Origin: Acidimicrobiia bacterium
GTDB taxonomy: Bacteria; Actinomycetota; Acidimicrobiia; Spongiisociales; ZC4RG35
Assembly: GCA_965216725.1 (NCBI GenBank)
Contig: CBDCGI010000005.1
Span: 82,016-146,015 of the forward strand
Length of the DNA: 64,000 nucleotides
Direction of reading: 5' to 3'
Part shown: piece by piece, positions 1-64,000 of the stretch
How positions within the stretch are numbered: the stretch's first letter is position 1
Layout: every line of letters starts with the position of its first letter
Notes under the pieces: generated by a model
Database searches by the model: none
Seen by the model: the letters and a program-made list of their open reading frames with translations, nothing else
What the model was told of the DNA's origin: nothing
Program-made: the position numbers and the translations under genes

Positions 1-818
1 AGGTTGAAGACGTTGTTCGACCAGTTCTGGATGGTGGTGTAGCGGCACCGCCCTCCTTCTTTGACGATGATCTCGACGACCGCCGAATGGAGGGAATCGG
101 TGGTGTAGACCGGCGCCGAACACCCCTCTACATAGTGAACAAAGGCGCCCTCGTCCACGATGATGAGGGTCCGCTCGAATTGGCCCATGTTCTCCGAGTT
201 GATTCGGAAGTAGGCCTGGAGCGGCTGCTCGACGTGTACACCTGGGGGCACATAGATAAAGGAACCGCCCGACCACACGGCCGAGTTGAGAGCCGCGAAC
301 TTGTTGTCGTTGGGTGGGATGACGGTCCCGAAGTACTCCTTGACCATCTCCGGGTATTCACGGACTGCGGTGTCCATGTCGCAGAAGAGGACACCCAACT
401 TCTCCAAGTCCTCCCGGTTGCGGTGGTACACCACTTCTGACTCATACTGAGCAGTTACGCCAGCCAGGTACTTCCGCTCCGCCTCGGGGATACCGAGCTT
501 TTCGTAGGTCTGCTTGATCGACTCGGGGACCATGTCCCAGTCTTTCTGCTGCTCACCCTCGGGCTTGACGTAGTAGTAGATGTCGTCGAAGTCGATGGTA
601 TCGAGCAGCCCACCACCACCCCACTGCGGAATGGGCTTGCGTAGGAAGCGCTGGTAGGCCTTGAGCCTGAAATCGAGCATCCACTCCGGCTCGCCTTTCA
701 TGGCAGACATGTCGCGGATAACTTGCTCGTCGAGGCCCTTGCGGGGTTCGAAGGCCAGCTCCACATCGTCTTTCCAACCGAGCTGGTAGGCGCCTAGGTC
801 GATATCAACGGTTGCCAC
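1..818 (-). CDS. sufB: Fe-S cluster assembly protein SufB (N-terminal ~270 aa; 3' end runs off the window start)
   Basis: Reverse-strand translation from the GTG at ~818 reads [20 protein letters not shown]...[31 protein letters not shown]...[18 protein letters not shown]...[11 protein letters not shown], which matches conserved SufB blocks. A GAGGTGA RBS sits 8 nt upstream. It is not in the ORF table because it is truncated by the window edge. Confidence 0.8.
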
Positions 819-843
819 TGGGGAATCACCTCGAGAGAATTAT

Positions 844-859
844 CACTATCTGGATAGTG
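844..859. promoter_or_regulatory. Perfect 7-bp inverted repeat CACTATC-TG-GATAGTG about 30 nt upstream of the sufB start; candidate operator (SufR-type?)
   Basis: The palindrome is seen directly in the sequence. Its position relative to sufB and the known SufR control of suf operons in Actinobacteria make this an inference. Confidence 0.3.
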
Positions 860-899
860 CAATTGTACAGGGTGCAACCGACAGGGCGAACCGGCTATT

Positions 900-2495
900 T
901 CAGCTCTCGTGGGCCGCGGCGAGCTCCTCGAAGGAAACCGCGGGAATCCTCCTGACGAGGAACAGGGCAGCTATCACGATCAGACCTGCAGCCAGCAACC
1001 CGAGGCGGAGAGCCTGGACCTGTCCCTTCTCGTACGATTCGACAATTCCCACTTGCTCTTCTGCGCCGAGACTGGAATCCCGCAACGCTTCCTCGAGCAC
1101 CGATGCTTGAACGAACTCGACTTCGCCTTCGAGGCGCACCGAGATCGCGCCGGCAACCTCATCGCTGACCCGTGGGTCGTTTGCAAGATTGTTGAAGAAA
1201 GTCCCAGCCAAAGTGCTGATGACGATCGCACCGATCAATGCCGTGCCCATGGCTGATCCCAGCTGCTGAGCGGTCCACTGCAGACCTCCCGCTTCGCTGC
1301 GATCACGGGCGCCCACGGCCGACTGGATCACGTTGCCCAATTGCGACGCGATGAGGCCCATGCCGACACCCAACAGCGACATCGCTATCCCGAACACGAT
1401 GCCCTCGAGTTGGGGCCGAATCGTGCTGATCAGCACTAGTACCGCGGCCAAGAGGACGATGAGCCCGGCGCGAATGATCTGGCGCGGGTTCCAGCGGCTG
1501 CTCATCCTTGCCCCGATGAAAGACATGACGAACATCGTCACGGAAACCGGGAGCATCTTGAGCCCGGTATCCAAAGCGTTGAGTCCCTGAACCACCTGCA
1601 GGTACAACGGAATCGAGAAGAAGACCCCCATCAGGATCACATTCTGAGCCGTTGCCATCTTCAGGCCGGCATTGAGAGGTTTTACGTCGAGAAGCTTGAG
1701 CTGGAAGAGCGGGTCCTTCCCCTGAGCGATTCTCCATTCGGTCCAGCGTGTGAAGAGTCCGAGGATCACAAGCCCGCCAGCTGCGACAAAGGGGGTCAGG
1801 GCGAGTCCGAATGGGGCCCAGGGGGAGTCCTTGTCCAACACCCAACCCCAAGTTGACGCGGACAACATCGCCAGGACCACCATCGAGAGTCCCACCGCCG
1901 TCATTGCCGAACCGACCCAATCGACCTTCGGAGCCGGCTTGGGACCGGGCACATCGGCAATCATCCCCACCAGGGCCACGATGCCCAGCGCCAGGATCAC
2001 CTCGCCGACAAATACGTATCGCCAGGTGAACTCGGTGGTTACCCAACCGCCAAGGATGGGACCGACTGCGATTCCGGCCCCTGCCACACCACCGATAACG
2101 CCGTAGGCAACCGCCCTGTCGGCTCCCTTGTAGTTGCCTGCGATCAACGCCACCAGGGCGGGCATGACGAGAGCCGCCCCAATTCCCTCGAGCACCGACC
2201 ATCCCAATAGGAGCATTGGGACAGTCTGGGAAACGGCGGTGAGAGCCGATCCAGCACCGTAGATGATCAAGCCGATCGCAAAAGCCCGCTTCCGGCCCCA
2301 GCGATCTCCCAGCTTTCCTCCGGTGATCATCAACGCGGCCATGACCAGCGCGTAAAAAGTGATCACGCCCTGAATGGTGGTAACCGTGGTGTCGAAGTCC
2401 TCGACCAGCTGGCTGATCGAGACATTCATGACCGCCTGGTCCAGAACCATCAAGAACTGGGCAACAGACAGGACAGCTAGAGCACGCCACTTCAC
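900..2495 (-). CDS. MFS transporter, DHA2 (EmrB/QacA) drug-efflux family, about 14 TMS
   Basis: The 531-aa ORF is very hydrophobic with many predicted TM segments. N-terminal motifs LMVLDQAVMNVSI...GKLGDRWGRKR are typical of DHA2 MFS. Confidence 0.85.
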   Translation of the reverse strand: MKWRALAVLSVAQFLMVLDQAVMNVSISQLVEDFDTTVTTIQGVITFYALVMAALMITGGKLGDRWGRKRAFAIGLIIYGAGSALTAVSQTVPMLLLGWSVLEGIGAALVMPALVALIAGNYKGADRAVAYGVIGGVAGAGIAVGPILGGWVTTEFTWRYVFVGEVILALGIVALVGMIADVPGPKPAPKVDWVGSAMTAVGLSMVVLAMLSASTWGWVLDKDSPWAPFGLALTPFVAAGGLVILGLFTRWTEWRIAQGKDPLFQLKLLDVKPLNAGLKMATAQNVILMGVFFSIPLYLQVVQGLNALDTGLKMLPVSVTMFVMSFIGARMSSRWNPRQIIRAGLIVLLAAVLVLISTIRPQLEGIVFGIAMSLLGVGMGLIASQLGNVIQSAVGARDRSEAGGLQWTAQQLGSAMGTALIGAIVISTLAGTFFNNLANDPRVSDEVAGAISVRLEGEVEFVQASVLEEALRDSSLGAEEQVGIVESYEKGQVQALRLGLLAAGLIVIAALFLVRRIPAVSFEELAAAHES

Positions 2496-2564
2496 AGCGC
2501 GGGCAATCTAGCCAACTATCGCTCCGCGAGCCGTGACGCTGCCGCACCTGCGATCAGACCCCAC

Positions 2565-2800
2565 ACTTCGAGCCTGCAGCAGAACGCGCCATACGCGACT
2601 CAATGCGGGGTCGACGTAAGGATCGCAACCGCCAGTCCACGAGCCTCGCACGTCCCGTCGAGCCTGCAGAAGAACGCGCCATGCGCGACTAAATGCAGGC
2701 TCGACGTATCGACCCCAACCGCCACTCCACGAGCCTGCACCCGAGCGCGCTATGCGCGAATCAACGCAGGGTCGACACAAGGCGAGGCGTCGCGCCCCGA
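2565..2800. repeat. About 3 imperfect tandem repeat units (70-90 bp) in the region 5' of the MFS gene
   Basis: Repeated blocks gagcctgca..aacgcgccat(a/g)cgcgact(c/a)aatgc.gg.tcgacg.a...aaccgcca(g/c)tccac are visible at roughly 2570, 2641 and 2731. Confidence 0.6.
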
Positions 2801-2803
2801 CCC

Positions 2804-3661
2804 TCAGCCAGCCAGCCGGGCAACGATGCGGACGATGGGCCAAGCCGCGAATTCGAACATGGGCTCCAACTCCAACAGCATTTCTCTGACGGCTGCCGGC
2901 CGGTCGTAGTGACTCTGGTCTGGATCGGAGAGATACCGCTCCTTCACCCGCATCACCTTCTCCCCCAGTTCGACCAGCTCGGCGTCTCCGTAGGCGTCGA
3001 GATCGAGTGGCATCGTGAACGGCTCAGGGTGGTCGGCAAACTCGATGGAGAAGCCCCTCGACTGAAACGTGGTCACCAGCATCGGCACCTTCAGCCCGAA
3101 GCCGGTCTCACCGAAAGGCCCTTCACGCGGAGGCAAGCCGAGGTATCTGACGACTTCACCGAGCCTGGCCTGTCGGTCACCGGAGAGAAGCTCGTCAACA
3201 GAAGGTGGAGCAACACGTGCCGGCACGTCTTCAAACGAGACGAATTCGTGAAAGGCTGCTACGAGTCGACCACCGGGGCGGAGGACGGTGGCGAACTCCT
3301 CTGCCATCGAATCCGGATCTGCCCGGTCGCCATCCCACGTCGGAAACTGAAACACCATGCGAGCCACAGCCAGGTCGAAGCTGTCGGCTGCGAAACTCGT
3401 TGCCACCGAACCAGCTGCGATGTTCCCTCGCCATTCAATAGCACCGTCCCGGTTAGGGACCTCGGGCTCGGGCCGAGTGGCTACCACTCGGGTAGCTCCG
3501 GCGTCCGACAAGTATTCCGCGAGATCACCCAAGCCCGCTGAGAAGTCCAGCACCTCCGCGCCCTTCGCCCAATCTGGCGCCACGAGGTTTTCCCTGAGGT
3601 AGTAGACCAGCGGCCGAATCAGATGCCAGGCGCGTCTTTCTTCCCACGTCATCAAGGGCAA
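2804..3661 (-). CDS. Class I SAM-dependent methyltransferase
   Basis: Motif I VLDFSAGLGDL and a downstream acidic motif are present. The ORF is 285 aa. Confidence 0.65.
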   Translation of the reverse strand: MPLMTWEERRAWHLIRPLVYYLRENLVAPDWAKGAEVLDFSAGLGDLAEYLSDAGATRVVATRPEPEVPNRDGAIEWRGNIAAGSVATSFAADSFDLAVARMVFQFPTWDGDRADPDSMAEEFATVLRPGGRLVAAFHEFVSFEDVPARVAPPSVDELLSGDRQARLGEVVRYLGLPPREGPFGETGFGLKVPMLVTTFQSRGFSIEFADHPEPFTMPLDLDAYGDAELVELGEKVMRVKERYLSDPDQSHYDRPAAVREMLLELEPMFEFAAWPIVRIVARLAG

Positions 3662-3696
3662 AGGTATACGGCCCCGCGCGGGTTAGTTTCAGGAAG

Positions 3697-4158
3697 ATGC
3701 CAGTGATCGTGGTTGGCGCCGATACCGAACCGGGGCGCCGCATTGTCGAAGCAATGGTTGAGCCGGACCGCGAGGTGAGGGCTTTCGTCAGTGATGTCGT
3801 CGAAGCGACGCGGCTGAAGTCTCTCGGGATCAAAGTGGCCATTGGCGACGTGTCCGACGAGACCCACATCGAAGGTGCCGCAACCCACTGCTTCAGCGCC
3901 GTCCTGGTCGGTGAGGCAGCCGTGGACGAGAGAGATCGGTCTTTTGCTGACGACCCAACGGCAGTCCATATTGCGTGGGCCAGGGGCATTGCGGCGTCAA
4001 ATGTCACACGCGCCATTTGGGTGCTCGATGGCGAGCCCCCGACATTGGGAAGTGAAGAAGTCGCAATCGTCAGTCCGGCCGATCCCGACCTGGTCGAGAA
4101 GGTGGCCGCCCTCGACGATGCTCAGATGATCGAGAAGCGGTCCTCGAATCCCGAGTAG
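3697..4158 (+). CDS. Small NAD(P)-binding Rossmann-like protein (NmrA/atypical SDR-like), function unknown
   Basis: The N-terminus VIVVGADTEPGRRIVEAM resembles the GxxGxxG-type dinucleotide fold. It is short at 153 aa. Confidence 0.4.
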   Translation: MPVIVVGADTEPGRRIVEAMVEPDREVRAFVSDVVEATRLKSLGIKVAIGDVSDETHIEGAATHCFSAVLVGEAAVDERDRSFADDPTAVHIAWARGIAASNVTRAIWVLDGEPPTLGSEEVAIVSPADPDLVEKVAALDDAQMIEKRSSNPE

Positions 4159-4745
4159 AAGGCTAAGAAGCGGAGGCTCTCCAGCGCCTCACTGTGAGCC
4201 GCGGCCAGCAGTGGCCCCGGGTCCACGCTCTTTCCATTGAGGTCCAGCTCGAAGTGGGTGTGGGGACTGGTCCATTCCGCGTTTCCCGAGTCGCCGACGA
4301 AACCGATCAACTGTCCAGCCGAAACGTAGGTGCCCTCCTCAACCTCGTTGGCCACCGTTATCGACCAGGGAGCACGGCCGTCGTCGGTGTTGGGATTGTC
4401 GTTGTTGAGGTGCATGTACGAGGAGGTCCATCCGCCGTAATGGTTGATGACGACGTACCGCCCGGCCCTTCGGGACTCCGCCACACGCTCCACAAATCCT
4501 TCTGCGATGGCGTACACAGGAGTCAACTTCGGCGCCATGAGATCGTTGCCTCGATGAGCCCGTCCTCCTGCCCTCCGAGCGCCCCAATCGTCGTGGTGCG
4601 TCGTGACTTCGGCAGTCTGGGGAAAGACAATCTCGAACGGCGGCTCCTCGGCGCCCGCCCGGAAAGCCGGGATGAGCGAAACGGCAAGAATCGTGGAAAC
4701 GAGCACGGCCGCCCGAAGGCGAGCCAAAGTCCTGGAACGCGTCAC
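4122..4745 (-). CDS. Secreted M23 family metallopeptidase (peptidoglycan endopeptidase-like)
   Basis: It has a signal peptide. HRGNDL (HxxxD) and HTHFEL (HxH) motifs are characteristic of M23/LytM. Confidence 0.7.
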   Translation of the reverse strand: MTRSRTLARLRAAVLVSTILAVSLIPAFRAGAEEPPFEIVFPQTAEVTTHHDDWGARRAGGRAHRGNDLMAPKLTPVYAIAEGFVERVAESRRAGRYVVINHYGGWTSSYMHLNNDNPNTDDGRAPWSITVANEVEEGTYVSAGQLIGFVGDSGNAEWTSPHTHFELDLNGKSVDPGPLLAAAHSEALESLRFLAFYSGFEDRFSII

Positions 4746-4837
4746 AAAGAAGCCTCCGGTGTCTTGGGGTGTGGGACAGACCTGGTGTCCCTCGAGGTAA
4801 GAACCCTAAGAAAGCACCTCTGCCTATGCCAACCGCA

Positions 4838-5317
4838 TCAGGCTTCCTCGTCTGTCTGCGCAGGGCCCGCCGGGGACCGCTGCGGACGCTGGCGCACCGC
4901 AAATCGCAGACGAGACACCGGATCTTCGTCGACCGAGATGACAAACGAATAGGAGCCTTCACTTGCGAATGACAGGTTGTTGAAGGTGAAGGAGCGGACA
5001 ATGCCGAAGTCCGTCGTCAGCGGGCTCTTGGCATGAGAGTGGATCGAAACTCGATGCGACAGGGGACGTGGAAGGAGTGGCTTTCCGTCGGCGTCTTGAA
5101 GCTCGACCGAAAGAAGAAGCGTGTCACCGGCCCACGAGCTTGGGACCCGGAGGCGGAGCCCGATTCCGAGACTTGGATGTCGTGCCGGGAAACTCCCCAC
5201 CCATATCGTGTCCCAACCGCCGCCAAGGACGTACAGTTTCCCACGGACGGCTTGGACCGAGTCGGCGAGGAGGGCCACATCTACGGTCGGCCCAATCGAA
5301 TCTGGGGTCATGTCCAC
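4838..5317 (-). CDS. Hypothetical protein (159 aa)
   Basis: The ORF has reasonable codon bias and sits in the gap between the M23 peptidase and ino1. No recognizable motif was found. Confidence 0.35.
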   Translation of the reverse strand: MDMTPDSIGPTVDVALLADSVQAVRGKLYVLGGGWDTIWVGSFPARHPSLGIGLRLRVPSSWAGDTLLLSVELQDADGKPLLPRPLSHRVSIHSHAKSPLTTDFGIVRSFTFNNLSFASEGSYSFVISVDEDPVSRLRFAVRQRPQRSPAGPAQTDEEA

Positions 5318-5388
5318 GTCACCTCAGCCTAGAACCAGGTTCACCTTCGCGATCGCGGTTCCCTATCGTCAGTACCTCAGGAGGAGTC

Positions 5389-6706
<1,318 letters not shown>

Positions 6707-6711
<5 letters not shown>

Positions 6712-7115
6712 GCGGCGACGATCTCCGGATCGGTGAATGGGTCATTCCGGGAGCGGAGCTCGAAGAGAGATTCGACACCTCCGGTGGGCCCGGCGGTCAG
6801 CACGCCAACCGCACCCAGAGTGCGGTGACCCTTCGTCTTGACGTGTCGGCGTCATCGCTACCGGAGGAAGCGAGGGCCAAGCTGGTTGCGCGGCTGGGGA
6901 CAACCGTTGAGGTGGTCGCATCAGAATCTCGGTCGCAGTGGCGAAACCGGTCCATCGCCCGCAAACTTCTAACCGAGAAGCTGGAAGAAGCACTTGTAGA
7001 TCCCGCAGTGCGACGACCCACCCGGCCGACTCGGGCCTCGAAGGAAAAGCGACTCCAGGAAAAGAAGGCCCGTAGCAAGATCAAGCGAGACCGCCGCCCT
7101 CCAGAAATCGAATGA
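6707..7115 (+). CDS. arfB: Alternative ribosome-rescue factor ArfB (peptidyl-tRNA hydrolase, RF-1 domain)
   Basis: It has a GGQ motif (GPGGQHANRTQSAV) and a basic C-terminal tail (KEKRLQEKKARSKIKRDRR). The GTG start overlaps the ino1 stop. Confidence 0.75.
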
Positions 7116-7131
7116 GCCCTATGGTCGCCTG

Positions 7132-7779
7132 ATGGAGATGACATCAGACCGCTGGGATTACACCGAACGCTATTCGGGTGAGGTTTTTGGGCAACAAGAC
7201 CCCCACCTCGCCGGCCTGATGGCGGAGGCAGTCGCCGCGGGGCTTCCCAACATCGCAGTCTCGGCCGATGTGGGAAGACTGCTGATGATCTTGACTTCCC
7301 TCACCCGGGGACGGCTGGCGGTTGAAGTCGGGACCCTCGGAGGGTATTCGGGTATCTGGATAGCGCGTGGCCTCTCCCCCACGGGACGTCTGATCACGAT
7401 CGAGTACGAGGATCGCCATGCCGATTTCGCCGAGGAGCAGTTTCGGATTGCGGGGCTTGAGAGTCGGGTCGAGGTACGTCGGGGTGCCGGGATCGAAGTG
7501 CTTGGGGATCTGGTGGCCGAGTTGGGCGCGGGAACGGTGGATGTGCTCTTCCTGGATGCGGTGAAGACCGAGTACGTCGACTACTTCAGGATTGGTAGGG
7601 AGTTTGTGGCGCCGGGAGGCTTGGTGGTCGCCGACAATGTCTATGGGACCGGCAGAGGGTGGATCGACGAGGGCTACGGCACCGACGATTTCAATCGGTT
7701 GGTGGCAGACGATCCGGAGTTCGAGGCGGTGGCGGTTCCGCTACGGCAGGGGTTGTTGATTGCACGGCGGAATGGGTAG
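7132..7779 (+). CDS. Class I SAM-dependent O-methyltransferase (family 3, caffeoyl-CoA OMT-like)
   Basis: VEVGTLGGYSGIWIA, VLFLDAVKTEY and ADNV motifs are present. The ORF is 215 aa. Confidence 0.7.
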   Translation: MEMTSDRWDYTERYSGEVFGQQDPHLAGLMAEAVAAGLPNIAVSADVGRLLMILTSLTRGRLAVEVGTLGGYSGIWIARGLSPTGRLITIEYEDRHADFAEEQFRIAGLESRVEVRRGAGIEVLGDLVAELGAGTVDVLFLDAVKTEYVDYFRIGREFVAPGGLVVADNVYGTGRGWIDEGYGTDDFNRLVADDPEFEAVAVPLRQGLLIARRNG

Positions 7780-7907
7780 GCGGCTGTCAGTCAATTCTGC
7801 GCAGCGTTTGTCCCATATTTGAAGCTCTGCTCCTGAGGAGCACGGTGACAGGCTTGTGGTGGGTAGTCGGTCTGCTTATTGAACGAAATGGTGCTCCCGG
7901 AAGTCGG

Positions 7908-9090
7908 TCAAACCTCGAAGAGGTCCCTGATAGCCGTGGTATCGGGTTTGCCCAGGGGTGTGGTCGGTATCTGACCAACCCGCCTCACCCTTTTTGGCTT
8001 GGCGTATGGCGGAAGCTCCGCCGATTGGAGGGAGTCGGGCTCAGCACTTCCGGTATAGGCCACGCATGTCTCATTTCCCCATTCGTTCGACGGAAGAGCC
8101 ACGACAACCGCCTGTTCCACCCCTGGCAATGCTTCGACGGCGGTCTGGACCAGCGACCGACTCACATTCTCGCCGCCGGTGATGATCATGTCGTCGGCAC
8201 GACCGCTCACCATAAGGGCGCCCTCATCGTCGAGCTCCCCGAGGTCACCGGTGACCAGCCAGCCCTCCTGATCGATGAAACGGGAGGAGATCATCGGGCC
8301 CCGAACCAGAATTCTCTGATCGTCGCGAATTCGGAGCTCGACTCCGGGAAGCGGATGAGCCTTCTTCGCAACCGGCGAGCCCGGTTTCAGTGTCGCCACC
8401 TGCCCGCAGGTCTCGGTCATCCCGTAGGTGGGCAACGCCGGGATACCGGCATGGTGGGCCCTTTCCAACAAACCATCAGGAATCGGGCCACCGCCAACGA
8501 GAACCGCTTTCAGATCTGAATAGGGGCCGGGGTCAGCGTCGAGGGCCCTGATCAGCATCGTGGGCACCACCGAAGCGATGGTCACATCACGGAGAGCGGC
8601 GGCAAATGTCTCGGGATCAAACTCCTCCAAGAGCCTGACGCCCCCCTCCGCGTAGGCGGAGCGGATGACGATCCCGAATCCAGCCACGTGGTGGAGCGGC
8701 ATGCGCCAACAGCCACACATCATCTGAGTCCGTGGTCCGAGATGAGCCATCGAAGCTGCGGCGGCCGACGCCCAATTCGTCACGGTCAGTGGGATCGGCT
8801 TGGGTTCGCTGTCGTGCCAGACGTGAACACGACGGTCGCCGCCTCGTCTTCGAGGGAGAGGCCCAGGGTCGGGCTGACCGGGTCCCAGCAGTACCGGCAG
8901 TCCCGTGGTCGCTGCAGCGAAGAATGGCCAGGATCGACTCGATTGTCAGAGAGGGCCGGAGAACATCAGTGCCAACGTGGAGATTTCGCACGATGGCAGC
9001 GGCGTTGCCGTAGGTGAGCTGGCGCGCTCCATCGTCGAGAAAGACCCGATCACTTTGCGCGTTTTCCAACCACTCCAACATCAACACGAT
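7908..9090 (-). pseudogene. menE: o-Succinylbenzoate-CoA ligase MenE with at least 2 frame disruptions (or sequencing errors)
   Basis: The N-terminus MLEWLENAQSDRVFLDDGARQLTYGNAAA... (8617..9147 frame) and the C-terminal 291 aa (7908..8783 frame) both belong to AMP-binding MenE. The ATP motif FTSGTTANPK can only be read by switching frames at a CCC run (~8805) and again upstream at ~8870-8900. Confidence 0.6.
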
Positions 9091-9101
9091 CTTCCCATAC
9101 C

Positions 9102-9152
9102 CCGTTCTGTGCGTCTTAACCGCGGACTGTCCGCGGTTAAGGCGCACAGAAG
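9102..9152. promoter_or_regulatory. 19-bp inverted repeat (ctgtgcgtcttaaccgcgg / ccgcggttaaggcgcacag, 1 mismatch) filling the divergent menE-menB intergenic region
   Basis: The repeat is seen directly. Its outer arms ccgttctgtgc/gcacagaagg are shared with the hairpin at 26133-26163. Confidence 0.5.
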
Positions 9153-9170
9153 GTCGTATCCTGGCTGATC

Positions 9171-10071
9171 GTGGTTTCTGAGATCTTCAACGCCGAGCTT
9201 TGGCAGGAAGTGGAAGGCTTCGACTTCACCGACATCACCTATCACCGGGCTCGTGAGGCCGGTGTGGTGCGGGTCGCTTTCGACCGCGCTGACGTCCGAA
9301 ACGCATTTCGACCCCACACGGTCGACGAGCTCTACACCGCGCTGGATCACGCCCGTCAGACCACCGACGTCGGATGTGTTCTCCTCACCGGGAACGGTCC
9401 CTCACCAAAAGACGGAGGATGGGCCTTTTGCTCGGGAGGTGACCAAAGGATTCGAGGCCGGGACGGCTACAAGTACGCCGAAGGTGAAGAACCTACGGCC
9501 GTGGACCCGGCCCGGACCGGACGTCTCCACATCCTGGAGGTGCAGCGACTCATCAGGTTCATGCCCAAAGTCGTGATCGCCGTCGTTCCAGGCTGGGCCG
9601 TGGGCGGAGGCCACTCTCTCCATGTCGTCTGCGACTCTGACGTTGGCCTCGGCCGAGCACGCAATCTTCAAACAGACCGACGCCGACGTAGCCTCCTACG
9701 ACGCCGGATACGGGTCTGCGTATCTGGCCCGTCAAGTCGGTCAGAAGCGGGCTCGGGAGATCTTCTTCTTGGGTCGCGACTACAGCGCTCAGCAGGCCTA
9801 CGAGATGGGAATGGTCAACGCGGTTGTACCTCACGCCGATCTCGAAACGACCGCCCTGCAGTGGGGAGGGGAGATCGTTACCAAGAGCCCAACGGCCCAG
9901 CGCATGCTCAAGTTCGCCTTCAACATGATCGACGACGGGCTGGCCGGCCAGCAGATATTCGCCGGTGAGGCGACCCGCCTCGGCTATATGACCGACGAGG
10001 CGCAGGAAGGCCGCGATTCTTTCCTAGAAAAACGCGATCCTGACTTTGGCCGGTTTCCCTGGCACTACTGA
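9171..10071 (+). pseudogene. menB: 1,4-Dihydroxy-2-naphthoyl-CoA synthase MenB with a +1 frameshift near 9636 (or sequencing error)
   Basis: DGGWAFCSGGDQ...[12 protein letters not shown] is read in frame 1. The continuation [44 protein letters not shown]... is in frame 2. One extra nucleotide in 'gac t ctg acg' breaks the conserved block. Confidence 0.6.
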
Positions 10072-10960
10072 GCCATTGACGCGGTTCCAGGCCTGGAAAA
10101 CGGCGGCTCGGGTTCACACGCTGCCGGCGGCGCTAGTCCCGGTGCTGGTCGGAGCAGGTCTCGCTGCCGGCGACGACGCGTTCAATCCTGCCGCGTTTGG
10201 CTGGGCATTGGCAGGGGCGCTAGCCATTCAGGTGGCCGCCAACTTCGCCAACGACGTGTCGGACGCGAGTCGGGGCGCCGACACCCCAGATCGACTCGGA
10301 CCGCCAAGAATGGTCGCCCAAGGCGAGATCACCCCTCGCCAGATGTGGGGCGGCGTGATGGTGGCCCTCACCGTCGCGCTAGGGGCGGGCGTGGCGCTGA
10401 CCATCATCGCCGGGCCCATCATCCTCCTGATCGGCGTTGCCTCGGTGGCAGCGATGCTCGGCTACGTAGGGGGACCGGCGCCGTACGGGTATCGGGGTCT
10501 CGGGGAAGTGTTTGTGTTCGTGTTCTTCGGATTGGTGGCGACCGTGGGCGGCAGATACGTCCATGACACAAGTGCGCCTCTGGACGCGTGGCTGCTGGCA
10601 ATCCCGATCGGGATGCTGGCCAGTGCAATCCTCGTCGCCAACAACTACAGAGACATCGACACCGATGCCGCTGCCGGGAAAAGGACGCTCGCCGTGATCG
10701 TTGGCCATGAGTCAACCAAACGCTTGTTCGCGACCTTCATCTACGGCGCCCTCGCCCTGATTGTCATATTCGGTGCCGTGGGCTGGACGCCGCGAGCCAC
10801 GATGCTTGCCGGCTTCTTGCTTCCGTTTGCCACGGTTCCGGTACGGATCCTCAGCCTCAAGACCGACAGTTTCGCCCTGATCAGGGCGCTCAAAATGACC
10901 GCGATCCTGCAATTGGTGACCGGACTCGCAGTTGCTTCGGGAGCCGCGATAACTCTTTGA
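10046..10960 (+). CDS. menA: 1,4-Dihydroxy-2-naphthoate polyprenyltransferase MenA (UbiA family)
   Basis: It has 8-9 TMS. The NNYRDIDTD Asp-rich motif and N-terminal [20 protein letters not shown] are present. It overlaps the menB 3' end. An alternative TTG start lies at ~10076. Confidence 0.85.
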
Positions 10961-11736
10961 GACGTCGTAACCCCATGAATCGCCATGCATCAATCCTCCT
11001 CACGTTGGCCCTGATCGTCTCCGCATGCGGAACGGAGCCCGACGCGGGAGGCTCACCCGATGGCGCGTGGGAGCTCACCGCGGGAACGATGGCTGGTAAC
11101 GCAATCACCGTCATCGACGAGTATCCGGTAACCCTCACCATTGAGGGAGACCGTGCCGGCGGCACCGCCGCCTGCAACGGCTACGGCGGGCGGGTGGAAA
11201 TCGACGGCACAACCATTGCCTTCACCGATTTGGGCATCACCGAAATGGCCTGCATCGACCCGGGCGTAATGGACTCCGAGTCGGCATACATGCAAGCATT
11301 TGCCGGTGTCGACACCTACACGAGGGAAGGTGAAACCTTGACATTGACTGGCACGGATGTCTCGCTGGTCTACGAGTTGCTGCCGCCAGTCCCTACTGCC
11401 GACTTGGTGGGAACTGTTTGGGTATTGGAGGGCCTTGTGAGCGGGGAGGCGGTGTCCAGCGTCAGTGGCGATCGAGCCACACTCGAGATGTTCAGCGACG
11501 GCTCTCTGATCGGCTCCACAGGTTGTCGAACGCTCACCGGAAGCTATGAGGTCTTCGGAGCCTCCGTCTCGTTCACAGAATTCGGAGCCGATGGAGAATG
11601 CCCCTCAGAGCTGTCGGACCAGGACGACCATGTGATCGGAGTACTCGGCGACGGATTCTCCGTGAAAATCGACGACGAGACGATGACCGTGACCTCGGCG
11701 GGAGCCGCCGGACTCTTCTACCGCGCCGAGTCCTGA
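10957..11736 (+). CDS. Lipoprotein with two META (HslJ-like) domains
   Basis: A lipobox (LIVSAC) is present. There are repeated W..L/G..(GC)N..G.Y-type blocks with conserved Cys pairs (TAACNGYGG, STGCRTLTGSY). Confidence 0.5.
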   Translation: MRRRNPMNRHASILLTLALIVSACGTEPDAGGSPDGAWELTAGTMAGNAITVIDEYPVTLTIEGDRAGGTAACNGYGGRVEIDGTTIAFTDLGITEMACIDPGVMDSESAYMQAFAGVDTYTREGETLTLTGTDVSLVYELLPPVPTADLVGTVWVLEGLVSGEAVSSVSGDRATLEMFSDGSLIGSTGCRTLTGSYEVFGASVSFTEFGADGECPSELSDQDDHVIGVLGDGFSVKIDDETMTVTSAGAAGLFYRAES

Positions 11737-12473
11737 ACGGCGGCCGCAAGCCGCCTGGTCCTCGCAGCAACCAAATCGGGCCGCTCCATCGCGAGGAAAT
11801 GTCCAGCACCATCAACTACCTCCAACCCCGCTTTGGGCATGAGAGACGTCAATGAGCGCGGATGGTTGCCGCTGATGGTGTCTGACTCCGCGCCCACCAT
11901 CACCAGGACTGGCACCTCGATCATGTGCAGCCGGTCCCAGGTGTCGTGGTCGTTTGACGCTCGATAGATGTCCGCTTCGATCTCCGGGTCGCAGACCAGC
12001 GTGACTGGTCCGTCGCCGCGAAAGCCACATTCGACATAGCCGGCGAGGGCGTCGGGATGCCATCGGGCGAACAGCTGGCGGGAGGCGAAATTGGCTAGAG
12101 CCGCCTCACGCGAAGGGAACTCGCGCTTTCGCTTCAGGGCCCCGGGACTCAGGAAATGCTCGACTCGGACATGAGGGCCGGGAAAGATGATCGGCTCGAT
12201 CAAAATCAGCCCCCGAAATCGGGTCGGGTCTTGGACCTGAGCCATCGCGATCGCCGCCGCTCCCATCGAATGCCCGACGCCGATCCCTCCCGGCTCGGTC
12301 TCGTCGAGCACTTGCTCGCCAAACCTCGCCCAGTCGACCGGAAGATCCAGGGTTGGTCCCGATCCGTGCCCTGCAAAGTCCCAAATCACGGTTTCGAGGT
12401 CGTCCAACGCGTCGATCACCGGTGTCCATACGCGGCTACAGAAACTGGTGGCGTGGGCGAGGTAAATGGCCAT
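11718..12473 (-). CDS. Alpha/beta-fold hydrolase
   Basis: It has the GHSMG nucleophile elbow and an HG oxyanion motif near the N-terminus. The ORF is 251 aa. Confidence 0.7.
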   Translation of the reverse strand: MAIYLAHATSFCSRVWTPVIDALDDLETVIWDFAGHGSGPTLDLPVDWARFGEQVLDETEPGGIGVGHSMGAAAIAMAQVQDPTRFRGLILIEPIIFPGPHVRVEHFLSPGALKRKREFPSREAALANFASRQLFARWHPDALAGYVECGFRGDGPVTLVCDPEIEADIYRASNDHDTWDRLHMIEVPVLVMVGAESDTISGNHPRSLTSLMPKAGLEVVDGAGHFLAMERPDLVAARTRRLAAAVQDSAR

Positions 12474-12558
12474 CTGGGCACAGTAGAGGCTAAAGACACC
12501 CGAACATTTGCCCTTCGGCTTTGGCTGTCCCTGCCCGAGACGGGGTATTTTGGCGCCG

Positions 12559-15189
12559 TTGCCCTACATCTTTGACTTCGACTCAACCGACGGCACCGAT
12601 CGCGACTTGCTCGGCGGCAAGGGCGCGGGTCTGGCACGGATGACGTCGCTCGGCTTGCCCGTCCCGGCAGGCTTCACCATAAGCACTGAAGCCTGCCGGC
12701 ACGCGATGACAACCGGGGCGGTTCCCGATGGCCTCTGGGAGGAGGTCGGCGCCGCAGTGGAGCGCATGGCCGGCAAGGCAGGAAGAACCTTCGGAGGCGG
12801 CCCGGTGCCGCTGCTTGTCTCGGTCAGGTCCGGCGCCAAATTCTCCATGCCGGGGATGATGGACACGATCCTCAACATCGGGATCAACGACGACGTGGTC
12901 AAGGAGCTCATCGAGTGGTCGGGCGACCCCCATTTTGCCTGGGACGCCTACCGGCGATTCGTCCAGATGTACGGCAACGTCGTTCTCGGTATCGACGACC
13001 ACGAGTTCCAGGCGGTGCTGACCGACTTGAGGACGTTCCGCGGTGTGGACAACGACGCCGACCTGTCCACTGACGACCTCGAAAGCGCCACGCGGAGATT
13101 CCAAACCATCATCATCGGTCACCATCCCGCCGGTCTTCCGACCGATCCATTCGATCAGCTCCAGGGTGCGATCTCGGCCGTGTTCGACTCCTGGAACGGC
13201 AAGCGCGCAATCGAATATCGGAAGATCAACCGGATCCCGGACGATTTGGGTACTGCTGCCAACGTCCAGACGATGGTGTTTGGGGACATGGGTGACGATT
13301 CGGGAACCGGAGTCTGTTTCACCCGCGACCCGGCAACCGGATCGAGGCTTTCATACGGCGACTACCTGCCACGTGCCCAGGGTGAAGACGTCGTGGCCGG
13401 GATCCGAAACACCCTTTCTCTGGACGATCTCGGATCTCTCCACCCGGAATGCCACGCGCAGTTGCTCGAGATCATGGACGGGCTCGAGTCGCACTATCGA
13501 GATATGTGCGACATCGAGTTCACCATCGAGAAGAACACTCTGTACATCCTGCAGACGCGTGCTGGGAAACGGACCGCGGCTGCCGCAGTCCGCATGGCGG
13601 TTGCAATGTTCAACGAGGGCCTTATCGACAAGCCCACGGCGGTCACTCGTGTTGAGCCGGCCTCCCTTGAGCAACTCCACCGGCCCCGTATCTCGTCGGA
13701 CGTGAGCTTGGGAACAGCCATGGCCATGGGCGTGGCCGCTTCGCCAGGAGCGGCGAGCGGACGCGTCGTCTTCACCGCAGACGATGCAGTGGCCTGGGTC
13801 GAATCGGGCGAGGAGGTGATCCTCGTCACACAGGAAACCACCCCCGACGACATCCACGGCATGGCAGCCGCCCGGGGAATTCTCACGAGCCAAGGGGGCA
13901 AGACGTCACATGCCGCCGTGGTAGCCCGGGGAATGGGAAAGCCGGCAGTCACCGGAGCGGCGAGTGTGGTTGTCGACGACCGGGCGCTGATCGCGACAGT
14001 GGCGGGCCAGGAAATCCATCAGGGCGAGGTGATCACGATCGACGGCACCACCGGCGCGGTGTACCGAGGAGAAGTGGCGATGGTCGAGCCGGAGCCTCTC
14101 CCGGAGCTGGGGACACTCCTTGGCTGGGCCGACGAGATAAAGAGCATCGGAGTTCGGGCAAATGCAGACACCCCTAGAGATGCGGCCTTGGCGCGCGAGC
14201 GGGGAGCCAGAGGAATAGGTCTGGCTCGGACAGAGCACATGTTCATGGGAGAACGGCTTGGGATCGTGCGCTCGATCATCCTCGCCGCCAACCAGGAGGA
14301 GCGTGCCTCCGCGCTACAGCACCTGGAGACACTCCAAGTGTCGGATTTCGAGGCCATTCTCGAAGCCATGGACGGCTTACCCGTCGTGATTCGGATGCTG
14401 GACCCGCCGCTGCACGAGTTTCTGCCCTCGCGACTGGAGCTGGAGCACGAGATGTTGCGCCGGGTCAGGGCAGGGACGCCGATCGATGACCTTCAGCACA
14501 TGTCCGACCAGGTGGCTCGATGGGAGGAGACCAATCCGATGCTCGGCCTGCGCGGAGTGAGGCTGGGATTGATGCTCGACAACCTCTACCGAATGCAAGC
14601 GCGGGCGGCAGGTGCAGCTCTAGTGCGCAGACACGAGGCCGGCGGAGACCCCAGACTCGAGATCATGGTGCCCCTGGTGTCGGACGTTGAGGAACTGGCG
14701 AGGATGCGCGATCTAATCACAGAGGAGATCACGGCAGCCGGCGCCGCCGCTGGGATGCGGCTCCAGATTCCAATCGGAACGATGATCGAGCTTCCCCGTG
14801 CGGCGCTGACATCAGGCGAGATTGCCAAGACAGCCGAGTTCTTCTCCTTTGGCACCAACGACCTCACCCAGATGACCTACGGCCTGTCGCGCGACGACGC
14901 CGAAGGCCATTTCCTCCGGGAGTACCTGGAGCAGGGGATATTCGCATCAGACCCCTTCCAAACGCTCGACCAGGACGGCGTGGGCAGACTCGTCCGGGTC
15001 GCCACCATTGAAGGGCGAGAGGCCAACCCGGACCTGATTGTCGGGTTGTGCGGCGAGCACGGTGGCGACCCCGACTCGATCGCTTTCGTCGCCGGCCTGG
15101 GGCTCGACTACGTCTCGTGCAGCCCGCCCCGCATCGAGGGCGCCCGTCTCGCCGCTGCTCAGGCCACAATCGCCGCCGGAAACGACTAG
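12559..15189 (+). CDS. ppdK: Pyruvate, phosphate dikinase
   Basis: LLGGKGAGLARMTSLGLPVPAGFTISTEAC, the phospho-His region GGKTSHAAVVARGMGKP and the C-terminal PEP-utilising TIM barrel are present. The start is probably the TTG at ~12559, not the M of the 893-aa ORF. Confidence 0.9.
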   Translation: MPYIFDFDSTDGTDRDLLGGKGAGLARMTSLGLPVPAGFTISTEACRHAMTTGAVPDGLWEEVGAAVERMAGKAGRTFGGGPVPLLVSVRSGAKFSMPGMMDTILNIGINDDVVKELIEWSGDPHFAWDAYRRFVQMYGNVVLGIDDHEFQAVLTDLRTFRGVDNDADLSTDDLESATRRFQTIIIGHHPAGLPTDPFDQLQGAISAVFDSWNGKRAIEYRKINRIPDDLGTAANVQTMVFGDMGDDSGTGVCFTRDPATGSRLSYGDYLPRAQGEDVVAGIRNTLSLDDLGSLHPECHAQLLEIMDGLESHYRDMCDIEFTIEKNTLYILQTRAGKRTAAAAVRMAVAMFNEGLIDKPTAVTRVEPASLEQLHRPRISSDVSLGTAMAMGVAASPGAASGRVVFTADDAVAWVESGEEVILVTQETTPDDIHGMAAARGILTSQGGKTSHAAVVARGMGKPAVTGAASVVVDDRALIATVAGQEIHQGEVITIDGTTGAVYRGEVAMVEPEPLPELGTLLGWADEIKSIGVRANADTPRDAALARERGARGIGLARTEHMFMGERLGIVRSIILAANQEERASALQHLETLQVSDFEAILEAMDGLPVVIRMLDPPLHEFLPSRLELEHEMLRRVRAGTPIDDLQHMSDQVARWEETNPMLGLRGVRLGLMLDNLYRMQARAAGAALVRRHEAGGDPRLEIMVPLVSDVEELARMRDLITEEITAAGAAAGMRLQIPIGTMIELPRAALTSGEIAKTAEFFSFGTNDLTQMTYGLSRDDAEGHFLREYLEQGIFASDPFQTLDQDGVGRLVRVATIEGREANPDLIVGLCGEHGGDPDSIAFVAGLGLDYVSCSPPRIEGARLAAAQATIAAGND

Positions 15190-15236
15190 GCCAGCAAACG
15201 TTCCCCAGCCTGACCCACCGAGGGTTCACCCGAACC

Positions 15237-15294
15237 CGTCGAGTGTGCTTGTACTACCCAAAAACCGAGACCTTAAGCACGCTCGACGAGTAGG
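15237..15294. repeat. Palindromic intergenic element, copy 1 (between convergent ppdK and meaB-like; terminator-like stem-loop)
   Basis: cgtcgagtgtgcttgtactacccaaaaaccgagaccttaagcacgctcgacgagtagg is about 90% identical to the copy at 33450-33510. Confidence 0.6.
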
Positions 15295-15319
15295 AGGCAC
15301 AGCATCTCACTCCAGAAGG

Positions 15320-15998
15320 TGATGAAGAGTCAACTACGCAACAGCTGGTCGGCGAGGGCCCTAACGCCCTCGCCAGTGGTGGCGGTCGTGACCAGGATCG
15401 GCCGGTCCTCCCCGACCGAGTTCCGCAATGCGTTGACCAGGGCGTCGACGCCTGGCTGGTCCCCTTTGTTGACCACAAACACGTCGGCGACCTCGACGAT
15501 CCCAGCCTTGTCCGCCTGAACTTGGTCACCCCATCCCGGCGAGAGTACGAGCACGACAGTCTCCACCAAATGCATGACCTCGACTTCGGATTGGCCAACA
15601 CCCACTGTCTCCACCAGGACGACGTCAAACCCAGACCGAGTCATTGCCTGGAGCACATCTCCCGTAGATGCAGCTAGGCCGCCCAAATGACCGCGGGATG
15701 CCATCGAGCGGACAAATACACCAGGATCATCGACATGGCCCTGCATCCGGATCCGATCACCGAGAATCGCACCTCCTGTCACCGGGCTGGAGGGGTCGAC
15801 GGCTACAACGCCCACTGTCAATCCCCGAGAGCGCAGATCGGTGATCAAAGCGCCGGCGAGAGTCGACTTGCCTGCCCCGGGAGGACCCGTGATCCCAATC
15901 GCCGGCGATAACGGATGATCTCTTGGGATTTCGACGCTCTCACCAGCCTCGAGACGAGTGATGAGCCGAGCCAGCTCGCGTCTGTTATCGGTCGCCAT
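15320..15998 (-). CDS. MeaB/ArgK-like G3E-family GTPase (methylmalonyl-CoA mutase chaperone family), short form
   Basis: It has a P-loop GITGPPGAGKST, a G-domain DVVLVETVGVGQSE and NKGD. At 222 aa it lacks the usual C-terminal extension. Confidence 0.65.
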
Positions 15999-16024
15999 CG
16001 AGGGCGAAGGTTACGACAGGCTGC

Positions 16025-16369
16025 TCAGAGTGCCGGGATCTGGATGCCGCCCACGAGATCGTCTTCCAGGCCAGGGGCGTCGGCCGTGGCGTTGACTTCC
16101 ACGACCCCAGGAACCCGGTCTTTGAGGATGCGTTCGATCCCGGCCTTCAAAGTCATCATGGAAAGCGGACAGCCGCCACATGCGCCAACCATCTGCAGGC
16201 TGACCACACCCTCTTCTTCACCGAGCAGCACGAGGTCGCCACCGTCGGCCTGAACGGCGGGACGGATGTAGTCCAGTGTCTCCCGGAGCTTGGCCGCGTC
16301 AACGGGGCCCTCTGGGGGCGCGCTCGACGCGATGGAGACGGGGGTGCTTTCGGTCATCTCAGATTCCAA
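16025..16369 (-). CDS. NifU-like (Nfu-type) Fe-S cluster domain protein
   Basis: It has the C-terminal GACGGCP motif and a thioredoxin-like Nfu fold signature. Confidence 0.6.
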   Translation of the reverse strand: MESEMTESTPVSIASSAPPEGPVDAAKLRETLDYIRPAVQADGGDLVLLGEEEGVVSLQMVGACGGCPLSMMTLKAGIERILKDRVPGVVEVNATADAPGLEDDLVGGIQIPAL

Positions 16370-16417
16370 CCCTGGCAGTTGTGCGGTTCTTCCCGGGATT
16401 GTACTCGTGCCCGAGTG

Positions 16418-17671
16418 TCATCCCACCCGCTCCACGGTCGCCCCGAGACTGCGGAGACGTGCGTCGAAGCTCTCGTAGCCGCGGTCTATGTGCTCGGCGG
16501 CATGGACCTTGGTCTCCCCATCGGCAATGAGGCCGGCCAAAGCTAGCGCCGCCCCGGCCCTAATATCCGGCGCAAGAACCGGACAGCCAGACAGACCGTC
16601 GACACCACGCACGATGGCGTGCTGGGATTCTGTGGCGATATCGGCTCCCATCCGGGCCAATTCACCGATATAGCGAAAGCGAGCGTCGTAGAGGTTCTCA
16701 GTGATCACAGATGTCCCGTCGGCGATGGACAGCAGGGCCACCATTTGCGGCTGCATGTCCGTGTGGAATCCGGGAAAAGGAAGCGTGGAGAAATCAACGG
16801 CAGACGGGCGCTCCGGCCCCTTGACCCGTATCCACCCCTCGCCTCTCTCCACTCCGCACCCTGCCTCCTCCAACTTCTGAAGTTCCATGCGCAGATGCTC
16901 AGGAACGCAACCTGTGACAGTGACGTCGCCGGCAGTGATGGCGCCCGCCACCGCATAGGTTCCGGCCTCGAGACGATCGGGCACGACACGATGCTCAGTC
17001 GGGCGCAGTTGGTCCACACCCTCGATCGTCACCAGTGAAGTCCCGGCACCGCTGATCCTCGCGCCCATTGCCGTCAATTGCCGGATCAGGTCCTCGATCT
17101 CGGGCTCTCTCGCAGCGTTGACAATGGTGGTCGCCCCCTCGGCCCCTACTCCAGCGAAGAGAAGATTCTCCGTGGCTCCGACGGAGGGGAACGGAAGCTC
17201 GACCTCAGCGCCCTTCAGACGGCCATCAACCTTGCCCACCAGCTCGCCATGGACCAAATCGAACGACGCACCCATGGCCTCGAGCCCCTCAAGATGCCAG
17301 CCGATCGGGCGCGCCCCCAGGTCGTCACCCCCGGGTAGGGCAACTCTCACCTCCCCACACCTGGCGAGAAGCGGGCCCAATACAACGATCGACGCTCTCA
17401 TCGACCGCACCAACTCGATTGGCGCTTCCGGATTGAGGTCGTCTGGAACCACCACCCACAACTCGTTGTCCCCCTGAGTCACTTTGCAGCCCGTGTGTTG
17501 AAGGACTCGACACATGAGCTCGACGTCGACGATCGAAGGGACATTGGAGAGGCGATGACGGCCCGGTGCAAGCAGGCAAGAAACCATCTCCTTCAGGACC
17601 GCGTTCTTGGCACCAAGCACACCAACGGTTCCCTGTAGCGGAGGCCCGCCGGTGATGACTATCGATGACAT
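16418..17671 (-). CDS. murA: UDP-N-acetylglucosamine 1-carboxyvinyltransferase
   Basis: The 417-aa ORF has the EPT fold. The N-terminus [21 protein letters not shown] and conserved blocks are present throughout. Confidence 0.9.
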
Positions 17672-17726
17672 CGCGAGGTGAATCTAATGCCGGCCGGGCT
17701 GCTGCTGGCTACCCTCCCCGCCCAAT

Positions 17727-18165
17727 GAGAATCGCATTGGGCTCTGACCACGCCGGGTTCGAACTAAAGGAGCATCTCGCCGCCTGGCTGGCGGAGGCCG
17801 GACACGCCGTGTACGACCTCGGTACACACTCGGCGGACCCCGTCGACTATCCAGATTACGCCACAGCCGTCTCCCAAGCAGTCCTCGATGGACGCGCCGA
17901 CCGCGGCGTGGTGATCTGCGGATCCGGTGCCGGCGCCTCCGTTGCCGCCAACAAGCTGAAAGGCATCCGCGCCTCGGTGGCGCATGACGTCTACACGGCC
18001 CATCAGATGGTCGAGCACGACGACGTCAATGTTCTCTGCCTCGGCTCGAGGGTGGTGGGCCGGGCGCTGGCCGAGGACCTGGTCGAGACCTACCTAAACG
18101 CCAGCTTCAGCCGAGAAGATCGGCATGTCCGCCGGTTGGACAAGATCCGGTCGCTGGAGGCTTAA
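17727..18165 (+). CDS. rpiB: Ribose-5-phosphate isomerase B
   Basis: MRIALGSDHAGFELKE...VVICGSGAGASVAANKLKGIRA is the RpiB/LacAB signature. Confidence 0.8.
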
Positions 18166-18773
18166 GCCAGGCTCTCCTCGGCGATGTCGGCCAAGGCGTT
18201 GAGACCTTGGACCCCGATCTCGCCAGAGGTCCGCACCAAGACGTTGTTGTCACCGTCGACCACGAGGTAGAAGGGCGTGCCTGCCATCCCGTAAGCGGCG
18301 GCCGCGGTGCCGATCTCGTCATCCATGATCGTGGGCTGCTCCCAACCTTCATCATCGAGCCAGTCTTGGGGTGGCCAGTTGGGGCGAAGTCGATCGGTGG
18401 AGACGGTGATTCCATACATGTCGACGCCGTCGGGGAGATTGCCTTCGTCAAGCCAGTCGACCACAACCGGTACCTCGGCCTGGCAATGCGAACACCAGTG
18501 GGCGAGGAAAATGACGATCTTGGGGCGACCGTCGGGGCCGATGGTCGCGGGAAGGTCGTTCCAATCTGCGCCGGACACGACTGGTGCGGGCGAACCGACG
18601 ACCGGGTCGTTTGTGATCGATCCGAACACCGGAAGCGGGCTGCCTTCGAGGGTCACCTCGCCGTAGCCGATACTGGCATCGGCCGTCTCCTCACCGGCAA
18701 TCGAGGCCGCCATGAGGATTACCAACCCAAGACCTACCACACCGCCAATGATCCAAAGGACGGTCTTATTCAC
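18162..18773 (-). CDS. TlpA/ResA-like membrane-anchored thiol:disulfide oxidoreductase
   Basis: It has an N-terminal TM segment and a thioredoxin fold with a WCSHC active site. Confidence 0.7.
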   Translation of the reverse strand: MNKTVLWIIGGVVGLGLVILMAASIAGEETADASIGYGEVTLEGSPLPVFGSITNDPVVGSPAPVVSGADWNDLPATIGPDGRPKIVIFLAHWCSHCQAEVPVVVDWLDEGNLPDGVDMYGITVSTDRLRPNWPPQDWLDDEGWEQPTIMDDEIGTAAAAYGMAGTPFYLVVDGDNNVLVRTSGEIGVQGLNALADIAEESLA

Positions 18774-19296
18774 GGGATTCCTTCACGTAGAACAGCAAGA
18801 GGACTGAGATCAGGATAAACCCGGCTCCTGCCATAAATGGGATGGAGACAAACCCCAGCTCCTCCACGTAGCGGGCCGAGCAGGGGTTCGTGGGATCACA
18901 CGAGCTCCCCTCGAGCGACGGGTTGAGCTGGACAACGTAGTGGTAAACCGAGATGGCTAAACCGATCAGAGAAAGCGGGAGCGCGTAATACCGGGCGACG
19001 ACTTCGCGCCTGATTGCTGCCACCAGGAGGATCACCGAAAGCGGGTACATGGCGATTCGCTGATACCAGCAGAGGCGACACGGAATGAAGTGGACGACCT
19101 CGGAGTAGATCAGCGAGCCGACGGTGGCAACGGCCGCAACCAGCCACGCCAGCCACAATGATCCGGGGTCGAGGAGGTCCGCAGCCGCTGGCCCTTTGAC
19201 CGCTCGGTAAGCAAGCAACGCGACGGCGCCCAGGATCGCTATCAGCGAGAGTGCCGTGAGGAAAGTGTTGTAGAGGTCGAGTGTTTCGGCTGACAT
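18766..19296 (-). CDS. Disulfide bond formation protein B (DsbB/BdbC family)
   Basis: It has 4 TMS. CRLCWYQR and a second Cys pair (CDPTNPC) are present. Confidence 0.6.
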   Translation of the reverse strand: MSAETLDLYNTFLTALSLIAILGAVALLAYRAVKGPAAADLLDPGSLWLAWLVAAVATVGSLIYSEVVHFIPCRLCWYQRIAMYPLSVILLVAAIRREVVARYYALPLSLIGLAISVYHYVVQLNPSLEGSSCDPTNPCSARYVEELGFVSIPFMAGAGFILISVLLLFYVKESRE

Positions 19297-19307
19297 GAAC
19301 GACCGGA

Positions 19308-19637
19308 CTAGTCACCGATGTTGTAGTAGGAGACGATCTCTTCGATGAGTCCGCCGTCCACATAGAACCACTCCGAGACCGACAACGTGAAATCGCCCTT
19401 TCTGCCGGTGTAGCGGACACAGGCGCGGCTCCCTTGATACATCTCGTCGTGGATCTCGAAAGAGAAGCCAAGGAAGGCCTCCTGGTTGGCCTCGACCTCG
19501 GAAAGGTAGGCGTCACGTCCTTCGATCGTCCCAAAAGGGCTGGTATGACGGAAACCCTCAGCGACCGGGATTTCCCGGAAGTCGCCGCGCTCCCACGTTG
19601 CGAACCAGTTCCGCACTACGTCTTGAATCGTCACCAA
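19308..19637 (-). CDS. SnoaL-like / NTF2-fold protein
   Basis: It is about 109 aa. WFATWERGDF is a typical opening for ketosteroid-isomerase-like proteins. Confidence 0.4.
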   Translation of the reverse strand: MVTIQDVVRNWFATWERGDFREIPVAEGFRHTSPFGTIEGRDAYLSEVEANQEAFLGFSFEIHDEMYQGSRACVRYTGRKGDFTLSVSEWFYVDGGLIEEIVSYYNIGD

Positions 19638-19675
19638 GCCCTCTTGCCAAATTGTGGTTTCGTTGCTGGCAGTCC

Positions 19676-19751
19676 CGACCGGATTCGAACCGGCGTTTCC
19701 GGCTTGAAAGGCCGGCGTCCTAGGCCTCTGGACGACGGGACCAGGGCAAGC
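19676..19751 (-). tRNA. tRNA-Glu (anticodon UUC)
   Basis: rc = GGTCCCGTCGTCCAGAGGCCTAGGACGCCGGCCTTTCAAGCCGGAAACGCCGGTTCGAATCCGGTCGGGACTGCCA. The cloverleaf folds, the anticodon loop is CTTTCAA, and CCA is encoded. It lies immediately downstream of gltX. Confidence 0.85.
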
Positions 19752-19831
19752 AGAGAGGTTATCCGCAGGAAATCGCCAACCGAAACCTTCCCACCCATCC
19801 CCGTTCGGTGCGAACGCAAAAGGAGCAGGCT

Positions 19832-21250
19832 CTAGAGGAGCGAGGCTGCCCGTGAGAGGCGCTCCATCGCCTTCTCCCTGCCGAGGACGGCCAAGGACTC
19901 GAACAATGGGGGGCTGACAGAAGTCCCCGTCACCGCCACCCGGATCGGCTGCAGCGCCTTGCCCATTCCGATTCCCAACTCGGCGATCATCCCTCTCAGC
20001 ACCGCCTCGATCGATGGATGGTCCCAGACTTCCACCTGCGACAGCGCGGTCTGAGCGCCGGCCAGGATCTCGTCGACGCCATCTTTGGCCATCACTTTCT
20101 CCCAGGATCTCTGGTCGAATTCCTCGAAATCCTCAAATAAGAACACGACCTGCTCCCCCGCCTCAGGCAGGAGCTTGGTCCGCTCTTGAACCAGCGGAGC
20201 AAGCTCCCCGAAACGCTGCCATTCGTCTCCGCTCAACTCACGGCCGACCGCCGTTTCGACATGGGGCCGAACCCGCTCGGTGAACTCTTCGGCGGACATC
20301 GCCCTGATGTACTCGCCGTTCATCCACGCCAGCTTGTCGGTGTCGAAGACAGAAGGGTTCTTGGAGACGTCAACCAAGTCGAACGCGGCAACCGCCGTGT
20401 CCCTGTCGAACACCTCTGTCTCACCGTCGAGGGACCAGCCCAACAACGACAGGTAATTGAACACGGCCTCCGGGATGTAACCCGCATCCCGGTACTGCGT
20501 CACCGACGTGGCACCGTGACGTTTCGACAGCTTCTTGCCGTCTGTGCCAAAGAGAAGCGGAAGATGGGCGTAGGCGGGCTCCTCCGCACGCAAGGCCCGT
20601 GTCAGCAGGATGTGCTTGGGAGTGGAAGGCAAGAGATCCTCACCGCGGGCAACGTGGGTGATCTCGTAGTCGATGTCGTCGACCGTCGAGGCCAGGTGGT
20701 ACGTGGGGGTCCCATCGCTGCGCAGGATCACGAAGTCGTCGACGTCGGCAGGCATGAATCTCATATCCCCGCGGACGATGTCCTGGAAGACGATGGGACT
20801 GTCTTGAGGCACCGAAAGCCGGATTACACCGTCACCGGCCTCAGGAGCGGGGCGTCTGATGTAGTGACCCGGGTGCTTGCCCTCCTTTTGCGCCCTCTGG
20901 CGCAGAGACTCGAGCTCATCACTCGACCTGTCGTCGAAATAGGCAGCACCCGACGTCACCAGATCGCGAGCGACCTCCGAGTACCTCGGGAACCGATCGG
21001 ATTGGCGATAACTCCCATGGGGGCCGCCCACTTCCACACCTTCGTCCCAGTCGAGACCGAGCCACCGCAGCGAGCCCAGGATCTCCTTCTCGAACTCATG
21101 GGTCGACCGCTCCAAGTCGGTGTCGTCGATGCGGACGATGAATGCCCCGCCATGGTGCCGAGCAAACAGCCAATTGAAGAGCGCCGCCCGTGCCGTTCCC
21201 ACGTGGAGTGTGCCCGTCGGTGACGGAGCGACTCTCACTCTGACGCTCAT
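19832..21250 (-). CDS. gltX: Glutamyl-tRNA synthetase
   Basis: PSPTGTLHVGTARAALFNWLFAR (HIGH region) and a KMSKS-like segment (LSKRHGATSV) are present. The ORF is 472 aa. Confidence 0.9.
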   Translation of the reverse strand: MSVRVRVAPSPTGTLHVGTARAALFNWLFARHHGGAFIVRIDDTDLERSTHEFEKEILGSLRWLGLDWDEGVEVGGPHGSYRQSDRFPRYSEVARDLVTSGAAYFDDRSSDELESLRQRAQKEGKHPGHYIRRPAPEAGDGVIRLSVPQDSPIVFQDIVRGDMRFMPADVDDFVILRSDGTPTYHLASTVDDIDYEITHVARGEDLLPSTPKHILLTRALRAEEPAYAHLPLLFGTDGKKLSKRHGATSVTQYRDAGYIPEAVFNYLSLLGWSLDGETEVFDRDTAVAAFDLVDVSKNPSVFDTDKLAWMNGEYIRAMSAEEFTERVRPHVETAVGRELSGDEWQRFGELAPLVQERTKLLPEAGEQVVFLFEDFEEFDQRSWEKVMAKDGVDEILAGAQTALSQVEVWDHPSIEAVLRGMIAELGIGMGKALQPIRVAVTGTSVSPPLFESLAVLGREKAMERLSRAASLL

Positions 21251-22008
21251 CTCGCCACCACCGGGTTCACGAGGCTTCCGATGCCATCGATCTCGACCTC
21301 GACCACATCCCCGTGCGAGATGGGCCCTACACCGGATGGGGTTCCGGTGAGGATCACATCGCCGGGAAGCAAGGTCATCACCGCCGAGACGTACTCCACG
21401 ATCTCAGCAACTCCGAAGATCATGTCCGCCGTGAATCCGGCCTGGCGGACCTCGCCGTTCACCTTGCAGATCACGGCCAGGCGTTCCAGCGGGTCGAGCT
21501 CCGTCTCGATCGCAGGCCCCAGAGGGCAGAAAGTGTCGAAACCCTTGGCTCGAGTCCATTGACCGTCCCGACGCTGCAGATCGCGTGCCGTGACGTCGTT
21601 GGCGGCCGTGTAGCCGAATACGAATTGTGAGGCGTCCTCGGCGCGAATGTTGCGGGCCACCTTGGAAATGACCACGGCGAGCTCCGCCTCGTGGTGCACC
21701 TCATCGGAAATCGGAGGCAGCACCACCCTGGCATTCTGACCGACAACAGTCGTCGCCGGCTTCATGAAGATGATCGGCTCATCCGGAACGTCGTCATCCA
21801 TCTCGTTGGCGTGATCCTCATAGTTCTTGCCGACACAGATCACCTTGGTTGGCAACACCGGAGAGAGCAGCTGGACCCGGTCCCAGGGCACGACGGTCTC
21901 CGTTGGCTCCCATGCCACAAAAGGTGAGCCCTGGTAGACGAGAACACCTTCGGTGTCGGCAACGCCGTAGGCGATGTCATCGCCGGCCTTGATTCGCGCG
22001 ATCTTCAT
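21247..22008 (-). CDS. Fumarylacetoacetate hydrolase (FAH) family protein
   Basis: MKIARIKAGD...VICVGKNYEDHANEM...HEAELAVVI...GTPSGVG is the FAH fold. The real start is at ~22008. The Arg-rich N-terminal extension of the 393-aa ORF is spurious. Confidence 0.8.
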   Translation of the reverse strand: MKIARIKAGDDIAYGVADTEGVLVYQGSPFVAWEPTETVVPWDRVQLLSPVLPTKVICVGKNYEDHANEMDDDVPDEPIIFMKPATTVVGQNARVVLPPISDEVHHEAELAVVISKVARNIRAEDASQFVFGYTAANDVTARDLQRRDGQWTRAKGFDTFCPLGPAIETELDPLERLAVICKVNGEVRQAGFTADMIFGVAEIVEYVSAVMTLLPGDVILTGTPSGVGPISHGDVVEVEIDGIGSLVNPVVAR

Positions 22009-22016
22009 CTGAACAG

Positions 22017-22505
22017 CTACCGGTGCCCCGCGTCGCGGTTCAGGGCGTATCTGATCTGCTCTGGTTTCTTGACGATCAGGTTGGCGTCGACATCCGCGAC
22101 AGCCGCGGCACCAGGCCGCTGCTCGTGTGGAACCGCGGCCATCCATCGGTTGCGGCGCTCGAGAACCGACTCCGGTGCGTCGAAGCCGAACCCGCAAAGC
22201 ACGAGGGCTGCCTCGATGTCCTCCGGCACGGGAGCCCGGCCCAACCGGGCTGCACGGGCCATCATCAAACCCTCGACCACTCCACGGAGACGCGGATCGT
22301 CGTCCGGCAGATCTGTCCTCGCCAGAAGCCTCAGTCCCCAGCCTGCATCCGGGCCCGCATGCCCGAAGCCTCCGCCAGCCGGCACCTGGTCGGGAGAGCT
22401 GATTACGCCGGGTCTGTCTGGCCGCCACGATTTGGCTGGAGGCGGTTCCAGAGACCGGCGCGGCTTATCCACCTCTCTGATCTCGATATTGGGCTGTTGG
22501 CCCAT
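22017..22505 (-). CDS. Hypothetical protein
   Basis: The 162-aa ORF lies between FAH and ilvE in the same orientation. No motif was recognised. Confidence 0.35.
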   Translation of the reverse strand: MGQQPNIEIREVDKPRRSLEPPPAKSWRPDRPGVISSPDQVPAGGGFGHAGPDAGWGLRLLARTDLPDDDPRLRGVVEGLMMARAARLGRAPVPEDIEAALVLCGFGFDAPESVLERRNRWMAAVPHEQRPGAAAVADVDANLIVKKPEQIRYALNRDAGHR

Positions 22506-23419
22506 CAGACGACGGTCAACCAGTGTCGGTATTCGGGGTCCTTGCCGGCCACAACCGAGCTGAACCGGTCCTGGGCAAGACGGGTGACCGGGCCCGGCAT
22601 CCCGTTCCCCACCGGCCTGTCGTCAATCTCCCGAACCGGCGTCACTTCGGCCGCGGTGCCGGTGAGGAACACCTCCTCGGCGGTATAGAGGCTGCCGCGG
22701 GCAATCTCGACCTCTCTGACCTCCGTGCCCTCGGCCCGGAGAAGCTCGATCACCGAGTTCCTGGTGATGCCCTCGAGAATCCCCGATGACACGGGTGGCG
22801 TGTGGACCACGCCCGTACTGACGGTGAAGATGTTCATGCCGGAGCCTTCGGAGACCGAGCCCGACTCGTTGAGCATTAGCGCTTCCTCGTAGCCGGCTCT
22901 CAGCGCCTCCTGTTTGGCCAGTATCGAATTGAGATATTGGCCGGAGCCTTTGGCGGTGGGAATGAAACTGGCGTGGGATATCCGGCGCCAGCTCGACACC
23001 ATGGCTCGGATACCGTTCTTGATGCCGTCCTCGCCCAGATAGCTCCCGAACGGGAAGGCGGCCATGAACGTGTGAACCTCGGCACCGGCGGGGTTGAGCC
23101 CGACTGCACCGAGACCGTAGAACACCAGAGGCCTGATGTACGCCGAGTCCAGCTCGTTGAGCCTGAGCAGTTCGACGCAGACTTCGCCAAGCTCGTCCGC
23201 CGAGTACTTCATGGGGACGCCGTAGGCCCGGGCCGAGATAACCAGCCGCTCCATGTGCTCCGACAGCCGGAATACCGCCGTGCCTTCGGGAGTCTCATAA
23301 GCACGGATCCCTTCGAACACTCCCGAGCCGTAGTGAAGAGCGTTCGACATGAAGTGCACGGTGGCATCCTCCCAATCGACGAACTCTCCGTCGGCCCAGA
23401 TCTTGGCGGCTGGATTCAT
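22505..23419 (-). CDS. ilvE: Branched-chain amino acid aminotransferase (class IV)
   Basis: ADGEFVDWEDATVHFMSNALHYGSGVFEGIRAY...EVFLTGTAAEVTPV are the class IV aminotransferase blocks. Confidence 0.8.
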   Translation of the reverse strand: MNPAAKIWADGEFVDWEDATVHFMSNALHYGSGVFEGIRAYETPEGTAVFRLSEHMERLVISARAYGVPMKYSADELGEVCVELLRLNELDSAYIRPLVFYGLGAVGLNPAGAEVHTFMAAFPFGSYLGEDGIKNGIRAMVSSWRRISHASFIPTAKGSGQYLNSILAKQEALRAGYEEALMLNESGSVSEGSGMNIFTVSTGVVHTPPVSSGILEGITRNSVIELLRAEGTEVREVEIARGSLYTAEEVFLTGTAAEVTPVREIDDRPVGNGMPGPVTRLAQDRFSSVVAGKDPEYRHWLTVV

Positions 23420-23477
23420 ACCCGCAGGCTATACAGGTCTGAGGATTGGGGAAATCCAGGTTCTAGGCTCCCCCGAC

Positions 23478-23930
23478 ATGCCACGGATTCTCGCCTCCTG
23501 GTTCGGCACCGGTCTGATCGTGCGCCGGATCCGTGGCAACGATGGAGGATCGGGCACCGTCGCCTCAGTCTTCACGTTCCCAGTCTCGGTCGCCGTCGGT
23601 CTGGCATGGGGTTGGCCCGCTCAAGTCCTCCTTTTTGGTGCTGTTGTCGCTGCAGGATTCTGGGCCCTGAACCAACTCGAGAGTGAGGGAGATGCCGGAT
23701 GGATCGTGGTCGACGAGGCGGCAGGGATGGTTCTGGCGACGATCGGGCTGGCTTGGGGGGCCGCGGTCGTCGCGTTCGTCGTTTTCAGGCTCGCTGACAT
23801 CGCCAAACGGGTATTCCCAGGCGTACGCCAGGCCGAGGAGTTGTCAGGTGCGACCGGGATCATTGCGGACGATTTGGTCGCCGGGCTCTACGGGCTGGTC
23901 GCGGGGCTGGTGTTCTCCGCACTGATGTGA
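23478..23930 (+). CDS. pgpA: Phosphatidylglycerophosphatase A
   Basis: SWFGTG, VVDEAAGM, FRLADIAKRVFP and GIIADDLVAGLYG are PgpA motifs. The start is at the ATG ~23478. Confidence 0.7.
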   Translation: MPRILASWFGTGLIVRRIRGNDGGSGTVASVFTFPVSVAVGLAWGWPAQVLLFGAVVAAGFWALNQLESEGDAGWIVVDEAAGMVLATIGLAWGAAVVAFVVFRLADIAKRVFPGVRQAEELSGATGIIADDLVAGLYGLVAGLVFSALM

Positions 23931-23958
23931 TCCCGTCTACATTCCGGAACGGAGGTGA

Positions 23959-24402
23959 TTGATGGGTTGGAATCCCAAAACGATCGTGGTCGGCGTCGAC
24001 GGCTCGGACGTGAGCAAAGACGCGGCGAGCAAGGCGGCCGACATGGCGCGGCATTGGAGCGCCCAATTGGTCATTCTCACCGTGGTCCGCCCGCCTGAGG
24101 GATGGTGGGGCATCGGCGGCCAGCCGCCCACGCCGGAAGCCCTGGCAGAGGCGATTGCCAAGGGTCAGGAAGACGTTCTGGCTGAGCTGGAGGACTCACT
24201 CGACCTCGATGGGATCGCCTACGAGCTCGTGGGTGAGCTTGGCGACCCGACCAATCAGTTGCTGGCCGCGTGCGACGGCCGCGATGCCGATCTGCTGGTC
24301 ATCGGCCGCCGGGGTGCCGGGCTGGCCGAAAGGGTCCTATTGGGATCGGTTGCCGATCGGCTGACACATCACAGCAAGATTCCCGTTCTGGTCATCCCTT
24401 GA
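23959..24402 (+). CDS. Universal stress protein (UspA family)
   Basis: IVVGVDGSDVSKDAASKAADMA...LLVIGRRGAGLAERVLLGSVADRLTHHSKIPVLVI is the USP fold with an ATP-binding G-x2-G-x9-G(S/T). Confidence 0.75.
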   Translation: MMGWNPKTIVVGVDGSDVSKDAASKAADMARHWSAQLVILTVVRPPEGWWGIGGQPPTPEALAEAIAKGQEDVLAELEDSLDLDGIAYELVGELGDPTNQLLAACDGRDADLLVIGRRGAGLAERVLLGSVADRLTHHSKIPVLVIP

Positions 24403-24676
24403 CCTGGACGCCCCTCCAGAAGGCGACGTAGTCCTTGATCTCTGACGCTGCCGGTGAGGGATTGGGGTAGAACCAGGCAGCTCCCCTGTTGACCTGGCCT
24501 TCGACCTCGACGTCGTAATAACTGGCCACGCCCTTCCATGGGCACATCGTGTGAGCCTCCGAGGAGCGGAACAACTCGTCGTTGACCGACTCCGGAGGGA
24601 AGTAGTGATTCCCCTCGACAACGATGGTCTCATCGCTCTCGGCGAGGACCGCTCCGTTCCAGATCGCCTTGGGCAT
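24392..24676 (-). CDS. DUF427 domain protein
   Basis: VVEGNHYFPPESV...HTMCPWKGVASYYDVEV...AAWFYPNP is a typical DUF427 signature. The start at ~24676 has an AGGAGA RBS. The long N-terminal extension of the 289-aa ORF is spurious. Confidence 0.5.
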   Translation of the reverse strand: MPKAIWNGAVLAESDETIVVEGNHYFPPESVNDELFRSSEAHTMCPWKGVASYYDVEVEGQVNRGAAWFYPNPSPAASEIKDYVAFWRGVQVKG

Positions 24677-24748
24677 CCTTCTCCTTGGTGACGGCTCGCG
24701 GCGTGCAACCAAACCCGACATTGCCGTATTCCGCAATACGATCGCGAG

Positions 24749-25339
24749 ATGCCAGCGATCGCGGTGATCCCGGTGAAGTCCTTCGACCAGGGTAAAGCCC
24801 GGCTGGGCTCGCTCCTGGACGACGAGTCGAGGAAAGCTCTGGGACGCGAACTCGCCAACCGAACAGTGCAGGCAGCTGAGGAAGCAGGCATGATCCCGCT
24901 TGTCGTGGCCGGGGACGAAATCGTCGAGGCATGGTCGCTCATCTTGGGGATTCCCGCCATCACCGACCCCGGCACCGGGCTGTCGGCGGCCGCGGCCGCC
25001 GGGACGAAGTGGGCACTCGAAGGAGGGGTGTCCTGGGTGGTGGTGCATGCCGACCTTCCGCTGCTCAGACCCGCCGAGCTGAGCCCGATCGTAGAAGCGG
25101 TGGAAGCGGGCGGAGAGGTGATCGCACCGTCTTCGGACGGCGGGACCAGCCTGATGGGCGCGACTCGACAGGTGTCGTTCAGCTACGGTCCCGGGAGCTT
25201 CGCCCGGCACCTGCCAAGGCTGCGCCAGCCCACGATCTTCGCCAGTTTGGGTCTCCTCCACGATCTCGACACGCCCGAGGATCTCACGTCCGCGTCATCT
25301 CACGGCCGTGGACGGTGGCTACGAGAAACCGCCTTGTAG
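24749..25339 (+). CDS. cofC: 2-Phospho-L-lactate guanylyltransferase (CofC/FbiD, MobA-like NTP transferase)
   Basis: IPVKSFDQGKARLGSLL..ESRKAL, ADLPLL and SSDGGTSLMG are present. The ORF is about 196 aa. Confidence 0.55.
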   Translation: MPAIAVIPVKSFDQGKARLGSLLDDESRKALGRELANRTVQAAEEAGMIPLVVAGDEIVEAWSLILGIPAITDPGTGLSAAAAAGTKWALEGGVSWVVVHADLPLLRPAELSPIVEAVEAGGEVIAPSSDGGTSLMGATRQVSFSYGPGSFARHLPRLRQPTIFASLGLLHDLDTPEDLTSASSHGRGRWLRETAL

Positions 25340-25405
25340 GCACCCTTTCGCCCCATCAATGTGCCATCCGACTTAGAGTGGAATGGTCAACCAGAACGGG
25401 GAAAG

Positions 25406-26110
25406 GTGAGCAAGACAGTTGTGATTCCGGGCGGAACGGGCGGTCTCGGGACCGCCCTCGTGAGACGACTCGTCCGCACCGACTACCGCTTGGCGGTTAC
25501 CTACTTACTGCCCGAGGAGGCCGAACGCTTCGAGGAGGAGTTCGACGTCGACGAAGAGCGAATCCTCCTCACCCGCGTCGACGCCACCAACGCCGAAGCG
25601 ATGTCGGCCTACCTGAAAGACGTCGCCGACCGTTGGGACGGCGTGCATGCCATATGCGCTCTGGTCGGTGGTTGGGCAGGAGGCCGAGACGTGGAGGAGA
25701 CCGACGACCTGAGGTTCGAGAGGATGCTCGACCTCAATCTGCGTTCTGCATTCAATTCTGTACGAGCCGCCTTGCCTCATTTGAAGGAGGCAGGATGGGG
25801 CCGGATCGTCCTGGTCGGTTCCCGTGCCGCTGTCGATTTCCCCGCCGGTCAGGCCGCGTTCAACATCGCCAAGGCCGGTGTCATTGCACTCGGGAAGTCG
25901 GTAGCGGCGGAGCTGGACGGCACGGATGTCACCGCCAACGTGCTCATGCCCTCGGTGATCGACACACCGGCAACCAGGGAGTCCCTGCCATTCGCCGACT
26001 ATGTCAATTGGCCGACACCCGACGAGATTGCCGCCGTAGCCGAGTTCCTCTTGACCGAGGAGGCCGGGGTCATCAACGGCGCCATGGTCCCCGTCTACGG
26101 CAGGTCCTGA
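25406..26110 (+). CDS. SDR family oxidoreductase
   Basis: A TGGTGGLG Rossmann motif and a short-chain dehydrogenase layout are present. The start is probably the GTG at ~25406. Confidence 0.65.
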   Translation: MSKTVVIPGGTGGLGTALVRRLVRTDYRLAVTYLLPEEAERFEEEFDVDEERILLTRVDATNAEAMSAYLKDVADRWDGVHAICALVGGWAGGRDVEETDDLRFERMLDLNLRSAFNSVRAALPHLKEAGWGRIVLVGSRAAVDFPAGQAAFNIAKAGVIALGKSVAAELDGTDVTANVLMPSVIDTPATRESLPFADYVNWPTPDEIAAVAEFLLTEEAGVINGAMVPVYGRS

Positions 26111-26132
26111 CCCCAAACCCCTTTCTTTTCTT

Positions 26133-26163
26133 CCGTTCTGTGCAGCTAAGACGCACAGAACGG
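26133..26163. terminator. 11-bp-stem hairpin (ccgttctgtgc...gcacagaacgg) between the convergent SDR and DUF2332 genes; bidirectional terminator candidate
   Basis: The stem is a perfect inverted repeat flanked by a T-rich stretch on the + strand. Its arms match the outer arms of the 9102-9152 repeat. Confidence 0.5.
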
Positions 26164-26175
26164 GCCGTGGTGACC

Positions 26176-27171
26176 TCAGCGGAAGAATTCCACCCACTCT
26201 CCGTGAGGATGAGCCTGGCCCACCTCTTCCCATCCCGATCCGTCATCGATTGCGACCCGGGCCCAGTCGTCGGTTTTGACCAGCACTTCCATCGAGACTC
26301 GGTACACGGGCCGTCTCGACCGAGCCTCGTGGACCATCTCGTCGAGCTTCTCCCTCTCCTCAGGGGTGAACTGGATCAACACGAACGAGTTGAGAATGAC
26401 GGCCGGTTCTCCTGCGGGCAGGCCGTCGAGAACCGGGGGCAACGTTGCCAGAGCGTCACCGGCGAGCGTGGTGTGCTCCACGGCTGCCAGGACGTCGAGC
26501 GCGGCAGTGAGTCGGTGCCGTCTCTCCGACAACTCGGGCCAGATCAGCGCGTCCAGCCATCTCCGTTCCTCCGGAGATGTGATGTCCACTGGATGAAGAT
26601 CGAGCCCCGTGCGGGACAGGACGTTGATGTCCCTCGGCTTCGGCGCCTCACCTCTCGACTCGGCGTCGATGGTCAACGAACCGTCGCCCCAGGTCAGGGA
26701 ATTCCAGCGATACGCATATCGGTCCAGGGCGAGGTTGAGACCGGCACTGGTGCCGAGGTCGATGAGGTGGAACCGGTCGAACGTTGACAGCCAGATCCCC
26801 GGAAGGAGGACGGCGCAACGACGACATTCGTTGGTCTGGGTGAGCCGGGTTCGCCCGATCTCGACCAGCGTCTCCTCGTTGGCAAGCACAAACTCGGAGA
26901 ACGGCTGCCCCACTCCATCAGGCGACAGTGGCTCATCTACCAACGAGGCGTAGTAACACGCCAGATCGGGGTCCGCACCCTGAGCCAGGAGGAAGTGGAC
27001 ACCGGCAAATAGGAGGTTGGGGCGTGGTTGGTTCTCCATCCGATTCAGGACCCGCATCAGATCCTGGCTGGCTGCCACGACCTCGACCAGACGTCTATAC
27101 AGCGGCGACCCGTGTGCGTGTTTTCCCCAAGCCAGCACGTATTCCGGTGTGACAGGAGGGTGTTTGCTCAC
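26176..27171 (-). CDS. DUF2332 family protein
   Basis: The 331-aa ORF has LIDLGTSAGLNLALDRY and VLNSFVLIQF blocks recalled from DUF2332. No search was run. Confidence 0.4.
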   Translation of the reverse strand: MSKHPPVTPEYVLAWGKHAHGSPLYRRLVEVVAASQDLMRVLNRMENQPRPNLLFAGVHFLLAQGADPDLACYYASLVDEPLSPDGVGQPFSEFVLANEETLVEIGRTRLTQTNECRRCAVLLPGIWLSTFDRFHLIDLGTSAGLNLALDRYAYRWNSLTWGDGSLTIDAESRGEAPKPRDINVLSRTGLDLHPVDITSPEERRWLDALIWPELSERRHRLTAALDVLAAVEHTTLAGDALATLPPVLDGLPAGEPAVILNSFVLIQFTPEEREKLDEMVHEARSRRPVYRVSMEVLVKTDDWARVAIDDGSGWEEVGQAHPHGEWVEFFR

Positions 27172-27806
27172 ATCTCAGAGCGCCGGTAGGCAGTGGCGAG
27201 GGCGTCGGCATACTCATTCCAACGATTGCCGGCGTGTGCTTTCACCCACTCGATCTTCACCCGAGGACGGGCCTTGGCCAGCTTGTAGGCCTCCTTCACC
27301 AGCTCCAGGTTCTTGATCGGCCCCGGTGACTTTTTCGTCCAACCCCGCTCTTCCCAGCCCTTGGCCCATTGGTTGAGAATGTTGACGATCAGCTGGGAGT
27401 CAGTGAAGACGGTCACATCCGAATCTGGGGACAGCATTCGGAGCCCGGCGATCATCGCCTTCAGCTCCATGCGGTTGTTGGTGGTGTCCGGGTCCGACGC
27501 ATAGGCCTGGTCGACAACCTCACCGTCGACCACGTATACGGCGCCCCACCCACCCGGACCGGGGTTTCCTTCCGAGGCTCCGTCGGTGAAAACTCCCGTT
27601 GACGGACCGTCCGTATAGCGGTCGAGGACTTCGGCGACCGTCAGATCACGTGACTTGGTGAGGCTGGGTGCCCTGCTCGCTGACTTCGACTCAGCCGACT
27701 CGCCGTTCTTGCAATTCAGGCATTGACGAGGAGTCCAACCCGGATACCGGTCGAGGATCTCTTGGCGTACCTCAAAGTCACGCCCGCAGGTCTGACAGGT
27801 GAACAT
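27168..27806 (-). CDS. rnhA: Ribonuclease HI with an N-terminal Zn-ribbon (CxxC...CxxC) domain
   Basis: The start is MFTCQTCGRD at ~27806 with a GGAGG RBS. The RNase H blocks are FTDGASEGNPGPGGWG, TNNRMELKAMIAGL, VFTDSQ and EWVKAHAGNRWNEYADALA. The 120-aa upstream extension of the ORF is spurious. Confidence 0.8.
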   Translation of the reverse strand: MFTCQTCGRDFEVRQEILDRYPGWTPRQCLNCKNGESAESKSASRAPSLTKSRDLTVAEVLDRYTDGPSTGVFTDGASEGNPGPGGWGAVYVVDGEVVDQAYASDPDTTNNRMELKAMIAGLRMLSPDSDVTVFTDSQLIVNILNQWAKGWEERGWTKKSPGPIKNLELVKEAYKLAKARPRVKIEWVKAHAGNRWNEYADALATAYRRSEM

Positions 27807-27817
27807 CGGAGGCGAGC

Positions 27818-29050
27818 CTAGGACAGGGTCTCTAAGTGAGGCGCCACCGCGTAGTCGAGAAGCAACGGCCCATCTTTGGTCAACGCGACGTGCGTCACTG
27901 AGGCGTTCGGAGGCGTGAACAGCGCCTCTGCGTGGGTTTCCCTCACGGAGGTCAGTGACGACACATACGACCTGATGGCCCCGCCGTGAGCCACCACCAC
28001 CGTCACTCCGGTTTGATCGGGGGTCAGATCGTGCACGGCGCCGCGGAATCTCGCCGTCAACTCGCCCCAAGATTCTCCGGTCTCTCCGCGTTTGAGGTCG
28101 ACCCCGTCTCGATAGATGGTCTCCATGCGTCCCGGCCAGCCGTCCATGATCTGCTCCGAGGTGAGGCCCTCCCAATCACCCATCGATAGCTCTTTCAGGT
28201 CCTCCACTTTCACGACTCCATTGCTGGCCACCTGCTCCGCGGTCTGCGCTGCCCGAAGCAGCGGCGAGGAGTAGACCGTTGGATGACGCCCGTACCACTC
28301 ACTCAGCGCGGCAGCCTGTGCGACTCCCAACTCGTCCAGACCCCAGTCGCCCTGACCCTGCCATCTCCTCTCGACGTTCGCCTGTGTGCGCCCATGCCGG
28401 ACGAGGGCCACGACCGGCTCCCCGGCCTCGAGGTGGCGGCCCACAGTCTTGGAATGCGGCCCGAAATGACCGGTGTCATTGAACGTCGCAAGCCGAGGCC
28501 GACCCCATGTCCAGGTGATGCGGTTCAGGGAAGCGTTCTCCACGAATGCGTGAGGACGGCTGTCTTTGCCGGCAAGATGACGGTGAAGGATGGTGCCCAG
28601 GACGCCACCGTGGGTGACGACAGCGGCACTTCCTTCCTCACCAAGTCTTTCGGCAAGCCCGTCGACGGCGGCGAGAGCACGCTCGCTTACCTGTCGCAGT
28701 GATTCACCGGTCTCTCCGACGGGGACCGTGGGGTCGGACAGCGATCTCCGGAAACGCTTCCCGGCCTCGCCGCGCAACTCTTCGAACTTCATCCCATCGA
28801 GCTGGCCCACATCGATCTCGAGAAAGGCACCGTCCATCTCATATTGCTCGGCGAATGATTCTGCTGTGGCCCGGGCTCGTTGCAGCGGCGAGCTGACGAC
28901 AAGATCGAACCGAAGGTCGGCCAGCCGTTCACCAAGATGCTTCAGACTGGCATCGCCCGCCTCACTAAGGCCGTGATCGGTCCGACCGCTAAACACCCGG
29001 TCGACGTTTGCAGTCGACTCGGCGTGGCGTATGAAAGTGATCTCGGCCAT
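27818..29050 (-). CDS. Histidine phosphatase superfamily protein with two tandem domains (phosphoglycerate mutase / CobC-like)
   Basis: Two RHxxS/T catalytic motifs are present: FIRHAESTAN and LVRHGRTQAN. It lies immediately upstream of rnhA. Confidence 0.75.
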   Translation of the reverse strand: MAEITFIRHAESTANVDRVFSGRTDHGLSEAGDASLKHLGERLADLRFDLVVSSPLQRARATAESFAEQYEMDGAFLEIDVGQLDGMKFEELRGEAGKRFRRSLSDPTVPVGETGESLRQVSERALAAVDGLAERLGEEGSAAVVTHGGVLGTILHRHLAGKDSRPHAFVENASLNRITWTWGRPRLATFNDTGHFGPHSKTVGRHLEAGEPVVALVRHGRTQANVERRWQGQGDWGLDELGVAQAAALSEWYGRHPTVYSSPLLRAAQTAEQVASNGVVKVEDLKELSMGDWEGLTSEQIMDGWPGRMETIYRDGVDLKRGETGESWGELTARFRGAVHDLTPDQTGVTVVVAHGGAIRSYVSSLTSVRETHAEALFTPPNASVTHVALTKDGPLLLDYAVAPHLETLS

Positions 29051-29069
29051 GGGCTCCCATTGGTACTAG

Positions 29070-29906
29070 GTGAAGTGCATTGAGAGAAACCGGAAGAGCG
29101 GCTTTACTGTTCCCGAGGTGAGAGGGACAAGAATTCTCGGGCTGCGAAGTTTTGTGCTGGTCGTGGTCGTGGTGTTGGCGGCTACGGCGTGCGGGGACGA
29201 CGGGATTCCCGATCTGGAAGCGCCTGTCGGAGAGCAGGTGCTGCCTGACCTGGTGCCGGTCCCACCGGAAGACCTAAGGGTCACGTTCAAAGACGATGGA
29301 TCGGCCGAAATCAAGTTCAGCTCGACCGTGGCCAACATCGGTGGGGGAGATTTCGTCCTCCGGGCAAACGAAGTCTTCGACCAGTGGACGGTCGACCAGG
29401 AGATTCATTACTCGGAGTCAGGAGGGATCCTCCAGGACATCGATGCCGAAGTGATTTGGGGTGGCGACGGTCACGAGCACTGGCACATCAGTCGCGTGGC
29501 TACCTACCAACTGTTCGCAATGAACGCCGATGACTCCCTCACGAGGCTCGATCGCTTCGACACCAAGGTCGGTTTCTGCTTCTTCGATCACACTCGCGTC
29601 CAAGATTCTGGACCGGAGTCCTTCGTGTATCACGTTGAGGAATGCGGCACAGAGGGCGATCAAGAGATAAGAATGGGCTTGTCGAGTGGCTGGTCGGACG
29701 TCTACGACTTCGGCCTCCCAGGTCAGAGCATCGATATCACAGGGCTCGAAGACGGCAAGTACCGGGTCGAAGCGACCGCCGATGAGGCGGCTTGGTTCGC
29801 TGAAGCTGACGTCAGCAACAACACCACATGGGTTGACTTTGAGCTGCAAACAATGGACGGTCGACCCTTTGCGACTGTCGTCGCCGTTGGGCCGGATCCG
29901 CGATAG
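29070..29906 (+). CDS. Secreted or lipid-anchored lysyl oxidase-like copper amine oxidase homolog
   Basis: A signal peptide is followed by LAATAC. HEHWH (aligns with HxHYH Cu ligands), K-VGFCFFD (with KASFCLED, LTQ Lys) and GLSSGWSDVY...IDITGLEDGKYRV...ADVSNN (with the GCYDTY...ITDV..G.Y.L...NN LTQ-Tyr region) match the animal LOX catalytic domain. Confidence 0.5.
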   Translation: MKCIERNRKSGFTVPEVRGTRILGLRSFVLVVVVVLAATACGDDGIPDLEAPVGEQVLPDLVPVPPEDLRVTFKDDGSAEIKFSSTVANIGGGDFVLRANEVFDQWTVDQEIHYSESGGILQDIDAEVIWGGDGHEHWHISRVATYQLFAMNADDSLTRLDRFDTKVGFCFFDHTRVQDSGPESFVYHVEECGTEGDQEIRMGLSSGWSDVYDFGLPGQSIDITGLEDGKYRVEATADEAAWFAEADVSNNTTWVDFELQTMDGRPFATVVAVGPDPR

Positions 29907-30001
29907 TTCGCCAACATCTTCTCACCACGGAGAGTGACAGATGTGTATAGTGATTCCGAGCCTGCCGTGGGGGCAGGGAGCAATCGAAGGGTTGGGAATC
30001 T

Positions 30002-30388
30002 ATGAAGAGACGCTGGATCACTGCGCTTATTGCAACAGCCGTTGCCATGACGTTGGCGATTCCGGTCGGTGCTGCGGATCTACACGAAGATCACAAGGGA
30101 ACCGACTGTGAGCACGGCATTGTCCTGCTCCATTTCGTCAACGCTCAAACTGACGGTACGGAATGGGCCGGAACTATCACCGTGATGTTGGACGATTGGG
30201 ACAATGGTGGAACGACGATTGTCCAGACGGCCGACAAGGTGAACAAGAACACTCAGCACTTCTGGGTACCGATGGAGGGTGGCGACATCTCGGATTACGA
30301 AGAGCTGATCAACGCATCCACCGACTTGCCCGGCAAGCTGGTCCTCAGCGACTACGAGTGCGACCCCGGTAAGAAGGGCAAGAAGTAG
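30002..30388 (+). CDS. Small secreted hypothetical protein
   Basis: It has a signal peptide (MKRRWITALIATAVAMTLAIPVGAA). It is 128 aa with two Cys. A strong terminator follows. Confidence 0.5.
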   Translation: MKRRWITALIATAVAMTLAIPVGAADLHEDHKGTDCEHGIVLLHFVNAQTDGTEWAGTITVMLDDWDNGGTTIVQTADKVNKNTQHFWVPMEGGDISDYEELINASTDLPGKLVLSDYECDPGKKGKK

Positions 30389-30410
30389 CCCTCGAGTAAA
30401 CACAGAGCAA

Positions 30411-30442
30411 ACATGAAACCCCCGGCAGTGCCGGGGGTTTCT
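30411..30442 (+). terminator. Rho-independent terminator
   Basis: aaacccccggcagtgccgggggtttctcttt is a GC stem followed by a T tract. Confidence 0.75.
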
Positions 30443-30493
30443 CTTTGGGTCCAAGGTCTTGCCCGACTAGCTCTATATATGTAGAGTTATCTG

Positions 30494-30799
30494 GTGGCCA
30501 GGAGACCTTCAGCACAAACCCAAGCAGTCATCCACCACCTCCTGAGTAGCGGACGCCGGTGGAGCCACGGCTACGACGTTTCAACTGCCCTCGGGATCGC
30601 CTCCGGAACGCTCTACCCGATACTGATGCGGTTTCACGACCGGGGGATCATCGAAACCCGGTGGGAGGACTCCCCGCTCGAAGGTAGGCCCCGACGTCAC
30701 CTCTGCCGGCTCACTCCCGAAGGTGAAGATTGGGCCCGCGAGGTTCTCGCCATTGTGCCAGGGACGCTGTCCACCCGACCTGCGGAAACCCCAGCGTGA
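30494..30799 (+). CDS. PadR family transcriptional regulator
   Basis: GYDVSTALGIASGTLYPILMRFHDRGIIETRWE...GRPRRHLCRLTPEG is the PadR winged helix. An AT-rich region with a short inverted repeat (ctcta-N6-tagag) lies upstream at ~30457-30475. Confidence 0.7.
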   Translation: MARRPSAQTQAVIHHLLSSGRRWSHGYDVSTALGIASGTLYPILMRFHDRGIIETRWEDSPLEGRPRRHLCRLTPEGEDWAREVLAIVPGTLSTRPAETPA

Positions 30800-31299
30800 A
30801 CGTCCTCAAACTGTTCCCGTCAACGAAGCGGGAATGGGCAGAAGAGATGCTCAACGGCGATCACAGCGGGCTGGCGATGTTGAAATTGCTGGTTCTGGCA
30901 TGGATCCTCACCCTGAGATCAGACCGGGCCATGAGAACGGCCCTGACCACCCTGAGTCTCGTCAACATCGTTGCCGGGATCGGCCTCGGCGCGCTCATAG
31001 CCCTCACCGATACGCCGGTCGTGGTGACGCTCCTCGCCGGAGTATTGATCCTCCAAGGCGGATACACCCTCTTGGCGACACGAGCACACGAGCGCCCCCT
31101 GTCGGGTCGGATCTGGCTCATCGGAGAGACCCTCGCGCTGACGGTTGGCGGCGGGGGCCTTCTCGTCTCAACCGTCAGGAATGCCGGAGCCGTCGACCCC
31201 GAATACGGACCGATGACGGTCGCCATCCTCCTCACTGCCCACGCTGTAGTGGGCCTGACCGTTTTATCGAGGTCGGTCCGACCCCGATCCAGCGCTTAG
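30796..31299 (+). CDS. PadR-associated integral membrane protein (4-5 TMS), unknown function
   Basis: The GTG start overlaps the padR stop. The product is hydrophobic. Confidence 0.5.
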   Translation: MNVLKLFPSTKREWAEEMLNGDHSGLAMLKLLVLAWILTLRSDRAMRTALTTLSLVNIVAGIGLGALIALTDTPVVVTLLAGVLILQGGYTLLATRAHERPLSGRIWLIGETLALTVGGGGLLVSTVRNAGAVDPEYGPMTVAILLTAHAVVGLTVLSRSVRPRSSA

Positions 31300-33347
31300 A
31301 TAAAGGCCGAGGCGAAAATCAGGGAAACGATGGTCATAACCTTGATGACGATGTTCATCGCTGGGCCTGAGGTGTCCTTGAAAGGATCGCCAACTGTGTC
31401 CCCGATCACGGCCGCGTGATGGGACTCACTCCCCTTGCCACCGAATGCTCCGGTCTCGATGAACTTCTTGGCGTTGTCCCAGGCCCCGCCGGCGTTGGCC
31501 ATGAAGATGGCGAGCAAGAAGCCTGTTACCAGCGCCCCTCCCAGCAACCCTCCGAGCATCTCAGGGTCATAGAACCCGACAACGAGAGGCAAGGCAATGG
31601 CGATCGCCCCTGGGATCACCATTTCCCGGAGAGCGCTAGCCGTGGCGATATCAACACAGGTCGTGTAATCCGGCTTTGCCTCGGGGTCACCGTCTTTGAG
31701 CCCGGCGATCTCACGGAACTGACGCCTGACCTCGTCGATCATCTTTCCGGCCGCTCGGCCGACCGCGTTCATAGTCAACGCCGCAAAGAGGAACGGGAAC
31801 ATCGCACCTAGGAACAGCCCGATGGTCACCGGCGCCGAAGAAATGTCGATGGAGTCCAGATTGACCGCCTCGGTGAAGGCGTTGAACAGAGCCAGGGCGG
31901 TAACGGCCGCAGAAGCGATGGCGAAACCTTTGGCGACTGCAGCTGTGGTGTTGCCCAGCGAGTCAAGCGCATCCGTCGCCTGTCTCACCTCCGGCTCGAG
32001 GTGCGCCATCTCGGCAATCCCACCGGCGTTGTCGGCGATGGGTCCGTAGGCGTCAACGGAGATGGTGATGCCCAGAGTGGCGAGGACGCCGATCGCCGCA
32101 ATGGCGACACCGTAAATACCTCCTCCATCACCCATGGCCCACTCACCCGCGGCGTAAGCCGCACCTATGCCTCCGGCGACAACGATCACCGAGAATGCTG
32201 CAGAGCGCATCCCCTCTGCCACCCCAGAGATGATGACCGTTGCCGGACCGGTCTGGGACTGCCGGGCAATCTCCTTGACTGTCTTGTAGTGGTCGGAGGT
32301 GAACCACTCCGATATCTTCCCGACCAGCCAGCCCACGATGAGGCCGGCTACAACAGCAATCCAAATACCGACCCAATTGTCGATCTTGTCGCCGAAGATC
32401 CAAGCCGCCAACCCGGCCACACCCAGAGCGGTGACGATCATGGCGAAGTTGGTCCCACGGTGGAGAGCCGCCGCAAGGTGACCCTCGTCTTTGGCCTTCA
32501 CCAGGAACGAGCCGATGATCGACGCGAACATCCCTAACGCGGCAACGGCCAGCGGGAAGATGATGGCCTCAGACACAAAACCTGCACTGCCGAAAACCAG
32601 GGCGGAGTAGGCGACGGGGGCAACCAGTGCTCCGACGTAGCTCTCGAAGAGGTCGGCACCCATCCCTGCCACGTCTCCGACGTTGTCACCAACGTTGTCG
32701 GCTATCACAGCTGGGTTGCGGGGGTCATCCTCGGGAATCCCGGCCTCTACTTTGCCCACCAGGTCGGCGCCGACGTCGGCAGCCTTGGTGTAGATACCGC
32801 CGCCGACGCGAGCAAATAGGGCAATCGAGGAGCCACCTAGTCCGATAGCGGTAACGATCTCCACCCACTGCGGCTCTTCGAGGACGTTGTTGAAGAGCCA
32901 GAAACCGAGACCCACCCCGAGGAGCCCGAGACCGGCGACGGTGAACCCCATCACTGCGCCCCCACGGAAGGCGATGGGAAGGGCGGCAGGAATGCCTCCC
33001 TGGCGGGCGGCCTCAGTCGTGCGGGCGTTGGCTGCGGTGGCAATACGCATGCCGACGAAACCGGCGGCTGCGGAGAGTACAGCTCCGAAGACATATGCAA
33101 TGGCGCCCCAGGGTCTGCCCCAATCGAGAAGGGCGGCGATGAGGATTGCCATCACCACCACGAACACCGAAACCCAGGTGTACTCCCTCTTGAGAAAGGC
33201 CATGGCGCCGTCCCGAATCGCCGAGGAGAGCTCGACCATCCTCTCGTTGCCCTGGGGTGCGGCCAGGACCACTCGCGTGTAGTAGACCGCAAGCAAGACG
33301 GCGAGCGCACCCGCGACAAGCGCGATATACAGAATCGTGTCCGACAT
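31296..33347 (-). CDS. hppA: Membrane-bound proton/sodium-translocating pyrophosphatase
   Basis: The 683-aa ORF has about 16 [27 protein letters not shown] and [10 protein letters not shown] motifs are present. Confidence 0.9.
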
Positions 33348-33449
33348 TTAGAGAAAACCTCCGCAGCAACTGGGGTTGGGGGCGGCGGAGAGTATACGGC
33401 CGGGCTTCGAAATGGGCGAAGTCGAGTCGCCAATCTCCGGGGAGGCCCC

Positions 33450-33510
33450 TTACTCGTCGAGTGTGCTTGTCCTACCCAAAAACCGAGAGGACAAGCACAC
33501 TCGACGGGGA
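33450..33510. repeat. Palindromic intergenic element, copy 2 (perfect 17-bp stem gtcgagtgtgcttgtcc / ggacaagcacactcgac, 16-nt loop)
   Basis: It is about 90% identical to copy 1 at 15237-15294. It lies in the hppA 5' region, 27 bp from the attR repeat. Confidence 0.6.
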
Positions 33511-33536
33511 GGGATGGGGCGCAGCTGCCCGAGAAA

Positions 33537-33582
33537 TGGCAGTCCCGACCAGATTTGAACTGGCGTTTCCGGCTTGAGAGGC
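33537..33582. repeat. attR-like direct repeat: 46-bp exact copy of the 3' half (anticodon stem to CCA) of tRNA-Glu(CUC)
   Basis: tggcagtcccgaccagatttgaactggcgtttccggcttgagaggc is identical to 40851-40896. Upstream of it the sequence no longer forms a tRNA. Confidence 0.85.
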
Positions 33583-33723
33583 AGGGACTGACGGATCAAC
33601 CTTAGGCCGCTGACCTGGGAAAACGTGACCTGACCTGGGAGAATGCCGAAGTATCGATGTTGCCCGGATTGGGTGAGTTTGGGCGAGATTGGGCGGCAAC
33701 ACGGGACAGATCCGGGACGAGAT

Positions 33724-34197
33724 TCACCCGTACTTGGCGGCAAAGTCCTCGTCGGACATGAACAAGTAGATGAGGCCCTCGATGAAGCCAATGACAGCAG
33801 GCACGACGGTCCAGAAGAAGAGCAGGTAGATGATTCCGAGGCCGGTGTCGCCAAGGTAGAACTTGTGAATACCGAGACCTCCCAGAAGGATTCCCAGGAC
33901 TCCTGCGGTGACCCGCGATTTGGGCGGCGCCTGCCCAATTGGGCTGGCTGCCGGGGCAGGTGGGGGCGCCTGAGACGTGGCGAGCTTCATTTTGTCGGCC
34001 GCCGTTACGGCTTCTCCGGCCAGGTCAACCGTGAATCCCTCCTTGTGGGCTGGCTTGAAGTAGACATGCTCCTCCTCGACGACCACCTCGAAAATGTCGT
34101 TGTCGAGCTCTTTGATTTCGGAGTCCGCTTTTTCGGTGGCGACGACTTCAACCTCGTTCACCAAAAACCGCAGCATGTCCTCGGTCAGTCGACACAC
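33724..34197 (-). CDS. TM2 domain membrane protein
   Basis: GIHKFYLGDTGLGIIYLLFFWTVVPAVIGFIEGLIYLFMSDEDFAAKYG is the TM2 (PF05154-like) signature. Confidence 0.6.
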   Translation of the reverse strand: MCRLTEDMLRFLVNEVEVVATEKADSEIKELDNDIFEVVVEEEHVYFKPAHKEGFTVDLAGEAVTAADKMKLATSQAPPPAPAASPIGQAPPKSRVTAGVLGILLGGLGIHKFYLGDTGLGIIYLLFFWTVVPAVIGFIEGLIYLFMSDEDFAAKYG

Positions 34198-34268
34198 ACC
34201 TGCAGGAGGGATCTGAGACCCTCAAAGCTGCCTTCAAGGCGACCGGGCTGAATCCCCACAGTGCATCT

Positions 34269-34658
34269 GTGCGTTCAGGCGGAAAGGTCGCCGATTCGAC
34301 TATCCGGAACTATTTGGCAGGCAAGCAATACCACCGACGAAAACTCTGGGCTCTGGCTGAAGTACTCGGGGAGCGGTGGGGTGTCCAAGTCCTGAATAAT
34401 TACGGCGAACCGGAGATGGCGAACGAGCTGATAGCTATGCATCAGGCCAACAGGGATCAGCTGGCACCCCCTTGGGATGAGCCGACTGAAGTGGCTAATC
34501 CGGTCACATATGTCGGAGGGCGGCCGCCCAGAGTCACCGTCGACGGTGCGGACATCTCAACAGGTGCACTCTTCCGCAACGGTGACAAGCTCACTCCGGA
34601 GCAGCGGGCGAGGGTGCAGGGGTATATCGACCGGCTGCTCGAGGAGGAGGGCGGCTAG
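34269..34658 (+). CDS. Hypothetical protein with a partial XRE-like HTH at the N-terminus
   Basis: GKVADSTIRNYLAGKQYHRRKLWALAEVLG resembles helix 3 onward of Cro/C1-type HTH. It lies directly upstream of an ImmA-like gene. Confidence 0.4.
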   Translation: MRSGGKVADSTIRNYLAGKQYHRRKLWALAEVLGERWGVQVLNNYGEPEMANELIAMHQANRDQLAPPWDEPTEVANPVTYVGGRPPRVTVDGADISTGALFRNGDKLTPEQRARVQGYIDRLLEEEGG

Positions 34659-34661
34659 GGA

Positions 34662-35150
34662 ATGTTTTCGCGGACTGGCGTCGTGGACGGGAATCTGTCC
34701 CAGGTGCGGGGGAGGATGCCGGTCATGCGGGAATGGAGTCCTTGGGAACATTTGGACCGGTCGGCGGTCAGGCTGGCTTGGGCGAGGCTCCCCTACGTGA
34801 CTGGTGCCTACGTCCCGGGAGTGGCGACTGTGATCCTCCACCCGGAGAGCACATCGACCCAGCAGCGGTCTGCTCTTGCCGAGGAGTTGGCGCACCATGA
34901 GCTCGCTCACGAGCCGGTTGCTGATCCGGTTGCGTTGGCTCGTCAGGAGCTTCGAGCAAGGCGTTGGGCGGCGGTTCGTCTGGTCTCAGCGGAGCAGATT
35001 CTGGAGGCGGTGATGTGGACGCCTTATCTGCATGAGGTGGCGGAGCTTTTGGATGTGGACCCTGATCTGGTCGAGATCAGGGTCGAGTTGATGACATTGG
35101 AAGAGAGGCGGCTGCTCGAGGAGCGGCTCGCGGATGGGAGTGACCTATGA
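34662..35150 (+). CDS. ImmA/IrrE-like Zn-metallopeptidase (anti-repressor protease family)
   Basis: It has an HEXXH motif (HHELAHE) and is paired with the HTH gene, as in prophage/ICE immunity modules. Confidence 0.45.
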   Translation: MFSRTGVVDGNLSQVRGRMPVMREWSPWEHLDRSAVRLAWARLPYVTGAYVPGVATVILHPESTSTQQRSALAEELAHHELAHEPVADPVALARQELRARRWAAVRLVSAEQILEAVMWTPYLHEVAELLDVDPDLVEIRVELMTLEERRLLEERLADGSDL

Positions 35151-35791
35151 GAACACGATTGATCCTTGTCCTTGTGGCCCTGGTTTTGGCGGCTTGTACG
35201 GCGGAGGAGGGCTCGGACACGACGACCGTGGAAGACCCGGCGACGACGACCACGACGTCGAACCGGACGACGACCACGCCTACTCCGCCTCCCCCGCCGG
35301 AAGATCCCACCACCACGACCGCTCCCGCGCCCTCAACGACGGCTCCTCCGCCGGCCGATTCGGGAACCCGGGAACAGCCGATCCAGTTCGGGGAACCGGC
35401 TGCGGTGGGCGATTTCACTATCCATGTCGTCGACTGGGAGCCCGACGCTACCCAGACTGTCCTCGAGCACAACCAATTCAACGATCCTCCGCCGGCTGGT
35501 TCCGTCTACTCGATCGTCACCATCGAACTCACCTACACAGGAGACGAAACAGGCGAGCCGTGGCTCGACCTGTCATGGTCGGCTGTTGGCGACTCAAATG
35601 TGGCTGTCGACGCCGGCGACTGCTTCACCTATCCGAACAGCCTGTTCGACGTGAACGAGATCTTCCCGGGCGGCACGGCCCAGGGAGCTATCTGTTTTAC
35701 GGTGCCCGAGGCTGACACTGGTTCGCTGCTACTGATCCTCGAGGACTTCCTGTCGTTTGACGACACACGCCTCTTCTACGCCCTCTCCTAA
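35147..35791 (+). CDS. DUF4352-like lipoprotein with a Thr/Pro-rich linker
   Basis: It has a lipobox LAAC and a T/P-rich low-complexity region. GDFTIHVVDWE...YSIVTIELTYTGDETGEPW fits the DUF4352 pattern. Confidence 0.5.
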   Translation: MRTRLILVLVALVLAACTAEEGSDTTTVEDPATTTTTSNRTTTTPTPPPPPEDPTTTTAPAPSTTAPPPADSGTREQPIQFGEPAAVGDFTIHVVDWEPDATQTVLEHNQFNDPPPAGSVYSIVTIELTYTGDETGEPWLDLSWSAVGDSNVAVDAGDCFTYPNSLFDVNEIFPGGTAQGAICFTVPEADTGSLLLILEDFLSFDDTRLFYALS

Positions 35792-36862
35792 GTGAGTATC
35801 CAGCATCGGCCTGACAAACCGTCGCCTTGGGTGGCCCGTCTGCCTGTCGGGCACGGCAGGGAGGTGTCCCGCTCGTTCAAGAGGAAGGTGGACGCTCAGA
35901 TCTGGTTGGAGGAGGAGCGTTCCCGGAGGCGCCGCGGCGACTGGGTGGACCCGCGGCGTGGTGATGTGCTCTGGGAGGATTACACCAGCGAGGTGTTGGC
36001 AGGGAAGTCGCATCTGGCTCCGCGGACGGTCGAAACCTATGAGGCGGCCGCCCGGCGGGTTGCCCCATACTTGGATGGCACACCTCTTCGGCATGTGACC
36101 CCCGAACAGTTGGACCGGATAGTCGCCGAACTATCAGCGGTCTATGCGCCGGAGACTGTCGCCAAGTCGGTGCGGCTGATCCGCATGGTGTTGGGTAGGG
36201 CGGTGGCTCATCAGCGTCTGCTCCGCTCCCCCGCCGCTGCTCTGTCAGCGCCGCCGGTGCCGAAACGAGAGATGCGGATCCTCACCGCCGAACAGGTAGC
36301 CGAGCTGGCCGCGGTGATGCCTGACCGTTACAGGACGCTCCCGCTGACGGCCGCGTACATGGGGCTGAGGTTCGGTGAGCTCGCTGGACTGCAGGTGTCT
36401 GCGGTGGACATGCTTCGCCGCCGTCTCGAAGTCCGCCAAGTGTTGAAAGAATCTCGTAGGCGGCCGCCGTTTCTGGGCCTGCCCAAATCGTCAGCCTCGG
36501 CGAGGACCTTGGTCATCCCCCGATCGTTGGTTGATGAGCTTGCCCGACACCTCGAACAGCATCCGCCGGTCGATGGGCTGATCTGGACGACACCCCGGGG
36601 TGAGGTGCTCAGGAGAGGATCGTTCTCGAGGATCTGGCGACGAGCAGTTGACGACTCGGTCGGTTCACCGTGCCGGCTACACGATCTCCGCCACACACAT
36701 GCCGCCTGGCTGATCGCCGCAGGTGAACACCCGAAGACAATCCAGCAGCGGCTCGGTCACGGGTCCATCACTGTCACCCTTGACCGGTATGGGCATCTGA
36801 TGGAGGGCCTCGACGAGGCAGCAGCTGACAAGCTCGACGAAATGTATCGGCTGGCCCGTTGA
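35792..36862 (+). CDS. Tyrosine-type site-specific integrase
   Basis: It has an N-terminal SAM-like domain and the C-terminal catalytic motifs R..., HDLRHTHAAWL and LGHGSITVTLDRYGHL. Confidence 0.85.
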   Translation: MSIQHRPDKPSPWVARLPVGHGREVSRSFKRKVDAQIWLEEERSRRRRGDWVDPRRGDVLWEDYTSEVLAGKSHLAPRTVETYEAAARRVAPYLDGTPLRHVTPEQLDRIVAELSAVYAPETVAKSVRLIRMVLGRAVAHQRLLRSPAAALSAPPVPKREMRILTAEQVAELAAVMPDRYRTLPLTAAYMGLRFGELAGLQVSAVDMLRRRLEVRQVLKESRRRPPFLGLPKSSASARTLVIPRSLVDELARHLEQHPPVDGLIWTTPRGEVLRRGSFSRIWRRAVDDSVGSPCRLHDLRHTHAAWLIAAGEHPKTIQQRLGHGSITVTLDRYGHLMEGLDEAAADKLDEMYRLAR

Positions 36863-38002
36863 CTACTGGAGGGCGACGCTGAAGTCCTCGAAGCTTCCGT
36901 CGTTAATATCGACGTGAGCTCGCCCGGAACCTGCGATGTCGTCGAAAGGAACCACCACGGCTGGGGTCTCGGCGTCGAGGCCCTCGTCACATTGGAATAG
37001 TGAGTCCGAACTGCGGACGTAGACCGCAATGTCACTCTTATCCGTCGGTACGCGCACTTCGAGAACGCGAACAGCTTCGCTGTCAGCTCCAGATCCGGTC
37101 CCCGCCCAAGTCAGGAACTCTCCTGTGGTTGAGAAGAAGGCCAGCACGTCATCTGGGTCGCCTCCGTGATAGGAGACCGCGACGTTTACGACTGGCCAGA
37201 TCACCACATCCTCCGGGTCGACACCATCGGCCAATTGACGGTAGATGTCGTTGGCGTCTCCATCGACCGGGTTGCCGGTGACCGGGTCAACAAGGCCTGC
37301 TCCCTCGGCGATTTCCTCAGCGACCGCTTCGTCTGGGATGCTTCTGCGTTGATGCCAGTCAAGTGTGTGTTCACCCAGAAGGTCGAGGTAAGCGAGGATC
37401 GTGGCCTCCGGGGACTCTGGGGCCGGGCTCAACAAGGAAGCCTCCACAGTGAGAGTGAGGCACGAGTCAACAACGACATCTGAGATTGGGCTCACCGGAT
37501 GCTCGAACAGCTCAAGGGCGTTACGGCCCAAGGAGAACGGGCCTGCAATGGATCCGATCGGTTTAATAGAACCGCCATCATCTCCCCTTACAGCAATAGA
37601 ACCGATCCGCCCGTTTGGGTTAATCACCGCCAGCGCAGAGAACGGCAGAGAACTGTCAAAGATCTCATAGTCGGATTCGTTGAGTGCTATCGACCCGGTG
37701 TCCATGGCTCGGATCGCCTCGAGATCAGCTTCTGTCGCCGTCGGGACCAGCCACACGAAGTCAACGAACTCGAAATTCGCCTCGACTAGGTGCGTACCAG
37801 ACTCTGGCTCCGACACGGCGGTGAATACGACCTCTGCAAGGGGGGCGCGCCATTCGAGCATCGCGTCGTGGAGTCCCGCCATTTCGAACTCCGCTGATTC
37901 CATAGATGAAGCGAAGGTGGAGTCTGCTGATCCCGAATCTCTGGCGCATGCGGCACAAACGAGACTGAGTGCCAGTACAGCTGCAACGGTTGACCGTCTC
38001 AC
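36863..38002 (-). CDS. Lipoprotein, unknown function (379 aa)
   Basis: It has a signal peptide plus lipobox (LVCAAC) and is acidic. No motif was recognised. Confidence 0.5.
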   Translation of the reverse strand: MRRSTVAAVLALSLVCAACARDSGSADSTFASSMESAEFEMAGLHDAMLEWRAPLAEVVFTAVSEPESGTHLVEANFEFVDFVWLVPTATEADLEAIRAMDTGSIALNESDYEIFDSSLPFSALAVINPNGRIGSIAVRGDDGGSIKPIGSIAGPFSLGRNALELFEHPVSPISDVVVDSCLTLTVEASLLSPAPESPEATILAYLDLLGEHTLDWHQRRSIPDEAVAEEIAEGAGLVDPVTGNPVDGDANDIYRQLADGVDPEDVVIWPVVNVAVSYHGGDPDDVLAFFSTTGEFLTWAGTGSGADSEAVRVLEVRVPTDKSDIAVYVRSSDSLFQCDEGLDAETPAVVVPFDDIAGSGRAHVDINDGSFEDFSVALQ

Positions 38003-38139
38003 CAGTCCAGTATCCCCGACTTGTCAACGCGAATCGCTTGACCGTTCGCGGACCTGAAGTAGATCTTCAGGGCAATAGCGTTCTTCGTACCCGTCAACTG
38101 GATACTCCCCAAGTCGTCGATTGTATAACTGCAGGTTTT

Positions 38140-39135
38140 TCAGTTCTGATTAGACGTATTGCACGTCTTGTGGGTTTCCGGCGATGTAAAAGGCGTCCGA
38201 GAGATGAAGGTCTTACTGTTGACGCTCGTGTTGTAGTGGTAGTTCCGCCGCTTAGACCGCAGTTCGATTCCGCCAGCCTGATTCCCATTGTCTCGGTATG
38301 CGGTCCAAAGTCGTGGGGTCGGTGTTAGATCCATACCCGGATACACCACAGGACAGGATCCGCAGCCGGCCTTTATCGGGTCGTAGATGATTCTTTGTTT
38401 GACCACGTCACCGGAGTTCCCGAGTAGTGCGCTTTTGCTCCCAGAGTAGGTAGTAGAACTGAGCGACACAGAGCCAGAAGTTATCCACCATCCCCAGCCG
38501 TCCTCGAAACCCGGGCTGTAGCTCCACCAGTCACCTACTCCATCACCTTCGGACCATGGGACCCGCGCCTCATCGTCCTTCTCGAGGGTGGCCCAGTCCT
38601 CAGTCGATTTGCTCCCAACGACGGCGTCCATGGTCGGGTCGAAGGATCCACCCTGATTCCCTTCGACGTTCCACCAGAAGTTCCCGCTGTGGCCGTAATT
38701 CAGAGTATGTCCGACCTCATGCATCGCGATCCCTTGGAAGGAGATGTCGTCATCCGAAGGATTCGCAGCGGTGCTCCACATGAAGTCGGTGTTGAACTTG
38801 ATCTGAGTAGGGCTCGTTGTTGCAAAGACACCATCAGCTAGATTCGCTGTGACGATGGTTATGTCGTGCTCGTCGTCGCAATCCGTTATCCGAGAGAGGT
38901 TGAGCACGTTCCCCTGATCGGGGCCAGGTACGGCTTCCCAGGCGGGCATTATGTCGCTGTCGAACGCCGACCTGGCCTGTGACAAAGTGACGCCAGGTGG
39001 AGCATCCTCGATGCAATACCGAACAGCAATCACGGGATCATCATGCACAGTTACGGCTAATGCGGCGTAGATACCTAATCCAAAGACGATGGCGATCACG
39101 AAAAGGAACGGCCATCGGGGCGGTCGTCTCTTCAC
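38140..39135 (-). CDS. Membrane-anchored metzincin-type Zn metalloprotease (matrixin/M10-like)
   Basis: It has an N-terminal TM segment. HEVGHTLNYGHS is the HEXXHXXGXXH metzincin signature. GC is markedly lower here (38.0-38.4 kb). Confidence 0.6.
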   Translation of the reverse strand: MKRRPPRWPFLFVIAIVFGLGIYAALAVTVHDDPVIAVRYCIEDAPPGVTLSQARSAFDSDIMPAWEAVPGPDQGNVLNLSRITDCDDEHDITIVTANLADGVFATTSPTQIKFNTDFMWSTAANPSDDDISFQGIAMHEVGHTLNYGHSGNFWWNVEGNQGGSFDPTMDAVVGSKSTEDWATLEKDDEARVPWSEGDGVGDWWSYSPGFEDGWGWWITSGSVSLSSTTYSGSKSALLGNSGDVVKQRIIYDPIKAGCGSCPVVYPGMDLTPTPRLWTAYRDNGNQAGGIELRSKRRNYHYNTSVNSKTFISRTPFTSPETHKTCNTSNQN

Positions 39136-39329
39136 GGCGACTCCTCACGTCGGCCTACCGTTGCCATACCCAGGCAACCTACTCCAATCAGCGGCGGCAG
39201 TGTCTGGCGGACGCCAGGCGGACAAGCTCCAAGAGATGTGGGGCAGCGATGGTGACGCGCCTTGTGCAATCATTCACAACTGGACAGATCCGAGACAGGA
39301 AAAGCCCTTCGGTATGAACTACCCGTACT

Positions 39330-39435
39330 TCGTTGCGAAATCCTCGTCGGACATGAAGAGATAGATCAGGCCCTCAATGAACCCGATGATGGCCGGGATG
39401 AAGGTCCAGAAGAAGAGAAGGTAGATCACTCCGAG
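39330..39435 (-). pseudogene. 3' fragment of a TM2-domain gene (about 80% nt identity to 33724-33840)
   Basis: Alignment by eye of the fragment with the 3' end of the intact TM2 gene. Confidence 0.6.
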
Positions 39436-39621
39436 GCCCTACGGCACACTCACGCAGCCTGGCTGATCGCCGCCGGTGAGCACCCGAAGACCATCCAGCA
39501 GAGGATGGGCCACGGTTCGATCACAGTCACCTTGGACACCTACGGACATCTGATGGAAGGTCTCGACGATGGAGCCGCTGACAAGCTCGAGGAGATGTTC
39601 AAGGCAAGCGCGTCGCGCTGA
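39436..39621 (+). pseudogene. C-terminal fragment of a second tyrosine integrase (about 80% identity to 36676-36862)
   Basis: It encodes LRHTHAAWLIAAGEHPKTIQQRMGHGSITVTLDTYGHLMEGLDDGAADKLEEMFKASASR. It is fused directly to the TM2 fragment with no N-terminal part. Confidence 0.7.
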
Positions 39622-39630
39622 CTCATCCTC

Positions 39631-39673
39631 AGTGTTGCTTAACACTACTGTTAATAGTAGTGTTAACACTGAC
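39631..39673. promoter_or_regulatory. Nested AT-rich inverted repeats (AGTGTT-gc-TTAACACTACT-gttaat-AGTAGTGTTAA-CACT) overlapping the start of the downstream gene; putative operator/promoter
   Basis: The repeats are seen directly. The 11-bp arms are perfect. Confidence 0.5.
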
Positions 39674-39674
39674 G

Positions 39675-40766
39675 ATGCCCCCACCACGAATCGCAGACAA
39701 AGGAGAAATCAAAGACTTTGTAGTTATGCTCCCGGCGCCTCTACTGACGAACCTAGCGAACCGACTTGTGATTCAGTTTGGCGTCTCCCGGCCTACGGCA
39801 CACAAATATATCGGTGAGCTGATCAGCGACGGAGTGATACGTCGGACAGGCATGGGCTCATACGAGCTCGCGGAAGAGCACTATCACACGACCCGCCAGA
39901 TTGTGGGGCTGGAGGAGCATGTCGTGTGGACCGAGGTCGTTGCCCCTCTGATGGCCGGCCACACAAAGAACGTGCGCGATATCGTGAATTACGGATGCAA
40001 TGAAATGGTCAACAACGCCATAGACCATTCAGATTCAACAACCGTCGACATCGAAGTGAGGATGGCGCCGACCCATGTCGAACTCCATGTCGAAGACCAT
40101 GGGGTAGGAATCTTTCGGAAGATCGCCAACTCGCTTGGCCTTGAAGACGACCGTCATGCGGTGCTCGAGTTGGCCAAAGGAAAGGTAACGACCGATCCGA
40201 TAAACCATACGGGGGAAGGTATCTTCTTTTCATCGAGGGCTTTCGACAGATTCCACATCTACTCCGGCGGCGTATTGTTCAGCCATGAGTTCGGGGACGA
40301 CGAGGATTGGATAACCGGCGACGAGCAGCCACAGCGCGAGGTGAACGGAACTCTTGTAGCCATGATGATGCGTAACGATTCAGAAACAGATCTGCAGGAC
40401 GTCTTTGACGAGTACAGCAGCGGGGACGATGACTATGGCTTCGACAAAACTGTGGTCCCAGTGAAGCTGATGCAATACGGAGACGATCAGTTGGTATCTC
40501 GCTCACAGGCCAAAAGGCTGATGAATCGATTCGATCGATTCCAAACGGTGGTTCTTGATTTTGACGGGGTCCCTGCAGTCGGCCAGGCGTTTGCAGACGA
40601 AGTCTTTCGCGTTTTTCAACTGGAGCATCCCGAGATTGATCTCGTAGCCATACGTGCAAATGAGCAGGTCGCTCGCATGATGAATCGGGCGCTGAAAAGC
40701 GCGAGCAGCAATGGAGCCGAGAATGGAATACAGCTGCCGATCGACTACTCGGCCGAGTCTTCATAG
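39675..40766 (+). CDS. Single-chain wHTH + GHKL (RsbW/SpoIIAB-like) ATPase/kinase domain + C-terminal STAS/DUF4325-like domain protein
   Basis: The N-terminus has a winged-helix signature (NRLVIQFGVSRPTAHKYIGELISDGVIRR). The N-box NEMVNNAIDHS, G1 VEDHGVGI and G2 HTGEGIFF define the GHKL domain. The C-terminus VVLDFDGVPAVGQAFADEVFRV resembles anti-sigma-antagonist/STAS. GC is about 52% here against about 62% background. A terminator follows. Confidence 0.6.
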   Translation: MPPPRIADKGEIKDFVVMLPAPLLTNLANRLVIQFGVSRPTAHKYIGELISDGVIRRTGMGSYELAEEHYHTTRQIVGLEEHVVWTEVVAPLMAGHTKNVRDIVNYGCNEMVNNAIDHSDSTTVDIEVRMAPTHVELHVEDHGVGIFRKIANSLGLEDDRHAVLELAKGKVTTDPINHTGEGIFFSSRAFDRFHIYSGGVLFSHEFGDDEDWITGDEQPQREVNGTLVAMMMRNDSETDLQDVFDEYSSGDDDYGFDKTVVPVKLMQYGDDQLVSRSQAKRLMNRFDRFQTVVLDFDGVPAVGQAFADEVFRVFQLEHPEIDLVAIRANEQVARMMNRALKSASSNGAENGIQLPIDYSAESS

Positions 40767-40819
40767 GAGGCGGACGGGACAGATCCGGGACAGCCGAACA
40801 CCCGTTCTGATCACCAAAA

Positions 40820-40848
40820 GGCAAAAACCCCCTCTGACGAGGGGGTTT
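40820..40848 (+). terminator. Rho-independent terminator
   Basis: aaaaccccctctgacgagggggtttgttt. Confidence 0.7.
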
Positions 40849-40850
40849 GT

Positions 40851-40926
40851 TTGGCAGTCCCGACCAGATTTGAACTGGCGTTTCCGGCTTGAGAGGCCGG
40901 CGTCCTAGACCCCTAGACGACGGGAC
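40851..40926 (-). tRNA. tRNA-Glu (anticodon CUC); attL, target of the island
   Basis: rc = GGTCCCGTCGTCTAGGGGTCTAGGACGCCGGCCTCTCAAGCCGGAAACGCCAGTTCAAATCTGGTCGGGACTGCCA. The cloverleaf folds and the anticodon loop is CCTCTCAAG. Confidence 0.85.
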
Positions 40927-40956
40927 CATGTTGTCGGTCGACCATTATCGACCTCG

Positions 40957-41028
40957 CTCGGGGGGAAGGACTCGAACCCTCAATAACGGGACCAGAACCC
41001 GCCGTGTTACCGATTACACCACCCCCGA
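40957..41028 (-). tRNA. tRNA-Gln (anticodon CUG), CCA not encoded
   Basis: rc = TCGGGGGTGGTGTAATCGGTAACACGGCGGGTTCTGGTCCCGTTATTGAGGGTTCGAGTCCTTCCCCCGAG. It has a 7-bp acceptor stem with U1-A72, a 4-bp D stem, anticodon loop TTCTGGT and T-loop TTCGAGT. Confidence 0.7.
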
Positions 41029-41098
41029 ACGCGCATCAATGGCTAGATGCGGGGTGTTCCCTCCAGAATAATCGCCGGTGGGGCCAGTGCGAAAGTCT

Positions 41099-41508
41099 CT
41101 ACCCCGGCACCCGGACCGGAGTCGCGGTAGCCGTGGTCTTGATCTCGAGCGGCTCGGTTTGACTGACGAACACCCCGAGCAGACCCAGTTCCAATTCGCC
41201 CCGAACCTCAACGCTCACCTCAAACAGGTCGCTGCTCGTCACTGCCTGCCACCCAGAAACCGAAGCGTCCTGGCCGTCGATGGAAGCAGCGGCCAGGTCA
41301 CGAGCACGATTCGGAACCAGGATGACCTCGCCGGTGAGCCGATAGTGATCCTCGTCGATTCCAGCAGCCGCCGCCACCACCGCCGAATCGGCGACCGCTG
41401 CAAGCTCGCGCTGGAGATCGAGGGCCCTCCAGAGGTCGACGGCAAGGCCACCGAACAGCAGAAGCAGAGCCGAAAGGCCCAGCATCCAAAATGTGGCCGA
41501 CCCGCGAT
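41099..41508 (-). CDS. TadE/TadG-like pseudopilin (Flp pilus assembly)
   Basis: DRGSATFWMLGLSALLLLFGGLAVDLWRAL is the TadE/G N-terminal motif. The start is probably the GTG ~41508. The longer ORF to 41698 overlaps the upstream gene. Confidence 0.55.
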
Positions 41509-41514
41509 CCGAGT

Positions 41515-41940
41515 TCACGGGATGCTCCGATACAGGTCGATCGGCTCGGAGTGAGTGGCGTCGACCCACAAGCCCCCGATGCCGCCCCATGGTGTCGTAA
41601 ACAGCGGCGTGTACACGTTGACCTCGGCCACCACCTCTGCACCGCGCGCTAGGACACAGCTCCCAACTCCACCCCGTGCCGGGGCTTCTCCGCACCAACC
41701 CAACCTCACCTCAGACCCCTCGAACCCGAGGTTCGCTGCCATCTGGTCGACGACCGACTCCCCGCTATCCAAGTCGAGGCTGATCACGGCTGCCCGTGCG
41801 GCTTCGGCTGCCATGGCCTCCGAGGCCACACGCGCCTCCGACCAGGGGCCGAAGGAGAGCACAGCCAGGGCGACGGGGAACAACAGCAGTCCGGCGGCAA
41901 GTCCAAACTCAACCGCGGCGTGGCCCCGGTCGTCGATCAC
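41515..41940 (-). CDS. TadE-like pseudopilin
   Basis: DRGHAAVEFGLAAGLLLFPVALAVLSFG. Confidence 0.55.
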   Translation of the reverse strand: MIDDRGHAAVEFGLAAGLLLFPVALAVLSFGPWSEARVASEAMAAEAARAAVISLDLDSGESVVDQMAANLGFEGSEVRLGWCGEAPARGGVGSCVLARGAEVVAEVNVYTPLFTTPWGGIGGLWVDATHSEPIDLYRSIP

Positions 41941-42326
41941 GGCGGCTCCCGAACGGCGGTAGCCGTCATCTCGACAGCAACGTCGGGCGAAAGCGGCGTC
42001 CAGGACGGGAAGACCCCGGACGCCTGGGCTACAGCGGTGTCGCCGGCCAAGCGACAGGCGGCAGATATCCCGTCGCCCATCACCCCGCCCAACAGCTGAC
42101 CGAGCACCTGGTCGATTCGCGCCTCGCAGCCGTCGGCAGACCCGGTAACGGCGGCGACTCGGGCACCCTGGTCCAGAGCGGACCGAATTGCGCCCCGCCC
42201 GTATTGGACCACAACGAAGTTGGCCAAGGCCAAAAAGAGAATCAGGCCGAGGCCACTAGCTACGAGGAATTGAACCGAGCCAACGCCCCGTTCGCTCAGC
42301 CGCCGAGAAGACTCGCCCGGATCCAC
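41937..42326 (-). CDS. TadE-like pseudopilin
   Basis: ERGVGSVQFLVASGLGLILFLALANFVVVQYG. Confidence 0.55.
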   Translation of the reverse strand: MDPGESSRRLSERGVGSVQFLVASGLGLILFLALANFVVVQYGRGAIRSALDQGARVAAVTGSADGCEARIDQVLGQLLGGVMGDGISAACRLAGDTAVAQASGVFPSWTPLSPDVAVEMTATAVREPP

Positions 42327-42481
42327 CCGACGATGTCCACTCCGAGAGCCTGCAAGGCCCCCCAGATCACGACCAGAGCGGCGATCGCCAGGGCCGCGTT
42401 GCCCATTAGCTCTGCCGTGTTCAATCCGCGCTCATCCTCCCGGATGAGTGTGATGATTCGCTTCCATACCGGCATGGCCAC
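42296..42481 (-). CDS. flp: Flp/Fap family pilin
   Basis: The 61-aa product has a charged leader and a G/xxxxE processing motif (ERG-LNTAEL). Its hydrophobic core is AALAIAALVVIWGAL. Confidence 0.55.
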   Translation of the reverse strand: MAMPVWKRIITLIREDERGLNTAELMGNAALAIAALVVIWGALQALGVDIVGWIRASLLGG

Positions 42482-42490
42482 CTCCCTTTC

Positions 42491-43417
42491 TCAGTTCCAT
42501 CCGGTGATCAGGTACGGGAGTGGCGCGGCAACAAAGAGGATCAGCACCGGAGCCAGAATGGCGATTGTCGGGACGAGCATCGCCGCCCGGCGTTTCGTCG
42601 CTGATCTCTTGATCGACTCGCGTCGTGACTCCCGCACGTCCTCCGCCAGGTCGAGCAACGCCCCGGCGAGGTCGGCGCCCCGCTCCTCCGCCGACGCCAG
42701 CAGGCGATAGGTACGCCCGCAGTACGGCTCCGCTGTCAGCTCGGCGACGCGACGGAACGCCTCCCCCGCGCTCCAACCGGAGCGATGCAGTCGCAACGCA
42801 TCGCCGAGCTCAGACACCACCTCACCCCGACCACGATTCACAGTTGCGTTGACGGCCTGAACTATCCCGCCGCCGGCACGAACCCTCATCGCCAGCAGCT
42901 GATTGATGGTGTAGACCTCGATCCTCATCCGCTCGCGACGGTCAGCGATTGCCCGTTCCAAACGGCCCTTCTGTCGGGTGACCCCAACGACACCCCCCAT
43001 CGCCACGAGACCCGCCATGGACGTGGGCGGCATCTTCAACGCCACGCCGATTGCCAGTGTGCCGGCCATGGCGATCGACAACGCCCGCAACTGACCGACC
43101 CGATAGGCGGCCAGCATGTCGGCACCTTCCTGGCCTCGATACCAACCCGCCTGCCGCAGCTTTGTGACCGTCATCGGTTCGGCAGCGCGATCGAGGAGCC
43201 TGCCGAGCCAATGGGCGACCTCCTCGACCATTGGGCCAAACAGGCGGCCAACCGCAGTCGCCGGGCCACTGTGCCGGGCGGGTGACACGGAGGGCGAGAG
43301 GTACGGCCGGAGCCTGTGCTTCAGGGGACGCTGTGGCGAGACCAGCCAGCGGACCGTGAGCGCTGTTGCGATGGCTGTGGCGGTCCCTGCCGCCAGCGAC
43401 ATCTCGGAGATGGGCAT
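42491..43417 (-). CDS. tadC: Type II secretion system F-family protein TadC
   Basis: It is a polytopic membrane protein with a GspF/TadC layout. It follows tadB in the operon. Confidence 0.6.
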   Translation of the reverse strand: MPISEMSLAAGTATAIATALTVRWLVSPQRPLKHRLRPYLSPSVSPARHSGPATAVGRLFGPMVEEVAHWLGRLLDRAAEPMTVTKLRQAGWYRGQEGADMLAAYRVGQLRALSIAMAGTLAIGVALKMPPTSMAGLVAMGGVVGVTRQKGRLERAIADRRERMRIEVYTINQLLAMRVRAGGGIVQAVNATVNRGRGEVVSELGDALRLHRSGWSAGEAFRRVAELTAEPYCGRTYRLLASAEERGADLAGALLDLAEDVRESRRESIKRSATKRRAAMLVPTIAILAPVLILFVAAPLPYLITGWN

Positions 43418-44282
43418 CAGGATGCACCCCCACCCGGCAACAGAACGCGTGGCTCTTCAGGCTGTCGGCCGAGTCGGGACGCTATCACCAACCCGATCAG
43501 GCTCATGACGCCCCCGACGACGGCCACGAGGACGCCCGTGCGAGATGAGTAGAACTCACGAAAGGCGCCCGACTGAGCGGTCATGGCGACCAGCACGAGC
43601 CACGGGAGGACGAAGACGACCCTCGAGTTGATCTTCTGCTCCAACGCCTCGGTCCGGACCTGCTCGAGGGCCCAGATGTCTCTGGTCGTCGCCTCGGCGA
43701 GGTCGGTGAGGATTTCTGGCACCACCGAGCCACCACGCTCGTGGGCAACGATCATCACTTCGATCACGCGATCTGAAGTGGGATCTGCGAGATCGGAGCG
43801 AACCAACTCGAGCGCGGCGACAAATCCGAGCGAGCGTGAGTACACGGAGAAGCCGCCGAAAGCCTCACGCAGAGGCGCCGGTCCGAACGTGGCCAGACCC
43901 TCCACCGCGGTAGACAGCGACGCCCCCGACCGGACCGATGAAATCACGTCGCGAATGCCATCCGGCCAAGCCTCCTGGATTGCCGCCAGCCGCTGGGCAT
44001 GCCGCCTGCCGTAATAGGCCCGGGGCAAGGCGGCCACAACGACCGCTGGCATCAAGGCGATGATCGGGAGCTGGGTCAGGGAAGCAACGATGAAGTAGAC
44101 GACCAACCCCAGTCCCAACGAGACAGACCAGAATTGCAGCGCGGTAACCCCCAGGTCGTCCAGGCCAGACCAACTTCGGTCGCTGCGTGCGGGACGTTTT
44201 GCCCCCACTGACGCACGACGCCAAAAGAGCTTGACGATCAGGCCGGCGACCGCCGCGCTCATCAGGGAGGCAAGGAACGTCA
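43417..44282 (-). CDS. tadB: Type II secretion system F-family protein TadB
   Basis: It is a polytopic membrane protein with a GspF-like architecture. The start is probably MTFLASL at ~44282. Confidence 0.6.
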
Positions 44283-45542
44283 TTGCCGGCCTTCCATGAG
44301 CTCGGCGATCGATCCCCCGTTGGGTGTGACGCGTTCCAGGCGACGGGCAAGAGAACTCGGTGGTAGCGAGCCGGTCCATTCCAAAGGTGCGCCAAGTCTC
44401 TCTCGCACAAAAAGCGGCTCGGTGGAGAAATCGTCGTGGAGTGACGGAATCAGGGCGCGGACCTCAACCACCTGGCGAGTAATCGATCCATTGCTCTCCG
44501 CCTGCCGATCGAGATGGACGACGAGGTCTATCGACGACGCGAACACCTTGCGCACCACGCTCTCCGGGACGTTCTCGCCCGCCATCAGCGCGGCATTCAC
44601 AAGTGCGTGAAGCGCGTCGGGAGCAGAATTGGCGTGAATGGTGCAGGCCATCCCGCAGCCGGCGTTGACCGCCCTGGTCAACTCGAACGCCTCCGACCCT
44701 CTCACCTCGCCCACCACGATGAGATCAGGCCTCATCGCGAGAGTCACCTTCACCAAGTCGCGAAGGCTGATCTCGCCAGTCCCATCGAGCGACGGTGGGC
44801 GCGCCTCGTAGTAGGAGCCGTGGACGAGAGGAACGTGAAGCTCTCGAACCTCCTCGCAGGACCGCACACAATGACCTTCGGGGACGGCGGCGATCAGCGC
44901 CGAAAGGAAGGAAGTCTTGCCGGCGCCCGGCGGTCCGCTGATGAGGACCGATGCCGATGCCCTCATCGCCGCCTCCATCATCCGGCGCGCAGCCGCATCG
45001 ATCGACCCGAGCTCCTGTAATGAGCGCAGCGTCTCCCGTCGCAACGCGTAGCGACGGATCGTTGCGGACAGGCGGTCGGCGACAGGGGGAATGACGGCGC
45101 TCAGACGGGCAGTGCCCTCGAGAATTCGGGCCTGGACAATCGGCGACGATGCGTCGAGTCTTCTATCTGTCGAGGCGACCAGCCGCTCCACAACTCGACG
45201 GTTCTCGTCTTCCGTTGAAGGGACCTCGAGGCCACGCAAACCACCACCGGCTTCGAGGTAGGACACCCGATCACCCTCGATGAACACTTCCTCGACGTCT
45301 GTCCGCTCCAGCAAATCCCCGAGCACCCCGTGGCCCGAGACCGAGCGCACCAGCCGTTCCAGGGTCGTGCGTGGATCGGCCAGAGTCCGGCCGCTGCCGA
45401 CGCTGGCCTTTGCCTGATAATCCTCAACCGTCTGCCGCAGGACGGCCATGAGCCGTTCCTCATCGGAATCAGGGTCGACGCCAAGGCCGTCGATCCGCTC
45501 CAACGCGGTGCGGCGTATCTCGGCAAAAGCGTCGACGGTCAC
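44280..45542 (-). CDS. cpaF: CpaF/TadA secretion ATPase (VirB11/type II-IV family)
   Basis: Walker A is ISGPPGAGKTSFLSAL. There is an Asp box, a His box and a Walker B DLIVVGEVRG. Confidence 0.85.
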   Translation of the reverse strand: MTVDAFAEIRRTALERIDGLGVDPDSDEERLMAVLRQTVEDYQAKASVGSGRTLADPRTTLERLVRSVSGHGVLGDLLERTDVEEVFIEGDRVSYLEAGGGLRGLEVPSTEDENRRVVERLVASTDRRLDASSPIVQARILEGTARLSAVIPPVADRLSATIRRYALRRETLRSLQELGSIDAAARRMMEAAMRASASVLISGPPGAGKTSFLSALIAAVPEGHCVRSCEEVRELHVPLVHGSYYEARPPSLDGTGEISLRDLVKVTLAMRPDLIVVGEVRGSEAFELTRAVNAGCGMACTIHANSAPDALHALVNAALMAGENVPESVVRKVFASSIDLVVHLDRQAESNGSITRQVVEVRALIPSLHDDFSTEPLFVRERLGAPLEWTGSLPPSSLARRLERVTPNGGSIAELMEGRQ

Positions 45543-46614
45543 GTCGCCTCCGCCAATACGGCACGAGCCAGCGTCTTGATTGACTTCGAGAACCCGCCTC
45601 GTCTCGGAATTCGCCCATCCCAGGCCATCGAAGGGACCTTCGGATCCTCGGGCGCAAAAGCAACCCGAACATCGGGCAAGGCTCGTTCGAGCTCGTAACG
45701 TATCTCGTCCCGGGCTCGTCGTCCTCCCCGCACCCGGTTGACCAGCGCCAAGGCGCCATCGCCAGCCCTGAACCGTTCCAGACGGTCAATCAGGCGGCTC
45801 AGTCCGACCGGGCTTGCCTCGCCAACGACGACAGTTGCGCTGCTGTCGAGATCAACTGCTCCCGCACCGATGTCCACAACCACGAATTCGTGGCTTGTTG
45901 CGAGGTCGTCGACCATTCCCACCAACTCTTGGGAGGGAATGAGCCGACTGGGATCGGACCGAGCCAGGCCGCCAACAACCGAAACACCGTCAGTGACGTG
46001 AATGGCCTCCGCCAGCCGCTCGGGGTCATGGAATGCGAAGTCGACGGCCGTGTGGAGGTTTGGATAGAGAGGAAGGTCGAGGCGTTGTGCGACGCCGGGA
46101 AGGGCCTGGTCGAGATCAGCGAGAACCACGGAAGCCGCAGACGCAAGGTGAGCGGCAAGAACGATCGACACCTCAGTACAGCCGACACCGGAAGCACTGC
46201 CCGAGACCACGATGGTGTTGCCATATCGCCGGCGCTCTCCGTCCGCTTTCGGACTCGGAGTGCGATGGGCCAGCGTCCTGACTACGAGCTCGAGCACCTC
46301 CTCGGGAGAGGCATCCATCTCCACCACGTCAGAGATCCCACACTCGAGGAGCCTCCGCTTGGCGTCCGGGCCATCGTCCGGGCTGAACACGCCGAGCACT
46401 TCCCGGCCCTGCTCGCGCAGCTTTGCCACAAGTCGAGGAGTGAGAAACGAACAAACGTCGTCGATGAGGAGAGCCTGAAAACTCTCCTGCAGGGCCTGAT
46501 CCGAGCCCATGACCCGGGCAGTGACGACCCCACCTCCGTGGTCGAGGAGAAATCGATGCAGACGGTCGGGCCAGTCGCGCGCCGACGCCGCTATCGCAAT
46601 CTCAGGGCTGGGCA
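45539..46614 (-). CDS. cpaE: CpaE/TadZ-like (receiver-like N-domain + MinD/ParA-type ATPase)
   Basis: VVSGSASGVGCTEVSIVLAAHLA is a deviant Walker A. The start is MPSPEIAIA at ~46614. Confidence 0.65.
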
Positions 46615-47297
46615 TCGGATCGCTCCACGACGGGATCGGCACCGGTAGACCGCACGACGTCGATTGAGCCAGCGTCGACGGCCAAGGCCAGCGCCAGGGC
46701 CTGGTCGGGATCAACGGCGAGTGTCAAGAAGAACCCATTGGACGCGAGGCCGCCGGTGGATACATCGCCCACGTCCACAACCTCGATGGACGTGGCCACG
46801 TAGGTGGGCATTCCGTCGAGGACGGCGATGACGTCGACAGTGTCACCGGGCAGAATCGAACCACCTGCGGCGTGTTCGACGGCGACGGGAATGCTCATGA
46901 GACGTAGACCCGAAGCCGTGGCCGGAGGCGAAAGAGCGGTTGCCTGAATCAGGTCGCCTTCAGCGACGGGTACTCCCACGATCCAGCCGATGCTGGCTGC
47001 GACCTCGGATTCGGTGACCAAGCCGTCCAGGCCAACCAGACTCGCCGGCACAGACTCCAGCCGGATAGCCTCCTCACTGATTGCGGTGCCAATTGCAAGG
47101 TCGCTCCCGGCGACCGCCACTAGCACCATTGAGTCCCGACTCTGAAGCGCTAGATAGTTGAGTGCGAACGCGAGAGCGGCGGCGAGGACGATCAGAAGGT
47201 GCGCCAGTGACAACCGCCTTCGCCTGGATTTCGGCGAAGGTGCCGAGGTGCCCGCTTCCCTCGTGAGGACGGAGGGGTTGGCGCTCACGTACGACAA
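46602..47297 (-). CDS. cpaB: Flp pilus assembly protein CpaB/RcpC (SAF domain)
   Basis: It has an N-terminal TM anchor. The layout is typical CpaB. It is the first gene of the operon. Confidence 0.6.
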   Translation of the reverse strand: MSYVSANPSVLTREAGTSAPSPKSRRRRLSLAHLLIVLAAALAFALNYLALQSRDSMVLVAVAGSDLAIGTAISEEAIRLESVPASLVGLDGLVTESEVAASIGWIVGVPVAEGDLIQATALSPPATASGLRLMSIPVAVEHAAGGSILPGDTVDVIAVLDGMPTYVATSIEVVDVGDVSTGGLASNGFFLTLAVDPDQALALALAVDAGSIDVVRSTGADPVVERSDAQP

Positions 47298-47318
47298 CCT
47301 ATCGTTGGGTCAACGGCG

Positions 47319-47874
47319 CATGTCGAGAGCGCGAAATCGCATGAAACCAGAAGGCTCACCGGATCCGGATCTAGAGGCCGAGCTTCGTCAGCTGGCCGGT
47401 CGCGAGCTGACCGAGGAGGCAGCCGAAGACGAACGCCTGACCGAGAAGCTGCGTGATCGGAGGACCGGCCTACGGCAAAGGCTGCTCGAGTTCGGCGCCA
47501 GCAGCCGACTGGTGAGAGTGGAGCTCGAGTCACGGTCGTTCTCCGGAGCCGTCGGGTTCGTGGGCACCGACTTTGCCGAGCTGGAACGTGGCGATGATCG
47601 AGCTGCGGTTCGTTTCGAGGCCGGAATCTGGACAGCATCGAGCCGCCTCGAGAAGCCATCGACTCCGGTCAGCGCCAACGTCTCGATCAAAGGGCATCTG
47701 GCGGGAATCGAATCGGACGACGAAGAGGTCGACGTTTTGGATCGATCGGGAACCGAGTTGCGGGGTGTGCTCCTGACTGTGGCTGTGGACCACGTCGTTC
47801 TTCGAACCGGAGTCGCCGACCTGTTGGTGCCGCTCGCCGAGATTGCGGCCGTGATAAGGGCTAGAGGCTCTTGA
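47319..47874 (+). CDS. Hypothetical protein (about 185 aa)
   Basis: The ORF is divergent from the tad operon. No motif was recognised. Confidence 0.35.
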
Positions 47875-48079
47875 TGGGCTCATCGCTCTCCACCACCGCC
47901 GGGTGGGAGCGAACGAACTCAAAGATCTCTGTCTTGAAGAATTTGTAGGTGCGCCCCCCCGGGAGGCGGTAGGCGGGCAGCCGCCCCTCCCTGGCGTAGC
48001 GTCGCACCATCTGCACGTTCATGCCCAGCAGCTCTGCTACCTGGGCCGCGTCGAGGATTTCGGGATAGTCCTCAGTCAT
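47861..48079 (-). CDS. Excisionase/MerR-family HTH DNA-binding protein (72 aa)
   Basis: LDAAQVAELLGMNVQMVRRYAREGRLPAYRLPGGRTYKF is an HTH_17-type motif. Confidence 0.55.
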   Translation of the reverse strand: MTEDYPEILDAAQVAELLGMNVQMVRRYAREGRLPAYRLPGGRTYKFFKTEIFEFVRSHPAVVESDEPIKSL

Positions 48080-48211
48080 TGGTCGTCCTCATCGGTACTC
48101 GTCACGAGGTTACGTCATTTGCGGAGGGGTTGGGAAGGGGCCCGTTCTCGCTTCCATTGCTCGTTGGCGGCATGCTCTCATTTCGGATAGTCCGAAGATA
48201 GGGTTCCCGCG

Positions 48212-49045
48212 ATGACGGGAAAAGTGGTCGTTGTGGTCGCTGGTGTCGTGATTGTGGTTCTAGCGGGAATCGGCTTCCTGTTGTCCGATGAGGATCCGGA
48301 GCCATCGATTGCCGGCGATCGCCCCGTGCCGTTCCAAGATGACGACGACCAGCAGTCGCGGCGCTCAGAGGAACCGACGACGGCCACCGAATCGCAACCA
48401 CCCGACAGCGTCCCGACGGCGAGCGGGGAAGGCTCCGCGGGCCGCCAAACGACCCTCCCTCAGGAGCCACTGGAAATCGAACTGCACAATTTCGACCTGG
48501 TTGTTGCCTACGCCACCGTGCACGGGCTCGGTGACGGTGCAGCCTATGTATGGGGCGCTCCGGGCTTTGATTACGCCGCGTACGGGGCTTTCCTGCTATC
48601 CCAAGACGCATACCTGGATCAAATCCAGAGTGTCGATCAGGTCTCGTGCACGTTGCCCAGCACTGTCCTGGTGATTGACAAGTCGGGTATCCGACTTGCC
48701 CCGAATCCCGCCTTCGCTGCCAGATTCGCTGTCAGCCAGACCGAGTTCGTATCGATCGGCGACAACGGTGAGGGCGTCGTCACCGGGGGTTTCTCGCGGG
48801 GCGACGGGACCAGAGAAGGAAGCGAGCAGTGGCCAATCTTCCGCGACGGATCGCTCGATATGAACGCGGACATTGTGCACGACATCGAAGACGACCCATA
48901 CGCTGATCCGACGTTCTGGGATCCCAGATTCGACGGTGTTTTCGTCACTGCCACATGGAGCGGGGAGTCTGAAGACGACATGTCTGAAGAGAGCGCGGAG
49001 GGGACCGTCAAAGTTGTCTGCGTCTTCGCCGAACTTGACGGCTGA
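48212..49045 (+). CDS. Membrane-anchored hypothetical protein with an acidic extracytoplasmic domain
   Basis: It has an N-terminal TM segment (VVVVVAGVVIVVLAGIGFLL). The ORF is 277 aa. Confidence 0.5.
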   Translation: MTGKVVVVVAGVVIVVLAGIGFLLSDEDPEPSIAGDRPVPFQDDDDQQSRRSEEPTTATESQPPDSVPTASGEGSAGRQTTLPQEPLEIELHNFDLVVAYATVHGLGDGAAYVWGAPGFDYAAYGAFLLSQDAYLDQIQSVDQVSCTLPSTVLVIDKSGIRLAPNPAFAARFAVSQTEFVSIGDNGEGVVTGGFSRGDGTREGSEQWPIFRDGSLDMNADIVHDIEDDPYADPTFWDPRFDGVFVTATWSGESEDDMSEESAEGTVKVVCVFAELDG

Positions 49046-49088
49046 TCGTCTTCTTGAGGCTGGGTGCCAACTGGCCGATCAATAGGAC

Positions 49089-49466
49089 ATGTTCGAATTC
49101 TTCCTTGGCTACAGCGCCGGGTCTTCGATGGCCTCCCGCGCGGCGACCCTCGCCCGGAGTGCTGCTGCAGCCGACGGGTTGCGGACCAGCAACCGAGTAG
49201 AGGACGTCAACGAACGGGTCGACACTCTCATGATCATCGTTCGGGCCATGTGGTCGCTGATGGAGCGGCAGGGACTGACACCACAGGACCTCGAAGCCGA
49301 AATCGAACGCCTCGACTCATTGGATGGCCTGCGTGATGGAGCCATACGATCAGCCCCGGTCGACTGTCCCAGCTGTGACTCCAAGGTGGCTCCGGGGCTC
49401 ACCCACTGTCAGTTCTGTGGAGCCGCCGTGTCCGGGGATGACGGCCACCCGATGGATCGCCTCTAG
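49089..49466 (+). CDS. Small protein with a C-terminal zinc-ribbon (CxxC-N14-CxxC), paralog 1
   Basis: MFEFFLGY..., a coiled-coil-like middle region, and DCPSCDSKVAPGLTHCQFCGAAV. Confidence 0.55.
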   Translation: MFEFFLGYSAGSSMASRAATLARSAAAADGLRTSNRVEDVNERVDTLMIIVRAMWSLMERQGLTPQDLEAEIERLDSLDGLRDGAIRSAPVDCPSCDSKVAPGLTHCQFCGAAVSGDDGHPMDRL

Positions 49467-49475
49467 GACTCCAAC

Positions 49476-49841
49476 ATGTTTGAGTTCTTCGTCGGATATG
49501 GGATGGGAGCCGGATCGGGTGTCGCTCGCAAAGCCTCACTCGCCAGATCGTCAGCAGTCGGAGAGTCGGCAGCCCAATTAGGACGAATCGAGGACCTCGC
49601 CGAGGAGGTGGCACGACTCTTGGTGATCGTCAGGGCGATGTGGTCGCTGCTCGAGGACAAAGGTTTCGACCCCGAGGAACTGAAGACGGCGATTGACGAC
49701 GTGGAGTCGAAGGCACAAATCAAGCCGGAAGCTGCCGACTGTCCGGAATGCGGGTCGAAAGTCGCCCCAGGCCTACCGGCCTGTCAGCTCTGCGGAGCAG
49801 CGGTTTTTCACACCGAGACAGGACCTGCCAGCCCGGTCTGA
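49476..49841 (+). CDS. Small protein with a C-terminal zinc-ribbon, paralog 2 (tandem duplicate)
   Basis: MFEFFVGY...VIVRAMWSLLE...DCPECGSKVAPGLPACQLCGAAV is about 45% identical to the upstream gene. Confidence 0.55.
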   Translation: MFEFFVGYGMGAGSGVARKASLARSSAVGESAAQLGRIEDLAEEVARLLVIVRAMWSLLEDKGFDPEELKTAIDDVESKAQIKPEAADCPECGSKVAPGLPACQLCGAAVFHTETGPASPV

Positions 49842-49896
49842 GTGCCCGACCCCTCCGATTCCGCCCGCCGTTTGTCCCACATATGACGCCCTCCTC

Positions 49897-50472
49897 CTAA
49901 GGAGCACGGTCTGGGGCATTGCGGTCTTGCCAGTAGATGACCAGGCACCCGACGGCGGCGCCCAGGGCGTTGGCCACCAGGTCGAGGGCGTTGTTCCCGT
50001 AGTCACCGACGCTGACGTCGCTGATGGCGGTGCCGATCAACTCGCCAATCTCAACCACTGCTCCCCCGCCCATGACCACCAGGAAGTTGATCACAGCCAG
50101 ACCTTTCAGGTTGTAACCGTCGCCGGCGAAGCGGGTCAGCACATGCCAGGCCACGAATGCGAGGCCGAAAGCCGCCACCGCGTGAAAGACCTTGTCGTAG
50201 GGGATAGGCCCAACGAAACCCGCGGCGTAAAGGGGGCTGCCATCGGTGAGAACCACTCCGCCGACCATGTTGAACAGTCCGACGAAGGCCATCACCCACA
50301 ACAGAGTCGTCGAGAACTTGGTCAGCCGATGGAACACTCCAAACACCACGAGTAGCAGCAGTGTCAGTCCCAGATAGATGAAAGTGAGTGAGCTGTCAAC
50401 GACGATGCCGTAGATGGTGAGGCCAACCGTGTAGGCGGCGATGAAGACCAAGACCATCCACTCCGACCTCAT
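49897..50472 (-). CDS. Integral membrane protein (5-6 TMS), unknown function
   Basis: It is hydrophobic. The likely start is MRSEWMVLVF. Confidence 0.5.
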   Translation of the reverse strand: MRSEWMVLVFIAAYTVGLTIYGIVVDSSLTFIYLGLTLLLLVVFGVFHRLTKFSTTLLWVMAFVGLFNMVGGVVLTDGSPLYAAGFVGPIPYDKVFHAVAAFGLAFVAWHVLTRFAGDGYNLKGLAVINFLVVMGGGAVVEIGELIGTAISDVSVGDYGNNALDLVANALGAAVGCLVIYWQDRNAPDRAP

Positions 50473-50531
50473 CAGACAACCGTAATTGCAGGCGGCGCCA
50501 CCCAAGGTTTGATCCTCAATAGGCTGGGCTC

Positions 50532-50993
50532 ATGGAAGAAACCGTCACTGCTGACGAGGTACAGGAAAACAATCACGCCGAGGACGAAGAGGCGCCGACC
50601 AGCTCGCCGACCAAGCTGATTCGGATCGCATCCATGACCCGGGCAATGCTCGAAGAGGTGCGTCAGTCGCCCTTGGACGAGAGTGGCCGCACCCGTTTGG
50701 CCGAGGTCCACGGCAAGTCCCTGGACGAGCTACGACAAGTGCTCTCACCCGAGTTGCTTGACGAATTCGACGAGGTCATGGTGCCTCTCAGCGAGGACGC
50801 CGAGGTGTCAGGCGATGAGCTGAGGATCGCCCAGGCTCAATTGATCGGATGGCTGGAAGGACTGTTCCACGGCATACAAGCCTCGCTGTGGTCGCAGCAG
50901 ATGGCGGCCCAGTCGCAGCTGGCCGAGATGCAGAAGCGTGCCGCCTTGCCGAAAGGCGCGGCCCCCGACGAGTCGTCCGGGCTCTATTTGTGA
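50532..50993 (+). CDS. bpa: Bacterial proteasome activator Bpa/PafE-like protein (DUF2587)
   Basis: ELRIAQAQLIGWLEGLFHGIQASLWSQQMAA and a C-terminal ...GLYL tail fit the GQYL-type proteasome-docking motif of Bpa. Confidence 0.6.
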   Translation: MEETVTADEVQENNHAEDEEAPTSSPTKLIRIASMTRAMLEEVRQSPLDESGRTRLAEVHGKSLDELRQVLSPELLDEFDEVMVPLSEDAEVSGDELRIAQAQLIGWLEGLFHGIQASLWSQQMAAQSQLAEMQKRAALPKGAAPDESSGLYL

Positions 50994-50994
50994 G

Positions 50995-51270
50995 CTAGCC
51001 GACCTTGCGTTGGCGCAGCGCCCGCTCCCGGCGCACCCGCCTGCGCTCACGTTCGCTCATGCCACCCCAGATTCCGAACTTCTCCCCCATATCCACCGCG
51101 TAGTCGAGGCATTCGACCCGGACTTCACAAGCCCCACAGATCGCTTTCGCCTTACGCGTTGACGCCCCCCGTTCGGGAAAGAACAAGTCGGCATCAGCCC
51201 CCCGGCAATTGGCGTAGTCCTGCCACGACAGCTGCCCCACCGCCAGAGCTTCGACGAGCTTGCTCTGCAT
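50995..51270 (-). CDS. whiB: WhiB-family [4Fe-4S] transcriptional regulator
   Basis: The four Cys C-x25-C-x2-C-x5-C (ANCRGAD...CGACEVRVEC) are present, with a G-W-x-GG turn and a basic C-terminal tail. Confidence 0.8.
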   Translation of the reverse strand: MQSKLVEALAVGQLSWQDYANCRGADADLFFPERGASTRKAKAICGACEVRVECLDYAVDMGEKFGIWGGMSERERRRVRRERALRQRKVG

Positions 51271-51388
51271 CCTCTTCTCCTAACAACCGTGTAATTACAC
51301 GTTTGACATTACGGAAGGGCGCGCGCGCCGTCAACCCCGGACGCACCCGGCGATCCCCTCCCGTGAAGAGTTGCCATAATGGGAATCA

Positions 51389-52117
51389 GTGGTCACGACA
51401 GAGCGGAAGAGAAAAGCCCCCTGGCCGCTGAGCCTCTATCAGACGGCTGTAGGCAAGAAGTGGGTCATGGCCCTCACCGGGATCGCCATCATCGGCTTCG
51501 TCATCGCCCACATGATCGGGAACTGGAAGATCTTCCTCCCCGACGTCGATGGCGTCCCTGAGATAGACCTCTACGCGGAAGCGCTACGCGAGCTCCTGTT
51601 CCCGCTGGTTCCCGAGCATGTCGTGCTGTGGATATTTCGCATCGGGCTCATAGTGGCCTTCGTCGTTCATATCCACGCCGCCTACTCACTCACGATCATG
51701 AGCCGGCAGGCTCGAGTCGACGAGTATCAGGGGCCGCGCAGATACCTGGCCGCGGACTATGCCAGCCGCACCATGCGCTGGTCTGGAGTCATCCTCGGCG
51801 CCTTCATCCTCTTTCATCTGGCCGACCTGACATGGGGCGTGGAGCCGGCAGCACCCGACGTGTGGGAACGTGGTGAGGTCTACGCCAACTTCGTGGCGAC
51901 CTTCAGCCGGGCGCCGGTGACTGTGTTCTACGTGATCTCGATGGGCCTTCTCGGGCTCCACATCTATCACGGGGCATGGTCGATGTTCCAGAGCCTTGGG
52001 ATCAACAACCCTCGGTACAACGCCCTTCGCCGTTATCTGGCCATCGGGCTGGCAGCACTGGTCACCGTGGGGAACGCCATCATGCCCATCGCCGTTCTCG
52101 TCGGGTGGGTGGGGTGA
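51389..52117 (+). CDS. sdhC: Succinate dehydrogenase cytochrome b subunit
   Basis: It has 5 TMS with conserved His (AHMIGN, HIHAAYS, FHLADL). It lies immediately upstream of sdhA and sdhB. Confidence 0.65.
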
Positions 52118-54039
52118 TGTCTTTGAAGCTCGAATCAAAGGTCCCTGCCGGTCCCCTTTCTGACAAATGGGAGAGCCACAAGTTCTCGGTCAATTTGGTG
52201 AACCCAGCCAACAAGCGGAAGTTCAAGATCATCGTGGTTGGCACCGGCCTGGCCGGGGCGTCCGCAGCAGCCACGTTGGGTGAGCTTGGCTACAACGTCG
52301 AGGCCTTCACCTTCCACGACACCCCGCGGCGAGCGCACTCGATAGCGGCCCAGGGCGGAATCAACGCCGCCAAGAACTACCGCAACGACGGAGACTCGGT
52401 GTGGCGGTTGTTCTACGACACGATCAAGGGTGGCGACTACCGGAGTCGGGAGGCGAACGTCCACCGTCTGGCTGAGGTCTCGCTGAACATCATCGACCAG
52501 GCAACGGCCCAGGGCGTTCCCTTTGCCCGGGAGTACGGCGGTTTGCTGGACAATCGCTCGTTCGGTGGGGCCCAGGTCTCTCGGACCTTCTATGCCCGGG
52601 GCCAGACCGGCCAACAGCTCCTTCTTGGCGCATACCAGGCGTTGATGCGTCAGGTCGACACCGGCAAGGTGAGACTTCACACCCGGGCGGAGATGCTCGA
52701 CCTGGTGGTGAAGGATGGCCAAGCGGTGGGGATCATCGTCCGTGACCTTGTGACGGGCGAGGTCAGCAGCCATTCCGCTCATGCCGTGGTTCTTGCCACG
52801 GGTGGCTATTCCAACGTCTTCTTCCTCTCCACCAATGCGATGGCCTCCAATGTCACCGCGATTTGGCGCGCTCACCGCAAAGGTGCCGCCTTCGCCAACC
52901 CTTGCTTCACCCAGATCCACCCGACTTGCATCCCCGCCTCCGACGAGTTCCAGTCGAAGCTGACCCTGATGTCGGAGTCATTGAGGAACGACGGCCGAAT
53001 TTGGGTGCCGAAGAATCCCGACGAGCAGCGTGCGGCGAACCACGTCCCAGAGTCAGACCGGGATTACTACCTGGAGCGGACATACCCGGCTTTTGGAAAC
53101 TTGGTCCCCCGGGATGTCGCCTCCCGGGCAGCGAAGCGAATGGTCGATTCCGAATACGGAGTCGGGCCGCTGAAGAATGGTGTCTACCTCGATTTCAGGG
53201 ATTCGATCGAACGCGACGGCAAGGCGGCCATCGAAGAGCGGTATTCGAACCTGTTCGAGATGTACGAGCGGATCACCGACGAGGACCCGTACCAGGTTCC
53301 GATGCGGATCTACCCGGCTCCCCACTACACCATGGGCGGCCTCTGGGTCGACTACAACCTGATGACGACCATCCCCGGCCTCTACGCAATCGGCGAAGCC
53401 AACTTCAGCGATCACGGGGCCAATCGCCTGGGCGCCTCGGCTCTCATGCAGGGTCTCGCCGACGGGTACTTCGTGCTCCCCTACACCATCGGCGATTATC
53501 TCGCCGGGCTGCTCAACACGCCCACCGTCCCTACGGACGATCCCGTATTCGCCGAGACCGCCAATCAGGTCGACCAACGGGTCGACGGGTACCTGGACAC
53601 CCGCGGGACCCGGTCGGTCGACTGGTTCCACAAGGAACTGGGCAAGATCATGCTCGAGTACTGCGGGATGTCGAGAAGCCAAACGGGCTTGGAGAAGGCA
53701 CTCTCGGAGATCCCCGCGTTGCACGAGGAGTATCTGAGCGACGTGAAGGTGCTGGGCTCGGCCAACACCTTCAATCAGGGTTTGGAACGGGCAGGCCGGG
53801 TGGACGACTTCTTCGAGCTGGCCCAGGTGATGTGTCTCGACGCACTCAACCGCGAGGAGTCGTGTGGAGGCCATTTCCGGGAGGAGCACCAGTCAGAAGA
53901 AGGTGAGGCATTACGCGACGACGAGGGCTTCGCCAACGTCTCGGCCTGGGAGTGGACAGGCGATGCTTCCCAGCCCGAACTGAACACCGAGCATCTCGAT
54001 TTCGAAGACGTCACCCTCACCACGAGGAGCTACAAGTGA
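52117..54039 (+). CDS. sdhA: Succinate dehydrogenase/fumarate reductase flavoprotein subunit
   Basis: FAD motif [14 protein letters not shown]; covalent-FAD His region [10 protein letters not shown]; HPTC; C-terminal capping domain. Confidence 0.9.
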
Positions 54040-54061
54040 GCTACCGGGCGGGGGCAGCGAC

Positions 54062-54826
54062 GTGAACCTCACCCTTCAGGTGTGGCGCCAGGCGGGCCCG
54101 GAGGCGACCGGAAGCTTCAGGACCTATGACGTGTCCGGTATCTCCGAGGAGATGTCTTTCCTCGAAATGCTCGACGTGCTCAACGAACGTTTGGTCAACG
54201 AAGGTGAGGAGCCGATCGCCTTCGACCACGACTGCCGGGAGGGCATCTGCGGCACCTGTGGTGTGATGATCGACGGATTGGCGCATGGCCCCCAGCAGGG
54301 CACGGCGACTTGCCAGCTTCACATGCGCAAGTTCTCCGACGGCGCCACGATCACGGTCGAACCGTGGCGGGCAACGGGGTTCCCACTCGTGAAGGACTTG
54401 GTAGTGGACAGGTCGGCCTTCGACCTCATCGTGGAGGCCGGCGGCTACATCAGCGTCGATACCGGGTCCGCTCCGGAAGCGAACTTGATCCCGGTGCCCA
54501 AGGAGGTGGCCGACACCGCCTTCGACGCCGCGGCCTGCATCGGGTGCGGAGCCTGTGTGGCGGCCTGTCCAAACGGCGCCGCCAACCTGTTCACCAGCGC
54601 CAAGATCAGCCATCTCAACCTGCTTCCACAGGGCCAGGCGGAGCGATGGAGGCGGACCGAGCGAATGGTGGAAGTCATGGAGGAGTACTTCGGGTCTTGC
54701 AGCAACCATGCAGAATGTGAGAAGGCATGCCCCAAGCAGATTTCGATCGACTTCATCGCCATGATGAACTCCGACTTCGTGAAGGCCAAGTTCAAGAATC
54801 GGAGGCTGGCCGGCCAACACGGCTAA
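54062..54826 (+). CDS. sdhB: Succinate dehydrogenase iron-sulfur subunit
   Basis: It has a 2Fe-2[11 protein letters not shown] motif plus [12 protein letters not shown] and a downstream CxxxCP cluster. Confidence 0.85.
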
Positions 54827-54921
54827 CGGCCACATCACGCAGAGTGGCTAGGAACCGGCCAGCCTTAGACTCCTCCGCAGCGGGGCGATAGGCTCCAACA
54901 CGACAGCAAAGTGAGCGCAAG

Positions 54922-55434
54922 GTGGGCTGGGATCCATCCTCAAAACTCAGATCCCGGGGTAGGAGTGGCGAACGCGGCGCTGCACTCGTCGAAATGGCAC
55001 TGGTCCTGACCCTGCTGGTGATGCTTCTGGTGGGCACAGTCACGGGTGCGGTGGCGTTGGGTCAGAAGAACTCGCTGCAAAACGCAGCGCGCGAGGCCAG
55101 CCGCTTCGGCGCCACACTCCCGGGACCCATCGATCTCGCGTGGCTCCAGTCAGTGCGGAATGTTGCCCGAGCGGCCGCCACAGGCGATCTCGAGACTTCG
55201 ATCTCTGGCCAGTACATCTGCGTCGCGTTCGTCGACGGCTCAAACGACACTCGTCTCACCGACACCGGCGGTGTCGAGGCGCAAGCCGCTCAGGAGTGCT
55301 ATGACGACGGCCGGCCCAGCGGTGAGCGGAGGGTCCAGGTTGTGACTGAACGGGAGACCACCCTCCAGGCCATAGTGTTTTCGACAGATATCACGCTCAC
55401 GACGCCTGCTGCAGCCAGGTACGAGAGAGAATGA
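54922..55434 (+). CDS. TadE-like pseudopilin (pair 1, small)
   Basis: SGERGAALVEMALVLTLLVMLLVG. Confidence 0.6.
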   Translation: MGWDPSSKLRSRGRSGERGAALVEMALVLTLLVMLLVGTVTGAVALGQKNSLQNAAREASRFGATLPGPIDLAWLQSVRNVARAAATGDLETSISGQYICVAFVDGSNDTRLTDTGGVEAQAAQECYDDGRPSGERRVQVVTERETTLQAIVFSTDITLTTPAAARYERE

Positions 55435-57197
55435 GAAGAGCCATTAGCAACGATCGCGGAGCCTCGATAGTCGTCTTGTCTCTTGGTTTGTTCATGCTCA
55501 TAGGGGCGGCAGCCATAGCAATAGATCTTGCCGCGATGCGAACTGACCGAAGCGTCGACCAGAAGGTGTCGGACAGTGCGGCAGCCGCTGGAGCTCTGGC
55601 CGCGGTGACCGGCGATGGCCAGAACGCATGCGAAGCGGCACTCGCGTATGTCGCAGCCAACATGAGCTCGATCTCCTCTCTGAACGACACCGGGTGTGCC
55701 TCGGCGTTCTCTTCATCGTGCATCGCCGGAACTGCAGAATCGCACACGGTGACATCGGGGAGACACACATTCACGGTCACTTATCCGGTACCGGATGCCA
55801 GCCCTTTCATGACATCGGGCCTCCTCGGAGGCACAAGTCAGCCAGTCGTAGCGGAGGACGGCGATCCCTGCGACCGGGTTGCGGTTCAGGTGAGTGCCGT
55901 CCACAGCGGCCTATTTGCCCGAGTGCTCGGATTTGAGCAGGGCACTACCACCGTTCACACCGTTGCCACCGCGGTTCTTCCCTCGGGCGGTGGCGTGCCT
56001 TTGAACCTCCTGGTCCTCGATCGATTTGGTTGTCAGGCAATCCTTGTCCAGGGCAACGGTGGTGTCATCGTCGATGCGGTAGTCAATGAGGATGGAACGG
56101 GCCTTATCGCCGGTGTCGCTGCCTCAGACTCGGACGCCAGCTCGGGTTGCTCGAGCGACGGAGTGATCGACATCGACGGGTCCAATCCGATCATCCGTGC
56201 TGATGGTCCAGAAGGCTGTTCCAACCAGACCGGTACAGGCACGGTCGGAGGCTTTACAAGCGGCCACGGATGCGGGCTGCTGCAGACATTGGCTCCAGGA
56301 ACGCCGGGCTGCAACCTCCCGGCCTGCACTCCAGGCGCCGGTGGAGCCAACCCACCAAACCCCGACCCAACCGCCTTGCCAGCAAGGCTGACACGGGCGC
56401 CCATCGACTACCGCTACAACTGCTGGACCGACTACACATCACCGCCAGCCGGCGTCAGCTGGGCAGTGGATCCGCTAACCACTTCCAACGAGCAAGACAT
56501 CCCCGGATGCGGAGATGGCACTTCGGATCACATCTACGATCTGATCAATGCTGTCGGATCTTCCGGCTCGGCAGGATTCACCGATTGGACGACGCTCGGC
56601 CATCCATGTCTCGTCCCCTCATCGAGCCCTCCGATCACGGTCACCGGAGATGTTCGAATCGACTGTGCCACCTTCACCGTGCAGTCCGACGTGCAGATCG
56701 TCGGGAATGTGATATTTGACGGCGACGTCAACGTGACCTCGGGGACCGCGCATCTCGACGTGCACAACTCTCTCGGGTCACCTGGGTGGACCTTTTTCCG
56801 TGACGGGACGTTGACCAAGGATGGTCAGGCCGACCTGACATTCCTGTATACCGCGGTGTACATGTCCAAGACATCAAACGTTGCCGTCTCCGGAGGGAAC
56901 GACGGGAAACTCGTTTGGGTCGCGCCCAATAGCGGAAACTTCGACGATCTCGCTCTCTGGTCCGACTCGGCCACGACCCACAGCTGGGCGGGCCAAGGCG
57001 AGCTGCGGATGGAGGGAGTCTTCTTCACGCCGCTGGCGCTAGCGGACTATTCCGGTCAGGGGTCGCAGAACCAAACCGAGGCACAATGGGTAGCCGACAA
57101 GCTTCTCGCCCGAGGTCAAGGGCAGCTGGTGATCAGACCCGAGTTCGGCAGGGCGGTGGAGTTCCCCATCCTCCCCAGGACAACCCTCATCCGATAG
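55431..57197 (+). CDS. Large TadG-like secreted protein (pair 1; 588 aa)
   Basis: NDRGASIVVLSLGLFMLIGAAAIAIDLAA..R.D is the TadE/G N-terminal motif. It has a long Cys-containing extracellular region. Confidence 0.6.
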   Translation: MRRAISNDRGASIVVLSLGLFMLIGAAAIAIDLAAMRTDRSVDQKVSDSAAAAGALAAVTGDGQNACEAALAYVAANMSSISSLNDTGCASAFSSSCIAGTAESHTVTSGRHTFTVTYPVPDASPFMTSGLLGGTSQPVVAEDGDPCDRVAVQVSAVHSGLFARVLGFEQGTTTVHTVATAVLPSGGGVPLNLLVLDRFGCQAILVQGNGGVIVDAVVNEDGTGLIAGVAASDSDASSGCSSDGVIDIDGSNPIIRADGPEGCSNQTGTGTVGGFTSGHGCGLLQTLAPGTPGCNLPACTPGAGGANPPNPDPTALPARLTRAPIDYRYNCWTDYTSPPAGVSWAVDPLTTSNEQDIPGCGDGTSDHIYDLINAVGSSGSAGFTDWTTLGHPCLVPSSSPPITVTGDVRIDCATFTVQSDVQIVGNVIFDGDVNVTSGTAHLDVHNSLGSPGWTFFRDGTLTKDGQADLTFLYTAVYMSKTSNVAVSGGNDGKLVWVAPNSGNFDDLALWSDSATTHSWAGQGELRMEGVFFTPLALADYSGQGSQNQTEAQWVADKLLARGQGQLVIRPEFGRAVEFPILPRTTLIR

Positions 57198-57275
57198 GTC
57201 CAGAACAGGCCCAAAGACCTACTTCCAAGCGCGGTCGTTGGCTTTAATCTGTGCTTTGGGACGACACTCTCTCTT

Positions 57276-57782
57276 GTGGAGGGGAACGGATTGAGGCTGG
57301 GGCACATGGGCTATATCAGATCGCGCCGGGAGCGTGGGGCGGCACTGGTCGAGTTTGCGGTGTTGATGCCGCTATTGGTTTTGCTGCTGCTGGGCATCGT
57401 CGAATTTGGCTGGCTGCTGTCACAGCATCTCGACGTACGGCACGGCGCCCGGGAAGGCGCCCGCCTGAGCGCGGTCAACTACCCGGCCGGACCGAACTTC
57501 TCGACGGGACTCAGAAATGACGGCGACCGCGATGCATTGATCGCCGAGATATGCGACCGGATGGACACCGCTTCATCTGTAGCAGTGACTCTCACCAGCG
57601 CCGGCGCAGTGGGAGACCCTTCCACGGTAAAAGTATCGGCGCCCGCCGCCAGCCTGACCGGTTTCCTCAGCTGGGCGATTCCGTCGTCGTTGAATCTGGT
57701 CTCGGAAGTCGAAATCAGGCTGGAGCAAAACGCGACGTGGACCAACACCGTTGCTCCGCCGCCGGGTCAGGCATGTCCGTAG
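57276..57782 (+). CDS. TadE-like pseudopilin (pair 2, small)
   Basis: RERGAALVEFAVLMPLLVLLLLGIVEFGW. Confidence 0.6.
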   Translation: MEGNGLRLGHMGYIRSRRERGAALVEFAVLMPLLVLLLLGIVEFGWLLSQHLDVRHGAREGARLSAVNYPAGPNFSTGLRNDGDRDALIAEICDRMDTASSVAVTLTSAGAVGDPSTVKVSAPAASLTGFLSWAIPSSLNLVSEVEIRLEQNATWTNTVAPPPGQACP

Positions 57783-59224
57783 CAAAGACCTCCGAGCAGG
57801 GCGCCTCAGCTGTGGTCATCGCCCTCTCAATGCTGGTGATCATGGGATTTGCCGCCCTGGCGATCGACATCGGACTAGGCCTCAACGAAAGACGTCAGGA
57901 CCAGGCGGCATCGGATGTCGGTGCCCTCGCAGCTGTCCAGTTCGCACAACCCAACGCGGGATGCTCCGGTGCAAGCTGCGTAACCCAAGCCGCGACCAAC
58001 GGCGCCAACGAGGCGATAACAGTGGCCAACGCGTCTCTCGACGACCCCAGCGCGGCTGACTGGACGGATTCGTCTCGATGCGGGACACCACCAGCCGGAT
58101 TCAGCGTCTCTCCAGTGACGGACTGTGTCGCATTCACGGCGAACTTCCAGCGGGCCTGGGTGAAGGTTCCGATCATCGACTCGCCGACCTATTTCGGCCG
58201 TCTCTTGGGTGCCGACAGCCTCGCGGTGAGCGCCGACTCCATCGCCGACCAGGGTTTCAGCAACCCGGGTCCCGTCTGGCCCTTCTTGCTTCCGGGTAAT
58301 GCGGCCAGTGCCGATTACAACTGCCTCAAGACCGGACCCAACCCGGCATGGGGTGTTTGTGAGGACCTTCCTGGCACGGGCAACTTCGGGTCGATGGACT
58401 TCTTCATATTCGGCAACCAGGAACGCAACACGACTCAGAAATGCACGGGTGATACCAACGGCCGTCTGGTCTCCAACATCGCACGCGGAATCGATCATCC
58501 CCTTGGCCTGCATCCCTCAGGTGTTGGCGCCGGCAAAGAAGAGAAAGAAGTATGTCCGATACTTGGAGCCGAGCCAGACATGGCGGACGGTCAACCCGGA
58601 GTGGGCTCAGCCCTCGAGGATGGACTCCTGTATGGCGGGTCCAGCTACACCATCGACGGCATCCCCTATCCGGGTCGGATCGAAGACAGCTCAGGCTTCT
58701 TGGTCAGAGACGCACAGGGCAGCACACCAGCAGCGCGAATCGATGACACCACGCTCTGGTCCTACCTGGCTGGCGGGCTGCCCGGTCCGTGTAGCTCCGC
58801 AACCGTCGACACTCCCCAAGAGATGGTCTCCTGCATCGGCTGGGCCAAGTCGACCGGCACCGAGATATTCATTGACGACATCATCTTCGCCCCCAGATTC
58901 GGGTTCACCCCGGGAGTTTGGGAACTGGACTTCTTGACGCCTGGGTCGGCCTATCACATCAAGGAGTATCGGCCGGTCTACATGGACACCACCTACTACG
59001 GATGCACATCCAGCTCTTGTGACATTGTTCACACTGTGGGTGTGGCAGATGGCGGCCCGTGCGGGCCCGACCCCGAATTCGTGACATGCGGGACTCCTGG
59101 CCCCGGCAACAAGGGCCTGGATGCTGTTGCTGCATACATCCTCGACCCGAGCATCCTCCCCGACGTCGCAAAGACTCCGAATCCGGGGGCAGCCAACCAG
59201 CGCTCCTACGCCCTGTCGGAGTAG
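57774..59224 (+). CDS. Large TadG-like secreted protein (pair 2; about 483 aa)
   Basis: EQGASAVVIALSMLVIMGFAALAIDIGLGLNERRQDQAASD. The real start is the ATG ~57774. The upstream part of the 557-aa ORF overlaps the TadE gene. Confidence 0.6.
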
Positions 59225-59373
59225 TAGCACCGCTGCAGCGAGATTTCGGGTCCTTAGACCCACTCAACCCTCAAGGTTTTGGTTGCTTATTCCGACATTT
59301 CCCATAGGCTGTATCCGGTCTGGGAAGGCGATTCACCACCTGGGGCAGCCTGAGCTAAGCGAAAGAGCTGAGG

Positions 59374-59832
59374 ATGGCCCAACTCAACAGACTTTTACCT
59401 TCCCGAAATCACGACGACGAGCGCGGAGCGAACCTTGTCGAGTTCGCGATCGTCATGCCCTTTCTCGTCCTGCTTCTCTTGGGCATCGTCGAGTTCGGCT
59501 GGGTGTTCAGCCAGAACAACGACATCCGCCACGGCGCCCGAGAGGGAGCACGAGCAGCCGCAGTCAACATCGGAGACAACAACACTCTTCACACCTCGAC
59601 GTGCGACTCCATGGACCTCACGTCAACAGCGACGGTCAAATTCGAAGACAGCGCTTCCGGCGCCGTCGGCGAAGTGGCGGCTGTTCAGGTCGTCGCCAGC
59701 CCGAATTCGCTCTCGGGTCTGGGGCTCATCGAAGCCGTCCTTCCTTCGACTCTCACTTCGACGATCGAGTTTCGACTCGAGCAGCCGTCGAGTCTGTGGT
59801 CCACCGACGGCAGTGCCTACAGCTGCCCATGA
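59374..59832 (+). CDS. TadE-like pseudopilin (pair 3, small)
   Basis: DERGANLVEFAIVMPFLVLLLLGIVEFGW. Confidence 0.6.
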   Translation: MAQLNRLLPSRNHDDERGANLVEFAIVMPFLVLLLLGIVEFGWVFSQNNDIRHGAREGARAAAVNIGDNNTLHTSTCDSMDLTSTATVKFEDSASGAVGEVAAVQVVASPNSLSGLGLIEAVLPSTLTSTIEFRLEQPSSLWSTDGSAYSCP

Positions 59833-61385
59833 GGCCGGGAATCTTCAAGTCCGAACGAGGCGCCTCGGCGATCATGGTCGCCATTTCCGCGGTGTTGGTC
59901 ATGGGTGTCGCTGCGATCGCCATCGATGCAACCGGTTTCGGCTTCAACGAACGTCGCCAGGCACAGGCAGCCGCTGACACTTCTGTTATGGCCGGAGGAC
60001 TCGGATTCCTCCTGGCAGAGACCGAAACCACGAAAGTGACCAATGCCCTAGACGTGGCACGGGCCAACCTGAACGCCACGTACAGCGATGCTGAATGGCA
60101 GTCGTTGTGGGAAAACTGCGTCGACCCCGACCGCACAGCGGTGGACGTCGGGACCGGCACACCGGTGAGCTTCACACCCATGGCCAGCCCATGGGGAGGG
60201 ACACTCGACTGTGTCAGCCAATCGAGCAGCTTCATGAGGGTCAGGATCCCCGATCAGATATTCGCCACCAGCTTCGGGGGCGTGATCGGTGTCGACTCAC
60301 TGGAGACACATGCTGCTGCGGTCGCTCGCATCGAGCCGATCAGCGAGTTCGATGGTCTTCTGCCCTTCGGGATTCCTGGTGGCTCCGGCCCGGGCGAGCT
60401 TTGCCTCAGCACCAATCCTTCCGGACCGGCTCAGCCACCTTGCCAGGGACCCAACGGCGGAGGGTTCGGTGCGATCAATGCCGAGCTGTTCGGCGACTTC
60501 TTTGGAACTCCCAGTTGCTCCAACCCCGGCGCACCCGAGCTCGAACAGAACATCGCTCTCGGCATGGACCACTTCATCGACAAGTGGTCTGCAGCGGACG
60601 CCGGAGCTGAAGGAGTCACCTCCGGCTCACCACATCCTGGCGATGGGACAATCGGGGGCTATCAGAATGTCTCATTCGACCAGTGCCGTTTGGTCGGGGG
60701 ATCCGTCGTCCCTGAGGACCCGACTCACCAGTTTCCACCCAACACGCTTCGCGTTGACACCGGCTTCTCGCAGTCGAACGCGGTGGAGGATGCCCTCATC
60801 TCGAATAAGACGTACCTGGGTCAAAAGTCTCGACTGCAGGACACCACGAATCCGACTCGGAATCTCATCAAGAAGTCGACCGGGGGCACATCTACGGTTT
60901 ACGTAGTCGACAATCGGGGTCCATGGGATTACCTCACCGGCTCTGGGGATTGCGATTCCGCTTCATACTCCGGCCTGACTACGGACCAGAAGGTGGCGCT
61001 GTTCCATACCTGTCTCTCGAACTACTCGGGTACCGCAGACATTTTCGATTCCAACATCCGGCACTCGCCGAGATTCGGGTGGGCGCCTGAGTATTGGCAT
61101 GCGGCTTCAACATCGGGGACCTCGTGGCAACCGGTCAAGGAATACAACATGGTGTTCCTCGCAGGGCTCTGGTTCAATTGCGACGCTTCAACCTGTGAGG
61201 GAGTGTTCTACCCGGATACCGACGTGACCTCGGATCTTTGCCTGGTATTCGGTGGAGGATGCAAGGAACTAAGTCTTGGCCAGATGTCGGCATGGCTGCT
61301 TCCTAGCGAGGCAGTCCCGAATTCAGTTTCGTCATCCTTCCCGGGTGGCGAGGTTTCCCCGTTCTCGGTGGCACTCTTCCGCTGA
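59829..61385 (+). CDS. Large TadG-like secreted protein (pair 3; about 518 aa)
   Basis: SERGASAIMVAISAVLVMGVAAIAIDATGFGFNERRQAQAAAD. The ATG overlaps the upstream stop. The 754-aa ORF 59121..61385 is an artefactual extension. Confidence 0.6.
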   Translation: MRPGIFKSERGASAIMVAISAVLVMGVAAIAIDATGFGFNERRQAQAAADTSVMAGGLGFLLAETETTKVTNALDVARANLNATYSDAEWQSLWENCVDPDRTAVDVGTGTPVSFTPMASPWGGTLDCVSQSSSFMRVRIPDQIFATSFGGVIGVDSLETHAAAVARIEPISEFDGLLPFGIPGGSGPGELCLSTNPSGPAQPPCQGPNGGGFGAINAELFGDFFGTPSCSNPGAPELEQNIALGMDHFIDKWSAADAGAEGVTSGSPHPGDGTIGGYQNVSFDQCRLVGGSVVPEDPTHQFPPNTLRVDTGFSQSNAVEDALISNKTYLGQKSRLQDTTNPTRNLIKKSTGGTSTVYVVDNRGPWDYLTGSGDCDSASYSGLTTDQKVALFHTCLSNYSGTADIFDSNIRHSPRFGWAPEYWHAASTSGTSWQPVKEYNMVFLAGLWFNCDASTCEGVFYPDTDVTSDLCLVFGGGCKELSLGQMSAWLLPSEAVPNSVSSSFPGGEVSPFSVALFR

Positions 61386-61489
61386 CGCTCGACCGATACC
61401 GGTTGCCGTGATGGTGATCTCCCGGTAGTCTCACTCTCTGTGGCCGGCGATTACGCAGGCACACGACAGCGGAGCGGGAGGCACCCAAA

Positions 61490-61918
61490 TTGGGTCGGGC
61501 CACCGTGCGGGGAGACAACTGGGGAGGGGCCCTTGTGGAATTGGCCTTGCTCGCGCCTTTCCTCATCCTTTTGCTGCTCGGGTCAATCGATACTTCGCAC
61601 CTCCTGTTCACCCACCAGGATGTGCGGCATGCCGCGCGTGAAGCCGGGCGATTGGCTGCCACGGACGCCGGGGATACATCAACCATCGCCACACGGGTCT
61701 GTGATGCGATGGATAACTCGACGGGAGCACAAGTCGTCCTGTCCGGCGCTGCCGGGGGCCTTGGAGACGAGATCGAAGCTACGGTGTCGCGCCCAACAGA
61801 CACCTTGGTGGGTTTCGTCGACTGGGCATTCGACCCACCCGTCAATCTAAGTTCCACCGCCACGTTCCGGCTTGAAGTCACCACGGCGACCTGGACCGAC
61901 GGGACCGTCTCATGCTGA
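61490..61918 (+). CDS. TadE-like pseudopilin (pair 4, small; degenerate ERG motif)
   Basis: GDNWGGALVELALLAPFLILLLLGSID. Confidence 0.55.
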   Translation: MGRATVRGDNWGGALVELALLAPFLILLLLGSIDTSHLLFTHQDVRHAAREAGRLAATDAGDTSTIATRVCDAMDNSTGAQVVLSGAAGGLGDEIEATVSRPTDTLVGFVDWAFDPPVNLSSTATFRLEVTTATWTDGTVSC

Positions 61919-63451
61919 ACACGGATCGTGGAGCAAGCGCCGTCGTCATCGCACTCACCATGGTGGTCATCATGGGCTTCCTCGCCTTGGCGGTTGACAT
62001 CGGCTTCGGCTTCAATGAACGCCGCCAAGATCAGATCGGGGCCGACTCAGGTGCGACCGGCGGCTCGTTGGAGATGGTGGTTACCAGCCAGACCAACCCA
62101 GTTCAGGCCGCGGTGGACGAGATCTACGCGCTCGCCGATCAGAACCTGGGTCAGGGCCATCCCCCTTGCCGACTGGACCGGATGCACCGATTCCGAAGCT
62201 CTCTTCTACCTCTCTACAGACTCAATGTTCAACACCACGGACGCCTCACCATGCATCTCCCTGTCGTCCGATTTCAACACGATCCGAGTCCGCGTACCGA
62301 TCCAAGGGGTGCCCACGATTTTCGGGAAGTTCCTCGGTGCCGACACCATCGACGTCAGTGCGGCCGCAGAAGCGCAACGCAACATCGACTGGGGTGGGGG
62401 TGGCGACTTCCCGGCGGGTGTCTACAGCGGAACCAACGCTGGAGATCCTCTGTGCGTCAAGTTCGGACCTTCCGGCCATGAAACCTGCCAGGACCCCGAT
62501 TTGGGAAGCCCCACTGGAAGCTTTGGGATGTTCCTCCCCTACTTCTATTCGTCGGTCGCAGGTGACCTGAGCTCGATTTGCGTCAGTGGACAGCAGGCGC
62601 AGTCGATCGCGCGTGCCATGGCCGACGGCATCGACCACGAGTTCTCAGGTCATCTCGACCCGGCACTCGGGACCGGAGAGGACCGACGCAACGGTGAATG
62701 GTGCATGACCTCCAACACCCCCGGGCCGCCGTTCCCCAACATGGTCCGCAACGAGGCCGGGCTGCAGAAACAGGCTGTGACCATGGGTCTGGTCAAAGGT
62801 GGTACCTGGCCGGGATCAGCCAGCTATGCGGGCAGGCTGGACAGGGGGCCCTATCAGGACTCCGCCCACCTGGTGTTCGGGGTGGACCTGGATAATCGTC
62901 CTCTATGGGACTTCATCGACGACACGTTCGACTTCACGAGCGCTGGCGCCCCCACGTGCGACTTGGCCAAGGCACACCTCCCCATCGTCGATCGATCTGA
63001 GCGGGTGATAGCCATCACTGAAGCTTCAACTTGTCTCGCCGAGGCGATGGCGGCCGTGCCGAACCCGTTGCGGGTATTCACCACCGACATCCTGGCCTCG
63101 CAGCGGGTGGGACACTCGCCGCTTTTCTGGGAGACCGGGTACTGCGGCTTCAACTCCTGCTACTACCACATCAAAGGTCTGGTACCCATCTTCATCGATG
63201 GGCTTTGGGCGCAGACCTCACCGCCGTTCACCTGTAGCGGCGAATTCGTGGAGGACACCACGAACGGACTCTGTATCGCGTACGCCGGGACTCAAGGAAC
63301 GATGTTTGTCTCGTCTCCCGGACAACAGCGCATCGAGTCGACAAGCGCAATCGTCCTCGACTGTGCGCTGATGCCGGTCGGCACATGCCCCACCCTCCAG
63401 GACGGAACGGGGCCGCTCAACTTCCTCTACGACCTTCAACTGACCCGGTAG
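61912..63451 (+). pseudogene. Large TadG-like secreted protein (pair 4) interrupted by a frameshift in a C5 run at about 62161-62165 (or sequencing error / slippage)
   Basis: The N-terminal 83 aa (TDRGASAVVIALTMVVIMGFLALAVDIGFGFNERRQDQ) are in frame 1. The paralog-conserved continuation ...PLADWTGCTDSE... is in frame 2. Removing one C restores a single ~513-aa ORF. Confidence 0.55.
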
Positions 63452-63478
63452 CCCGCACCCTCCCATTTAGGCTGGTCC

Positions 63479-64000
63479 GGTGGTCGACCTACCCGAATAC
63501 CTGCCTGCCCTGATCACCCCCTTCACCTCCAGGGGCAACGTCGATGTGAAGGCGCATACCCACAATCTTCGTGTGCTTGCCGATCGCGGCATCGCCGGAT
63601 ACCTGATCGGCGGCTCCAACGGGGAGGGGCCCTATCTCGAAACCGGAGAAAGGGGTCGGCTGATCAAAGCCGGTCGGCGTCGCAAGGCACATTTCATGGC
63701 CGGGGTCACAGCCGAGACAACCCGGGCCGGGATCACGCAGGTCGACGAATGTGTGGATTCGGGAGCCGACACCCTTCTGGTCACAACCCCAACCACGTTG
63801 ACCCGGAACAATCAGGAGGCCGTGCTCGCTTACTACCGGACAGTTGCCGACCGAGCCAAGCGACCAGTCCTCATCTACTCGGTTCCCGCAGTCATGGGCT
63901 ACTCGATCCCAGTCGAGTTCGTGGAGAAGCTGTCCCGGCACCCGAACATCATCGGCATGAAGGACTCCAGCGGAGACGTCGTCCGGCTGCAGGCCATTCT
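63479..64000 (+). CDS. DapA/DHDPS-family lyase (4-hydroxy-tetrahydrodipicolinate synthase-like), 5' partial to window end
   Basis: LPALITPFTSRGNVDVKAHTHNLRVLADRGIAGYLIGGSNGEGPYLETGER is the DapA-family N-terminus. The ORF runs off the window end. Confidence 0.55.

Follow-up and report, generated by a model that had tools for sequence, protein, structure and literature searches.

A lysyl oxidase family gene of Acidimicrobiia is paired with a small secreted protein whose lysine tail is a candidate substrate

INTRODUCTION

In the 64,000-nucleotide stretch of an Acidimicrobiia genome analyzed here (the window; GC content 61.8%), a gene encoding a member of the lysyl oxidase (LOX) family forms the first half of a conserved two-gene cassette, the second half of which encodes a small secreted protein ending in a lysine tail. 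Our preferred reading, to which we assign a probability of roughly one half, is that the envelope-anchored LOX oxidizes the tail lysines of this partner to allysine for covalent cross-linking. The LOX gene alone adds little; what is new is the Lys-tailed, presumably co-transcribed partner. By virtue of this conserved pairing, what a bacterial LOX does can be asked directly at the bench with just two small proteins.

In animals, lysyl oxidases play a central part in the extracellular matrix. Their bacterial relatives have been described in five phyla, Actinobacteria included (Grau-Bove et al., 2015; PMC4448552), and the native function of the prokaryotic enzymes has been termed enigmatic or cryptic by the authors who described them (PMC4448552; PMC6452851). 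The original prediction for this locus, made without database searches, held that LOX homologs are rare and sporadic in bacteria; that view cannot be squared with the 2015 report, with the 257 matches returned by one protein search, or with the 121 loci confirmed in a scan of species-representative genomes. Homologs occur by the hundred in Actinomycetota and Chloroflexota and are already named "lysyl oxidase family protein," and those nearest to the present protein, from Acidimicrobiia MAGs, share 53–54% identity with it. In the literature searched, which lay mostly outside subscription journals, no operon partner of a bacterial LOX is described.

A BACTERIAL MEMBER OF THE LYSYL OXIDASE FAMILY

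The LOX-family open reading frame (ORF) occupies positions 29070–29906 of the window on the plus strand (278 amino acids plus stop, GTG start), with the catalytic domain spanning approximately residues 50–278. An HMM search with PF01186 (Lysyl_oxidase), which the original prediction had proposed as its own check, yields a match at an E-value of 1.6e-7, whose score of 31.7 bits exceeds the curated Pfam cut-off of 20.4 bits; the match is partial, residues 134–258 corresponding to profile positions 83–193 of 204. Copper amine oxidases of the TPQ type (PF01179) are not matched, and the Pfam search at E ≤ 10 returned, besides PF01186, only a sub-threshold Y_Y_Y. Among PDB sequences, human LOXL2 (5ze3) is the sole match, at E = 0.0024 with the single sequence and at 1.4e-5 with a family profile that also aligns the N-terminal RFSS..N.G..DF motif, the pairwise identity to LOXL2 being ~18–20%. 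The AlphaFold2 model of the ORF (pLDDT 89.3) likewise retrieves LOXL2 5ze3 as its only significant Foldseek match (E = 6e-8, probability 1.00, ~245 aligned columns; TM-score 0.51 when normalized to the full query, signal peptide included). The initial identification of a secreted LOX-like protein is thereby borne out, and on the strength of its sequence and modeled fold the product of 29070–29906 is a true bacterial representative of the copper lysyl oxidase family.

The catalytic core can be followed residue by residue. All motifs quoted in the original prediction (GDGHEHWHIS, TKVGFCFFD, GLSSGWSDVYDF, IDITGLEDGKYRV, and ADVSNN) are found in the translation. In a HMMER alignment to LOXL2, the putative copper-binding histidine triad H135-E-H137-W-H139 (29472–29486) aligns with HRHYH, such that H135, H137, and H139 correspond to H626, H628, and H630; the putative LTQ lysine K166 (29565–29567) falls on K653, the Lys of HKASFC, and the putative LTQ tyrosine Y212 (29703–29705) on Y689, the Tyr of DMYRHD. 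The LOXL2 residue numbers and roles are those we take to be given in the 5ZE3 paper, and the offset of the construct is consistent with them. The triad does not vary in a set of 30 sequences or in one of 80, nor do K166 and Y212 vary among the 80, so that the catalytic Lys and Tyr anticipated beforehand hold up on a full alignment.

Cysteines occur in the ORF only at positions 3, 41, 170, and 192, in agreement with the earlier remark that most LOX disulfide cysteines are missing. C170 (29577–29579; aligned with C657, the Cys of SFCLED) forms half of the sole LOX disulfide pair that is kept, and C192 (29643–29645; aligned with C673, the Cys of YECANF) is its presumed counterpart; neither varies in any of the 80 sequences. 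All five catalytic residues are constant across 80 divergent sequences, as one would expect if the enzyme is active, and it is very probable that the ORF encodes an active LOX-family amine oxidase.

A signal and lipobox region had also been reported ahead of the LOX domain, and it is indeed present as VLAATAC, with a Cys41 that is nearly invariant among homologs. The lipobox context, ..RGTRILGLRSFVLVVVVVLAATA-C41-GDD, displays the basic n-region, hydrophobic h-region, and Cys of a lipoprotein as judged by pattern, with the Cys41 codon at 29190–29192 (LAATAC/GDD). Across 30 homologs Cys41-Gly is at least 90% conserved, and "ACGG" is nearly invariant there. Translation more probably starts at the GTG at 29118 (V17) than at 29070, since the lipoprotein signal peptide read from the sequence (29118–29192, plus strand) would then comprise 24 residues, a typical length, as opposed to 40 from the upstream codon. 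The mature protein is acidic, with a computed pI of 4.06. A sigma-70 promoter scan upstream of the gene came back empty, a kind of scan that says little for this phylum.

A CONSERVED TWO-GENE CASSETTE

Directly downstream on the same strand lies the partner gene (type-1; 30002–30388), which encodes 128 amino acids. The 95-nt gap between the two genes (29907–30001) contains no terminator by scan and carries a GAAGGG/GGGA Shine–Dalgarno-like stretch just before the partner ATG, while an intrinsic terminator hairpin at 30415–30441 on the plus strand, composed of a 12-bp GC-rich stem followed by UCUCUUU, closes the unit (MFE −27.8 kcal/mol, z −2.6, with 0 of 200 shuffles folding as well). The terminator-free gap and the strong terminator beyond it lead us to predict that LOX and 30002–30388 are co-transcribed.

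This arrangement is conserved well beyond the window. Wherever a locus of this LOX clade offers enough DNA (25 loci, spanning Acidimicrobiia, Nocardioides, Jiangella, and Gaiellaceae), the partner gene sits directly downstream on the same strand, and the cassette is therefore also present in cultured genera (Nocardioides, Jiangella). The relationship was also read in reverse, by a metagenome scan anchored on a tight partner alignment. A LOX ORF was located within 460 nt in 61 of the 80 loci recovered, or 61 of ~62 that were informative; the remaining 19 comprise 16 that are too short to tell, 2 that are semi-informative, and 1 true negative. One partner locus (L155) has ample flanks and no LOX nearby. 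The LOX gene is not an isolated insert but the first gene of this cassette, which the original prediction had not noticed, and functional coupling of the partner to LOX is highly probable.

Clustering of all neighboring ORFs revealed no conserved neighbor other than the partner, only local synteny within genera. Six further neighbors in the window were considered as parts of the system and set aside, namely the genes for DUF2332, RNase H, a double histidine phosphatase, PadR, a 189-aa membrane protein, and a H+-pyrophosphatase, none of which has a counterpart beside LOX (0/80 loci). An apparent LOX–partner fusion in Nocardioides ganghwensis proved to be a stop-free off-frame read; the LOX of that locus (L021) ends normally in ...VGPEPG and a stop codon.

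THE PARTNER PROTEIN AND ITS LYSINE TAIL

The partner is predicted to be a small secreted β-sandwich of an unannotated family. A Sec-type signal peptide (30002–30073, plus strand; MKRRWITALIATAVAMTLAIPVGA / ADL) can be read from the sequence, with a presumed cleavage site whose A-x-A/A[DE]L junction is conserved in partner alignments A2 and A3, leaving a mature protein of 104 residues. Residues C36, H44, F45, and C120 are invariant, and H86 is nearly so. The family is sizable (173 profile matches; 509 cluster representatives), and the partner itself has no Pfam match. Its model is all-β (pLDDT 80.4) and finds nothing significant in the PDB by fold, the best matches being generic jelly-roll or CBM-like folds at E-values of at least 6.5e-3. 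Neither the C-terminus of the partner (...LSDYECDPGKKGKK / ...DLPGKLVLSDYECDPGKKGKK) nor the tails across the family contain an LPXTG motif or a hydrophobic segment.

What the tails do contain is lysine. After the invariant Cys120, the partner ends in DPGKKGKK (30362–30385, plus strand), which we propose as the site of LOX action in view of the composition of tails across the family. Among 121 family tails, Lys accounts for 19.4% of residues and Arg for 0.5%, compared to 2.2% Lys in the protein body; at least two Lys are present in 105 of them, and 98 have a Lys within the last three residues. The long ORFs of the window show the reverse bias (Lys 1.9%, Arg 8.9%). Lys and Arg do replace each other at position 112 of the partner body (80 K, 15 R); what is selected in the tail is thus lysine as such, not a positive charge. 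It is modeled at low confidence (pLDDT 65) and is presumably flexible.

The association of such tails with LOX extends to a second family. Of the 472 segments in the window, only the one with DPGKKGKK ends in KK; among ORF segments no more than 700 nt from a LOX gene, 30 of 976 have this ending, compared with 2 of 5158 at greater distances (Fisher p = 3e-22). Beside more distant LOX genes, at nine loci, a second family of small secreted proteins was found that also ends in Cys, a spacer, and KK. Homology of the two partner families was rejected, as hhalign aligned only their signal peptides, at a probability of 6%. In both cases checked (2/2), a partner-domain variant whose Pro/Thr tail has no Lys did not sit beside LOX, and one seemingly K-less partner adjacent to LOX (P0206) turned out to be a contig frameshift artefact, the true tail being ...PKEPPPCDPKTEVCPK. 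Taken on its own, the proposition that the tail lysines of the partner are the LOX substrate strikes us as an even bet.

Strict gene pairing does not by itself give the direction of the relationship, and the partner could instead be an accessory of LOX that delivers copper as a chaperone, helps the cofactor to mature, or serves as a subunit for docking or regulation, with LOX acting on other envelope proteins or on free amines. The invariant C36, H44, and C120 and the near-invariant H86 could bind copper, and PF11617, a "putative metal-binding motif," occurs in the tails of a few family members. A precedent is offered by the quinoprotein oxidases LodA and GoxA, which need the product of an adjacent gene (LodB and GoxB, respectively) for cofactor maturation. 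Animal LOX, in contrast, generates its LTQ by self-processing. A chaperone role is further unsupported by Pfam, by PDB sequence searches, and by Foldseek, in that 58 family members gave no match to any copper-chaperone family, no cupredoxin, CopC, PCuAC, or Sco-type match was found in the PDB by sequence or fold, and the partner has no conserved Met or CxxC motifs. The unrelated second partner family has only the Cys-KK tail in common with the first and lacks its His positions, and a Lys-only, Arg-free tail would go unexplained by a chaperone. We therefore regard an accessory role as unlikely, at something like half the plausibility of the substrate reading.

A SUBSTRATE FOR A PROKARYOTIC LYSYL OXIDASE?

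A dedicated protein substrate cannot be taken for granted, since the sole prokaryotic LOX to have been characterized accepts small amines promiscuously. Refolding of this archaeal homolog (HTU-LOX of Haloterrigena turkmenica) with Cu2+ gives an amine oxidase that is active on lysine-containing polypeptides and sensitive to BAPN, and the refolded enzyme also oxidizes many primary amines, aminoglycosides, and polymyxin, for which its authors suggested roles in nitrogen acquisition or competition (PMC6452851). By analogy, the LOX described here might be a broad-specificity surface amine oxidase that serves in nitrogen scavenging, in detoxification of amine antibiotics, or in H2O2 production against competitors, its neighbor being loosely related or unrelated to it. 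The partner is, after all, missing from more than half of the sampled LOX loci (~46 of 80), which indicates that bacterial LOX does not in general require a partner with a Lys tail. Against this stand the near-perfect pairing seen from both sides (25/25 in the clade and 61 of ~62 from the partner), the convergence of two partner families on the same tail, and the tethering of the enzyme to the envelope, as opposed to free release, by a lipobox here and by S-layer-homology (SLH) domains in Chloroflexia. We judge this explanation improbable, the more so of the two considered thus far.

That the likeness to LOX is structural only, reflecting a catalytically dead β-sandwich or a chance match, is hardly credible: the ~18–20% identity to LOXL2, the modest single-sequence E-value, and the single retained disulfide invite the suspicion, but the Pfam score exceeds the curated cut-off, the profile match (E = 1.4e-5) takes in the N-terminal motif, LOXL2 alone is significant in Foldseek at a probability of 1.00, and the five catalytic residues never vary in 80 divergent sequences.

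The reading in which LOX modifies the tail of its partner can be laid out as follows. LOX would be an extracytoplasmic copper enzyme, lipid-anchored on the outer face of the cytoplasmic membrane, with its LTQ cofactor formed from K166 and Y212 beside a copper ion held by H135, H137, and H139. In a first step, the acidic enzyme (mature pI ~4.1) would bind the cationic tail and oxidatively deaminate the ε-amino group of at least one tail lysine, producing allysine and releasing NH3 and H2O2. In a second, the aldehyde would undergo spontaneous condensation with an amine in its vicinity or with another allysine, so that the small partner protein becomes covalently cross-linked to itself or to another envelope component. 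The copper and LTQ chemistry, the choice of the tail as substrate, and the cross-linking and its target are all elements that we infer. A possible role of LOX in cross-linking envelope proteins, as suggested in the original prediction, is compatible with our findings, and the Chloroflexia homologs without a partner, which bear three C-terminal SLH domains, speak for an envelope role of the enzyme in their own right.

A bolder and more tentative extension, which we hold to be possible at less than even odds, is that LOX and its partner constitute an undescribed bacterial cross-linking system, in which "Cys, spacer, Lys-Lys" is a portable tag acquired independently by two unrelated families, LOX converts its lysines to allysine, and the tagged protein is polymerized or attached to the cell wall or S-layer. 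If true, this would amount to a sortase-free oxidative route to covalent surface attachment in Actinomycetota and Chloroflexota, and to the first native function for a prokaryotic LOX. Should the tail be the substrate, a bacterial LOX would for the first time have an identified physiological substrate, a new mode of covalent cross-linking of surface proteins would have been described, and protein conjugation would gain a compact enzyme-plus-tag pair.

COMPARISON WITH KNOWN SYSTEMS

The closest points of reference are the animal enzymes LOX and LOXL1–4 (PF01186; LOXL2, 5ZE3), with which the protein shares a catalytic domain by Pfam, sequence profile, and predicted fold, with conservation of the HxHxH copper motif, both LTQ residues (Lys and Tyr), RFSS..N.G..DF, and the disulfide next to the LTQ lysine. 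Animal LOX prefers cationic substrates. In both settings an extracellular, acidic enzyme would face lysine-bearing protein substrates, in our case a candidate one. The differences are equally clear: only one of the five catalytic-domain disulfides is kept, at ~18–20% identity; neither propeptide nor SRCR domain is present; the protein has a lipid anchor by way of its lipobox; and instead of collagen or elastin, the candidate substrate is a co-encoded protein of 104 residues with a C-terminal KK tail.

Like the prokaryotic LOX proteins described so far (PMC4448552; HTU-LOX and "actinomycetal LOX," Pestov et al., 2019, PMC6452851), Actinobacteria among their sources, the present enzyme consists of one LOX domain plus a signal peptide or membrane anchor, conserves the His triad and LTQ residues, and belongs to a group in which the number of cysteines varies. 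Neither report mentions a conserved neighboring gene, whereas the clade described here is defined by an obligatory Lys-tailed partner. For HTU-LOX, promiscuity toward small amines is reported.

A parallel in genetic organization is found in LodA and GoxA, each a secreted amine oxidase with a quinone cofactor, whose two-gene operon also codes for a partner it cannot do without, acting on the ε-amine of lysine and generating H2O2, features that are predicted for the present system. Their fold is different, their cofactor is cysteine tryptophylquinone without copper, and LodA uses free L-lysine. Whereas LodB and GoxB are flavoproteins, the partner here is a small secreted β-sandwich with no flavin domain.

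Finally, a purely functional analogy can be drawn to sortases with their LPXTG substrates and to the spore-coat transglutaminase Tgl, where an enzyme likewise operates beside substrates that carry a short C-terminal tag for covalent linking outside the membrane. There is no homology to either, and the partner is without LPXTG or a hydrophobic C-terminal segment. The chemistry, too, would be of another kind, oxidative rather than transpeptidation, proceeding from the aldehyde to a Schiff base or aldol.

Identity and fold of the lysyl oxidase

The open reading frame at 29070..29906 (+), which the original prediction had read as a bacterial lysyl oxidase (LOX)-like secreted protein, is present, and its 278-aa translation matches the motifs quoted there. 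That reading is supported by a Pfam match to PF01186 (Lysyl_oxidase; residues 134-258; E 1.6e-7, 31.7 bits against a curated cut-off of 20.4), a LOXL2-like predicted fold, invariant catalytic residues and a lipobox; an NCBIfam scan of the ORF returned nothing significant. Among PDB sequences, human LOXL2 (5ze3) is the only match of the single sequence (E 0.0024) and reaches E 1.4e-5 with a 30-sequence family profile, which also pairs the N-terminal motif kFSStvaNiGgGDF with LOXL2 RFSSQIHNNGQSDF. In the HMMER alignment, H135, H137 and H139 fall on the LOXL2 motif H-R-H-Y-H, K166 on the Lys of HKASFC, Y212 on the Tyr of DMYRHD, and C170 and C192 on the Cys of SFCLED and YECANF, respectively. These LOXL2 positions we take to be the copper ligands, the lysine and tyrosine of the lysine tyrosylquinone (LTQ) cofactor, and the C657-C673 disulfide, a numbering with which the offset of the 5ZE3 construct is consistent. 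All are invariant in 30/30 sequences and 80/80 homologues, the catalytic K166 and Y212 thus being retained on alignment. With only C3 and the lipobox C41 as further cysteines, most LOX disulfide cysteines are indeed absent, as had been noted.

The AlphaFold2 model, built with 30 homologues, has a mean pLDDT of 89.3 (>90 from about residue 50 on), and a Foldseek search of the PDB with it gave two significant matches, both LOXL2 5ze3 chains (E 6e-8, probability 1.00), all others lying at E > 0.02. Because the match to 5ze3 spans about 245 aligned columns, the entire mature protein is predicted to be one LOX catalytic domain, extending beyond the half aligned by Pfam.

A conserved two-gene cassette

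A protein search with LOX returned 257 homologues at E <= 1e-3, mostly at 43-57% identity, many of them carrying PF01186 and a few annotated as 'lysyl oxidase' or 'lysyl oxidase family protein' (Ilumatobacteraceae, Acidimicrobiia). Scanning one genome per species confirmed 121 loci, 80 of which were retained for analysis; the taxa represented are Acidimicrobiia, Nocardioides, Jiangella, Gaiellaceae, Amycolatopsis, Haloechinothrix and many Chloroflexota. Bacterial LOX proteins had already been described from five phyla, Actinobacteria among them, most being single LOX domains that carry a signal peptide or a membrane anchor (Grau-Bove et al., 2015, PMC4448552). With these numbers and a 2015 publication, the view that LOX is rare and sporadic in bacteria is out of date, and the gene by itself is a member of a known family of common, already described genes.

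Nor does the gene stand alone: it belongs to a two-gene cassette. The partner gene (30002..30388, +) encodes 128 aa with a signal peptide and no Pfam match. A profile of partner homologues detects it as the next gene downstream of LOX, in the same orientation, in L001-L006, L008-L017, L019-L024, L026, L034 and L039. No locus of the window's LOX clade with sequence past LOX lacks it; the two clade members without a partner are L007 and L018, whose sequence breaks off at the LOX gene. Likewise, a neighbour-joining tree of 80 catalytic regions puts the window in a clade whose every member with room has the partner. In all-against-all clustering of neighbouring ORFs, LOX and partner are the only genes common to different taxa, and none of the other window neighbours recurs beside LOX in the 80 loci: DUF2332 (26176..27171), RNase H (27168..27800, -), a double histidine phosphatase (27818..29050, -), PadR (30494..30799, +), a 189-aa membrane protein (30730..31299, +) and H+-pyrophosphatase (31296..33347). 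The 95-nt LOX-partner gap holds no terminator, and a terminator hairpin at 30415..30441, a 12-bp GC stem followed by a U-rich run, lies 27 nt past the partner stop (MFE -27.8 kcal/mol; 0/200 shuffles fold as well). Given this gap, this hairpin and the conserved pairing, we read LOX and partner as a probable bicistronic unit.

Several features of the surroundings may be recorded here. The phosphatase (410 aa) has two tandem PF00300 domains and is divergent from LOX, 19-67 nt from the LOX start. The RNase H has a zinc-ribbon-like CxxC...CxxC segment at its N terminus (MFTCQTCGRDF...CLNCKNG), and its start is probably internal, since about 360 nt of its longest ORF (from 28175) run into the upstream phosphatase gene. 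The PadR-family regulator and the overlapping 189-aa hydrophobic protein, which has no Pfam match, are a separate unit beyond the LOX-partner terminator. In the 64-kb window, Rfam at gathering score matched nothing but three tRNA genes (19670-19742, 40855-40927 and 40957-41028, all on the minus strand).

The partner and its lysine tail

A partner profile search found 173 relatives, all unnamed or 'hypothetical' and with bodies lacking a Pfam domain; searching 1.8 billion cluster representatives exhaustively gave 509 at E <= 1e-3. C36, H44, F45, L113, S116 and C120 are invariant and H86 nearly so. The AlphaFold2 model (pLDDT 80.4) shows only beta structure, a sandwich of 7-8 strands, with low confidence in the last residues. 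By Foldseek, nothing in the PDB reached E <= 1e-3, generic jelly-roll or carbohydrate-binding-module-like domains ranking first, and the partner profile matched no PDB sequence below E 0.4.

After the invariant C120, the window partner ends in DPGKKGKK, the sole KK ending among the window's 472 stop-to-stop segments with 70 aa or more. Across 121 family tails, Lys makes up 19.4% and Arg 0.5% of residues; Lys is 2.2% in the partner body, and the organism's long ORFs have 1.9% Lys and 8.9% Arg. At least two lysines occur in 105/121 tails, and 98/121 have one among the last three residues. Three tail classes occur: simple K-rich tails (EDVKKK, DEKKGDPEPDPKK), Cys-bracketed tails (ETKEPPKCDPKTDPNCK) and a few Pro/Thr linkers without Lys. 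At body position 112, Lys and Arg are freely interchangeable (80 K, 15 R). Since a tail serving charge only would be expected to use arginine, the Lys-only composition points to the epsilon-amine itself as what matters. Among tail variants, P0125, P0169 and P0170 have theirs replaced or extended by Cys/Asp-rich repeats matching PF11617 ('putative metal-binding motif', MopE type), and P0133, P0138 and P0139 have Asp-Pro-Tyr-rich tails (CDPYYDPYCDPYGSG) rather than the usual Asp-Pro-Lys, with Tyr for Lys in the same repeat frame.

Screening all 4859 ORFs of the 80 LOX loci for K-rich, R-free C-termini recovered these type-1 partners and a different small secreted protein beside more distant LOX genes. 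By profile search this second family occurs at nine loci (L025, L029, L031, L035, L036, L038, L040, L044 and L045; examples L036:5400-5804 and L029:1956-2381) in Actinomycetota and Chloroflexota, upstream or downstream of LOX. It has the motifs GNPSC, VKGGPN and NGKxYGLSHLC and belongs to no Pfam family; hhalign against type 1 gave a probability of 6%, with nothing aligned beyond the signal peptide. Yet all nine members finish with a Cys plus a short tail that contains Lys; in eight the last residues are KK (...SHLCFFFGDKKNPDPKK, ...SHLCFFTAKK, ...SHVCVFTDKK); L025 ends ...EFCFDPKA. Segments with KK(x0-3) endings number 30/976 within 700 nt of LOX versus 2/5158 farther away (odds ratio 82, Fisher p 3e-22). 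Because both partner families share the tail, it is the feature tied to LOX.

This shared tail bears on the main rival explanation, in which the partner would act as a metallochaperone or help LOX to mature. Two Cys and two His conserved in the partner would suit such a role, but it has no fold or family support, copper-chaperone families being absent from the partner's Pfam, Foldseek and PDB-sequence matches, and it leaves unexplained a Lys-only tail common to an unrelated second family.

Pairing seen from the partner side

In the reverse test, 80 metagenome loci were anchored on the partner, found with a tighter partner alignment. Lys is present in 79/79 complete tails, and a LOX-family ORF lies within 460 nt of the partner in 61/80 loci, in both gene orders and including four divergent pairs. 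Sixteen of the remaining 19 have <300 nt on the side where LOX is expected, and L149 and L152, where no LOX was seen, have only 274 nt downstream. The true negative is L155 (3836-4378), whose partner has a Lys-containing, Cys-rich tail and no LOX gene in the 3.8 kb upstream or the 1.9 kb downstream; it stands alone as a clear exception, the informative loci numbering about 62.

PF01186 genes adjoin P0173 and P0192, partners with K-containing tails; P0154 and P0205, with Pro/Thr tails lacking Lys (loci L085, L087 and L088), have no adjoining LOX. Their neighbours include DUF5906 and HTH_17 (excisionase-like) genes, which suggests a mobile-element context for these K-less variants. P0206 was rejected as a further K-less case: its contig has a frameshift (L086:3001-3400), and the other frame gives the tail PKEPPPCDPKTEVCPK. 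The DsbA-like thioredoxin and TonB-receptor-like genes upstream of the partner in L086 indicate that the cassette extends beyond Actinomycetota and Chloroflexota.

Cell-envelope location and proposed function

Conservation of the lipobox cysteine (..A-C-G-G) among LOX homologues is 90% or higher in the 30-sequence alignment. Because a start at GTG 29118 yields a canonical 24-residue lipoprotein signal peptide, we infer that the annotated ORF begins 16 codons too early. Partner-less Chloroflexia homologues bear C-terminal extensions; one run through Pfam shows three S-layer-homology (SLH) domains C-terminal to LOX (PF00395, 60.7 bits), and a regular-expression count puts such repeats in the LOX reading frame at 22 or more loci, which form one clade in the tree (L043, L051, L056, L058, L060, L061, L065, L066, L068-L070, L079 and others; example L066:5809-7152). 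These fusions suggest a wall-anchored LOX. The lipobox in the window's clade and the SLH domains in the Chloroflexia clade would both hold the enzyme at the cell envelope.

The best-supported reading is that a lipid-anchored extracytoplasmic copper/LTQ amine oxidase is encoded with what would be its dedicated substrate, the lysine tail of the partner. Mature LOX is very acidic (pI 4.06; 48 Asp+Glu versus 14 Lys+Arg), which fits capture of a cationic tail. LOX would oxidise lysines in the tail of the co-secreted partner to allysine, whose spontaneous reaction with amines or further aldehydes would yield covalent cross-links; the product may be a partner polymer, or partner attached to peptidoglycan or S-layer. 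Allysine-based cross-linking is the established chemistry of animal LOX. General amine scavenging or H2O2 production, a role proposed for HTU-LOX, the archaeal LOX of Haloterrigena turkmenica, is possible for the family at large but does not account for the LOX-partner pairing.

We found no description of the cassette and its Cys-KK tail in the literature that could be searched. HTU-LOX, once refolded and copper-loaded, is an amine oxidase of relaxed specificity, sensitive to the LOX inhibitor BAPN, and its native role has been termed cryptic (Pestov et al., 2019, PMC6452851); the cassette and its tail give a specific and testable clue to what prokaryotic lysyl oxidases do.

Follow-up and report, generated by a model that had tools for sequence, protein, structure and literature searches.

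What lies between a tRNA-Glu gene and an exact copy of its own 3′ part in this uncultured Acidimicrobiia bacterium, did it arrive in one piece, and can it still move? The direct repeat that raises the question, TGGCAGTCCCGACCAGATTTGAACTGGCGTTTCCGGCTTGAGAGGC, is 46 bp long and exact, and a search of the 64-kb stretch of DNA analysed here (the window) allowing up to three mismatches found it at two sites only, 33537–33582 and 40852–40897; 0 of 100 dinucleotide-preserving shuffles contained a match. The repeat reaches 49 nt when one mismatch is allowed and corresponds to positions 31–76 of tRNA-Glu(CUC), from the anticodon loop to the 3′ end. ARAGORN calls tRNA-Glu(CTC) at 40852–40927 and tRNA-Gln(CTG) at 40956–41028, both on the minus strand. 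The 3′ 46 nt of the former (40852–40897) are the tRNA-proximal att copy, and tRNA-Gln(CUG), its upstream partner in the tRNA operon, belongs to the host flank and is conserved in relatives. The first-pass annotation had placed the distal copy correctly and the tRNA-proximal copy one base off (at 40851–40896), and it had seen no tRNA fold at the distal copy (33537–33582, minus strand), where ARAGORN likewise calls no tRNA. Together with the next 3 nt, this distal att copy keeps a nearly complete anticodon stem-loop (CCTGC-CTCTCAA-GCCGG). Directly beyond it, in the host flank and outside the island, is a hairpin with 26-nt arms that are 88% complementary (33448–33513, minus strand), which, given its position relative to the empty site described below, probably once terminated the tRNA operon and has since been displaced.

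An empty tRNA-Glu(CUC)-tRNA-Gln site, which the first-pass annotation had proposed looking for, was found in a related locus (L006), where tRNA-Gln, tRNA-Glu(CUC) and a H+-pyrophosphatase gene are adjacent and the last two are 108 bp apart. None of the eight island genes is present in the 80 pyrophosphatase loci that we fetched, including two that are syntenic on both sides (L003 and L009) and have other genes at the site. The nearest genomes found share ~60% amino-acid identity in neighbouring genes and 84–88% in the pyrophosphatase, so the empty site is that of a distant relative. An exact repeat taken from the 3′ part of the tRNA gene bounds the insert, an integrase gene lies within it, and it is missing from the same site in these (distant) genomes, all of which bears out the earlier proposal of site-specific integration into the 3′ part of tRNA-Glu(CUC). 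We consider it likely that 33583–40851 (7.3 kb) is foreign DNA inserted there by a tyrosine integrase, and that it is a composite of at least two related elements, now grounded and decaying. The island is of an ordinary integrase-borne type; of the two related phage-like elements that make it up, one copy is fairly intact and the other largely deleted.

On the left lies an xre-immA-lipoprotein-int operon of the phage/ICEBs1 type, whose stops and starts abut or overlap. Its first gene (34200–34658, plus strand) resembles XRE/HTH_3-family repressor genes by way of its homologues: the ORF has no Pfam match of its own, 9 of 11 distant homologues match HTH_3, and the profile of the 11 homologues matches the BldD HTH domain 2ewt. 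Its first and only canonical start is a GTG at 34269, and the alignment to homologues takes in the open frame that precedes it, a stretch without ATG, GTG or TTG that holds the complete HTH. There follow an ImmA/IrrE-type M78 metalloprotease gene (34662–35150, plus strand; PF06114, 8.7e-07; phrog_87, 4.2e-17), with HELAH as its HExxH motif and 66% identity to its counterpart in two phage-like relatives (L093 and L094), and a lipoprotein gene (35147–35791, plus strand) with a lipobox (LAAC), a Thr/Pro-rich linker and a DUF4352-like domain, in the position of the surface lipoprotein of temperate phages. The start of the intact tyrosine integrase gene int_A (35792–36862, plus strand; PF00589, 5.9e-19; phrog_1, 7.9e-60) abuts the stop of the latter. 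A TM2-domain membrane protein (33724–34197, minus strand; PF05154, 1.5e-15; phrog_10680, 6e-26) occupies a cargo (‘moron’) position at the island edge, and it, ImmA, the DUF4352-like protein and Int all match PHROGs families. The tyrosine integrase and TM2 protein read earlier from the sequence are thereby confirmed. The XRE-like/ImmA-like pair is secure for ImmA and reaches HTH_3 through homologues for its other member, and DUF4352 falls below the Pfam cut-off (20.2 against 25.9 bits) and is recovered by phrog_806 (3.7e-09). The divergent operon that an ImmR/ImmA module represses (xis, transfer, lytic genes) is not present, the TM2 gene alone being divergent. At that position L093 has HTH_17 and replication genes; apart from HTH_17 and a replication initiator of phage type, the L093/L094 element encodes a transglycosylase and an endonuclease VII/HNH protein.

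The integrase is a member of an Acidimicrobiia family, and the residues of its C-terminal catalytic region, including the Tyr of LDRYGHL, are conserved in the family alignment. In four relatives no more than about 90 bp lie between the end of the integrase gene and a tRNA-Glu gene, which follows two arm repeats in 11-bp phase and a terminator hairpin. The gene end adjoins tRNA-Glu(UUC) in L081, L082 and L083 (73–76% identity by tblastn) and tRNA-Glu(CUC)-tRNA-Gln in L095 (57% identity), where a Tad/type-II-secretion gene cluster comes next, as in the window; the Int of L093/L094 is 74% identical to that of the island. A distal att copy was not found within 10 kb in L081 and L082, so these loci supply no complete reference element for the family. 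In the island int_A is 4 kb from the tRNA, although the integrase-proximal arm still sits there, and it is without the C-terminal tail that in relatives overlaps the att arm.

That arm (40767–40851) consists of two 11-bp-phased GGGACAG repeats (40774–40795), a spacer and a bidirectional terminator hairpin (40825–40848) abutting the tRNA 3′ end, and alignment of 40752–40851 to five related loci shows it to be colinear with theirs, from the two phased repeats through the hairpin to the tRNA 3′ end. Beside the distal att copy, the other island arm (33583–33723) carries the short direct repeats GACCTGGGA (twice) and TTGGGYGRG (three times), and within it, at 33701–33718, is the 18-bp motif ACGGGACAGATCCGGGAC. 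Both ends of the island carry this motif exactly, and a degenerate copy stands at the left edge of the second-element remnant (39279–39298, plus strand; GGGACAG-type, two mismatches in 18); we regard the motif as a candidate arm site, the arm-site role of the repeats being putative. Both copies of the 46-bp repeat also carry a T-stem variant (CCAG/CTGG) that elsewhere was seen only in tRNA-Glu genes adjoining a GGGACAG-arm integrase gene. A single simple integration does not predict this pattern, which counts against the explanation that we favour.

The right half of the island is different in composition. GC is 52–58% at 37.5–40.8 kb as opposed to 60–68% in the flanks, in agreement with the drop that the first-pass annotation had placed at about 38.0–40.8 kb, and tetranucleotide deviation, which we also computed, is the largest in the window at 37–41 kb, the only deviant part of the insert; 33.5–36.9 kb is host-like and the strong outlier is the right half only. 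A predicted lipoprotein of 379 aa (36863–38002, minus strand) has no family match in Pfam, PADLOC, PHROGs and NCBIfam searches. The next gene (38140–39135, minus strand) encodes a zinc-metalloprotease-like protein, membrane-anchored or secreted; it was called a metzincin earlier and contains HEVGHTLNYGH, with a Matrixin score of 21.2 bits that stays under the Pfam cut-off of 24. Beyond these is the 3′ end of a second TM2 gene (39321–39438, minus strand; 82% identity to 33726–33843), fused directly to the 3′ end of a second integrase gene, int_B′ (39439–39621, plus strand). The DNA of int_B′ at 39439–39598 is 82% identical to 36686–36845, and its peptide covers positions 127–168 of the 172 in the PF00589 profile and has int_A as its best protein match (87% identity). 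AT-rich operator-like palindromes (GTGTT..AACAC; TTAACACTACT/AGTAGTGTTAA), read directly at 39627–39669, stand immediately upstream of and overlap the start of the GHKL-STAS cargo gene (39660–40766, plus strand), which has the integrase remnant on one side and the integrase-proximal arm on the other. The first-pass reading of this gene was right: its single polypeptide joins a winged HTH, a SpoIIAB/RsbW-like GHKL kinase (Pfam, 4.8e-14) and the STAS-like DUF4325 (4.1e-07).

As we picture the history, an attP bearing a tRNA copy from the anticodon stem-loop to the 3′ end would have recombined with the tRNA gene, most likely with a crossover across the anticodon loop (a putative position). The tRNA would have been rebuilt from an element-borne 3′ half together with an element-borne terminator, and the 46-bp repeat at the far end would be the original 3′ half, displaced. 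The tRNA-Glu(CUC) site would have been used by at least two related elements, in an order that we infer. Element A, on the left and host-like in composition, would have contributed xre, the immA protease, the surface lipoprotein, int and the TM2 cargo. Element B, on the right and compositionally foreign, may have undergone the internal deletion that left its TM2 3′ end fused to its int 3′ end, and would also retain the GHKL-STAS cargo and the original integrase-proximal arm at the tRNA. The att copy that should separate A from B would have been lost, with two envelope/secreted-protein genes now intervening. Since the second element is deleted in this way, the island is a product of accretion and decay and not one clean element, and since no internal att remains and the outer repeats are exact, 33583–40851 is now one unit. 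No third core copy turned up in the window at up to three mismatches, nor did 36863–39278 contain an arm-core remnant, so with neither an internal att copy nor a second arm between the elements the tandem history is reconstructed, not seen.

A single element could instead have arrived in the present order, its TM2′/int′ remnant coming from an internal partial duplication and deletion or from recombination with a relative before integration, and a cargo slot between int and the arm site would then be normal architecture. The two exact att copies and the identical 18-bp arm motif at both ends would suit such an element, and int_A and the remnant both lose similarity to relatives at the same 3′-end point, as if a cargo slot were there. 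We nevertheless think this unlikely, because an identity of 82% between the duplicated segments is more in keeping with two diverged elements than with recent duplication inside one, the composition of the halves is strongly different, and in all five related loci the integrase gene continues directly into the arm with no cargo between.

Whether the island can move depends on what it encodes. Among its eight proteins, Pfam, PHROGs and NCBIfam searches found no capsid, terminase, portal, tail or lysis genes, and it is not a complete prophage. It is not an ICE or AICE either, as a relaxase with type IV secretion, an FtsK-like Tra and a replication protein were not detected (Pfam, NCBIfam), nor a PICI-like satellite or IME, as there are no replication/primase, packaging-interference or mobilisation proteins (Pfam, PHROGs, NCBIfam), although an oriT could escape notice in sequence alone. 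None of the eight proteins matches PADLOC-DB 2.0.0 at E ≤ 0.01, which leaves it outside the known defence systems, and no excisionase was recognised among them (Pfam, PHROGs, NCBIfam). The first-pass annotation was therefore correct to see no conjugation or capsid genes and to describe a small mosaic island in place of a full prophage or ICE; its ‘defence’ label is unsupported for want of a PADLOC match and its ‘satellite-like’ label for want of replication or packaging genes. The island keeps an apparently intact integrase, yet genes for an excisionase, replication, packaging or transfer were not recognised in it. It is best seen as grounded and decaying: it might still be excisable as a block, and it cannot spread by itself.

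There is a slim chance that it is instead an active minimal element, satellite-like or mobilisable, which int_A excises, an XRE/ImmA switch controls and a helper phage or conjugative element moves, with GHKL-STAS and the envelope proteins as selected cargo, for example for superinfection exclusion or a new defence function. Its integrase is intact, its 46-bp repeats are exact, its arm motifs match and an ImmA-type protease is present, but protein searches (Pfam, PHROGs, NCBIfam) found neither an excisionase/HTH_17 nor an oriT, nor genes for a replication initiator, a primase, packaging or a relaxase, PADLOC matches none of its proteins, and the repressor-like gene has no canonical start for a complete HTH. 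Several of the contexts examined for GHKL-STAS homologues do place them at or beside tRNA genes, a split comM gene or an integrase gene, which would suit mobile cargo; the integrase protein cluster, on the other side, has a single member, from a single contig, and viral contigs yielded no related integrase. That nothing was inserted, the region being ancestral and the repeat a leftover of local tRNA gene duplication, is very improbable: such duplication does occur and the nearest genomes are too distant to rule out lineage-specific ancestry for some genes, but the repeat breaks off at the anticodon stem, as identity blocks do where elements have integrated, and the copies enclose an integrase whose family is associated with tRNA-Glu. 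In addition, the flank nearest the tRNA shows homology to the arm that adjoins the integrase in related elements, the L006 site is empty and the composition deviates.

Several known systems can be set beside the decaying composite that we favour. The kinase-like domain of the GHKL-STAS cargo matches SpoIIAB and RsbW structures and its C-terminal domain is STAS-like, as in SpoIIAB/RsbW-SpoIIAA/RsbV partner switching; in contrast to that system, a single chain with an N-terminal winged HTH combines both parts, there is no sigma factor partner near the gene, and the DUF4325 family is uncharacterised. The integrase shares its domain layout with actinobacterial phage and AICE integrases (Micromonospora pMLP1, plasmid NC_006910, Gordonia and Arthrobacter phages), but at ~28–33% full-length identity the similarity is distant, and the island has neither AICE replication or FtsK-like transfer genes nor phage structural genes. 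The lysogeny module of Streptococcus thermophilus phage TP-J34 runs int-lipoprotein-metalloprotease-repressor, and such modules occur in temperate phages of Gram-positive bacteria. ICEBs1 has an immR-immA-int module (PMC8960796). The island has the same order and coupling, from a putative XRE-family repressor through an M78/ImmA protease to the integrase in one operon with a surface lipoprotein inserted; it differs in having just TM2 where these have a controlled divergent operon (xis, replication, transfer, lytic genes), in a repressor gene without a canonical start for the full HTH, and in its host, an Acidimicrobiia bacterium.

That islands in tRNA genes can form by tandem accretion and then decay has been described, as have accretion, decay and cis-mobilisable elements (CIMEs) for ICESt1-related islands and IMEs (PMC5704250). 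Our island resembles these in having two related elements at one tRNA site, one of them decayed by internal deletion with loss of its integrase, within outer att bounds; its parts are fused, however, the internal att that defines a true tandem or CIME is missing, and it has no conjugation or mobilisation genes. K. P. Williams reportedly defined, in 2002, an anticodon-loop sublocation class of islands and prophages integrated in tRNA genes by tyrosine integrases. In that class the integrase gene abuts the tRNA gene, whereas the intact one here is 4 kb off, and the crossover point is putative. The likeness is nonetheless close: the 46-bp identity block starts in the anticodon stem-loop and extends to the tRNA 3′ end, the tRNA would be reconstituted by element DNA, and several genomes show the integrase family linked to a single tRNA species.

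ARAGORN predicted tRNA-Glu(CTC) at 40852–40927 and tRNA-Gln(CTG) at 40956–41028, each on the minus strand, and made no tRNA call at 33537–33612. Searching the window with up to 3 mismatches allowed, we found two copies of the 46-mer TGGCAGTCCCGACCAGATTTGAACTGGCGTTTCCGGCTTGAGAGGC, at 33537–33582 and 40852–40897, while 100 shuffled controls returned 0 matches. The first-pass annotation had described an exact 46-bp duplication of the tRNA-Glu(CUC) 3′ end, with no tRNA fold upstream of the distal copy. Both copies are indeed exact and the silence of ARAGORN at the distal copy agrees with this, but the second copy starts at 40852 and had been placed one base low. The repeat spans tRNA-Glu(CUC) positions 31–76, starting in the anticodon loop and running to the 3′ end, and gains 3 further bases if one mismatch is accepted; the distal copy therefore retains a near-complete anticodon stem-loop (CCTGC-CTCTCAA-GCCGG). 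A tyrosine integrase crossover within the anticodon loop would give such a repeat layout. A hairpin with 26-nt arms (88% complementary) is also present at 33448–33513, in the interval that separates the neighbouring pyrophosphatase gene from the distal att copy, and is probably the former terminator of the tRNA operon, its replacement at 40825–40848 being borne by the island.

The left neighbour of the island is an H+-pyrophosphatase gene (31296–33347, minus strand) whose relatives among GTDB species genomes are found in Acidimicrobiia metagenome-assembled genomes, with a best identity of 84–88%. An empty tRNA-Glu(CUC) site, which the first-pass annotation had suggested looking for, is present in L006, a locus from a distant relative, where tRNA-Gln, tRNA-Glu(CUC) and the pyrophosphatase gene follow in order with a tRNA-to-gene gap of 108 bp. 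In two further related loci, L003 and L009, synteny holds on both sides, with Tad-pilus genes, tRNA-Gln, tRNA-Glu(CUC), 2.6–3.4 kb of other genes and then the pyrophosphatase gene. The eight island proteins gave no tblastn matches to any of the 80 pyrophosphatase loci fetched. This comparison, made with relatives that are distant (~60% identity in neighbouring genes), supports insertion and gives no date for it. A cysteine-rich HNH-endonuclease-like gene adjoins the tRNA-Glu(CUC) 3′ end at the same site in both L003 (7411–8073) and L009 (6646–7404). Other non-conserved genes also fill the interval in these two loci, and a search of their variable regions for tRNA-derived repeats found none; the stretch between tRNA-Glu(CUC) and the pyrophosphatase gene varies among these relatives even where no integrase is present. 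On the opposite side of the pyrophosphatase gene, ~2.2 kb at 55–60% GC (29050–31296) separate it from an ORF at 27818–29050, while homologues of these two genes in L004, L002 and L009 are only ~100–170 bp apart. This stretch contains a lysyl-oxidase-like ORF (29070–29906) and ORFs unmatched in the fetched related loci, and probably represents a second small insertion.

The island itself (33583–40851) carries eight genes. A TM2 membrane protein (33724–34197, minus strand), identified by domain search and translation, is followed on the plus strand by an XRE-like protein (34200/34269–34658), an M78/ImmA protease with a HELAH motif (34662–35150), a DUF4352-like lipoprotein with a PHROGs match (35147–35791) and a tyrosine integrase found by domain search and PHROGs (35792–36862). 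The stops and starts of these four plus-strand genes abut or overlap, and they therefore form one operon. Next come a 379-aa lipoprotein of no family (36863–38002) and a metalloprotease-like protein (38140–39135), both on the minus strand, and finally a plus-strand gene (39660–40766) for a protein with winged HTH (wHTH), GHKL and DUF4325 domains according to Pfam and its predicted structure, here called GHKL-STAS. PHROGs families were matched by the TM2 protein, ImmA, the DUF4352-like protein and the integrase. This gene content bears out most of the original description of the insert, though the metalloprotease-like protein, called a metzincin, has the motif HEVGHTLNYGH and a Matrixin match below threshold. 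A sigma-70-type promoter scan returned no sites.

Structural, lytic, replication, packaging, excisionase and transfer genes were all undetected in the island with Pfam, PHROGs and NCBIfam, and PADLOC gave no match for any island protein. A complete prophage, an ICE or AICE and a PICI-like satellite can thus be ruled out by their missing defining genes, and a known defence island by the lack of any defence-model match. The insert is instead a tRNA-integrated, integrase-borne genomic island, as the first-pass annotation had proposed in noting the lack of conjugation and capsid genes and preferring a small integrative island to a full prophage or ICE; its further labels of defence or satellite-like island find no support in the PADLOC, replication or packaging searches.

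The XRE-like ORF has no Pfam match of its own, even with its frame extended, and a word-based homologue search returned only the self-match. A full HMMER scan found 13 homologues; HTH_3 is present in 9 of 11 that were aligned, and a profile of the homologues matches the BldD HTH domain (2ewt); the XRE-like assignment is drawn from these homologues. GTG 34269 is the sole canonical start, yet the homologues align to residues encoded upstream, where the frame is open, encodes the first HTH helices and contains no ATG, GTG or TTG. The codon at 34188 is GTC, a single change from GTG. It is possible that the gene uses a non-canonical start, or that its start was lost, leaving a truncated HTH.

More than 1,200 homologues of the integrase were found, of which the few with a named source come from Acidimicrobiia or Actinobacteria metagenome bins, and the integrase is ~30% identical to actinophage and AICE integrases. 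An exact look-up of its sequence gave no record. A metagenome scan gave one close match, on a 2.6-kb contig, with the others ≤36% identical, and a viral-contig scan gave none. In three related loci, L081, L082 and L083 (76%, 73% by tblastn and 76% identity, respectively), the integrase gene points at a minus-strand tRNA-Glu(UUC) and ends no more than ~90 bp away. A more distant homologue (57% identical) in L095 lies in the order HTH_17, integrase, tRNA-Glu(CUC), tRNA-Gln and a Tad/type-II-secretion gene cluster; this looks like the same chromosomal site as in the window because the same kinds of genes lie beyond tRNA-Gln there. No distal att copy was found within 10 kb in L081 or L082, and no complete reference element was obtained. 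Upstream of its integrase, L082 (186–6568) carries a gene for an AAA_15/AAA_21 ATPase and, farther along, a CHAT-protease gene next to a DUF7379 gene, which look like defence-type cargo, unlike that of the window island.

We aligned the 100 bp preceding the tRNA 3′ end from the window, L081, L082, L083, L093 and L095. All share one plan, in which two direct repeats 11 bp apart are followed by a ~30-nt spacer, a GC-rich hairpin and the tRNA end, the repeats being either GGGACAG (window, L081, L082, L083) or GGCCCA (L093, L095). Window positions 40767–40851 match this plan exactly and their hairpin (40825–40848) scores as a terminator on both strands, so that this stretch is the true integrase-proximal arm. 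The arm repeats lie within the integrase reading frame in the relatives; in the window the gene before the arm is GHKL-STAS. An 18-bp motif, ACGGGACAGATCCGGGAC, is repeated exactly and in the same orientation at the opposite end of the island (33701–33718), 119 bp inside, and we infer that the GGGACAG-type repeats are candidate arm-type binding sites for the integrase. In L093 (9560–9659), and likewise in L094, an integrase gene and hairpin are followed by a 44-nt tRNA-Glu(UUC) 3′ fragment that departs from the tRNA sequence 11 nt before the contig end (TCAGG vs. GCCGG); this could be either a distal att copy or the attP of an element in free or circular form. That the repeat is simply an artefact of tRNA duplication is made unlikely by the arm homology and the integrase family. 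These comparisons define a tRNA-Glu-associated integrase family with an arm recognisable by two 11-bp-phased repeats and then a terminator hairpin, a pattern that could help to find island boundaries in metagenome-assembled genomes.

Both repeat copies in the window have the T-stem CCAG/CTGG, also found in the tRNA-Glu genes beside the GGGACAG-arm integrase genes of L081 and L082. Among the other tRNA-Glu genes compared, the window's UUC gene, L001, L003 and L006 have CCGG/CCGG, and L009 and L095 have GCGG/CCGC, L095 with an adjoining GGCCCA-arm integrase. If one integration alone had occurred, crossing over in the anticodon loop, the distal copy would carry the host's own T-arm, and CCAG/CTGG there is not predicted. 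Either the host tRNA already had the variant, or it was replaced through earlier integrations or gene conversion.

The island also contains internal repeats, with 33726–33843 and 36686–36845 matching 39321–39438 and 39439–39598, respectively, at 82% identity each. The two copies on the right lie side by side, 39321–39438 being the 3′ end of a TM2 gene (minus strand) and 39439–39598 that of an integrase gene (plus strand). The fused ORF matches the integrase Pfam profile at positions 127–168 (of 172), and its best protein match is the intact island integrase, at 87%. The fusion is the leftover of a second, related element in which a deletion ran from inside the TM2 gene to near the integrase end. 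The intact integrase and the remnant cease to resemble relatives at a shared point, a few codons ahead of the stop, and neither has the C-terminal tail that in relatives reaches over the arm. Directly left of the remnant is a degenerate copy of the arm motif (39279–39298); apart from it, neither a third copy of the 46-bp core nor an arm-core remnant was found between the left part of the island (element A, from the TM2 gene to the intact integrase) and the right part (element B, the remnant, GHKL-STAS gene and arm). Composition is split as well, with 33.5–36.9 kb host-like and 37–41 kb at 52–58% GC. The mosaic structure proposed in the first-pass annotation is therefore upheld by the second-element remnant and this split; the low GC it reported at about 38.0–40.8 kb is seen across 37–41 kb but not in the left part, and in the sliding-window check it called for, 37–41 kb shows the largest tetranucleotide deviation within the 64-kb window.

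Homologues of the GHKL-STAS protein number more than 7,500 and occur in multiple phyla. Structure prediction (pLDDT 80) gives a winged HTH at the N-terminus, a kinase-like domain in the middle and a STAS fold at the C-terminus; the middle domain matches SpoIIAB and RsbW, both anti-sigma kinases (Foldseek E ~1e-5), and Bergerat-fold motifs are kept in the family alignment (N114, D141-x-G143-x-G145, G180-x-G182). Directly upstream of the gene and overlapping its start are AT-rich palindromes (39627–39669; GTGTTGCTTAACAC, TTAACACTACT-GTTAAT-AGTAGTGTTAA and GTGTTAACAC), which form a candidate operator site for the winged HTH of the same protein. A 56%-identical homologue is the sole gene in a 1.7-kb stretch of L096 (5513–7302; also L097–L099). 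This stretch has no integrase, is bounded on both sides by exact 25-bp direct copies of the tRNA-Val(GAC) 3′ end, and resembles what is left of an integrated element reduced to one gene. Other homologues lie between a P4-like integrase and an AlpA gene at tRNA-Ser(TGA) in L103 (6437–10175), and at an insert edge beside a comM fragment in L101 (6001–8866; also L102), while at the same locus in L104 (5903–8891) comM is intact with the homologue beside it. Two other contexts had no mobile-element genes nearby. Given the tRNA, integrase and split-comM sites, the GHKL-STAS gene is a recurrent cargo gene of integrated elements, from an uncharacterised family; the literature mentions of DUF4325 that we found include an unrelated prophage gene table and a note on PIN-domain co-occurrence. 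This wHTH-kinase-STAS family is the sole lead here with wider reach.

The most economical history for the island is accretion of two elements followed by decay. Two related elements would have integrated at the same tRNA-Glu(CUC), one would then have lost an internal segment by deletion, and the junction between them would have been lost subsequently, giving one 7.3-kb block with exact outer repeats, matching end motifs and a single intact integrase. The nearest larger relative is found in L093/L094 (ImmA 66% and integrase 74% identical), where the position of the TM2 gene is taken by a divergent operon encoding HTH_17, a phage-type replication initiator, an endonuclease VII/HNH protein and a transglycosylase. 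Element A thus looks like a phage-like element of this type stripped of its divergent operon. Since the island has no excisionase or means of transfer it is probably grounded, though the intact integrase could conceivably still excise the block. We consider it very unlikely that the island is instead a still-mobile, helper-dependent minimal element of the Acidimicrobiia with a cargo slot between integrase and arm, in which the GHKL-STAS gene is a single-gene defence or host-control function retained under selection as the element decays.

In biological terms the island is ordinary, and current understanding is unchallenged by it. It is a clean, well-delimited case of insertion in a tRNA gene with later accretion and decay, and a useful annotated example from the Acidimicrobiia, a little-studied and mostly uncultured class. 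Accretion and then decay is a described route for islands in tRNA genes (PMC5704250). The island resembles the accretion of a functional and a decayed element, and differs from a true tandem or CIME in having no defining internal att site. Its left module is similar to the lysogeny modules that temperate phages of Gram-positive bacteria carry, in which a surface lipoprotein gene lies between the integrase and protease genes. The module also resembles the immR-immA-int operon of ICEBs1 (PMC8960796).

Follow-up and report, generated by a model that had tools for sequence, protein, structure and literature searches.

A winged helix, a GHKL ATPase and a STAS-like DUF4325 domain in one polypeptide: a putatively autoregulated, mobile single-gene module beside a tRNA-Glu gene

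Partner switching between an anti-sigma kinase and its STAS antagonist is a classic device of bacterial signalling, known from operons in which several genes are linked to a sigma factor (SpoIIAB-SpoIIAA, RsbW-RsbV). Related parts are found in other arrangements. In Rv1364c of Mycobacterium tuberculosis, an RsbU-like phosphatase and an RsbW-like kinase domain are joined with PAS and STAS domains in one multidomain protein. In Pseudomonas aeruginosa, the HATPase_c_2-type kinase SiaB and its STAS-like partner SiaC (family DUF1987) are separate proteins; their operon, of four genes, governs a diguanylate cyclase. Tiamat and other single-gene HATPase candidates are accessory modules with a GHKL-type ATPase; AbiEi-type proteins have an N-terminal winged helix and repeated sites, and pair with a separate nucleotidyltransferase toxin. 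The protein described here has kinase-like and STAS-like parts welded to a DNA-binding domain. Neither a publication nor a PADLOC model describes its family, DUF4325 being named only in passing, and a search of the literature on STAS-like proteins with HATPase domains and on STAS in anti-phage defence found nothing relevant.

The gene lies at 39675-40766 (+) of the window (the whole stretch of DNA analysed, 64 kb long), as judged from the list of open reading frames, Pfam and homologues. It encodes 363 amino acids and ends with TAG at 40764-40766; the open reading frame spans 39660/39675-40766 (+), and the ATG at 39675 agrees with the N-termini of homologues. Pfam and fold comparison confirm the three-domain architecture that had been read from the letters alone: a winged helix-turn-helix (39699-39899 (+), residues ~9-75) with its recognition helix at residues 39-51 (SRPTAHKYIGEL), a Bergerat-fold ATPase/kinase domain (39915-40418 (+), residues ~81-248) and a STAS-like DUF4325 domain (40446-40709 (+), residues ~258-345). 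Several winged-helix models of Pfam match at residues 29-61, every one under its cut-off (E 0.009-0.16). The structure model has a pTM of 0.65, with the linker, residues 249-259, at pLDDT <50, and a sequence search of the PDB with the window protein gave no close solved relative, the top match being the DesK catalytic domain (E=0.0025). With a G+C content of 0.537, against 0.618 for the window, the gene is the lowest-G+C 1.1 kb in 64 kb, which bears out the low G+C that had been noticed.

The middle domain is the best understood. HATPase_c_2 of Pfam matches residues 94-195 with 30.6 bits (cut-off 27.4), and the N-box, G1 and G2 motifs quoted in the original prediction are all there: the N-box with E110/N114, G1 with D141-G143-G145, and G2 with G180-E-G182, together with the lid TTDP at 172-175. 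These motifs and the fold match place the domain in the GHKL (Bergerat-fold) superfamily, and E110, N114, D117, D141, G143, G145, G180 and G182 are invariant in an alignment of 37 homologues. Since every ATP-binding residue is conserved, the domain can be expected to bind ATP and probably hydrolyses or transfers it. SpoIIAB/RsbW is its closest relation in sequence and structure, ahead of histidine kinases, topoisomerases and MutL, and the fold of the window protein is nearest to anti-sigma factors. Neither of the outcomes on which the original prediction would have fallen, an assignment to a histidine kinase or housekeeping anti-sigma factor or a loss of GHKL residues, was found.

The C-terminal domain is a clear match to DUF4325 (PF14213; residues 278-332, 52.3 bits with the cut-off at 23, E=4.7e-14, profile positions 1-63 of 64), and PF14213 is present in 120/120 homologues among the matches listed. 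The domain has a STAS fold and its invariant residues are S275-R-S277-Q, G303-Q304 and several arginines. Comparison of the DUF4325 profile with SpoIIAA and RsbV, both reference sequences having been entered by hand, gave an hhalign probability of <1%. The canonical position of the STAS phospho-serine is apparently taken by the invariant Gln304, which follows the invariant Gly303 (in a register set by secondary structure). The claim of a C-terminal STAS domain is borne out for the fold; sequence similarity to SpoIIAA/RsbV is undetectable. Because of this, and because of the apparent glutamine at the phospho-serine position, an in-cis kinase-substrate relationship, and with it a classical partner switch between the ATPase and DUF4325 domains, is a conjecture. 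The description of the protein as an anti-sigma-type kinase and a STAS-like partner fused with a DNA-binding domain is nevertheless supported by Pfam, fold and motif comparison. One study reports transcriptional coupling of DUF4325 genes with a PIN (VapC-like) group whose function is unknown (PMC5499597).

Small proteins that consist of DUF4325 as a stand-alone unit are encoded by phages as well.

Directly upstream of the gene is a putative operator/promoter (39618-39677), delineated by inverted repeats (39639-39652/39653-39666 and 39624-39636/39665-39677), by TTAACACT boxes at 39639-39646 (+), 39663-39670 (+) and 39659-39666 (-), by related elements upstream of the nearest homologues and by box arrays found family-wide. 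The three copies of TTAACACT at this promoter are the only ones in 64 kb, where 0.27 are expected. The same interval holds the perfect palindrome AGTGTTAACACT (39659-39670), the interrupted palindrome AGTGTT-GCTT-AACACT (39631-39646) and the clade-conserved CACTACTGT (39643-39651); a scan for consensus sigma-70 promoters upstream of the window gene gave no match. The boxes of the window are a diverged version, unlike the consensus of the family: nearly all homologues have two to five direct-repeat boxes directly upstream, with the consensus GGTTGACAAT and a spacing of 21-22 nt. The palindromic operator that had been proposed is thus present as palindromes upstream of the window gene, but the cis element of the family at large is a direct-repeat box array. 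TTGACA lies upstream of the gene in 74 of 80 loci, three box copies are present in 43 of 79, and a distance of 21 or 22 nt separates boxes in 127 cases. The arrays of homologues include TTGACAAT arrays, a homologue of the TTGACAAT clade having a triple-box array.

Box and recognition helix vary together. S/T-RQAVNKH helices pair with TTGACAA boxes, SR(P/A)TAH(N/K)Y helices with TTAGACA and CACTACTGT, and SRARISAEV helices with ACTAGCAA-like boxes (this last judged by eye from upstream regions, unscored). It is this covariation that makes it most likely that the winged helix autoregulates the gene through the upstream boxes. Of 232 box matches within +-10 kb, 168 fall on the gene's own promoter and no cluster lies elsewhere. 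Unrelated loci resemble each other in DNA only over a segment that begins some 60 to 100 nt ahead of the start and ends with the stop codon. The arrays could also be mainly a portable promoter.

The gene fills the slot between an integrase remnant and the attR/tRNA-Glu end of a composite island of ~7.3 kb. tRNA-Glu(CTC) (ARAGORN) is at 40852-40927 (-), the right-hand att repeat being its 3' 46 nt (40852-40897); the left-hand att repeat, an exact 46-nt copy of the tRNA-Glu 3' end with 0 mismatches (33537-33582; repeat family D2), is the far boundary. Between them are an intact tyrosine integrase (35792-36862 (+); Pfam Phage_integrase, E=5.9e-19, and Phage_int_M) and the C-terminal remnant of a second one (39439-39621 (+); repeat D1, 82% DNA identity to 36686-36845), which stops 53 nt upstream of the gene; the Phage_integrase match on the open reading frame 39262-39618 covers profile positions 127-168 only. 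This remnant is abutted by that of a small membrane-protein gene (39321-39438 (-); repeat D3, 82% to 33726-33843, beside the left att), a juxtaposition that points to internal deletion of a second element. An 18-mer, ACGGGACAGATCCGGGAC, at 40774-40791 (repeat D7) recurs exactly at 33701-33718 and with two mismatches at 39279-39296, all copies being just inside element ends; it is a candidate arm-type integrase site. The hairpin of a bidirectional intrinsic terminator (40825-40848; inverted repeat I3, found on both strands in the terminator scan) lies in the interval between the gene and tRNA-Glu, so that the terminator attributed to the gene exists but is common to the gene and the tRNA. G+C is 0.54-0.59 across 37-41 kb, against about 0.62 for the window. 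The repeat of the tRNA 3' end, the tyrosine integrase and the deviating composition mark a tRNA-targeting integrative island, and the 46-nt repeat, the integrase and the integrase remnant support the view of the gene as cargo of an integrated element, carried at its tRNA-proximal end. An ImmA/IrrE-type M78 peptidase in the island (34662-35147) is possibly part of the island's own regulatory module; PADLOC found no known defence protein in this island.

The family is large, has no published function and is spreading horizontally among phyla. Homologues with E<=0.001 number 7,561. Clustering at 50% identity (E<=1e-30) divides the family into 1,168 clusters or more, almost all of 330-390 amino acids and with a fixed architecture of ~345 amino acids. 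An alignment-based search of genome contigs found it in at least 520 species genomes of many phyla (a single-protein search of the contigs gave no match). No contig on record was found by looking up the exact sequence of the window protein. The composition of the gene is foreign to its surroundings almost everywhere: in 75 of 76 loci its G+C falls short of that of the flanks (the mean difference being -10.3 points, p=5e-14) and its GC3 is 15.8 points under theirs (p=6e-11). It is found by itself at chromosomal sites, in islands bounded by tRNAs and in the genomes of temperate phages. Another island, at locus L058, is 5.6 kb long and bounded by a 20-nt tRNA-Leu repeat; among eight tRNA-linked loci, att-type repeats of the adjacent tRNA were found at none outside L058, and a tRNA lies within ~350 nt of the gene in 5 of 60 loci. 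IMG/VR has 46 loci with the gene; in one of its phages the gene is between early genes and the small terminase, in another it is 194 nt after an integrase, and in both it has a box array. No match was found by tblastn in 72,556 plasmids and 50,697 GenBank phages, nor, in BFVD, any viral protein with the full three-domain architecture. An apparent fusion with an RHS repeat module (P0130) was rejected as a read-through artefact on an open-ended contig, with junk translation of the box array between its parts.

The gene is a stand-alone unit without a conserved neighbour. The gaps that separate it from its neighbours have medians of 175 and 118 nt, and the neighbours show no strand bias. All-against-all BLAST of open reading frames within +-6 kb put no neighbour cluster in more than 7 of 80 loci. 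In scans with profile libraries, which covered +-2 genes, no Pfam family recurs beyond 4 of the 145 immediate and 2 of the 129 second neighbours; these neighbours are overwhelmingly housekeeping genes. The lists of the 25 commonest neighbour families, one for each of these two sets, contain no sigma factor or PP2C phosphatase, and neither do six annotated contexts, and Pfam shows no conserved response regulator among first and second neighbours. Homologues do not stand beside integrases or defence genes with any regularity: a tyrosine integrase is within 10 kb in about 3 of the 80 loci of the genome collection, L001-L080 (Phage_integrase is in 2 of 129 second neighbours), and PADLOC gave scattered single or double matches only among the 145 immediate neighbours, with a few components of Wadjet, HerA and MADS.

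The reading that we prefer, with a probability of about one half, is of a one-gene module that is complete in itself, regulates its own expression and moves horizontally, and whose protein would work in four steps. The N-terminal winged helix would, very probably, bind short boxes overlapping its own promoter and repress the gene; its targets would be GGTTGACAAT direct repeats in most of the family and, in the window, the TTAACACT boxes in the palindromes of 39631-39670. The 21-nt period puts the TTGACA of one box 17 nt from the GACAAT of the next, so that the array may double as tandem sigma-70-type promoters. The central module, of SpoIIAB/RsbW type at the level of sequence and fold, would bind ATP. 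The STAS-like DUF4325 domain would be its partner in cis, with ATP-dependent docking, or phosphorylation at a non-canonical site, toggling the protein between two states; S275 and S277, both invariant and both in the N-cap position of the first STAS-like helix, are the candidate phosphosites. The output would be protein-protein, a target such as a sigma factor being sequestered or phosphorylated; local gene regulation is not the likely output, because there are no other box arrays and no conserved neighbours. The gene itself is accessory cargo, with defence, addiction and host manipulation as candidates for its payoff.

What that payoff is separates several narrower readings. The gene might be a single-gene anti-phage or abortive-infection system, in which, as long as the cell is uninfected, the STAS-like domain would keep the kinase inactive and the protein would repress its own promoter; an infection cue would free the kinase, a transcription factor of host or phage would be sequestered or phosphorylated, and growth would stop. 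The patchy, horizontally acquired distribution, the AT-richness of the gene relative to its hosts, its tight-looking autoregulation as a stand-alone unit, its place at the ends of integrated elements in this window and at L058 and its moron or lysogeny positions in temperate phages would all suit such a system, as would the few Wadjet, HerA or MADS neighbours; the stand-alone DUF4325 proteins of phages could serve as decoys. We nonetheless regard it as doubtful. The window protein matches no PADLOC model, Tiamat and the PDC/HEC candidates included, and has no effector domain of known toxic type; the island lacks known defence proteins; first and second neighbours are overwhelmingly housekeeping genes, with integrases near only about 3 of 80 loci, and the plasmids and GenBank phages were blank in tblastn. 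Also unlikely is a new kind of one-gene conflict system that switches partners in cis: a DNA-bound self-repressor with its kinase masked by its own STAS-like domain would be unmasked by a trigger or infection, would seize or phosphorylate a sigma factor or a protein of the invader and would shut transcription down, the phages' stand-alone DUF4325 proteins being counter-measures. Service to the mobile element itself, as a phage or island regulator or an anti-sigma factor that reprogrammes host transcription in lysogeny or take-over, or controls maintenance of the element, seems less probable again. Phage genomes do carry the gene beside genes for regulation, replication and packaging and immediately behind integrases, other small RsbW-like ATPases are encoded by phages (phrog_3364) and the fold is nearest to anti-sigma factors, but around most of the genomic copies examined, which are lone genes, no element is detectable, the sole detectable DNA target is the gene's own promoter, and the island already has its M78 peptidase.

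A one-polypeptide addiction (toxin-antitoxin-like) module, with a potentially toxic kinase and with the STAS-like and winged-helix parts as built-in antitoxin and autorepressor that would hold the gene in place after its acquisition, is improbable. It would fit an autoregulated stand-alone unit with conserved operator arrays, the reported coupling of DUF4325 genes to the PIN (VapC-like) group, and a match of the winged helices of some homologues (two of them) to the AbiEi antitoxin model PF13338 (AbiEi_4); a toxin and antitoxin that are fused are not differentially degradable in the usual way, however, and kinases of SpoIIAB/RsbW type are not known to phosphorylate anything but their STAS partners. 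An ordinary housekeeping signalling protein, be it part of a two-component histidine kinase or the chromosomally encoded anti-sigma factor of some conserved stress pathway, is effectively refuted by domain content, neighbours, distribution and composition. JGI labels relatives 'anti-sigma regulatory factor (Ser/Thr protein kinase)', and there are weak NCBIfam matches to histidine kinases, but these are local and 13- to 35-fold or more under their cut-offs (25.6 against 450 bits, for example); Pfam finds no HisKA/DHp domain in the window protein, no sigma factor, PP2C phosphatase or response regulator is a conserved neighbour, and the patchy distribution, the foreign composition and the island location in this window all speak against it.

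New here are the upstream direct-repeat boxes in nearly every homologue, the covariation of box and recognition helix, and the diverged version in the window. The gene carries its own conserved operator/promoter array and travels, as a unit of 1.1-1.2 kb, from phylum to phylum and among islands and temperate phages, in a family of more than 1,000 clusters at 50% identity that are without published function. The covariation amounts to a testable DNA-binding code, and the ATP site and the S-R-S-Q residues are targets for mutation. Should the output be defence or host take-over, this would be a new mechanistic class; should the protein be only a self-contained regulator, it would still be a compact, portable, ATP-gated repressor-promoter pair.

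That no named, characterised counterpart was recognised in the original prediction is borne out: PADLOC-DB 2.0.0, which includes Tiamat and the PDC and HEC candidates, has no family that matches the window protein at E<=1, so that Tiamat and the other single-gene HATPase modules, which are likewise accessory and of GHKL type, are not recognized by sequence as its kin. With SpoIIAB-SpoIIAA and RsbW-RsbV the protein has the N-box, G1, TT-x-P lid and G-x-G motifs in common. It differs from them in uniting both parts in one chain with a winged helix, in a 14-residue insertion in the ATP lid, and in a DUF4325 part without sequence similarity to SpoIIAA/RsbV and apparently without a serine at the canonical phospho-site; its gene has no cognate sigma factor or phosphatase gene nearby, and is mobile and, we infer, autoregulated. 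Rv1364c has sensor and PP2C phosphatase domains and no DNA-binding domain, whereas the window protein has a winged helix and no phosphatase. The SiaB-SiaC pair lacks a winged helix, and the STAS-like family of SiaC, DUF1987, has DUF4325 as its counterpart here. AbiEi-type proteins offer the likeness of an N-terminal winged helix and repeated sites, with repression of its own promoter being probable in the present family; in contrast to them, the winged helix of the window protein is under the cut-off of every HTH model and is joined to an ATPase and a STAS-like domain in one chain.

The target gene occupies an ORF at 39660-40766 (+), whose ATG at 39675 opens a 363-aa protein with its N-terminus aligned with those of homologues. 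Its three-part architecture is well supported. Pfam places DUF4325 ("STAS-like domain of unknown function") at residues 278-332 (E=4.7e-14; 52.3 bits against a cut-off of 23) and HATPase_c_2 at residues 94-195 (30.6 bits against 27.4); several winged-helix models match residues 29-61, every one under its cut-off. An AlphaFold2 model made from 37 homologues (mean pLDDT 81.5, pTM 0.65) comprises a winged helix (residues 9-75, helix-helix-helix-hairpin), an alpha/beta ATPase (residues 81-248), a low-confidence linker (residues 249-259) and a beta-alpha-beta-alpha-beta-alpha C-terminal domain (residues 258-345). The N-terminal domain matches IdeR-type winged helices (7.1) and the C-terminal domain matches RsbV (7.4), SpoIIAA (6.9) and SulP STAS domains; no solved structure of a close relative was found. 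The original prediction of a winged helix, a GHKL ATPase and a STAS-like domain in one chain is correct in every structural detail by Pfam, the model and the 37-sequence alignment.

ATP-binding chemistry of the SpoIIAB/RsbW type is predicted, with good support, to be intact. A profile comparison with SpoIIAB (E=2e-5) pairs the N-box, G1, TTKP lid and GMG of that protein with E110/N114, D141-x-G-x-G, T172-T-D-P and G180-E-G of the target, and gives the latter's ATP lid a 14-residue insertion; the N-box, G1, lid and G-E-G residues are all invariant across the 37-sequence alignment. Identity as an ordinary two-component histidine kinase was considered and rejected, because there is no HisKA domain and NCBIfam scores fall far under their cut-offs. 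The idea of an anti-sigma kinase fused to its antagonist is supported as architecture; a classical kinase-substrate switch would be conjectural: no sequence similarity of the DUF4325 domain to SpoIIAA or RsbV was detected, and the canonical phospho-site, at the N-terminus of the helix following the VVLDF strand, falls by secondary-structure register on the invariant Gly303-Gln304. An equally invariant S275-R-S277-Q caps the N-terminus of the helix before it, and might serve as an alternative phospho-acceptor; the equivalent surface of SpoIIAA is also turned toward the kinase.

This is a database-visible but unstudied family. At least 7,561 of 8,000 candidates scored are relatives at E<=0.001; an exhaustive profile search yielded 3,783 representatives at 50% identity (1,168 with E<=1e-30), the top 150 being nearly all 330-390 aa long and matching end to end, and scanning one genome per species for a sequence pattern brought at least 520 confirmed relatives. 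Hosts among the matches listed include Acidimicrobiia, Acidobacteriota, Beta-, Gamma- and Deltaproteobacteria, Cyanobacteria, Planctomycetota, Chloroflexota, Spirochaetia and Bacillota. Database names go no further than "DUF4325 domain-containing", "STAS-like domain-containing" and "anti-sigma regulatory factor", and our literature search found passing mentions of DUF4325 in three papers and nothing else relevant to the family. That the protein belongs to no named system is borne out by PADLOC, a catalogue of anti-phage defence models, none of which matches it at E<=1. One apparent fusion of the module to RHS repeats (P0130, 684 aa) was discarded as read-through across an open-ended contig; at that locus the family gene lies directly downstream of a truncated RHS gene. 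Small stand-alone DUF4325 proteins (~90-112 aa) occur in Aeromonas phage LAh_9, Rhodococcus phage REQ2 and a Myoviridae contig (BFVD matches), and another is Fhv_0047 of a Francisella prophage (PMC7924643). These phage versions might partner the fused family or act as its decoys. A passage in PMC5499597 suggests that stand-alone DUF4325 proteins are partners of toxin-like proteins.

The family gene is accompanied by DNA boxes. TTGACA occurs within 120 nt 5' of the start codon in 74 of 80 homologous loci, as part of direct repeats with the consensus (T)AAGGTTGACAAT(A). Three boxes per locus is the commonest number (43 of 79 loci, with four in 16); they are spaced 21 or 22 nt start to start in 127 cases, and the last ends between a few and ~25 nt from the start codon. 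Of the 232 box matches in the ±10 kb around the gene, 168 fall at its own promoter, nearly all in forward orientation, and there is no second cluster. Unrelated loci share nucleotide similarity from ~60-100 nt 5' of the start, array included, to the stop codon; thus, the conserved unit is array plus ORF. Binding of the array by the winged helix is indicated chiefly by the covariation of box type with the recognition helix (residues 39-51). S/T-RQAVNKH helices go with TTGACAA boxes, while the SRPTAHKY/NY helices of the clade comprising the window protein and those of loci L086, L087, L084, L089 and L081 go with TTAGACA-type boxes and a common CACTACTGT element; SRARISAEV-type helices, seen in two Xanthomonadales members, are accompanied by ACTAGCAA-like boxes (read by eye, unscored). 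Recognition of boxes at its own promoter by the winged helix is, on this covariation, a well-supported prediction. The 21-nt period sets the TTGACA of one box 17 nt from the GACAAT of the next. Since 17 nt is the optimal sigma-70 spacer, the array probably doubles as tandem promoters; a simple promoter scan of the window's diverged version found nothing. In the window, TTAACACT occurs three times in 64 kb, always at 39639-39670, against 0.27 expected. Its copies are set in palindromes, as claimed for the gene's putative operator: an interrupted one at 39631-39646 and the perfect AGTGTTAACACT at 39659-39670. The family-wide element is the direct-repeat array.

The family gene is a stand-alone unit, with neighbours on either strand and median intergenic gaps of 175 nt upstream and 118 nt downstream. 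By BLAST clustering, no neighbour recurs in more than 7 of 80 loci; the commonest Pfam family among immediate neighbours, MFS transporters, accounts for 4 of 145, and the commonest among second neighbours for 2 of 129. In six contexts with proper annotation the gene lies in ordinary chromosome, next to such genes as mnmE-yidC-rnpA-dnaA, PEP carboxylase or penicillin amidase. In three related proteobacterial contexts (L081, L082/L083, L084/L085) the gene sits at differing points of one variable spot, which has a BMFP-family gene on one side and comM on the other; in L084, comM is cut to a 219-aa fragment adjoining a phage-like insert with a T7-type RNA polymerase. Just upstream of the closest homologue (L086, 71% identity), an ORF fragment at 1-90 of that locus ends in ...LNEYAWRYNHWDDDAAM, which we take to resemble a transposase C-terminus.

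Almost everywhere the family gene looks foreign. In 75 of 76 loci it has a lower G+C than the flanking DNA (mean -10.3 points, p=5e-14); in GC3 it falls short of its neighbours by 15.8 points (65 of 70 loci, p=6e-11), and its GC3 correlates only partially with that of the host (r=0.59). The target, as had been noted of its AT-richness, is the lowest-G+C 1.1 kb within 64 kb (0.537, the window as a whole having 0.618). In 5 of 60 loci, including two that are mutually related, there is a tRNA gene within ~350 nt. In Stenotrophomonas rhizophila (L058, 5008-10628) a 20-nt tRNA-Leu 3'-end repeat flanks a 5.6-kb segment with the family gene, a DUF4224 protein and an Amidase_3 protein; containing no integrase, it is probably a decayed prophage. 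Full-length relatives occur at 46 IMG/VR loci, 15 of them within 10% of a contig end. One type of phage (L120) has the order replication initiator, regulator, family gene, small terminase, then large terminase, portal and head genes; in two others (L092 and L093) the gene comes 194 nt after a same-strand integrase, ahead of replication genes, which is the integrase-then-gene order of the window. These phage copies also have box arrays. Searches (tblastn) of 72,556 plasmids and 50,697 GenBank phages gave no match. Repeated horizontal acquisition, with islands and temperate phages among the carriers, is well supported.

The island of the target gene is bounded by the 3' 46 nt of tRNA-Glu(CTC) (40852-40927 (-)) and an exact second copy at 33537-33582, which define a 7.3-kb insertion; tRNA-Gln (40956-41028 (-)) lies beyond. 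The att repeats, the integrase and the 85 nt between gene end and tRNA bear out the proposal that the gene is cargo of an integrated element, lying at the end nearest the tRNA. Another tRNA-Glu (anticodon TTC, 19667-19742 (-)) is 91% identical to tRNA-Glu(CTC), differs at 3 of the 25 3'-end positions tested, and has no island repeat that we saw. A small membrane-protein-like gene adjoins the left repeat; at 34269-35147 (+) a 129-aa ORF without family match precedes an ImmA/IrrE-type M78 peptidase (34662-35147 (+), E=8.7e-7), and the two may be the element's own repressor/anti-repressor pair. The island also holds a DUF4352 protein, an intact tyrosine integrase (35792-36862) and two cargo-like minus-strand genes (36863-39135 (-), G+C 0.56-0.59), one of 379 aa with a lipoprotein-like N-terminus and no Pfam match, the other of 331 aa showing the zinc-metalloprotease motif HEVGH and matching Matrixin weakly (E=2.8e-4, under cut-off). 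PADLOC models match none of the other island proteins. A 300-nt remnant 5' of the target gene consists of two copies meeting at 39438/39439, the first of 33726-33843 and the second of the integrase 3' end (36686-36845), each 82% identical. In our reading this remnant (39279-39621) is a stump that a deletion left of a second, related element; 53 nt separate its integrase stop from the start of the target gene. The island is thus laid out as an intact element (left att to integrase), two lower-G+C minus-strand genes and the stump, with no middle att copy surviving. The 18-mer ACGGGACAGATCCGGGAC at 33701-33718, 39279-39296 (2 mismatches) and 40774-40791 is a candidate arm-type integrase site, since it lies each time just within element ends, as expected of such sites. 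The predicted terminator exists as a hairpin at 40825-40848, with T-runs on both strands, but is apparently not the gene's own, serving the tRNA-Gln/tRNA-Glu transcript as well; its position, within the island with respect to the att core, means that the element supplies the tRNA terminator. Right of the tRNAs, a minus-strand ORF run (41099-44379 (-)) resembles in translation a Tad/Flp pilus locus, with TadE-like N-termini, a small Flp-like ORF (42296-42481) and TadB/TadC-like membrane proteins.

Most likely, the target gene is a compact module that is autoregulated and spreads horizontally. The DUF4325 domain would partner the ATPase in cis, the protein would be toggled by ATP binding or transfer, and the output would be a protein-protein event, not control of other local genes. 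Mobility, composition and position, which make up the whole case for anti-phage defence, would suit such a role, but the test for recurrence of homologues near integrases and defence genes was negative at the ±2-gene scale; tyrosine integrases lie within 10 kb in only ~3 of 80 genome-collection loci, and PADLOC matches among neighbours are isolated (JetC/JetD, HerA, mad8, a few candidates). Defence is an improbable role, and host manipulation on behalf of the carrying element, or addiction, is comparably plausible. The observation is confirmed and its interpretation partly supported. The mobile module is of interest for the size of its unstudied family, for its unusual fusion and for what appears from sequence to be a clean, testable operator code.

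Unlike the SpoIIAB and RsbW systems, the target has no sigma factor or phosphatase partner, and unlike SpoIIAA and RsbV its STAS-like domain lacks the canonical STAS sequence and apparently, with Gln304 in register, the phospho-serine. In working, the SpoIIAB-SpoIIAA and RsbW-RsbV partner switches are nonetheless closest; Rv1364c provides the precedent for kinase and antagonist in a single chain, and SiaB-SiaC that for a non-canonical STAS-like partner.
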